Of a stretch of 62,784 nucleotides of DNA, positions 1-62,784 are shown piece after piece. The notes beneath the pieces are model-generated. The model saw nothing but the letters and a program-made list of their open reading frames with translations, searched no databases and was not told the DNA's origin. The DNA lies in NCBI GenBank assembly GCA_030141605.1, contig JAQGDQ010001099.1, positions 1 through 62,784 on the forward strand, written 5' to 3'. Every line of letters begins with the position of its first letter. Positions within the stretch are counted from its first letter, which is position 1. The translations under genes and the position numbers were made by a program. The stretch comes from Tubiluchus corallicola. Its lineage: Eukaryota > Animalia > Priapulida.

Positions 1-504
1 TATTGCTTTAGTCTTTACACTTACGCTTATGAGGTGACTAGTCGTATATTGCTCTAGTCTTTACACTTACGCTTATGAGGTGACTAGTCGTATATTGCTC
101 TAGTCTTTACACTTACACTTATAAGGTGACTAGTCATATATTGCTATAGTCTTTACACTTACGCTTATGAGGTGACTAGTCGTATGTTGCTCTAGTCTTT
201 ACACTTACGCTTATGAGGTGACTAGTCGTAAGTGTAAAGACTAGTTCTTCCATGACTAGCTCATGCTCTTGTAGAAAAAATTTCCTTAAATAAGTACAGA
301 ATTGCTGGGTGTCTGTTTATTACAAATTACGTACTTTAACCTTTGCATAGAGTTAAATGTACAGTATGAAACAGGTTTGCAAGGGCAGATCCATGCAACC
401 ATGAGTAAACATTTTTACTCCAGAAGAAGCGCAGTACTGGCGTAGCTCTCGACACGTGACCTCTGACCTCTCACGTAACTGTGACCTCTCTTACTTGCTT
501 GCAG

Positions 505-642
505 AGTAAGATCGATCGTCTGGAAAGCGGTTTGGAGAAGCTCCGCACGACGGCGCTGCAGGTGGACGAGTTGAAGGCGATACTCGCGGAGCAGGAAGTG
601 GAGCTGACGCAGAAGAACGAAGACGCGGACAAACTCATTCAG
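505..642 (+). CDS. Dynein exon [13 protein letters not shown]...ADKLIQ (stalk CC1); copies at 19468-19605(-), 43206-43343(+), 62143-62280(-)
   Basis: tgcag|AGTAAG ... CAG|gtgaaa, 138 nt. Confidence 0.9.
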
Positions 643-3600
643 GTGAAAAAGTTTTTTTTATACACCTTTTCCGCTCCGCAGTTTGAGTTGGAGTGCTCGG
701 TGGGCCGAATTTACGTGTAGGGGGACCAGAACGTATTTTGCTTTCAAGAATAATCCTTTAACCCTTTCACTACGGAAGGCGGCACACTGCTGCCTGGGTT
801 TTTCATGCAAGGGACGGAAGGCGGTAGACTGCCGCTCAAACTCAGTGCCGTTACCCAGGTCTGTTTACTTCACTGCAGCGGCCATGCAAAAACATTGGAG
901 AAAAGTTTAACAGCCCTGGGATTGGGGTTGCTTTGCTACAAGTAATGCTAACCAGCCAATCAGCATCTGAAGCCAGGTGCAGTCCACAATACTGTACTGT
1001 ATGGTATGTTCTCATGCAAAATCACTTGTAGATCGTTGATGAAACCTATAGTGTTTAGTTCATTGTTCTGCATTCTTATAAAATGATTGCATATTATAAA
1101 TTAGTAACATGACTTTTGTGAAAACTGGTTTCTAAATATAAGTACATGCTTATTTATGAATGTGTGCACGTGTGTGTGTGTGTGTTTGCGTGCATGCGTG
1201 CGTGTGTGTGTGCATGAGTTCATGTATGTGTGGTCACATGTGTAGAAACAAAACTAATATTTAATATTAGTACTCAATAACAAGCAACTATTTGTTTATT
1301 TACAAAATTCTGTTTTGGTAACACACCATAAGAAGTTATTGTCAAATGTGCAAAAGTCGGCGTGATGCAGTTAAAAAGCAACTACGTAGTGAAAGGGTTA
1401 AGATAAGACACGCAGCCAAGAGAGGTTGCTTACCTGTGTTCTGTTGTGTGCACGTGTCATTCTTTAGTGAAAGAAGTAGTCAGAAGTAGTAAATTAGATC
1501 AAACTCTCCAGGAACATTTTCCTCAGCTGTCACTAATCCATTTATTAGCCAGGCACAGCGATGCTTAAACTTGTCCACCTATCACACACGGTACCAGTTA
1601 GCTATTTACTTTGCTTTACTTGAAGTCAAAATATTGTTTTATAAAAGGACTTTTAAAGTTAATATACCTTTTATTGTTATTGGCATCCTTCTGTCTAGGA
1701 AGACAATGGAATGTGCGCCAAGAGAGTCCGATCCTTGAACGTCTCCAGGGCGCATGCCTGGGCAAGGTGTATGGAGATCCTGAGTTGCCCAGACCGCAGG
1801 AACCCCCTCTCTTCCTCTCTTGTGTAGTCCAAAGGAAAGCGGAGCGATACGTTTGGCACCAGGTTGGCTGCAGGAGCTGCCGGAGTCAGTGAGCATGCTG
1901 CACTGGTCCGCCTTGATTTGGAAGGTTTACTCCTCTACACATGGCCGTTGGGTCACTTGACCTCCTCTGCCCTCTAGCCGTTGGCTGCTTGTGCAGCTCC
2001 TGCGCCTAGTGTCAAGATACAATGTATGCATCCTTTTATAGCTGCATAATAAGTGTTTAAATCACTTTATACCTATTTTGTAAGATTTTGTACATACCTT
2101 TCTATAATACTGTTGCGGAGGCGGCCAAGAGGTCGAGGGTTCAAATCTAGGTCAGCCATGTTGCAGACAAATGTTGTAAATGAGAAAATACGCAAGAAAC
2201 ATCAAAATTTAAACAGAAAATTAAGATGAAAACTAGCCAGAACCTTTTCCTCATGCTGATCGTGACTACGGAACAGGTGCTTAGGTGGTAAACGTTCCTC
2301 TCCGTCTGCCGATTGAACGGGGGCAAAATGCAGTTTATTTTCGACCCCCCTCTACGTTGAGATGGTTTGATCCTTCACGAAGCCATTCGCATAGCTGCCA
2401 TACAGTGGTGATATGCAACAGCTTCATGTTGGATCGAACCATCACAACGTAGAGGCGGGTCGAAAATAAATTGCATTTTACCCGCGTAACAGTATATTAG
2501 CATATTTGTATAGAAGCTATTCTAAAAAACTTTTTAGTTGTAATTAGTTTATATTGGACTGCCATCCGCTCATAGCGGAGGCAGGACGGATCGCACCGCG
2601 GCCCACACCGTGCAGCATGTCTTAATTATGTCATTCAACGCTTCACCCATAAACAAAGATTGAATAATAGAGTCAGTCGAAATGACAATTTATTATTGAA
2701 TTTTACACGTTAAATAAGGAACGACCAGCTTACCTACAGGAACAGAGTTTGCGAGAAAAGCCTGAGAAATGTGAACAGAGCTGCACATGCTACGAAAGAC
2801 ATGACCACTGACAAGGATCTACAGAGCAGACCTTCCCTTTTATAAGCTCAGGTGTGCGTGTGACTAGTGGCTTTTACTAACACAAGGTCAGAATACGAGT
2901 CTGTGCTAGATAAAGCCACGTTCACATGCACACCCGAGCAGTCTACTGTATTCCCCTGCCAGCATTACATTTCATTTCATCACAGCCCTGTAGTACAAGA
3001 TGTTTTTATACATTTGCCATTTCTCGGCCGTGCATTAAACGGACGCTAAATTTCTTCACAATGCATTAAACAGGTGGTCGCCGTGGAGACGGAGAAGGTG
3101 AGCAAAGAGAAGGCAATCGCCGACGAGGAGGAGAAGAAGGTTGCCATCATCAACGAGGAGGTGGCCAAGAGGCAGAAGGAGTGCGAACAGGAGCTAGCCC
3201 TTGCCGAACCTGCCCTTATTGCTGCCCAGGAGGCGTTGAACACTCTTAACAAGGTGCGCCTGTGGACGATGGAGTTTTTTTATTTCAATTTTTTTTTGAT
3301 TGTTTTTTTGTCTTGTTTCCTTCAGGACCGTAAGAGTTCATGAAAAACTGCAAGAGTTCATGAAAAACTGCAAGGGTTCATGAAAAACTGCAAGAGTTCA
3401 TGAAAAACTGCAAGGGTTCATGAAAAACTGCAAGAGTTCATGAAAAACTGCAAGAGTTCATGAAAAACTGTGAGGGTTCATGAAAAACTGCAAGAGTTCA
3501 TGAAAAACTGCAAGAGTTCATGAAAAACTGCAAGGGTTCATGAAAAACTGCAAGAGTTCATGAAAAACTGCAAGGGTTCATGAAAAACTGCAAGGGTTCA

Positions 3601-6600
3601 TGAAAAACTGCAAGGGTTCATGAAAAACTGCAAGGGTTCATGAAAAACTGCAAGAGTTCATGAAAAACTGCAAGGGTTCATGAAAAACTGCAAGGGTTCA
3701 TGAAAAACTGCAAGAGTTCATGAAAAACTGCAAGGGTTCATGAAAAACTGCAAGAGTTCATGGAAAACTGCAAGAGTTCATGAAAAACTGCAAGGGTTCA
3801 TGAAAAACTGCAAGAGTTCATGAAAAACTGCAAGAGTTCATGAAAAACTGCAAGAGTTCATGAAAAACTGCAAGGGTTCATGAAAAACTGCAAGAGTTCA
3901 TGAAAAACTGCAAGAGTTCATGAAAAACTGCAAGGGTTCATGAAAAACTGCAAGAGTTCATGAAAAACTGTAAGGGTTCATGAAAAACTGCAAGGGTTCA
4001 TGGAAAACTGCAAGAGTTCATGAAAAACTGCAAGAGTTCATGAAAACTGCAAGGGTTCATGAAAACTGCAAGGGTTCATGAAAAACTGCAAGAGTTCATG
4101 AAAACTGCAAGGGTTCATGAAAAACTGCAAGAGTTCATGAAAAACTGTAAGGGTTCATGAAAAACTGCAAGAGTTCATGAAAACTGCAAGGGTTCATGAA
4201 AAACTGCAAGAGTTCATGAAAAACTGCAAGGGTTCATGAAAAACTGCAAGAGTTCATGGAAAACTGCAAGAGTTCATGAGAAACTGCAAGAGTTCATGAA
4301 AAACTGCAAGAGTTCATGAAAAACTGCAAGGGTTCATGAAAAACTGCAAGGGTTCATGAAAAACTGCAAGGGTTCATGAAAAACTGCAAGAGTTCATGAA
4401 AAACTGCAAGAGTTCATGAAAAACTGCAAGAGTTCATGAAAAACTGCAAGAGTTCATGAAAAACTGCAAGAGTTCATGAAAAACTGCAAGAGTTCATGAG
4501 AAACTGTAAGGGTTCATGAGAAACTGCAAGAGTTCATGAAAAACTGCAAGGGTTCATGAGAATCTGCTCTCACTAAGCAGCGATTACGTTATATTTGATA
4601 ATTTTTGTAGGTTTCTACTCCTCACACAATGGATTTTCATGCAAAATTATCAATGAAATACGTTTGCTCACCTTAGACAAATTAAAAATCAATTTTTCAC
4701 GGAAAAAAATGCACAAAGCTTTCAATAACTGCAATGTTTGCACTGTAACAATGTACAGTATCACTCCTGTGAAATCGGCAAATGTAGAAAATTTCAACTA
4801 TCCAGACACAACACTCTGATTCACTTTAGCCTCAAATCTACTGTATTTTTAAGGAGAAATTCCTGTTAAAAGATGAAACGACCTGTATTTCTCCTTGGCT
4901 GATCGATTGGTTTTTCCTGGAATAGCAGCAGAACACTGCACAGCTTGGTCTGTAGCAAGCAGGTGATCAATAAAATAGTGTGTACGATCACGCAAGTGTA
5001 CACCAGGCTAAGGTACTCAATAGACTAGCTAATCAAGCAAGTGTACACCAGACTAAGCTACTCAATAGACTAGCTAATCAAGCAAGTGGACACCAGACTA
5101 AGCTACTCGATAGGCTAGCTAATCACGCAAGTGGACACCAGACTAAGCTACTCGATAGGCTAAGTTGGAGTGCTTGAAGAGGGCGTTTTTTTCTTAATGT
5201 TATTCAATAAAATCACTTATAAATGTTTAAACAAATAGCAGGATTGGATAGCCAAGATTCTCCTGAATAGAACAGTTACATAATTTGTAATCATTTAGTT
5301 ATGTCTGGGCTCATACAGTAGCAGAAAAGTCCTAATCTTTTAAGAACAATTTTGAACGGTGCGGTCCTGAACGAGTTAAAAAGAGCTCGACACAAATGAC
5401 ATTTCTCACCCCAGTCAGCCATAATAAGAATTCCAATGCAGAGTGTATCAATCAAAGTGTTCAGTATGTGCAACGGCCGTAAATATTCCTTAAGGCAATA
5501 AAAGGCGTTCGAATTGAAAATTTTCACCGATGCTCGATCTCGAAGATTTCTCCTGAAATAAATTTTTGTTCTGAATGCATTTGTAATAAACCTGAATTAA
5601 ACCTTTTCTCGTTGGTGTCTAATACGGTTGACATAAATACTTTTCATTGATCTGTCCAAAAATTCTTTTTGGGTTTAATTTTGACTTCCCACAATCACAA
5701 CTTTCAACTCACCCCTGGTAGCGGCAATTGTAAAGCCGCCATATCGGTTGGGATTGGATCGGATCGGCCAATTGGTAAAAGTATTCGGATCGGATTAGAA
5801 CACAAGTTTCCATGGTAACATCCGGCACATCCCTGGTAACTGGCCAGGTGCGATACGGCACGTGAAATTACTCGAAAACAGTTTTTGCCACAATCACCAA
5901 TCCATTTACTCATTAGACTTGATGTTGCTCGACTTCTCTCACTGAATAAATATCACGATCACTCGGTTATTCACAATGCAGTAAAATTATTTGCCATTTC
6001 TTGTTCCAGAACAATCTGACAGAACTGAAGTCATTCGGCACTCCGCCGCCCATCGTCGTCAGCGTCGCCGCTGCCGTCATGTGCCTACTCGCTCCGAACG
6101 GAAGAGTGCCGCGCGACAGAAGCTGGAAAAATGCCAAACTGATGATGCAAAGGGTATGTAACGTGTTGTTACATGTTTTACGAAGACTAATGAGGTAATC
6201 AGTGTAATTACTGAGGTAACTCACATCTCGGTTTGCCGGACTAAAGTGGGGAGAAAAATGTTTCACAAATATTCAACAGGAAAGATATTCCACGAGCGTG
6301 TTGCATGTGTTTACGAAAGCGAAAATCGAAGTACAGTGTTACTGTAAGATATTCAGCGCGTTGTACTAAAACTAGGCAAGTTTTAAGATAAAAATTCAAA
6401 TTTCAAGTTTAACCCCATTCGGCTCGTGCAACGAAAAATGGCGGTTCTTCAAGTTTAATACTGCTAACAACAGAATTATAAAAAATAAAATAAGTTTTAC
6501 AGTAAGTTTATAATAAAATAAATTGAATATTCGTATGAGAGTAGGATTTTAAGTTGTAAAAGCTTACATGTGTGCTTGCATATCAAAATCACCCATAAGT

Positions 6601-9600
6601 TGGCAATTAAGTTTTTCTAGTTTTTTTCTAGAATCTTCATTTCATGAGGATCATTTTGATACCAAGTTCATCACTCTATGTTATTTGTAACCTGAGATAA
6701 TCCACGTTGAAGTTGAGGTGCAGGCTGCACATTGAAAAACATGATCTTGAGAAAATCATTGTTAAAGTCAGCCATTGTTTTTTGTCGCGTCTTTACAAAA
6801 CACTTAGTAACCGTGCAACAAATATTGGTTGCTATGGACTTTGTAAGAACACATTGATGTTATGTTTAAATGCTGTAGATGTCTCTTCCTGACAAAAAAT
6901 CCGAAGCAAAATGGCTGCTTCCACGAGCTTCTATCAGAGTTTGAAAATACAAGTTTTTTTACAATTGCTGTACTAGTTTCTACTCTGAAAAGTGAGTATG
7001 AGATTATAAGATTAAATTTTTAGTATTTTTTGGACATTTTCTTGACAATTTGATGCTAGAATATAAAAGTCCAATATATTTAGCATTTATTTTTGTAAAA
7101 AACAAAAAATTGACATTTCAGCAAATTTTTGGTGCATTCAACTTTGAAGCGTCATAACATAGTTTTAATTAAGCCGACTTGTGGACGGTTTTGGTTTGCA
7201 AGCAGACATTATAGCGAAGGTGTCAGTTTGACACTAAATTTACCGATGATGCGTAAGAGGCTTTTTGTGCTAAACAATAACGATGTGCATTGTTTCATGA
7301 CAGTGCTAAACAATAACGATGTGCATTGTTTCATGACAGTTCTAAACAATAACGATGTGCATTGTTTCATGACAGTGCTAAACAATAACGATGTGCATTG
7401 TTTCATGACAGTGCTAAACAATAACGATGTGCATTGTTTCATGACAGTGCTAAACAATAACGATGTGCATTGTTTCACGACAGTGCTAAACAATAACGAT
7501 GTGCATTGTTTCACGACAGTGCTAAACAATAACGATGTGCATTGTTTCACGACAGTGCTAAACAATAACGATGAGCATTGTTTCATGACAGTGCTAAACA
7601 ATAACGATGTGCATTGTTTCATGACAGTGCTAAACAATAACGATGTGCATTGTTTCATGACAGTGCTAAACAATAACGATGTGCATTGTTTCATGACAGT
7701 GCTAAACAATAACGATGTGCATTGTTTCACGACAGTGCTAAACAATAACGATGTGCATTGTTTCACGACAGTGCTAAACAATAACGATGAGCATTGTTTC
7801 ACGACAGTGCTAAATGATAACAATGTGCATTGTTTCACGACAGCGCTAAACGATAACAATATGCACTGTTTCACGACAGCGCTAAACAATAACAATGTGC
7901 ACTGTTTCACGGCAGTGCTAAACAATAACAATGTGCATTGTTTCACGACAGTGCTAAACGATAACAATATGCACTGTTTCACGACAGCGCTAAACAATAA
8001 CAATATGCACTGTTTCACGGCAGTGCTAAATAATGTGCAATGTTTCATGATACAATTTTATCTAATGATTGCTAGGTTGATTTTTTTCTGGATCAGCTAA
8101 TTAACTACGACAAAGAAAACATACCCGAGAGTAGCCTAAAAGCTGTAAACGAGTACTTGGCCCTTCCTGGCTTCAAGCCGGAGATCGTCCTGACGAAATC
8201 GTTTGCCGCAGGAGGTAAAGAGTTTTCGTTTCACGTTCCGCTTGCTAAAAATCCGTTTTTGTTTTCGCGAAACCGCCCGAAATTTAGGTGGACGGATTTC
8301 TGGACCAGCTGATCACCTACGACAAGGAGAACATCCACGAGAACTGTCTGAAGGCGGTGGCGGCGTACATTGCCGATCCGGACTTCAATCCCGAATTCGT
8401 CTCCGGGAAGTCGTTCGCTGCGGGAGGTACTCAGGCCGACTTTCTCTAGAAATGACTGCACCTATTCACTTCTTCTTCTTCTTCCCAGCTTTTCCCTATG
8501 CGGGGTCGCCATACTGCACCTATTCACTGCATCCCTGAAAGCACAACTTTGTGTCCAAAACCTCTATACTCCGCAACTCACGCCTTGTATTACGCCTCAC
8601 ATTGCGTACACCACGCCTCGTACCTCACTGAGTTCCCCACATTTCACAGCGTGAGATACTTGATCCAGGCTTTTCCAGGAATTATTCCCACGTCCGTAAG
8701 CTCACAAATTCATGTCCCCTACCTTTGCAATCCACGACTCATTTCAATCTGTATTACACCTCACATTGCGTATACCACATCTCACACCGCACGTGCCGCA
8801 CTTCACATTGTGTTCCCCGCGCCTCACTTTGTTTACCACGCTTCACAGCCGGAGATACGTGATCCAGCTTTTTCCTGAATGTTATGTCTGTGTGCTCACA
8901 ACTTTATAACCTATACCTTTTCAATCCACAATGCATTCCTTTCTATATTATACCTCACTCTGTGTTCCCCACGCCTCTCTCTGTCTCTCCTACATCTCAC
9001 ACTACATACCTGTACTTCAAGCTATACCTGACATTTTACACCATTACTCTGCACTAAAGTTATTTACTTATATATCCCACCATGTTATACTTTCAAGCTA
9101 TACCTGACATTTTACACCATTACTCTGCACTAAAGTTATTTACTTATATATCCCACCATGTTATACTTTCAAATTACAAATGATTCCACATTACGGGGGT
9201 TTTCATGATGGATGTCTCTAGAATTCTCTTAAGTTACATTGTCAACCATGTCAACTGACTGTAAACAGTCAACCTCGGATATAAGGGACACCTCCGGACC
9301 GGAAAAAACCGTCCTTTATATCCGACGTCCCTTATAGCCGAAGTTGAGTCAGACCGAGCGTGTATCTAGACCTGTACTTTTACCCATATTTCTATGGATT
9401 ATTGCTACACATTCAGTGCAAACGGCATGTAGGAAGCTCCTTCAGTGATGCGAGATGTATGTGACCGCGGAAACCGAGCTGTTCGAAGGCCGAGTTTGCC
9501 AAAAATTGAGGTTAAAAATCGATCAATTTCACATTGATCATAGGCTCCCTTATATGCGAGGTAAATTAGCTGGGTTTCTATTACGCGGGACCTGAAGATA

Positions 9601-10922
9601 TCATCCCTTAGAACCGAAAGTCCCTTACATCCGAGTATCTTATATACAACAATACGAAAAATTGGGACCAGTGTTGGTGGTCCCTTATATCCGAGTACCT
9701 TATATACGAAGATTTTTATAAGGAAAAACGTTACGAACAATCGGGACCGGTGTTGGTGGTCCTTTATAAGCGAATACCTTATACCCGAGGTTGACTGTAT
9801 ATGATTTTGTGATGATTTCTATGCATCGACTTTCCTCTCTTCGGCTGCCTGTCTTTGCACATCTTACTAGGACGCTTCACGATCAATACTCTCTTTTCTT
9901 CTGCATGCTTATATTGCCTCCTTGCTACCATGACCTTGAGTAGTTGCTAAGCAAACGGGATTTTGTTTTTTATGTAAACGTTTTTTACAGGCACATAAAA
10001 ACATTTACAGTCAATCAACCTCTGGTATAATGTACTCGTTTATAAGGGACGCTCGCTTAGAAGGGACCACATCGACAGATCCCGATTTTTCGTAACATTT
10101 TTCCTATGTAAAAATCTTTGTATATAAGGTACTCAAATATAAGGAGTTTCGCTTATAAGGGACCACATTGACAGATCCCGATTTTTCGTAACATTTTTCG
10201 TATGTAAAAGTCTTTGTATATAAGGTACTCGGTTGTAAGGGACGATATCTTCAGGTCCCGCGAAATAGAAACCCAGGTAAATTACCTCGCATATAAGGAA
10301 CCCTATGACCAAAGCGAAATTGATCGATTTTTAACATCAATTTTTCGCAAATTCCGCATTCGAACAGCTCGGTTTCCGTGGTCACGTACATCTCGCATCA
10401 CTGAAGGAGCTTCCTACTTACCTTTTGCACTGAATGTGTAGCAATAATCCATAAAAATATGGGTAAAAGTACAGAAAAGTACAGGTCTAGATACACCCTC
10501 GGTCTGACTAAACTTCGGCTATAAGGGACATCGGATATAAGGGACGGTTTTTTCTGGTCCCGAGGTGTCCCTTATATCCGAGGTTGACTGTATTTAGAAA
10601 AGAACACAAAACTATATTAAAAAACATGCTTATCAGTTAGTGTATTTGTGCTTGTGCACATTGGAAGCCGTAATCTTAACGATTTTTTGTTCAAAGCTGT
10701 TAACGATAAAATGACAGTTTCGCCGCGCATCGCCCCGTTGTTCTGACCGCTGTCCGACTTACGAATGCTGGCTGTTTAGGTCTTTGTTCGTGGGTGATAA
10801 ACATCGTCAAATTTTACGACGTCTACTGCGAAGTGGAACCGAAGAGAATCGCTCTTCAGCAGGCGAACGACGAGTTGACAGCAGCGCAGGAGAAACTGGC
10901 CAGCATCAAGAAACATCTACAG
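505..10922 (+). CDS. DNAH9/11/17-like: Axonemal dynein heavy chain fragment, copy 1 (stalk/MTBD exons), partial
   Basis: AG/GT-bounded in-phase exons 505-642, 3074-3253, 6010-6153, 8076-8214 or 8288-8426, 10780-10922; [39 protein letters not shown] are typical dynein stalk motifs. Confidence 0.92.
762..1397. mobile_element. piggyBac-type non-autonomous element (MITE); copies at 18709-19348, 43463-44102, 61387-62023
   Basis: 13-bp TIR CCCTTTCACTACG...CGTAGTGAAAGGG flanked on both sides by TTAA (758-761, 1398-1401); no transposase. Confidence 0.82.
2320..2483. mobile_element. ~165-bp imperfect foldback (small MITE-like hairpin), present in all four copies
   Basis: AAAATGCAGTTTATTTTCGACCC...CTCTACGTTG pairs with CAACGTAGAG...GGGTCGAAAATAAATTGCATTTT. 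Confidence 0.65.
3074..3253 (+). CDS. Dynein exon VVAVETEK...ALNTLNK (CC1 into MTBD); copies at 16871-17050(-), 45761-45940(+), 59531-59710(-)
   Basis: aacag|GTG ... AAG|gtgcgc, 180 nt. Confidence 0.92.
3330..4562. repeat. 20-bp tandem satellite; also ~15558-16793, ~46018-47252, ~58222-59453
   Basis: Unit CAAG(A/G)GTTCATGAAAAACTG, about 60 copies. Confidence 0.97.
4986..5165. repeat. 45-bp minisatellite, about 4 units (also ~57620-57800); a single unit in copies 2 and 3
   Basis: Unit CAAGCAAGTGTACACCAGACTAAGCTACTCAATAGACTAGCTAAT. Confidence 0.88.
6010..6153 (+). CDS. Dynein exon [13 protein letters not shown]...AKLMMQR (MTBD); copies at 14114-14257(-), 48561-48704(+), 56631-56774(-)
   Basis: tccag|AAC ... 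AGG|gtatgt, 144 nt. Confidence 0.92.
6568..7209. mobile_element. ~640-bp TIR element (non-autonomous DNA transposon, family unassigned); copies at ~13058-13700, ~49119-49760, ~55575-56217
   Basis: Imperfect TIRs ATGTGTGCTTGCATATCAAAATCACCCATAAGT / ACTTGTGGACGGTTTTGGTTTGCAAGCAGACAT; an independent diverged copy at ~32203-32845. Confidence 0.7.
7267..8050. repeat. 36-bp tandem satellite; also ~12362-13000, ~49818-50457, ~54735-55518
   Basis: Unit GTGCTAAACAATAACGATGTGCATTGTTTCATGACA; source of the spurious 231-323 aa ORFs. Confidence 0.97.
8076..8214 (+). CDS. Candidate alternative MTBD exon A: [46 protein letters not shown]; copies at 12197-12335(-), 50483-50621(+), 54570-54708(-)
   Basis: gctag|GTT ... 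GGAG|gtaaag, 139 nt, open frame, paralogous to the next exon. Confidence 0.82.
8288..8426 (+). CDS. MTBD exon B: [46 protein letters not shown]; copies at 11985-12123(-), 50695-50833(+), 54358-54496(-)
   Basis: tttag|GTG ... GGAG|gtactc, 139 nt; [14 protein letters not shown] is typical of beta-type axonemal dyneins. Confidence 0.9.
9266..9797. mobile_element. Tc1/mariner (pogo-like) MITE; mirror copy 52999-53530
   Basis: TIR CAGTCAACCTCGG...CCGAGGTTGACTG, TA on the right flank, TATAAGGGAC subterminal repeats. Confidence 0.8.
10008..10590. mobile_element. Second copy of the same MITE, opposite orientation; mirror copy 52206-52788
   Basis: TA|CAGTCAA...GGTTGACTG|TA; ~10210-10590 is the reverse complement of ~9266-9650 with scattered substitutions. 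Confidence 0.8.
10780..10922 (+). CDS. Dynein exon [30 protein letters not shown]...KKHLQ (end of MTBD, CC2), in the left inner spacer
   Basis: tttag|GT ... CAG|gtaacg, 143 nt; completes the split Gly codon of exon A/B. Confidence 0.92.
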
Positions 10923-11120
10923 GTAACGTGTTAATGCCAGTGTGTCTACAGGTAACGTGTTAATGCCAGTGTGTCTACAGGTAACGTGTTAATGCCAGTG
11001 TGTCTACAGGTAACGTGTTAATGCCAGTGTGTCTACAGGTAACGTGTTAATGCCAGTGTGTCTACAGGTAACGTGTTAATGCCAGTGTGTCTACAGGTAA
11101 CGTGTTAATGCCAGTGTGTC
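10915..11120. repeat. 29-bp minisatellite, about 7 units, starting at a splice donor; mirror ~51677-51880
   Basis: Unit AGGTAACGTGTTAATGCCAGTGTGTCTAC. Confidence 0.93.
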
Positions 11121-11145
11121 GCTGGGATTCTAGTAGAAAAGTGTC

Positions 11146-11410
11146 TATGATGATGATGATGACAATGGTGATTTAGATTTATTCATCCATTTAGCACAAT
11201 GTAACAAAATACGAGTTATACGATTACGAATTAACAATGCATTGCAGTGCTATGATGACATAAACAACAACAACAAATAAACAAATACGTTAATAATGTG
11301 AGAAGATGATAATGATGCTGATGATGATAATGATGTTGTTGTTGTTGATGATGATGATGATAATGATGTTGTTGTTGTTGATGATGATGATGATGGAGAT
11401 GATGATGACG

Positions 11411-11457
<47 letters not shown>

Positions 11458-11488
11458 GATGCTGATGATGATGATGTTGTTGTTTTGA

Positions 11489-11534
<46 letters not shown>

Positions 11535-11804
11535 GATGATGATGATGATGATGGAGATGATGATGATGATGATGATAATGATGCTGATGTTGTTGTTGTT
11601 GTTGTTGTTGATGATGATGATGATGATGATGATGATAATGATGACAACGATGGTGGTTTAGATATATTTATTCATCCAATTGACACACTAGAACAAAATA
11701 CAAGTTATGCAATTACAAATTAACAATGCATTGCAGTGCTATGAGCGCGGCAGAAGAAATTAACCTACAAGCTTCGATCAACATGGATAAGACTAAATTA
11801 CTGA

Positions 11805-11846
<42 letters not shown>

Positions 11847-11940
11847 AACATTAAATGAAGCAAAGCAAACAGATGCGAGAAAACGATAAGGAAGATGTTG
11901 TTGTTGATGACGATGATAATGATGATGTTGATGACGATGA
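11146..11940. repeat. Compound (GAT/GTT)n microsatellite repeat related to 25325-26018; mirror ~50878-51651
   Basis: Shares TTCATCCATTTAGCACAATGTAACAAAA and CGAATTAACAATGCATTGCAGTGCTATGA blocks with 25325-26018. Confidence 0.85.
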
Positions 11941-11984
11941 AGTGATTAGGTGCAGTCATTTCTAGAGAAAGTCGGCTCGAGTAC

Positions 11985-32150
<20,166 letters not shown>

Positions 32151-32202
32151 CTGAAACAAATGTACGTTTGATACGTGTTATTGCAATGACCGGTGGACAG
32201 AA

Positions 32203-32845
32203 GTGTTGCTTGCAAACCAAAATCGTCCACAAGTCGGCATAGTCAAAACTACGTTATGATGCTTCAAAGTTGAATGCACTAAAATTTGGTCAATTTTATA
32301 AAAACCACTGCTAAATATATTCCGGTTTTATATTCTAGCATCAAATTATCAAGAAAATGTTAAAAAATACCAAAAACCAATTTATTAACCCCGTGCCCAC
32401 TTTCCTGATTATAAACTAGTACTGCAATTACAAAAAACTTGTATTTTCAAACTCTGATGGCAGCTCATGGAAGCAGCCATTTTGCTTTGGTTTTTTTCTG
32501 TTGTCGAACCCAGATCTTCGTCAGGAAGAGCCATCTACTGGATTTAAACATAACTACAATGTGTTCTTGCAAAGTCCGTAGCAACCAACATCAGTACGGT
32601 TGCTAAGCGTTTTGAAGAAACGCGACAAAAAACAATGGCTGACTTTAACAGTGATTTTCTCAAGATTATGTTTTTCACTGTGCAGCCTGCACCTCAACTT
32701 CAACGTGGATTATCTCAGCTTAGAAATAACATAGAGTGATGAACTTGGTATCAAAATGATCCTCATGAAATGAAGATTCAGGATATGTGAATAACTAGAA
32801 AAGGTTAATTGATGACTTATGGACGATTTTGCTATGCAAGCACAT
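32203..32845. mobile_element. Diverged independent copy of the ~640-bp TIR element, in the central spacer
   Basis: Colinear similarity to 13063-13700; TIRs TGCTTGCAAACCAAAATCGTCCACAAGTC / GACTTATGGACGATTTTGCTATGCAAGCA. Confidence 0.72.
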
Positions 32846-32965
32846 AAATCATCAGTGGACAGCACATGGGTCCACTAAAAGCTTCATAACAAATATGGAA
32901 AGTCACACTGTGGATAAAATACATTTTACAAGAGGTAAGTGATGAAGCTAATAATGGGTCTGATT

Positions 32966-32966
<1 letters not shown>

Positions 32967-32996
<30 letters not shown>

Positions 32997-33270
32997 AAGA
33001 GAGAGGGGGAGACAGAGAAGAAAGAAAGATGGACAGAGAGGGGGTGGAAGAGAAAGGAAAGAGAGACAGAGAGGGGGAGGAAGAGAAAGGAAGAGAGAGG
33101 GGGAGGAGGGAGGAAGAGAGAGACGAGAGAGAGAGAAACAGATAGAGAGAGAGAGAGAGAGAGAGAGGCAGACAGAGAAAGAGAGAAAGAGAGAGAGAAA
33201 CAGATAGAGAAAGAGAGAGAGAGAGAGAAAGAATGAGAGAGAGAGAGAGAAAGAAGCAGAGAAAGAAAGA
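32967..33270. repeat. Degenerate (GA)n polypurine tract at the right edge of the central spacer
   Basis: Purine-rich run abutting the right outer arm. Confidence 0.95.
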
Positions 33271-33317
33271 GCAATACTTCCCTAACATGCTTGATAAAAT
33301 GTTTTTTATCATGGAAG

Positions 33318-33511
33318 GATATAGAAGAGAAGGAACTGACCGCACAACCAAATCTCTTGTGCCACTTTGCCTCCGGGGTCGGCGACAACAAGTACCTTGC
33401 TGTGCCAAGTTGGCAGAAGCTGAATAAAATCCTCGTCGACGCTCTAGACGGTTACAACGAACTCAACGCTGCCATGAATTTAGTCCTCTTTGAAGATGCC
33501 ATGCAACATGT
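33318..33511 (+). CDS. Dynein exon DIEEKELT...[13 protein letters not shown]; copy at 29309-29502(-)
   Basis: aag|GAT ... GT|gtaagc, 194 nt. Confidence 0.9.
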
Positions 33512-36500
33512 GTAAGCAACATCTTGAAACATTTACTCTCATTGCCAGATCCAAATTGCTTGAGTTATTAACAGGCTAAACCAGGCTAAACCATCTGACT
33601 AGCCGGGCCACATTAAACTTTCCCGCAATTCCTGCAGGCCACAGGCAGTTTGATCAAGAAGCCAAGTACAGAAAGGCCTAATAACGATTTTTTTTGCATC
33701 CGACCTGCGTACATCATTACTACTACACTCAAGAAACTATTTTAGAAGTTATTAAAATTTATATTACAAACCATATATTTCTACTTTCAGGACAGATAGT
33801 GGTAATTTCATTACAATGCATATTAGTAATGTGTATCACACAGTGTGTTCATTACAATGCATATTAGTAATGTGCATCACACAGTCAGTTCATTACAATG
33901 CATATTAGTAATGTGTATCACACAGTCTGTTCATTACAATGCATATTAGTAATGTGCATCACACAGTCTGTTCATTACAATGCATATTAGTAATGTGTAT
34001 CACACAGTCTGTTCATTACAGTGCATATTAGTAATGTGCATCACACAGTCTGTTCATTACAATGCATATTAGTAATGTGCATCACACAGTCTGTTCATTA
34101 CAATGCATATTAGTAATGTGCATCACACAGTCTGTTCATTACAATGCATATTAGTAATGTGCATCACACAGTCTGTTCATTACAATGCATATTAGTAATG
34201 TGCATCACACAGTCTGTTCATTACAATGCATATTAGTAATGTGCATCACACAGTCTGTTCATTACAATGCATATTAGTAATGTGCATCACACAGTCTGTT
34301 CATTACAATGCATATTAGTAATGTGTATCACACAGTCTGTTCATTACAATGCATATTAGTAATGTGCATAACACAGTCGTTCATTACAATGCATATTAGT
34401 AATGTGATAACAGTCTGTTCATTACAATGCATATTAGTAAGTGCATCACACAGTCTGTTCATACATGCATATTAGTAATGGCATCACACAGTCTGTTCAT
34501 TACAATGCATATTAGTAATGTGCATCACACAGTCTGTTCATTACAATGCATATTAGTAATGTGCATCACACAGTCTGTTCATTACAATGCATATTAGTAA
34601 TGTGCATCACACAGTCTGTTCATTACAATGCATATTAGTAATGTGCATCACACAGTCTGTTCATTACAATGCATATTAGTAATGTGCATCACACAGTCTG
34701 TTCATTACAATGCATATTAGTAATGTGCATCACACAGTCTGTTCATTACAATGCATATTAGTAATGTGTATCACACAGTCTGTTCATTACAATGCATATT
34801 AGTAATGTGCATAACACAGTCTGTTCATTACAATGCATATTAGTAATGTGCATAACACAGTCTGTTCATTACAATGCATATTAGTAATGTGCATCACACA
34901 GTCTGTTCATTACAATGCATATTAGTAATGTGCATCACACAGTCTGTTCATTACAATGCATATTAGTAATGTGTATCACACAGTCTGTTCATTACAATGC
35001 ATATTAGTAATGTGCATCACACAGTCTGTTCATTGTATTAGTAATGTGCATCACACAGTCTGTTCATTACAATGCATATTAGTAATGTGTATCACACAGT
35101 CTGTTCATTACAATGCATATTAGTAATGTGCATAACACAGTCTGTTCATTACAATGCATATTAGTAATGTGCATCACACAGTCTGTTCATTACAATGCAT
35201 ATTAGTAATGTGCATCACACAGTCTGTTCATTACAATGCATATTAGTAATGTGCATCACACAGTCTGTTCATTACAATGCATATTAGTAATGTGCATCAC
35301 ACAGTCTGTTCATTACAATGCATATTAGTAATGTGCATCACACAGTCTGTTCATTACAATGCATATTAGTAATGTGTATCACACAGTCTGTTCATTACAA
35401 TGCATATTGTGTGCATCACACAGTCTGTTCATTACAATGCATATTAGTAATGTGCATCACACAGTCTGTTCATTACAATGCATATTAGTAATGTGCATCA
35501 CACAGTCTGTTCATTGCATATTAGTAATGTCACACACACACATATTAGTAATGGCATCACACAGTCTGTTCATTACAATGCATATTAGTAATGTGCATCA
35601 CACAGTCTGTTCATTACAATGCATATTAGTAATGTGCATCACACAGTCTGTTCATTACAATGCATATTAGTAATGTGCATCACACAGTCTGTTCATTACA
35701 ATGCATATTAGTAATGTGCATCACACAGTCTGTTCATTACAATGCATATTAGTAATGTGCATCACACAGTCTGTTCATTACAATGCATATTAGTAATGTG
35801 TATCACACAGTCTGTTCATTACAATGCATATTAGTAATGTGCATCACACAGTCTGTTCATTACAATGCATATTAGTAATGTGCATCACACAGTCTGTTCA
35901 TTACAATGCATATTAGTAATGTGCATCACACAGTCTGTTCATTACAATGCATATTAGTAATGTGTATCACACAGTCTGTTCATTACAATGCATATTAGTA
36001 ATGTGCATCACACAGTCTGTTCATTACAATGCATATTAGTAATGTGCATCACACAGTCTGTTCATTACAATGCATATTAGTAATGTGCATCACACAGTCT
36101 GTTCATTACAATGCATATTAGTAATGTGCATCACACAGTCTGTTCATTACAATGCATATTAGTAATGTGCATCACACAGTCTGTTCATTACAATGCATAT
36201 TAGTAATGTGCATCACACAGTCTGTTCATTACAATGCATATTAGTAATGTGTATCACACAGTCTGTTCATTACAATGCATATTAGTAATGTGCATCACAC
36301 AGTCTGTTCATTACAATGCATATTAGTAATGTGCATCACACAGTCTGTTCATTACAATGCATATTAGTAATGTGCATCACACAGTCTGTTCATTAGAATG
36401 CATATTAGTAATGTGTATCACACAGTCTGTGTAGTACAGTGACATTAAGCGGCTATAGTTTACGTCGCAAACTTACTTTAAAGTTATTCCAAGTTTCATC

Positions 36501-39500
36501 TTTTCTCAAATTTTTTCATTACTTTTTTCTCATGAAGATGTCGCATCAGTCGCATCTTGGAGTCGCCTCGCGGTAACGCGTTGCTGGTCGGAGTCGGAGG
36601 CAGCGGAAAGCAGAGCCTCGCTCGTCTCGCTGCGTACATCGCTGGCTTGGAGGTGTTCCAAATTACCCTCGGGAAGGGATACGGAATTCCGGATCTAAAG
36701 GTTTGCTTAACTTTCTTCATCGCAGCTGATTCTAGAGATTTTTGTTTTCAAATTGACAAAGCGGCAACAGTCGGGGGGGCGGGGGTGTTAACTAATAGGC
36801 TGACTCATAGCACTGCAATGCATTGTTAATTTGTAATTTTATAACTTGTATTTTGTTTTACTGTGTCAATTGGATGAATAAATATATCTAATCCACCATC
36901 GTTGTCATCTTCATCATCATCAACAACATCAACAACAACAACAACATCATCAGCATCATCATCATCAACTCCATCATCATCATCATCAACAACATCAGCA
37001 TCAACATCATCATCTCCATCATCATCATCATCATCATCAACAACAACAACAACAACAACAACATCATCATCATCAGCATCATCATCATTATCATCTTCTC
37101 ACATCCATTTTCTTTGGTCCAATTAACGTATTTGTTGTTGTTCACGTCATTAATTTAGTCTTATCCAAGTTGAGCGAAGCTTGTAGGTTAAATTGTTCTG
37201 CTACGCTCATAGCACTGCATTGCATTGTTAATTCGTAATCGTATAACTTGTCTTTTGTTACATTGTGCTAAATGGATGAATAAATAAATCTAAATCACCA
37301 TTGTTGTTGTCATCATCATCATCATCATCAACATCTTCCTTATCGTCTTCTCACATCATTTGCTTCGCTCCAATTAACGTAATTTTACTTGTTTATGTCA
37401 TTAATGAAGTCTTATCCACGTTTATTTCCTCTGCTATGCTCATAGCACTGCATTGCATTGTTAATTCGTAATCGTATAACTCGTTATGTTTGTGCTAAAT
37501 GTACGAGTAATAGCACACGTAATAGCAAATGTAATAGCAAATGTAATAGCAAATCTGAATGTGAAATACTTTGCTATTTTAGGCCGACCTGGCTGCTCTC
37601 TACTTGAAAGCGGGCTTGAAGAACATCGGCGTCATGTTTCTGATGACGGACGCTCAAGTGGCCGACGAGAAATTCCTGGTCCTCATCAACGACTTGCTGG
37701 CTTCCGGAGAGATCCCGGATTTATTCCCGGATGACGAGGCGAGTGTCTGGAGAAAAATTTTGGTTTTTTTTCGCAACTGCAAACTAATTACATTTTTCTA
37801 ATGATTAGAAAAGGTCTTTCGTTCGCTTAATTATCTTTTTTAAATTAAGTTAATTAATTATTAAGTAATTAGATTTAATTAAGATTAGATTTAATAATTA
37901 AATCTAATTAATTAGATTATGTGTTCATTCGCTTAATTATCTCTTTTTAAATTAAGTTAATTAATTATTAAGTAACTAGATTTAATTAAGATTAGATTTC
38001 ATAATTAAATCTAATTAATTATTTAGATTATGTGTTCGTTCGCTTAATTATCTTTTTTTAAATTAAGTTAATTAATTATTAAGTAATTAGATTTAATTAA
38101 GATTAGATTTCATAATCTTAATTAATTAATTAGCTCTTTTTTACTTAATTTCTTTCGTTGTTTAGATAGAGAACATCATCGGAGCTTTAAGGAACGAAGT
38201 CAGGCAGCAAGGCATGATAGACAGCCGTGAGAACTGCTGGCGCTACTTCATCGATCGAGTTCGTAGAATGCTAAAGGTACTCCGCAATTTGAGATGGAAT
38301 TTGCGTGTAAATCTTGGCACACGACCGGTGTCGTCATACAGTAGTAGAAAGTGTGCCTGTATTCACAGTTGCTGTATTCTGGGTCTTTTCCTGGGACTTG
38401 CTGTATTTTGGTAAAATAGATGAGTTTCTAAAGATCGCCAACGGCTTCAACAGTAATGTGACTTTGTAAATACTGTTTTAGTTTTGTCCCGCCTATCTCT
38501 ATTGTGAACTTATGGTTGTTTATGTAATGAGCAGATTAAACAATTACTTGTGGTGTATTAGAAAGAAACACTACTAACCTAGTTTCTACATTAGCGTTAT
38601 TAATTACGTGTATTTGCATAGCATGTATATTCAAGCAGGCTGCGCAGCCTTGCACCTGTTCGTTATGTGGCACTTATATAAAAGATGCTCTCGTTAACTG
38701 CCTGTGGTGTGACAAAAAGTGGCCCTTTACAGACATTGCAAATACAAAAATATCATAATCAAAGAGTTTTGTTTGTTAATGTCATAAGTATTATTGTGTT
38801 TTTGTGTGAGATAAGCAAAACTTAAGAGGGTATCGCAACAATGTGGGGTATTCCTCATACGCATTGTTAACGTGAATAAACATGTTAGATAAACATGTCA
38901 AAACAGAGCAAAATTTAGTTATAAATTGCCAGGTTGCTCGTCTTGCGTCCTCCGTGCCTGTGGAACAGGTGCTGAGATGGTAAAAAGCACCTACAAGACT
39001 GTCGAAACCATTACATCCCATCATATTTATTGATGCCAGTGTGCAATGGCTTCGTAACGGACAGAACCATTACGGCGAAGGGGTGGGGGTGAAAACACGC
39101 CGTTTCTCTAGCGATACAATATTGTTTTCATTAGGTTGTGCTGTGTTTTTCTCCCGTGGGAGCGACTCTGCGAATTCGCGGACGAAAGTTCCCCGCCATC
39201 GTTAACTGCACGGCGATTGATTGGTTCCACGAATGGCCCCAAGAGGCGCTGGTGTCCGTCAGCCGCCGCTTCATAGGCGAGATCGAAATTTTGTCGGTAA
39301 GTCGCCGTTTGTCGTGTGTTTAGACTTTTGATTTGTATGATTGAATAATGTATTTACAAGCAATGGTACAGGCTGTTTCTGCTTGCGTTCAACAAACATA
39401 GGGGACATACAACGATGTAAAATTTTCGTCCGATTTCGAAGACCTACTTACCCAGGGGCGTATCAACACTTTACGACGCCCAAGGCTGACAGTTTTGTCC

Positions 39501-42500
39501 CGCCCATCTCTATTGTGAATTTATGATTGTTTATGTAATGAGCAGATTAAATAATTACTTGTGGTGTATTAGAAACACTATTTACCTAGTTTCTACGTTG
39601 GCGTTATTAATTACATGCTTTTGCATAGCGCTTATATTTGAGCAGGCTGTGCAACTGATTGTTGTTTACTACCTTGCACCTGTTCGTTATGTTGCACTTA
39701 TATAAAAGCTGCTCTCAGTAACTGCCTGTGGCGTGATTAAATGCGCGCTTTGCGTGAGTGTGAAATTATACACATTTTCCGAGGAGAAAAAGGATTTTTC
39801 TAAAACGTGACACCCTGAAACTTTGGCGCCCTAAGTTATAGCTTAATTAGCCTATTGGTACCAATGAACCAAACTTTTGTCTCAATTGTAGCTCCATAAC
39901 TAAGCCTGTTAAGTGTCGTTAACATACGGTACCAATGAACCAAACTTTTGTCTCAATTGTAGCTCCATAACTAAGCCTGTTAAGTGTCGTTAACATACGG
40001 TACCAATGAACCAAACTTTTGTCTCAATTGTAGCCCCATAATTTAGACTGTTCAGTGTCGTTAACATACGGTACCAATGAACCAAACTTTTGTCTCAATT
40101 GTAGCCCCATAATTTAGACTGTTCAGTGTTGTTAACATACGGTACCAATGAACCAAACTTTTGCCTCAATTGTAGCTCCATGACTAAGGCTGTTCAGTGT
40201 TGTTAACATACGGTACCAATGAACCAAACTTTTGCCTCAATTGTAGCTCCATGACTAAGGCTGTTCAGTGTTGTTAACATACGGTACCAATGAACCAAAC
40301 TTTTGTCTCAATTGTAGCTCCATGACTAAGGCTGTTCAGTGTTGTTAACATACTGTACCAATGAACCAAACTTTTGTCTCAATTGTAGCCCCTATAACTA
40401 AGGCTGTTTAGTGTTGTCAACATGCGGTACCAATGAACCAAATTTTGTCTCAATTGTAGCCCCATGACTAAGGCTGTTCAGTGTTGTTAACATACGGTAC
40501 CAATGAACCAAACTTTTGTCTCAATTGTAGCCCCATAACTAAGCCTGTTAAGTGTCGTTAACATACGGTACCAATGAACCAAACTTTTGTCTCAATTGTA
40601 GCCCCATGACTAAGGCTCTACAGTGTTGTTAACATACGGTACCAATGAATCAAACTTTTGTCTCAATTGTAGCCCCATAATTTAGACTGTTCAGTGTTGT
40701 TAACATACGGTACCAATGAACCAAACTTTTGTCTCAATTGTAGCCCCATAACTAAGACTGTTCAGTGTTGTTAACATACGATACCAATGAACCAAACTTT
40801 TGTCTCAATTGTAGCCCCATAACTAAGCCTGTAAAGTGTCGTTAACATACGGTACCAATGAACCAAACTTTTGCCTCAATTGTAGCTCCATAACTAAGGC
40901 TGTTCAGTGTTGTTAACATACGGTACCAATGAACCAAACTTTTGTCTCAATTGTAGCTCCATGACTAAGGCTGTTCAGTGTTGTTAACATACTGTACCAA
41001 TGAACCAAACTTTTGTCTCAATTGTAGCCCCATAACTAAGGCTGTTCAGTGTTGTCAACATGCAGTACCAATGAACCAAATTTTGTCTCAATTGTAGCCC
41101 CATGACTAAGGCTGTTCAGTGTTGTTAACATACGGTACCAATGAACCAAACTTTTGTCTCAATTGTAGCCCCATGACTAAGGCTGTACAGTGTTGTTAAC
41201 ATACGGTACCAATGAATCAAACTTTTGTCTCAATTGTAGCCCCATAATTTAGACTGTTCAGTGTTGTTAACATACGGTACCAATGAACCAAACTTTTGTC
41301 TCAATTGTAGCCCCATGACTAAGCCTGTACAGTGTTGTTAACATACGGTACCAATGAACCAAATTTTTGTCTCAATTGTAGCCCCATGACTAAGACTGTT
41401 CAGTGTTGTTAACATACAATACCAATGAACCAAACTTTTGTCTCAATTGCAGCCGGAAGTGATGGATTCGGTGTCGTTATTCATGGCCTACGTTCACACG
41501 TCTGTTAACGAGCTAAGCAAGACCTATCTGGCCAACGATCGTCGGTACAACTACACCACGCCCAAGAGTTTTCTAGAACAGATCAAGCTTTACCAGAACT
41601 TGCTGAACAAGGGCCACAACGAACTTATGGTGAGTAGTCTTTAGTCTTTACACTTACACTTATGAGGTGACTAGTTGGCCTAGTTATAGACAAACCCTCG
41701 TGGGTAGTCGTATAGTGCTCTAGTCTTTACACTTACACTTATGAGGTGACTAGTCATATATTGCTCTAGTCTTTACACTTACGCTTATGAGGTGACTAGT
41801 CATATATTGCTATAGTCTTTACACTTACGCTTATGAGGTGACTAGTCATATATTGCTATAGTCTTTACACTTACGCTTATGAGGTGACTAGTCATATATT
41901 GCTATAGTCTTTACACTTACGCTTATGAGGTGACTAGTCGTATATTGCTATAGTCTTTACACTTACGCTTATGAGGTGACTAGTCGTATATTGCTCTAGT
42001 CTTTACACTTACGCTTATGAGGTGACTAGTCGTATATTGCTAGAGTCTTTACACTTACGCTTATGAGGTGACTAGTCATATATTGCTATAGTCTTTACAC
42101 TTACACTTATAAGGTGACTAGTCATATATTGCTGTAGTCTTTACACTTACGCTTATGAGGTGACTAGTCGTATATTGCTCTAGTCTTTACACTTACGCTT
42201 ATGAGATGACTAGTCGTATATTGCTCTAGTCTTTACACTTACACTTATGAGGTGACTAGTCGTATATTGCTCTAGTCTTTACACTTACGCTTATGAGGTG
42301 ACTAGTCGTATATTGCTCTAGTCTTTACACTTACGCTTATGAGGTGACTAGTCGTATATTGCTCTAGTCTTTACACTTACGCTTATGAGGTGACTAGTCA
42401 TATATTGCTCTAGTCTTTACACTTACGCTTATGAGGTGACTAGTCGTATATTGCTCTAGTCTTTACACTTACGCTTATGAGGTGACTAGTCGTATATTGC

Positions 42501-45500
42501 TGTAGTCTTTACACTTACGCTCATGAGGTGACTAGTCGTATATTGCTCTAGTCTTTACACTTACGCTTATGAGGTGACTAGTCGTATATTGCTCTAGTCT
42601 TTACACTTACGTTTATAAGGTGACTAGTCATATATTGCTATAGTCTATACACGTACGCTTATGAGGTGACTAGTCGTATATTGCTCTAGTCTACACTTAT
42701 GCTTATGAGGTGACTAGTCGTATATTGCTTTAGTCTTTACACTTACGCTTATGAGGTGACTAGTCGTATATTGCTCTAGTCTTTACACTTACGCTTATGA
42801 GGTGACTAGTCGTATATTGCTCTAGTCTTTACACTTACACTTATAAGGTGACTAGTCATATATTGCTATAGTCTTTACACTTACGCTTATGAGGTGACTA
42901 GTCGTATGTTGCTCTAGTCTTTACACTTACGCTTATGAGGTGACTAGTCGTAAGTGTAAAGACTAGTTCTTCCATGACTAGCACATGCTCTTGTAGAAAA
43001 AATTTCTGGGTGTCTGTTTATTACAAATTACGTACTTTAACCTTTGCATAGAGTTAAATGTACAGTATGAAACAGGTTTGCAAGGGCAGATCCATGCAAC
43101 CATGAGTAAACATTTTTACTCCAGAAGAAGCGCAGTACTGGCGTAGCTCTCGACACGTGACCTCTGACCTCTCACGTAACTGTGACCTCTCTTACTTGCT
43201 TGCAGAGTAAGATCGATCGTCTGGAAAGCGGTTTGGAGAAGCTCCGCACGACGGCGCTGCAGGTGGACGAGTTGAAGGCGATACTCGCGGAGCAGGAAGT
43301 GGAGCTGACGCAGAAGAACGAAGACGCGGACAAACTCATTCAGGTGAAAAAGTTTTTTTTATACACCTTTTCCGCTCCGCAGTTTGAGTTGGAGTGCTCG
43401 GTGGGCCGAATTTACGTGTAGGGGGACCAGAACGTATTTTGCTTTCAAGAATAATCCTTTAACCCTTTCACTACGGAAGACGGCATGCTGCCTACGTTTT
43501 TCATGCAAGGGACGGAAGGCGGTAGACTGCCGCCCAAGCTCAGTAATAAGCACAATCACCCAGGTCTGTTTATTTCACTGCTATGGTCACGCAAAAACAT
43601 TGTAGAAAAGTTTAGCAGCCCTGGGATTGGGGTTGCTTTGCTACAAGTAATGCTAACCAGCCAATCAGCATCAGAAACCAGGTGCAGTCCACAATACTGT
43701 ACTGTATGGTATGTTCCCATGCAAAATCACTTGTAGATCGTTGATGAAACCTATAGTGTTTAGTTCATTGTTCTGCATTCTTATAAAATGATTGCATATT
43801 ATAAATTAGTAACATGACTTTTGTGAAAACTGGTTTCTAAATATAAGTACATGCTTATTTATGAATGTGTGCACGTGTGTGTGTGTGTGTTTGCGTGCAT
43901 GCGTGCGTGTGTGTGTGCATGAGTTCATGTATGTGTGGTCACATGTGTAGAAACAAAACTAATATTTAATATTAGTACTCAATAACAAGCAACTATTTGT
44001 TTATTTACAAAATTCTGTTTTGGTAACACACCATAAGAAGTTATTGTCAAATGTGCAAAAGTCGGCGTGATGCAGTTAAAAAGCAACTACGTAGTGAAAG
44101 GGTTAAGATAAGACACGCAGCCAAGAGAGGTTGCTTACCTGTGTTCTGTTGTGTGCACGTGTCATTCTTTAGTGAAAGAAGTAGTCAGAAGTAGTAAATT
44201 AGATCAAACTCTCCAGGAACATTTTCCTCAGCTGTCACTAATCCATTTATTAGCCAGGCACAGCGATGCTTAAACTTGTCCACCTATCACACACGGTACC
44301 AGTTAGCTATTTACTTTGCTTTACTTGAAGTCAAAATATTGTTTTATAAAAGGACTTTTAAAGTTAATATACCTTTTATTGTTATTGGCATCCTTCTGTC
44401 TAAGAAGACAATGGAATGTGCGCCAAGAGAGTCCGATCCTTGAACGTCTCCAGGGCGCATGCCAAGGCAAGGTGTATGGAGATCCTGAGTTGCCCAGACC
44501 GCAGGAACCCCCTCTCTTCCTCCCTTGTGTAGTCCAAAGGAAAGCGGAGCGATACGTTTGGCACCAGGTTGGCTGCAGGAGCTGCCGGAGTCAGTGAGCA
44601 TGTTGCACTGGTCCGCCTTGATTTGGAAGATTTACTCCTCTACACATGGCCGTTGGTTCACATGACCTCCTCCGCCCTCTAGCCGTTGGCTGCTTGTACA
44701 GCTCCTGCGCCTAGTGTCAAGATACAATGTACGCATCCTTTTATAGCTGCATAATAAGTGTTTAAATCACTTTATACCTATTTTGAAATGACATACCTTT
44801 CTATAATACTGCTGCGGAGGCGGCCAAGAGGTCGAGGGTTCAAATCTAAGTCAGCCATGTTGCAGACAAATGTTGTAAATGAGAAAATACGCAAGAAATG
44901 TAAAAATTTCAACAGAAAATTAAGATGAAAACTTTCCTCATGCTGATCGTGACTACGGAACAGGTGCTTAGGTGGTAAACGTTCCTCTCCGTCTGCCAAT
45001 TGAACGGGGGCAAAATGCAGTTTATTTTCGACCCCCCTCTACGTTGAGATGGTTTGATCCTTCACGAAGCCATTCGCATAGCTGCCATACAGTGGTGATA
45101 TGCAACAGCTTCATGTTGGATCGAACCATCACAACGTAGAGGCGGGTCGAAAATAAATTGCATTTTACCCGCGTAACAGTATATTAGCATATTTGTATAG
45201 AAGCTATTCTAAAAAACTTTTTAGTTGTAATTAGTTTATATTGGACTGCCATCCGCTCATAGCGGAGGCAGGACGGATCGCACCGCGGCCCACACCGTGC
45301 AGCATGTCTTAATTATGTCATTCAACGCTTCACCCATAAACAAAGATTGAATAATAGAGTCAGTCGAAATGACAATTTATTATTGAATTTTACACGTTAA
45401 ATAAGGAACGACCAGCTTACCTACAGGAACAGAGTTTGCGAGAAAAGCCTGAGAAATGTGAACAGAGCTGCACATGCTACGAAAGACATGACCACTGACA

Positions 45501-48500
45501 AGGATCTACAGAGCAGACCTTCCCTTTTATAAGCTCAGGTGTGCGTGTGACTAGTGGCTTTTACTAACACAAGGTCAGAATACGAGTCTGTGCTAGATAA
45601 AGCCACGTTCACATGCACACCCGAGCAGTCTACTGTATTCCCCTGCCAGCATTACATTTCATTTCATCACAGCCCTGTAGTACAAGATGTTTTTATACAT
45701 TTGCCATTTCTCGGCCGTGCATTAAACGGACGCTAAATTTCTTCACAATGCATTAAACAGGTGGTCGCCGTGGAGACGGAGAAGGTGAGCAAAGAGAAGG
45801 CAATCGCCGACGAGGAGGAGAAGAAGGTTGCCATCATCAACGAGGAGGTGGCCAAGAGGCAGAAGGAGTGCGAACAGGAGCTAGCCCTTGCCGAACCTGC
45901 CCTTATTGCTGCCCAGGAGGCGTTGAACACTCTTAACAAGGTGCGCCTGTGGACGATGGAGTTTTTTTATTTCAATTTTTTTTTGATTGTTTTTTTGTCT
46001 TGTTTCCTTCAGGACCGTAAGAGTTCATGAAAAACTGCAAGAGTTCATGAAAAACTGCAAGGGTTCATGAAAAACTGCAAGAGTTCATGAAAAACTGCAA
46101 GGGTTCATGAAAAACTGCAAGAGTTCATGAAAAACTGCAAGAGTTCATGAAAAACTGTGAGGGTTCATGAAAAACTGCAAGAGTTCATGAAAAACTGCAA
46201 GAGTTCATGAAAAACTGCAAGGGTTCATGAAAAACTGCAAGAGTTCATGAAAAACTGCAAGGGTTCATGAAAAACTGCAAGGGTTCATGAAAAACTGCAA
46301 GAGTTCATGAAAAACTGCAAGGGTTCATGAAAAACTGCAAGAGTTCATGAAAAACTGCAAGGGTTCATGAAAAACTGCAAGGGTTCATGAAAAACTGCAA
46401 GAGTTCATGAAAAACTGCAAGGGTTCATGAAAAACTGCAAGAGTTCATGAAAAACTGCAAGAGTTCATGAAAAACTGCAAGGGTTCATGAAAAACTGCAA
46501 GAGTTCATGAAAAACTGCAAGAGTTCATGAAAAACTGCAAGAGTTCATGAAAAACTGCAAGGGTTCATGAAAAACTGCAAGAGTTCATGAAAAACTGCAA
46601 GAGTTCATGAAAAACTGCAAGGGTTCATGAAAAACTGCAAGAGTTCATGAAAAACTGTAAGGGTTCATGAAAAACTGCAAGGGTTCATGGAAAACTGCAA
46701 GAGTTCATGAAAAACTGCAAGAGTTCATGAAAACTGCAAGGGTTCATGAAAACTGCAAGGGTTCATGAAAAACTGCAAGAGTTCATGAAAACTGCAAGGG
46801 TTCATGAAAAACTGCAAGAGTTCATGAAAAACTGTAAGGGTTCATGAAAAACTGCAAGAGTTCATGAAAACTGCAAGGGTTCATGAAAAACTGCAAGAGT
46901 TCATGAAAAACTGCAAGGGTTCATGAAAAACTGCAAGAGTTCATGGAAAACTGCAAGAGTTCATGAGAAACTGCAAGAGTTCATGAAAAACTGCAAGAGT
47001 TCATGAAAAACTGCAAGAGTTCATGAAAACTGCAAGGGTTCATGAAAACTGCAAGGGTTCATGAAAAACTGCAAGAGTTCATGAAAAACTGCAAGGGTTC
47101 ATGAAAAACTGCAAGAGTTCATGAAAAACTGCAAGAGTTCATGAGAAACTGTAAGGGTTCATGAGAAACTGCAAGAGTTCATGAAAAACTGCAAGGGTTC
47201 ATGAAAAACTGCAAGGGTTCATGAAAAACTGCAAGGGTTCGTGAAAAACTGCTCTCACACTAAGCAGCAATTATATTATATTTGATAATTTTTGTAGGTT
47301 TCTACTCCTTACACAATGGATTTTCATGCAAAATTATCAATGAAATACGTTTGCTTACCTTAGACAAATTAAAAATCAATTTTTCACGGAAAAAAATGCA
47401 CAAAGCTTTCAATAACTGCAGTGTTTGCACTGTAACATTGTACAGTATTACTCCTGTGAAATCGGCAAATGTAGAAAATTTCAACTATCCAGACACAACA
47501 CTCTGATAAACTTTGGTCTCAAGTCTACTATTCTTAGAGAGAAATTCCTGTTAAAAGATGAAGCTACCTTAATTTGTCCTTGGCTGATCGGTTGGTTTTT
47601 TCCTGGAATAGCAGCAGAACACTGCTCAGCTTGGACTGTAGCAAACAGGTGATTAATAAATTAGTGTGTACGATCACGTAAGTGTACACCAGGCTAAGCT
47701 ACTCAATAGGCTAAGTTGGAGTGGCTGAAAAGGGCATGTTTTTCTTAATGTTATTCAATTAAATCACCTACAAATGTTTAAACAAATAGCATGATTGGAT
47801 AGCCAAGATTCTCCTGAATAGAACAGTACCTAATTTGTAATCATTTAGTCATGTCTGGGCTCATACAGTAGCAGAAAAGTCACAGTTCTTTTAAGAACAA
47901 TTTTGAGTGATGCGGTCCTGAAAGAGTTAAAAAGAGCTCGACACAAATGACATTTCTCACCCCAGTCAGCCATAAAAAGAATTCCAATTCAGAGTGTATC
48001 AATCAAAGTGTTCAGTATGTGCAACGGCCGTAAATATTCCTTAAGGCAATAAAAGGCGTTCGAATTGAAAATTTTCACCGATGCTCAATCTTGAAGATTT
48101 CTCCTGAAATAAATTTTTGTTCTGAATGCATTTGTAATAAACCTGAATTAAACCTTTTCTCATTGGTGTCTAATACGGTTGACATAAATACTTTTCATTG
48201 ATCTGTCCAAAAATTCTTTTTGGGTTTAATTTTGACTTCCCACAATCACAACTTTCAACTCACCCCTGGTAGCGGCAATTGTAAAGCCGCCATATCGGTT
48301 GGGATTGGATCGGATCGGCCAATTGGTAAAAGTATTCGGATCGGATTAGAACACAAGTTTCCATGGTAACATCCGGCACATCCCTGGTAACTGGCCAGGT
48401 GCGATACGGCACGTGAAATTACTCGAAAACAGTTTTTGCCACAATCACCAATCCATTTACTCATTAGAGTTGATGTTGCTCGACTTCTCTCACTGACTAA

Positions 48501-50833
48501 ATGTCACGATCACTCGGTTATTCACAATGCAGTAAAATTATTTGCCATTTCTTGTTCCAGAACAATCTGACAGAACTGAAGTCATTCGGCACTCCGCCGC
48601 CCATCGTCGTCAGCGTCGCCGCTGCCGTCATGTGCCTGCTCGCTCCGAACGGAAGAGTGCCGCGCGACAGAAGCTGGAAAAATGCCAAACTGATGATGCA
48701 AAGGGTATGTAACGCGTTGTTACATGTTTTACGAAGACTAACGTGGTAATCAGTGTAATTGCTGAGGTAACTCACATCTCGGTTTGCCGGAGTAAAGTGG
48801 GGAGAAAAATATTCCACAAATATTTAACAGGAAAGATATTCCACGAGCGTGTTGCGCGTGTTTGCGAAAGCGAAAATTGAAGTACAGTGCTACTGTAAGA
48901 TATTCAGTGTGTTGTACTGAAACTAGGCAAGTTTTAAGATAAAAATTCAAATTTCAAGTTTAACCCCATTCGGCTCGTGCAACGAAAAATGGCGGTTCTT
49001 CAAATTTAATACTGCTAACAACAGAATTATAAAAAATAAAATAAGTTTTACAGTAAGTTTATAATAAAATAAATTGAATATTCGTATGAGAGTAGGATTT
49101 TAAGTTGTAAAAGCTTACATGTGTGCTTGCATATCAAAATCACCCATAAGTTGGCAATTAAGTTTTTCTAGTTTTTTTCTAGAATCTTCATTTCATGAGG
49201 ATCATTTTGATACCAAGTTCATCACTCTATGTTATTTCTAAGCTGAGATAATCCACATTGAAATTGAGGTGCAGGCTGCACATTGAAAAACATGATCTTG
49301 AGAAAATCATTGTTAAAGTCAGCCATTGTTTTTTGTCGCGTCTTTACAAAACACTTAGTAACCGTGCAACAAATATTGGTTGCTATGGACTTTGTAAGAA
49401 CACATTGATGTTATGTTTAAATGCTGTAGATGTCTCTTCCTGACAAAAAATCCGAAGCAAAATGGCTGCTTCCACGAGCTTCTATCAGAGTTTGAAAATA
49501 CAAGTTTTTTTACAATTGCTGTACTAGTTTCTACTCTGAAAAGTGAGTATGAGATTATAAGATTAAATTTTTAGTATTTTTTGGACATTTTCTTGACAAT
49601 TTGATGCTAGAATATAAAAGTCCAATATATTTAGCATTTATTTTTGTAAAAAACAAAAAATTGACATTTCAGCAAATTTTTGGTGCATTCAACTTTGAAG
49701 CGTCATAACATAGTTTTAATTAAGCCGACTTGTGGACGGTTTTGGTTTGCAAGCAGACATTATAGCGAAGGTGTCAGTTTGACACTAAATTTACCGATGA
49801 TGCGTAAGAGGCTTTTTGTGCTAAACAATAACGATGTGCATTGTTTCATGACAGTGCTAAACAATAACGATGTGCATTGTTTCATGACAGTTCTAAACAA
49901 TAACGATGTGCATTGTTTCATGACAGTGCTAAACAATAACGATGTGCATTGTTTCATGACAGTGCTAAACAATAACGATGTGCATTGTTTCATGACAGTG
50001 CTAAACAATAACGATGTGCATTGTTTCATGACAGTGCTAAACAATAACGATGTGCATTGTTTCATGACAGTGCTAAACAATAACGATGTGCATTGTTTCA
50101 TGACAGTGCTAAACAATAACGATGTGCATTGTTTCACGACAGTGCTAAACAATAACGATGAGCATTGTTTCACGACAGTGCTAAATGATAACAATGTGCA
50201 TTGTTTCACGACAGCGCTAAACGATAACAATATGCACTGTTTCACGACAGCGCTAAACAATAACAATGTGCACTGTTTCACGGCAGTGCTAAACAATAAC
50301 AATGTGCATTGTTTCACGACAGTGCTAAACGATAACAATATGCACTGTTTCACGACAGCGCTAAACAATAACAATATGCACTGTTTCACGACAGCGCTAA
50401 ACAATAACAATGTGCACTGTTTCACGGCAGTGCTAAATAATGTGCAATGTTTCATGATACAATTTTATCTAATGATTGCTAGGTTGATTTTTTTCTGGAT
50501 CAGCTAATTAACTACGACAAAGAAAACATACCCGAGAGTAGCCTAAAAGCTGTAAACGAGTACTTGGCCCTTCCTGGCTTCAAGCCGGAGATCGTCCTGA
50601 CGAAATCGTTTGCCGCAGGAGGTAAAGAGTTTTCGTTTCACGTTCCGCTTGCTAAAAATCCGTTTTTGTTTTCGCGAAACCGCCCGAAATTTAGGTGGAC
50701 GGATTTCTGGACCAGCTGATCACCTACGACAAGGAGAACATCCACGAGAACTGTCTGAAGGCGGTGGCGGCGTACATTGCCGATCCGGACTTCAATCCCG
50801 AATTCGTCTCCGGGAAGTCGTTCGCTGCAGGAG
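33318..50833 (+). CDS. DNAH9/11/17-like: Axonemal dynein heavy chain fragment, copy 3 (AAA4 to MTBD), partial
   Basis: Exons 33318-33511, 36538-36700, 37583-37738, 38166-38276, 39135-39296, 41453-41629, 43206-43343, 45761-45940, 48561-48704, then 50483-50621 or 50695-50833. Confidence 0.93.
36538..36700 (+). CDS. Dynein AAA4 P-loop exon [27 protein letters not shown]...PDLK; copy at 26120-26282(-)
   Basis: Walker [10 protein letters not shown]; aag|A ... AAG|gtttgc, 163 nt. Confidence 0.95.
37583..37738 (+). CDS. Dynein exon [11 protein letters not shown]...[12 protein letters not shown]; copy at 25085-25240(-)
   Basis: tttag|GCC ... GAG|gcgagt (GC donor), 156 nt. Confidence 0.88.
38166..38276 (+). 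CDS. Dynein exon [12 protein letters not shown]...RVRRMLK; copy at 24547-24657(-)
   Basis: tttag|ATA ... AAG|gtactc, 111 nt. Confidence 0.9.
39135..39296 (+). CDS. Dynein exon VVLCFSPVG...[11 protein letters not shown]...EILS; copy at 23527-23688(-)
   Basis: attag|GTT ... TCG|gtaagt, 162 nt. Confidence 0.93.
41453..41629 (+). CDS. Dynein exon [10 protein letters not shown]...[11 protein letters not shown]...NELM; copy at 21194-21370(-)
   Basis: tgcag|CCG ... ATG|gtgagt, 177 nt. Confidence 0.92.
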
Positions 50834-51279
50834 GTACTCGAGCCGACTTTCTCTAGAAATGACTGCACCTAATCACTTCATCGTCATCAACATCATCATT
50901 ATCATCGTCATCAACAACAACATCTTCCTTATCGTTTTCTCGCATCTGTTTGCTTTGCTTCATTTAATGTTTTTTGTTGTTCTTGTTGTTGTTGTTGTTG
51001 TTGTTGTTTATATCAGTAATTTAGTCTTATCCATGTTGATCGAAGCTTGTAGGTTAATTTCTTCTGCCGCGCTCATAGCACTGCAATGCATTGTTAATTT
51101 GCAATTGCATAACTTGTATTTTGTTCTAGTGTGTCAATTGGATGAATAAATATATCTAAACCACCATCGTTGTCATCATCATCATCATCATCATCATCAT
51201 CAACAACAACAACAACAACAACAACATCAGCATCATTATCATCATCATCATCATCATCTCCATCATCATCATCATCATC

Positions 51280-51325
<46 letters not shown>

Positions 51326-51356
51326 TCAAAACAACAACATCATCATCATCAGCATC

Positions 51357-51403
<47 letters not shown>

Positions 51404-51873
51404 CGTCATCATCATCTCCATCATCATCATCATCAACAACAACAACATCATTATCATCATCAGCATCATTATCATCTTCTCACATTAGTTTTCTTTGGTC
51501 CAATTAACGTATTTGTTTATTTGTTGTTGTTGTTTATGTCATCATAGCACTGCAATGCATTGTTAATTCGTAATCGTATAACTCGTATTTTGTTACATTG
51601 TGCTAAATGGATGAATAAATCTAAATCACCATTGTCATCATCATCATCATAGACACTTTTCTACTAGAATCCCAGCGACACACTGGCATTAACACGTTAC
51701 CTGTAGACACATGGCATTAACACGTTACCTGTAGACACACTGGCATTAACACGTTACCTGTAGACACACTGGCATTAACACGTTACCTGTAGACACACTG
51801 GCATTAACACGTTACCTGTAGACACACTGGCATTAACACGTTACCTGTAGACACACTGGCATTAACACGTTAC

Positions 51874-52016
51874 CTGTAGATGTTTCTTGATGCTGGCCAG
51901 TTTCTCCTGCGCTGCTGTCAACTCGTCGTTCGCCTGCTGAAGAGCGATTCTCTTCGGTTCCACTTCGCAGTAGACGTCGTAAAATTTGACGATGTTTATC
52001 ACCCACGAACAAAGAC
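51874..52016 (-). CDS. Dynein exon GLCSWVINI...KKHLQ, in the right inner spacer
   Basis: Reverse complement of 10780-10922. Confidence 0.92.
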
Positions 52017-55000
52017 CTAAACAGCCAGCATTCGTAAGTCGGACAGCGGTCAGAACAACGGGGCGATGCGCGGCGAAACTGTCATTTTATCGTTAACAGC
52101 TTTGAACAAAAAATCGTTAAGATTACGGCTTCCAATGTGCACAAGCACAAATACACTAACTGATAAGCATGTTTTTTAATATAGTTTTGTGTTCTTTTCT
52201 AAATACAGTCAACCTCGGATATAAGGGACACCTCAGGACCGAAAAAAACCGTCCCTTATATCCGATGTCCCTTATAGCCGAAGTTTAGTCAGACCGAGGG
52301 TGTATCTAGACCTGTACTTTTCTGTACTTTTACCCATATTTTTATGGATTATTGCTACACATTCAGTACAAAAGGTAAGTAGGAAGCTCCTTCAGTGATG
52401 CGAGATGTACGTGACCACGGAAACCGAGCTGTTCGAATGCGGAATTTGCGAAAAATTGATGTTAAAAATCGATCAATTTCGCTTTGGTCATAGGGTTCCT
52501 TATATGCGAGGTAATTTACCTGGGTTTCTATTTCGCGGGACCTGAAGATATCGTCCCTTACAACCGAGTACCTTATATACAAAGACTTTTACATACGAAA
52601 AATGTTACGAAAAATCGGGATCTGTCAATGTGGTCCCTTATAAGCGAAACTCCTTATATTTGAGTACCTTATATACAAAGACTTTTACATAGGAAAAATG
52701 TTACGAAAAATCGGGATCTGTCGATGTGGTCCCTTCTAAGCGAGCGTCCCTTATAAACGAGTACATTATACCAGAGGTTGATTGACTGTAAATGTTTTTA
52801 TGTGCCTGTAAAAAACGTTTACATAAAAAACAAAATCCCGTTTGGTTAGCAACTACTCAAGCTCATGGTAGCAAGGAGGCAATATAAGCATGCAGAAGAA
52901 AAGAGAGTATTGATCGTGAAGCGTCCTAGTAAGATGTGCAAAGACAGGCAGCCGAAGAGAGGAAAGTCGATGCATAGAAATCATCACAAAATCATATACA
53001 GTCAACCTCGGGTATAAGGTATTCGCTTATAAAGGACCACCAACACCGGTCCCGATTGTTCGTAACGTTTTTCCTTATAAAAATCTTCGTATATAAGGTA
53101 CTCGGATATAAGGGACCACCAACACTGGTCCCAATTTTTCGTATTGTTGTATATAAGATACTCGGATGTAAGGGACTTTCGGTTCTAAGGGATGATATCT
53201 TCAGGTCCCGCGTAATAGAAACCCAGCTAATTTACCTCGCATATAAGGGAGCCTATGATCAATGTGAAATTGATCGATTTTTAACCTCAATTTTTGGCAA
53301 ACTCGGCCTTCGAACAGCTCGGTTTCCGCGGTCACATACATCTCGCATCACTGAAGGAGCTTCCTACATGCCGTTTGCACTGAATGTGTAGCAATAATCC
53401 ATAGAAATATGGGTAAAAGTACAGGTCTAGATACACGCTCGGTCTGACTCAACTTCGGCTATAAGGGACGTCGGATATAAAGGACGGTTTTTTCCGGTCC
53501 GGAGGTGTCCCTTATATCCGAGGTTGACTGTTTACAGTCAGTTGACATGGTTGACAATGTAACTTAAGAGAATTCTAGAGACATCCATCATGAAAACCCC
53601 CGTAATGTGGAATCATTTGTAATTTGAAAGTATAACATGGTGGGATATATAAGTAAATAACTTTAGTGCAGAGTAATGGTGTAAAATGTCAGGTATAGCT
53701 TGAAGTACAGGTATGTAGTGTGAGATGTAGGAGAGACAGAGAGAGGCGTGGGGAACACAGAGTGAGGTGTAATATAGAAAGGAATGCATTGTGGATTGAA
53801 AAGAGAGAGGCGTGGGGAACACAGAGTGAGGTGTAATATAGAAAGGAATGCATTGTGGATTGAAAAAATATAGGTTATAAAGTTGTGAGCACACAGACAT
53901 AACATTCAGGAAAAAGCTGGATCACGTATCTCCGGCTGTGAAGCGTGGTAAACAAAGTGAGGCGTGGGGAACACAATGTGAAGTGCGGCACGTGCGGTGT
54001 GAGATGTGGTATACGCAATGTGAGGTGTAATACAGATTGAAATGAGTCGTGGATTGCAAAGGTAGGGGACATGAATTTGTGAGCTTACGGACGTGGGAAT
54101 AATTCCTGGAAAAGCCTGGATCAAGTATCTCACGCTGTGAAATGTGGGGAACTCAGTGAGGTACGAGGCGTGGTGTACGCAATGTGAGGCGTAATACAAG
54201 GCGTGAGTTGCGGAGTATAGAGGTTTTGGACACAAAGTTGTGCTTTCAGGGATGCAGTGAATAGGTGCAGTATGGCGACCCCGCATAGGGAAAAGCTGGG
54301 AAGAAGAAGAAGAAGTGAATAGGTGCAGTCATTTCTAGAGAAAGTCGGCCTGAGTACCTCCCGCAGCGAACGACTTCCCGGAGACGAATTCGGGATTGAA
54401 GTCCGGATCGGCAATGTACGCCGCCACCGCCTTCAGACAGTTCTCGTGGATGTTCTCCTTGTCGTAGGTGATCAGCTGGTCCAGAAATCCGTCCACCTAA
54501 ATTTCGGGCGGTTTCGCGAAAACAAAAACGGATTTTTAGCAAGCGGAACGTGAAACGAAAACTCTTTACCTCCTGCGGCAAACGATTTCGTCAGGACGAT
54601 CTCCGGCTTGAAGCCAGGAAGGGCCAAGTACTCGTTTACAGCTTTTAGGCTACTCTCGGGTATGTTTTCTTTGTCGTAGTTAATTAGCTGATCCAGAAAA
54701 AAATCAACCTAGCAATCATTAGATAAAATTGTATCATGAAACATTGCACATTATTTAGCACTGCCGTGAAACAGTGCATATTGTTATTGTTTAGCGCTGT
54801 CGTGAAACAGTGCATATTGTTATCGTTTAGCACTGTCGTGAAACAATGCACATTGTTATTGTTTAGCACTGCCGTGAAACAGTGCACATTGTTATTGTTT
54901 AGCGCTGTCGTGAAACAGTGCATATTGTTATCGTTTAGCGCTGTCGTGAAACAATGCACATTGTTATCATTTAGCACTGTCGTGAAACAATGCTCATCGT

Positions 55001-58000
55001 TATTGTTTAGCACTGTCGTGAAACAATGCACATCGTTATTGTTTAGCACTGTCGTGAAACAATGCACATCGTTATTGTTTAGCACTGTCATGAAACAATG
55101 CACATCGTTATTGTTTAGCACTGTCATGAAACAATGCACATCGTTATTGTTTAGCACTGTCATGAAACAATGCACATCGTTATTGTTTAGCACTGTCATG
55201 AAACAATGCTCATCGTTATTGTTTAGCACTGTCGTGAAACAATGCACATCGTTATTGTTTAGCACTGTCGTGAAACAATGCACATCGTTATTGTTTAGCA
55301 CTGTCGTGAAACAATGCACATCGTTATTGTTTAGCACTGTCATGAAACAATGCACATCGTTATTGTTTAGCACTGTCATGAAACAATGCACATCGTTATT
55401 GTTTAGCACTGTCATGAAACAATGCACATCGTTATTGTTTAGAACTGTCATGAAACAATGCACATCGTTATTGTTTAGCACTGTCATGAAACAATGCACA
55501 TCGTTATTGTTTAGCACAAAAAGCCTCTTACGCATCATCGGTAAATTTAGTGTCAAACTGACACCTTCGCTATAATGTCTGCTTGCAAACCAAAACCGTC
55601 CACAAGTCGGCTTAATTAAAACTATGTTATGACGCTTCAAAGTTGAATGCACCAAAAATTTGCTGAAATGTCAATTTTTTGTTTTTTACAAAAATAAATG
55701 CTAAATATATTGGACTTTTATATTCTAGCATCAAATTGTCAAGAAAATGTCCAAAAAATACTAAAAATTTAATCTTATAATCTCATACTCACTTTTCAGA
55801 GTAGAAACTAGTACAGCAATTGTAAAAAAACTTGTATTTTCAAACTCTGATAGAAGCTCGTGGAAGCAGCCATTTTGCTTCGGATTTTTTGTCAGGAAGA
55901 GACATCTACAGCATTTAAACATAACATCAATGTGTTCTTACAAAGTCCATAGCAACCAATATTTGTTGCACGGTTACTAAGTGTTTTGTAAAGACGCGAC
56001 AAAAAACAATGGCTGACTTTAACAATGATTTTCTCAAGATCATGTTTTTCAATGTGCAGCCTGCACCTCAACTTCAACGTGGATTATCTCAGGTTACAAA
56101 TAACATAGAGTGATGAACTTGGTATCAAAATGATCCTCATGAAATGAAGATTCTAGAAAAAAACTAGAAAAACTTAATTGCCAACTTATGGGTGATTTTG
56201 ATATGCAAGCACACATGCAGGCTTATACAAGTTAGAATCCTACTCTCATACGAATATTCAATTTATTTTATTATAAACTTACTGTAAAACTTATTTTATT
56301 TTTTATAATTCTGTTGTTAGCAGTATTAAACTTGAAGAACCGCCATTTTTCGTTGCACGAGCCGAATGGGGTTAAACTTGAAATTTGAATTTTTATCTTA
56401 AAACTTGCCTAGTTTTAGTACAACGCGCTGAATATCTTACAGTAACACTGTACTTCGATTTTCGCTTTCGTAAACACATGCAACACGCTCGTGGAATATC
56501 TTTCCTGTTGAATATTTGTGAAACATTTTTCTCCCCACTTTAGTCCGGCAAACCGAGATGTGAGTTACCTCAGTAATTACACTGATTACCTCATTAGTCT
56601 TCGTAAAACATGTAACAACACGTTACATACCCTTTGCATCATCAGTTTGGCATTTTTCCAGCTTCTGTCGCGCGGCACTCTTCCGTTCGGAGCGAGTAGG
56701 CACATGACGGCAGCGGCGACGCTGACGACGATGGGCGGCGGAGTGCCGAATGACTTCAGTTCTGTCAGATTGTTCTGGAACAAGAAATGGCAAATAATTT
56801 TACTGCATTGTGAATAACCGAGTGATCGTGATATTTATTCAGTGAGAGAAGTCGAGCAACATCAAGTCTAATGAGTAAATGGATTGGTGATTGTGGCAAA
56901 AACTGTTTTCGAGTAATTTCACGTGCCGTATCGCACCTGGCCAGTTACCAGGGATGTGCCGGATGTTACCATGGAAACTTGTGTTCTAATCCGATCCGAA
57001 TACTTTTACCAATTGGCCGATCCGATCCAATCCCAACCGATATGGCGGCTTTACAATTGCCGCTACCAGGGGTGAGTTGAAAGTTGTGATTGTGGGAAGT
57101 CAAAATTAAACCCAAAAAGAATTTTTGGACAGATCAATGAAAAGTATTTATGTCAACCGTATTAGACACCAACGAGAAAAGGTTTAATTCAGGTTTATTA
57201 CAAATGCATTCAGAACAAAAATTTATTTCAGGAGAAATCTTCGAGATCGAGCATCGGTGAAAATTTTCAATTCGAACGCCTTTTATTGCCTTAAGGAATA
57301 TTTACGGCCGTTGCACATACTGAACACTTTGATTGATACACTCTGCATTGGAATTCTTATTATGGCTGACTGGGGTGAGAAATGTCATTTGTGTCGAGCT
57401 CTTTTTAACTCGTTCAGGACCGCACCGTTCAAAATTGTTCTTAAAAGATTAGGACTTTTCTGCTACTGTATGAGCCCAGACATAACTAAATGATTACAAA
57501 TTATGTAACTGTTCTATTCAGGAGAATCTTGGCTATCCAATCCTGCTATTTGTTTAAACATTTATAAGTGATTTTATTGAATAACATTAAGAAAAAAACG
57601 CCCTCTTCAAGCACTCCAACTTAGCCTATCGAGTAGCTTAGTCTGGTGTCCACTTGCGTGATTAGCTAGCCTATCGAGTAGCTTAGTCTGGTGTCCACTT
57701 GCTTGATTAGCTAGTCTATTGAGTAGCTTAGTCTGGTGTACACTTGCTTGATTAGCTAGTCTATTGAGTACCTTAGCCTGGTGTACACTTGCGTGATCGT
57801 ACACACTATTTTATTGATCACCTGCTTGCTACAGACCAAGCTGTGCAGTGTTCTGCTATTATTTTAGGAAAAACCAAGAGATTGGGCAAGGACAAATTAA
57901 CGTCGTTTCATCTTTTAACAGGAATTTCTCCTTAAAAATACAGTAGATTTGAGGCTAAAGTGAATCAGAGTGTTGTGTCTGGATAGTTGAAATTTTCTAC

Positions 58001-61000
58001 ATTTGCCGATTTCACAGGAGTGATACTGTACATTGTTACAGTGCAAACATTGCAGTTATTGAAAGCTTTGTGCATTTTTTTCCGTGAAAAATTGATTTTT
58101 AATTTGTCTAAGGTGAGCAAACGTATTTCATTGATAATTTTGCATGAAAATCCATTGTGTGAGGAGTAGAAACCTACAAAAATTATCAAATATAACGTAA
58201 TCGCTGCTTAGTGAGAGCAGATTCTCATGAACCCTTGCAGTTTTTCATGAACTCTTGCAGTTTCTCATGAACCCTTACAGTTTCTCATGAACTCTTGCAG
58301 TTTTTCATGAACTCTTGCAGTTTTTCATGAACTCTTGCAGTTTTTCATGAACTCTTGCAGTTTTTCATGAACTCTTGCAGTTTTTCATGAACTCTTGCAG
58401 TTTTTCATGAACCCTTGCAGTTTTTCATGAACCCTTGCAGTTTTTCATGAACCCTTGCAGTTTTTCATGAACTCTTGCAGTTTTTCATGAACTCTTGCAG
58501 TTTCTCATGAACTCTTGCAGTTTTCCATGAACTCTTGCAGTTTTTCATGAACCCTTGCAGTTTTTCATGAACTCTTGCAGTTTTTCATGAACCCTTGCAG
58601 TTTTCATGAACTCTTGCAGTTTTTCATGAACCCTTACAGTTTTTCATGAACTCTTGCAGTTTTTCATGAACCCTTGCAGTTTTCATGAACTCTTGCAGTT
58701 TTTCATGAACCCTTGCAGTTTTCATGAACCCTTGCAGTTTTCATGAACTCTTGCAGTTTTTCATGAACTCTTGCAGTTTTCCATGAACCCTTGCAGTTTT
58801 TCATGAACCCTTACAGTTTTTCATGAACTCTTGCAGTTTTTCATGAACCCTTGCAGTTTTTCATGAACTCTTGCAGTTTTTCATGAACTCTTGCAGTTTT
58901 TCATGAACCCTTGCAGTTTTTCATGAACTCTTGCAGTTTTTCATGAACTCTTGCAGTTTTTCATGAACTCTTGCAGTTTTTCATGAACCCTTGCAGTTTT
59001 TCATGAACTCTTGCAGTTTTCCATGAACTCTTGCAGTTTTTCATGAACCCTTGCAGTTTTTCATGAACTCTTGCAGTTTTTCATGAACCCTTGCAGTTTT
59101 TCATGAACCCTTGCAGTTTTTCATGAACTCTTGCAGTTTTTCATGAACCCTTGCAGTTTTTCATGAACCCTTGCAGTTTTTCATGAACCCTTGCAGTTTT
59201 TCATGAACCCTTGCAGTTTTTCATGAACTCTTGCAGTTTTTCATGAACCCTTGCAGTTTTTCATGAACTCTTGCAGTTTTTCATGAACTCTTGCAGTTTT
59301 TCATGAACCCTCACAGTTTTTCATGAACTCTTGCAGTTTTTCATGAACTCTTGCAGTTTTTCATGAACCCTTGCAGTTTTTCATGAACTCTTGCAGTTTT
59401 TCATGAACCCTTGCAGTTTTTCATGAACTCTTGCAGTTTTTCATGAACTCTTACGGTCCTGAAGGAAACAAGACAAAAAAACAATCAAAAAAAAATTGAA
59501 ATAAAAAAACTCCATCGTCCACAGGCGCACCTTGTTAAGAGTGTTCAACGCCTCCTGGGCAGCAATAAGGGCAGGTTCGGCAAGGGCTAGCTCCTGTTCG
59601 CACTCCTTCTGCCTCTTGGCCACCTCCTCGTTGATGATGGCAACCTTCTTCTCCTCCTCGTCGGCGATTGCCTTCTCTTTGCTCACCTTCTCCGTCTCCA
59701 CGGCGACCACCTGTTTAATGCATTGTGAAGAAATTTAGCGTCCGTTTAATGCACGGCCGAGAAATGGCAAATGTATAAAAACATCTTGTACTACAGGGCT
59801 GTGATGAAATGAAATGTAATGCTGGCAGGGGAATACAGTAGACTGCTCGGGTGTGCATGTGAACGTGGCTTTATCTAGCACAGACTCGTATTCTGACCTT
59901 GTGTTAGTAAAAGCCACTAGTCACACGCACACCTGAGCTTATAAAAGGGAAGGTCTGCTCTGTAGATCCTTGTCAGTGGTCATGTCTTTCGTAGCATGTG
60001 CAGCTCTGTTCACATTTCTCAGGCTTTTCTCGCAAACTCTGTTCCTGTAGGTAAGCTGGTCGTTCCTTATTTAACGTGTAAAATTCAATAATAAATTGTC
60101 ATTTCGACTGACTCTATTATTCAATCTTTGTTTATGGGTGAAGCGTTGAATGACATAATTAAGACATGCTGCACGGTGTGGGCCGCGGTGCGATCCGTCC
60201 TGCCTCCGCTATGAGCGGATGGCAGTCCAATATAAACTAATTACAACTAAAAAGTTTTTTAGAATAGCTTCTATACAAATATGCTAATATACTGTTACGC
60301 GGGTAAAATGCAATTTATTTTCGACCCGCCTCTACGTTGTGATGGTTCGATCCAACATGAAGCTGTTGCATATCACCACTGTATGGCAGCTATGCGAATG
60401 GCTTCGTGAAGGATCAAACCATCTCAACGTAGAGGGGGGTCGAAAATAAACTGCATTTTGCCCCCGTTCAATCGGCAGACGGAGAGGAACGTTTACCACC
60501 TAAGCACCTGTTCCGTAGTCACGATCAGCATGAGGAAAAGGTTCTGGCTAGTTTTCATCTTAATTTTCTGTTTAAATTTTTACATTTCTTGCGTATTTTC
60601 TCATTTACAACATTTGTCTGCAACATGGCTGACCTAGATTTGAACCCTCGACCTCTTGGCCGCCTCCGCAACAGTATTATAGAAAGGTATGTACAAAATC
60701 TTACAAAATAGGTATAAAGTGATTTAAACACTTATTATGCAGCTATAAAAGGATGCATACATTGTATCTTGACACTAGGCGCAGGAGCTGCACAAGCAGC
60801 CAACGGCTAGAGGGCAGAGGAGGTCAAGTGACCCAACGGCCATGTGTAGAGGAGTAAACCTTCCAAATCAAGGCGGACCAGTGCAGCATGCTCACTGACT
60901 CCGGCAGCTCCTGCAGCCAACCTGGTGCCAAACGTATCGCTCCGCTTTCCTTTGGACTACACAAGAGAGGAAGAGAGGGGGTTCCTGCGGTCTGGGCAAC

Positions 61001-62280
61001 TCAGGATCTCCATACACCTTGCCCAGGCATGCGCCCTGGAGACGTTCAAGGATCGGACTCTCTTGGCGCACATTCCATTGTCTTCCTAGACAGAAGGATG
61101 CCAATAACAATAAAAGGTATATTAACTTTAAAAGTCCTTTTATAAAACAATATTTTGACTTCAAGTAAAGCAAAGTAAATAGCTAACTGGTACCGTGTGT
61201 GATAGGTGGACAAGTTTAAGCATCGCTGTGCCTGGCTAATAAATGGATTAGTGACAGCTGAGGAAAATGTTCCTGGAGAGTTTGATCTAATTTACTACTT
61301 CTGACTACTTCTTTCACTAAAGAATGACACGTGCACACAACAGAACACAGGTAAGCAACCTCTCTTGGCTGCGTGTCTTATCTTAACCCTTTCACTACGT
61401 AGTTGCTTTTTAACTGCATCACGCCGACTTTTGCACATTTGACAATAACTTCTTATGGTGTGTTACCAAAACAGAATTTTGTAAATAAACAAATAGTTGC
61501 TTGTTATTGAGTACTAATATTAAATATTAGTTTTGTTTCTACACATGTGACCACACATACATGAACTCATGCACACACACACGCACGCATGCACGCAAAC
61601 ACACACACACACACGTGCACACATTCATAAATAAGCATGTACTTATATTTAGAAACCAGTTTTCACAAAAGTCATGTTACTAATTTATAATATGCAATCA
61701 TTTTATAAGAATGCAGAACAATGAACTAAACACTATAGGTTTCATCAACGATCTACAAGTGATTTTGCATGAGAACATACCATACAGTACAGTATTGTGG
61801 ACTGCACCTGGCTTCAGATGCTGATTGGCTGGTTAGCATTACTTGTAGCAAAGCAACCCCAATCCCAGGGCTGTTAAACTTTTCTACAATGTTTTTGCAT
61901 GACCACAGCAGTGAAATAAACAGACCTGGGTAACGGCAACTGAGCTTGAGCGGCAGTCTACCGCCTTCCGTCCCTTGCATGAAAAACCCAGGCAGCAGTG
62001 TGCCGCCTTCCGTAGTGAAAGGGTTAAAGGATTATTCTTGAAAGCAAAATACGTTCTGGTCCCCCTACACGTAAATTCGGCCCACCGAGCACTCCAACTC
62101 AAACTGCGGAGCGGAAAAGGTGTATAAAAAAAACTTTTTCACCTGAATGAGTTTGTCCGCGTCTTCGTTCTTCTGCGTCAGCTCCACTTCCTGCTCCGCG
62201 AGTATCGCCTTCAACTCGTCCACCTGCAGCGCCGTCGTGCGGAGCTTCTCCAAACCGCTTTCCAGACGATCGATCTTACT
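51874..62280 (-). CDS. DNAH9/11/17-like: Axonemal dynein heavy chain fragment, copy 4 (stalk/MTBD exons), partial
   Basis: Exons 62280-62143, 59710-59531, 56774-56631, 54708-54570 or 54496-54358, 52016-51874. Confidence 0.92.
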
Positions 62281-62784
62281 CTGCAAGCAAGTAAGAGAGG
62301 TCACAGTTACGTGAGAGGTCAGAGGTCACGTGTCGAGAGCTACGCCAGTACTGCGCTTCTTCTGGAGTAAAAATGTTTACTCATGGTTGCATGGATCTGC
62401 CCTTGCAAACCTGTTTCATACTGTACATTTAACTCTATGCAAAGGTTAAAGTACGTAATTTGTAATAAACAGACACCCAGCAATTCTGTACTTATTTAAG
62501 GAAATTTTTTCTACAAGAGCATGAGCTAGTCATGGAAGAACTAGTCTTTACACTTACGACTAGTCACCTCATAAGCGTAAGTGTAAAGACTAGAGCAACA
62601 TACGACTAGTCACCTCATAAGCGTAAGTGTAAAGACTATAGCAATATATGACTAGTCACCTTATAAGTGTAAGTGTAAAGACTAGAGCAATATACGACTA
62701 GTCACCTCATAAGCGTAAGTGTAAAGACTAGAGCAATATACGACTAGTCACCTCATAAGCGTAAGTGTAAAGACTAAAGCAATA

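What the first reader, a model, noticed from the sequence alone, without database searches (positions are those of the whole stretch)
8076..8426. Candidate mutually exclusive exon pair that swaps part of the dynein microtubule-binding domain
Seen: two tandem exons 73 nt apart, both exactly 139 nt, both AG/GT-bounded, phase 0 in and phase 1 out, stop-free and alignable without gaps ([46 protein letters not shown] vs [46 protein letters not shown]). Many conserved residues use different codons, so the duplication is old yet has kept its frame. Known: this segment lies in the stalk-tip MTBD just before GLCSW; including both 3n+1 exons would frameshift. Inference: mutually exclusive splicing gives one outer-arm dynein gene two microtubule-binding tips with different charge (A is less acidic than B), perhaps for sperm versus cilia. 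I do not know whether this has been described.
Basis: partly seen in the sequence, partly recalled or inferred. Interest (0 to 1): 0.82.

Follow-up and report, generated by a model that had tools for sequence, protein, structure and literature searches.

The report
Ciliary dynein with two swappable foot-halves
An unidentified animal's gene for a cilium-beating motor (outer-arm dynein) holds two intact, long-diverged side-by-side copies of the exon for the back half of its microtubule-gripping foot, which are likely spliced one at a time to give two motor versions that would grip differently; no RNA was available to show this, and a second animal has a similar, likely independent, duplication.

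Summary
Observation confirmed. Exons A (8076-8214) and B (8288-8426) are both 139 nt, AG/GT-bounded, open and 32/46 aa identical, in a DNAH9/11/17-type outer-arm dynein heavy chain gene. In a model of a relative the segment is helices H4-H5-H6 of the microtubule-binding domain. Both copies have evolved under purifying selection (dN 0.21, dS 1.87; 8 of 8 invariant residues kept). Using both or neither breaks the frame, so mutually exclusive splicing is the best reading (about 0.75), but no RNA run was listed and A may be minor or recently idle. The overall charge gap is small (-3 vs -5, inside the range of 47 relatives); it sits in the H5-H6 loop, where A is +1, outside all 47. New here: 2 of 37 metagenome loci (one other animal) duplicate the same segment with a different 3' boundary, likely independently. 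Annotated isoforms in 20 protein clusters show no such swap. The window is a fold-back, two-haplotype assembly, but a public contig also holds the tandem pair. Sperm versus cilia is untested. The scan noted the same design before in cytoplasmic dynein-1 (front half of the domain) on other DNA; ten paper searches found no axonemal case.

The parts
6010..6153 (+). Upstream common exon (front half of the microtubule-binding domain, H1-H3), phase 0 donor GTATGT
   Evidence: Pfam MT 104-150; boundaries
8076..8214 (+). Exon A, 139 nt, divergent copy of H4-H5-H6; H5-H6 loop net +1
8215..8287 (+). 73-nt intron between A and B; shortest of 10 measured introns of the gene (others 423-2613 nt); one branch-point-like CTAA at +31 to +34; no significant fold
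8288..8426 (+). Exon B, 139 nt, consensus-like copy of H4-H5-H6
10780..10922 (+). Downstream common exon (stalk coil CC2), phase 1 acceptor
   Evidence: Pfam MT 199-243
12197..12335 (-). Exon A in the second haplotype-like copy (0 differences)
11985..12123 (-). Exon B in the second haplotype-like copy (1 synonymous difference)
50483..50833 (+). Mirror copy of the second-haplotype A-intron-B (window palindrome)
54358..54708 (-). Mirror copy of the first-haplotype A-intron-B (window palindrome)
11930..32156 (-). Second haplotype-like copy of the gene: 11 upstream coding exons (motor ring to stalk) plus A and B; only the H4-H6 exon is duplicated; copy ends about 55 nt after B

Best explanation
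This beta-type outer-arm dynein heavy chain gene carries two intact tandem copies of the exon for the back half of its microtubule-binding domain (predicted helices H4-H5-H6), which are likely spliced one at a time, so that one gene would make two motors differing only in that part of the foot. Shown: two equal 139-nt exons with canonical splice sites, long diverged at synonymous sites yet conserved in protein, where both or neither break the frame. Inferred: an old, lineage-specific exon duplication; exclusion enforced by decay of frame-shifted both-exon and no-exon transcripts, possibly helped by crowding in the 73-nt intron; B is the consensus-like form and A a tuned form whose H5-H6 loop has lost its acidic residues (+1 against 0 to -4 in 47 relatives), which would lessen repulsion from the acidic microtubule surface or tubulin tails and so alter binding or release. 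Which cells use A is unknown; sperm versus body cilia is a guess (about 0.35 if both exons are used).
For: Equal length, phase and AG/GT. LWL85 dN 0.21, dS 1.87; differences by codon position 8/10/26. A and B each keep 8 of 8 residues invariant in 47 reference proteins; A keeps 19 of 20 and B 18 of 20 columns conserved in at least 90%. Neutral decay of an exon B copy kept frame, splice sites and the 8 residues in 1 of 5000 runs at 0.4 substitutions per site and 0 of 5000 at 0.9. Skipping both stops at codon 54; intron retention stops at 8310-8312; A+B shifts the frame. Only this exon is duplicated among the 12 coding segments seen in the second copy. One contig of public run X1 spans 8055-8495 with 4 differences, synonymous in each exon. 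2 of 37 metagenome loci (L002, L003; identical exons, one species) carry two 170-nt copies of the same segment, 43/56 aa identical, whose joint use gives a stop. Model of relative P0056 (pLDDT 96.7, matches 3err_A at E 1.6e-8) places the exon on the 4th-6th helices of the domain; H6 contacts alpha-tubulin (PMC6629372). In C. elegans 14 of 19 non-3n clusters rely on decay (PMC4165533).
Against: No spliced transcript or protein with A or with B was seen. A has the lowest profile score of 51 sequences (108.8; next 121.1; B 130.3) and five positions off consensus where B is on it, against two the other way, which also fits relaxed selection. Whole-exon charge of A (-3) lies inside the reference range (-3 to -7). 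No same-gene isoform swap of this segment in 11 record pairs or in 10 further clusters, and 35 of 37 loci show one copy, so the arrangement is not widely conserved. No orthologue of A in a close relative could be found. No RNA stem in or around the intron (z +0.4 to +1.2).
Confidence: 0.75

Rival explanations
1. Exon B is now the only productive exon; A was once an alternative exon but is recently idle or used at trace level, and has not yet had time to decay.
For: A is the most divergent of 51 sequences and has lost acidic residues kept by 41 and 45 of 47 relatives; no transcript evidence for A; no A orthologue found. Identity between haplotypes cannot show present-day selection: 39% of intronic 139-nt windows are also identical.
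Against: A keeps both splice sites, its length and 19 of 20 near-invariant residues at saturated synonymous distance; the one variant seen in A in three versions is synonymous. The whole gene is fast-evolving (about 70% to all references), which explains part of A's low score.
Confidence: 0.18
2. Both exons are included together (or with the intron) and give a regulated non-productive or an extended product rather than two alternative motors.
For: A 73-nt intron is long enough to splice in some invertebrates (minimum about 40 nt in C. elegans, PMC4165533); A+B reaches no stop in the exons present.
Against: A+B is 278 nt and shifts the frame of B and of the stalk exon, losing the C-terminal part of the motor; conservation of B's own reading frame needs B to be read in phase 0.
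Confidence: 0.04
3. The tandem pair is an assembly artefact, for example exons of two paralogous genes or alleles joined by the same process that made the window a palindrome.
For: The window is a fold-back contig with two haplotype-like copies.
Against: Both haplotype copies hold the pair with the same 73-nt intron, a separately assembled contig of run X1 spans both exons with its own variants, and A and B are only 68% identical in DNA.
Confidence: 0.02

Closest known systems
Mutually exclusive exon of Schistosoma mansoni cytoplasmic dynein heavy chain SmDHC1 (PMC3228551, passages read; cited again in PMC5100056)
   Same: Equal-length homologous exon pair inside a dynein heavy chain gene, predicted to be mutually exclusive from length, frame and homology.
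   Different: That is cytoplasmic dynein-1; the passages read give no domain for the exon. Here the gene is an axonemal outer-arm beta chain and the exon is H4-H6 of the microtubule-binding domain. PMC5100056 says some dynein genes have alternative motor-domain forms without listing them, so this case may sit unreported in that data set.
Mammalian beta-type outer-arm paralogues DNAH9, DNAH11, DNAH17 (PMC7909641, passages read)
   Same: Same protein class (best structure hits DNAH9 then DNAH17); one animal fields more than one version of the beta chain.
   Different: Mammals use whole-gene duplicates for distal cilium, proximal cilium and sperm; amphioxus, tunicates and mussels also show separate records with different H4-H6 segments. 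Here only 46 residues would be swapped within one gene.
Arthropod muscle myosin heavy chain exon clusters (PMC3228551, passage read)
   Same: A motor domain tuned by duplicated, mutually exclusive exons.
   Different: Actin motor, many clusters, use established; here one pair and use not shown.
Earlier scan notes on dynein-1 genes with duplicated exons for the front half of the microtubule-binding domain (unchecked AI notes)
   Same: Duplicated exon in the dynein foot.
   Different: Cytoplasmic dynein-1 and the front half, reported as widely conserved; here axonemal, back half, and patchy.

Membership tests
Beta-type outer-arm dynein heavy chain (DNAH9/11/17 class) | Sequence closest to DNAH9/DNAH17 and algal beta chains, not to gamma-type, inner-arm or cytoplasmic chains | tested here: met
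   B vs DNAH9 E 1.6e-16, A 1.2e-9, DNAH17 second; other exons about 70% identical to animal 'dynein beta chain, ciliary' records
Beta-type outer-arm dynein heavy chain (DNAH9/11/17 class) | Stalk with six-helix microtubule-binding domain between CC1 and CC2 | tested here: met
   Pfam MT on five consecutive exon peptides; six helices in the model of relative P0056, not of the window's own spliced protein
Beta-type outer-arm dynein heavy chain (DNAH9/11/17 class) | Class-specific N-terminal tail and a complete motor ring | not testable with these tools
   The window holds only about residues 2585-3290 of a 4460-residue reference; no genome is held
Homologous mutually exclusive exon pair (criteria of PMC3228551 and PMC5740500) | Neighbouring exons of equal length, same splice-site type and frame, homologous | tested here: met
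Homologous mutually exclusive exon pair (criteria of PMC3228551 and PMC5740500) | Joint inclusion or joint skipping is non-productive | tested here: met
   Skip both: stop at codon 54; both: frame shifted, the stop itself lies beyond the exons in the window
Homologous mutually exclusive exon pair (criteria of PMC3228551 and PMC5740500) | Junction reads bridging each exon over the other | not testable with these tools
   No RNA holder listed; X1 covers introns and shows no exon-exon joint
Steric-interference exclusion | Donor-to-branch-point distance under about 50 nt (PMC5740500) | tested here: inconclusive
   One branch-point-like CTAA at +31 to +34 by a simple pattern; branch point not mapped; the parallel pair in L002 has a 564-nt intron
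Competing RNA structure (docker/selector) exclusion | Complementary intronic elements flanking each exon | tested here: not met
   No stable fold; only one low-complexity 10-mer and one 11-mer of complementarity in six comparisons; imperfect long-range pairing not excluded
U2/U12 incompatibility exclusion | Minor-class donor on one side of the pair | tested here: not met
   Donors GTATGT, GTAAAG, GTACTC do not fit the minor-class consensus, which is recalled and comes from no call

The most novel reading that the evidence does not exclude
The microtubule-binding foot of dyneins is a repeated target of exon duplication: at least two animal lineages independently duplicated the H4-H6 exon of their outer-arm beta chain and splice it by cell type (for example sperm versus body cilia), doing with one 46-residue swap what mammals do with DNAH9, DNAH11 and DNAH17. 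The A/B pair would then be a natural minimal experiment on how the H5-H6 loop charge reads tubulin tails and sets beat.
Probability: 0.25. Interest if true: 0.68.

Novelty: new member of a known kind. Interest (0 to 1): 0.42.

Why it matters
It is open what makes outer-arm dyneins of sperm and of body cilia differ, because the mammalian paralogues differ along 4,400 residues. Two isoforms that differ at 14 residues of the foot, with a +3 charge shift in one loop, would isolate the contribution of the track-binding surface. The second, likely independent duplication of the same segment suggests the change is useful. The splicing design itself is ordinary.

Tried and rejected
No whole genome is held. 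RNA: no RNA holder listed, which is no evidence either way; X1 behaves as DNA and left the downstream exon uncovered, a hole that proves nothing. X1 depth is 81.8 on the A-B contig against 6.6 on the upstream exon; not read as copy number, because that contig ends in a very high-copy repeat at 8468-8510. Haplotype identity of A (0/139) as proof of current selection: rejected, 1682 of 4313 intronic windows are also identical. RNA stem in the intron: rejected. Searches for close relatives of A: 0 of 7 candidates at 82-2000 aa, 1 generic hit at 25-81 aa, best identity 30/46 to A among 150 listed representatives, three window ORFs not in the collection, no usable Atlas hit; all weak negatives. The idea of an ancient bilaterian A/B pair (proline versus histidine at position 17, proline in 9 of 47 references): not supported, as A and B are sisters in the exon tree (support 0.85, 46 columns, no clade test run) and annotated isoforms do not differ there. 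Placing the species: the gene is unplaced in a FastTree of 802 columns (IQ-TREE timed out). Single-sequence fold was unusable (pLDDT 47.5). Papers: ten searches found no report of mutually exclusive exons in an axonemal dynein; the Dhc93AB hit is a skipped exon (PMC13423992, one passage); 2 supplement files of PMC5100056 had no hit and file 1 could not be searched, and it may bear on novelty; most subscription journals are not in the library.

Full report
Observation. The two exons are as described: A 8076-8214 and B 8288-8426, each 139 nt, each AG/GT-bounded, 73 nt apart, 32/46 aa and 95/139 nt identical, with 19 of 32 shared residues on different codons. Either one joins the upstream exon (6010-6153) to the downstream exon (10780-10922) in frame. 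Skipping both stops at codon 54, retaining the intron stops at 8310-8312, and using both shifts the frame, although the stop lies beyond the exons in the window. Pfam MT positions run 104-150, 152-196 (A and B alike) and 199-243.

The gene. The best structure hit is human DNAH9 3218-3262 (B 61.9 bits, A 40.6), then DNAH17. The other exons are about 70% identical to animal beta-type outer-arm chains, with no close relative; the species could not be placed. Other notes on this genome mention a priapulid resemblance, which I did not test. Of the 12 coding segments in the longer copy, only this one is duplicated.

The window is an assembly oddity. Positions 1-29,893 are mirrored at 62,784-32,966 (99.0%), and inside each arm 1-8480 recurs inverted at 20,100-11,930 (96-97%). 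The two inner copies differ by 1.8-4.5% in introns and 0-0.7% in exons, as alleles would, and meet in a low-complexity repeat near 11.6-11.9 kb. The pair therefore appears four times but is most likely one locus. It is not made by the fold-back: both copies hold it, and one contig of run X1 spans 8055-8495 with four differences, two of them synonymous changes found in neither window copy. X1 covers introns and repeats, so it behaves as DNA.

Is A alive? Synonymous sites are saturated while the protein is conserved (LWL85 dN 0.21, dS 1.87; 8/10/26 differences by codon position). Against 47 reference proteins, chosen by me from 120 listed hits plus one cluster member to spread over taxa, both exons keep all 8 invariant residues, and A keeps 19 and B 18 of 20 near-invariant ones. 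A neutral copy kept frame, splice sites and those 8 residues in 1 of 5000 simulations at 0.4 substitutions per site and 0 of 5000 at 0.9. So A was selected for most of its history. Against this, A scores lowest of 51 sequences on the profile, haplotype identity is uninformative, no orthologue of A was found, and no RNA holder was listed. Recent loss of use stays open (about 0.18).

What is swapped. The spliced window protein could not be folded, so I folded relative P0056 on a 65-row alignment (pLDDT 96.7), which matches dynein stalk structures including 3err_A (E 1.6e-8). Numbering its six helices in order (my inference from the six-helix layout in PMC6429364 and bioRxiv 2020.12.08.415687, passages read), the exon starts at H4 and covers H4, H5, H6 and the first residues of CC2. 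The 14 differences fall 1 in H4, 2 in the H4-H5 loop, 5 in H5, 3 in the H5-H6 loop, 2 in H6 and 1 just after it. H6 contacts alpha-tubulin (PMC6629372, passages and section 6 read). Charge changes in the cytoplasmic domain alter speed and run length (PMC4987762, passages), and in simulation cytoplasmic H5 touches tubulin tails (PMC6429364). It is concentrated in the H5-H6 loop: A +1, B -2, references 0 to -4. Both exons lack the basic residue at position 39 that 42 of 47 references have. A change in binding is inferred, not shown.

How exclusion would work. The frame makes both-or-neither products non-productive; in C. elegans 14 of 19 such clusters depend on decay (PMC4165533, passages). The 73-nt intron is the shortest of 10 measured (others 423-2613 nt; boundaries picked by eye, two introns left out), and its one branch-point-like motif is about 33 nt from the donor, under the 50-nt steric limit used for human genes (PMC5740500, passages; PMC2991248, passages). 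This is a possibility only. No RNA structure stood out.

Elsewhere. Two, L002 and L003, with identical exons, hold two copies of the same segment; 35 show one, 29 of the 37 having hits on both sides, and L004 and L006 being too short to show the first copy. The L002 exons are 170 nt each (2267-2436, 3001-3170), AG/GTAAGT, 43/56 aa identical, share the window's 5' boundary but end 31 nt later in phase 2, and give a stop if both are used. Its relative L001 has one exon with the same bounds. The first L002 copy is unchanged in 6 of 7 cluster records while the flanking intron reading varies. The different boundary and the exon tree (A with B, support 0.85) point to two independent duplications; the tree has only 46 columns and no clade test was run. 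Annotated records in 20 clusters (15 of 25 and 15 of 26 members listed for the two largest) show no same-gene swap of this segment.

Known or new. Mutually exclusive exons in motors are known, including one in Schistosoma cytoplasmic dynein (PMC3228551, passages), and PMC5100056 notes unnamed alternative motor-domain forms in some dynein genes (passages; two supplement files without hits, one not searchable). Earlier scan notes report the same design in the front half of the dynein-1 domain and none for axonemal dynein. Ten paper searches found no axonemal case. Mammals vary the beta chain by paralogues, DNAH11 and DNAH9 along cilia and DNAH17 in sperm (PMC7909641, passages), which is the only basis for the sperm-versus-cilia guess.

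Verdict. A real, old, selected exon duplication, likely mutually exclusive (0.75), with a likely independent parallel in a second animal. A new member of a known kind; interest 0.42, rising to about 0.68 if cell-type-specific use and a binding difference are shown.

Noticed in passing
window 1-62784: The whole window is a palindrome (1-29,893 mirrored at 62,784-32,966, 99%), each arm holding two inverted haplotype-like copies of part of the gene; most likely a fold-back assembly artefact, so other findings in this window may be counted up to four times.
   Followed up: partly
L002:2267-3170, L003 same: A second animal has two 170-nt copies of the same dynein segment with a 564-nt intron; its gene groups with L001 and Lingula in the tree (support 0.90).
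   Followed up: partly
window 7267-8050: A 36-nt tandem repeat ends about 25 nt before exon A's acceptor and forms stop-free frames of about 280-330 codons on both strands; copy number differs between haplotypes. It could affect use of A.
   Followed up: no
window 9265-9789 and 10035-10591: Two inverted, 83% identical elements with terminal inverted repeats in the intron after B, high-copy in run X1; likely non-autonomous DNA transposons.
   Followed up: no
window 8468-8510: A very high-copy short element 40 nt after exon B's donor, where the two haplotype copies stop aligning.
   Followed up: no
exon position 17 (window 8124-8126 and 8336-8338): A has proline and B histidine; human DNAH17 and one amphioxus paralogue have proline, DNAH9 and the other amphioxus paralogue histidine. 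One residue only, a weak hint.
   Followed up: partly
P0291/P0298, P0293/P0296, P0177/P0277, P0179/P0274, P0382/P0383: Annotated isoforms of this dynein in clams, a sea cucumber, an acorn worm and a sea urchin differ by a 42- or 5-residue insert at the same tail position near residue 612.
   Followed up: no
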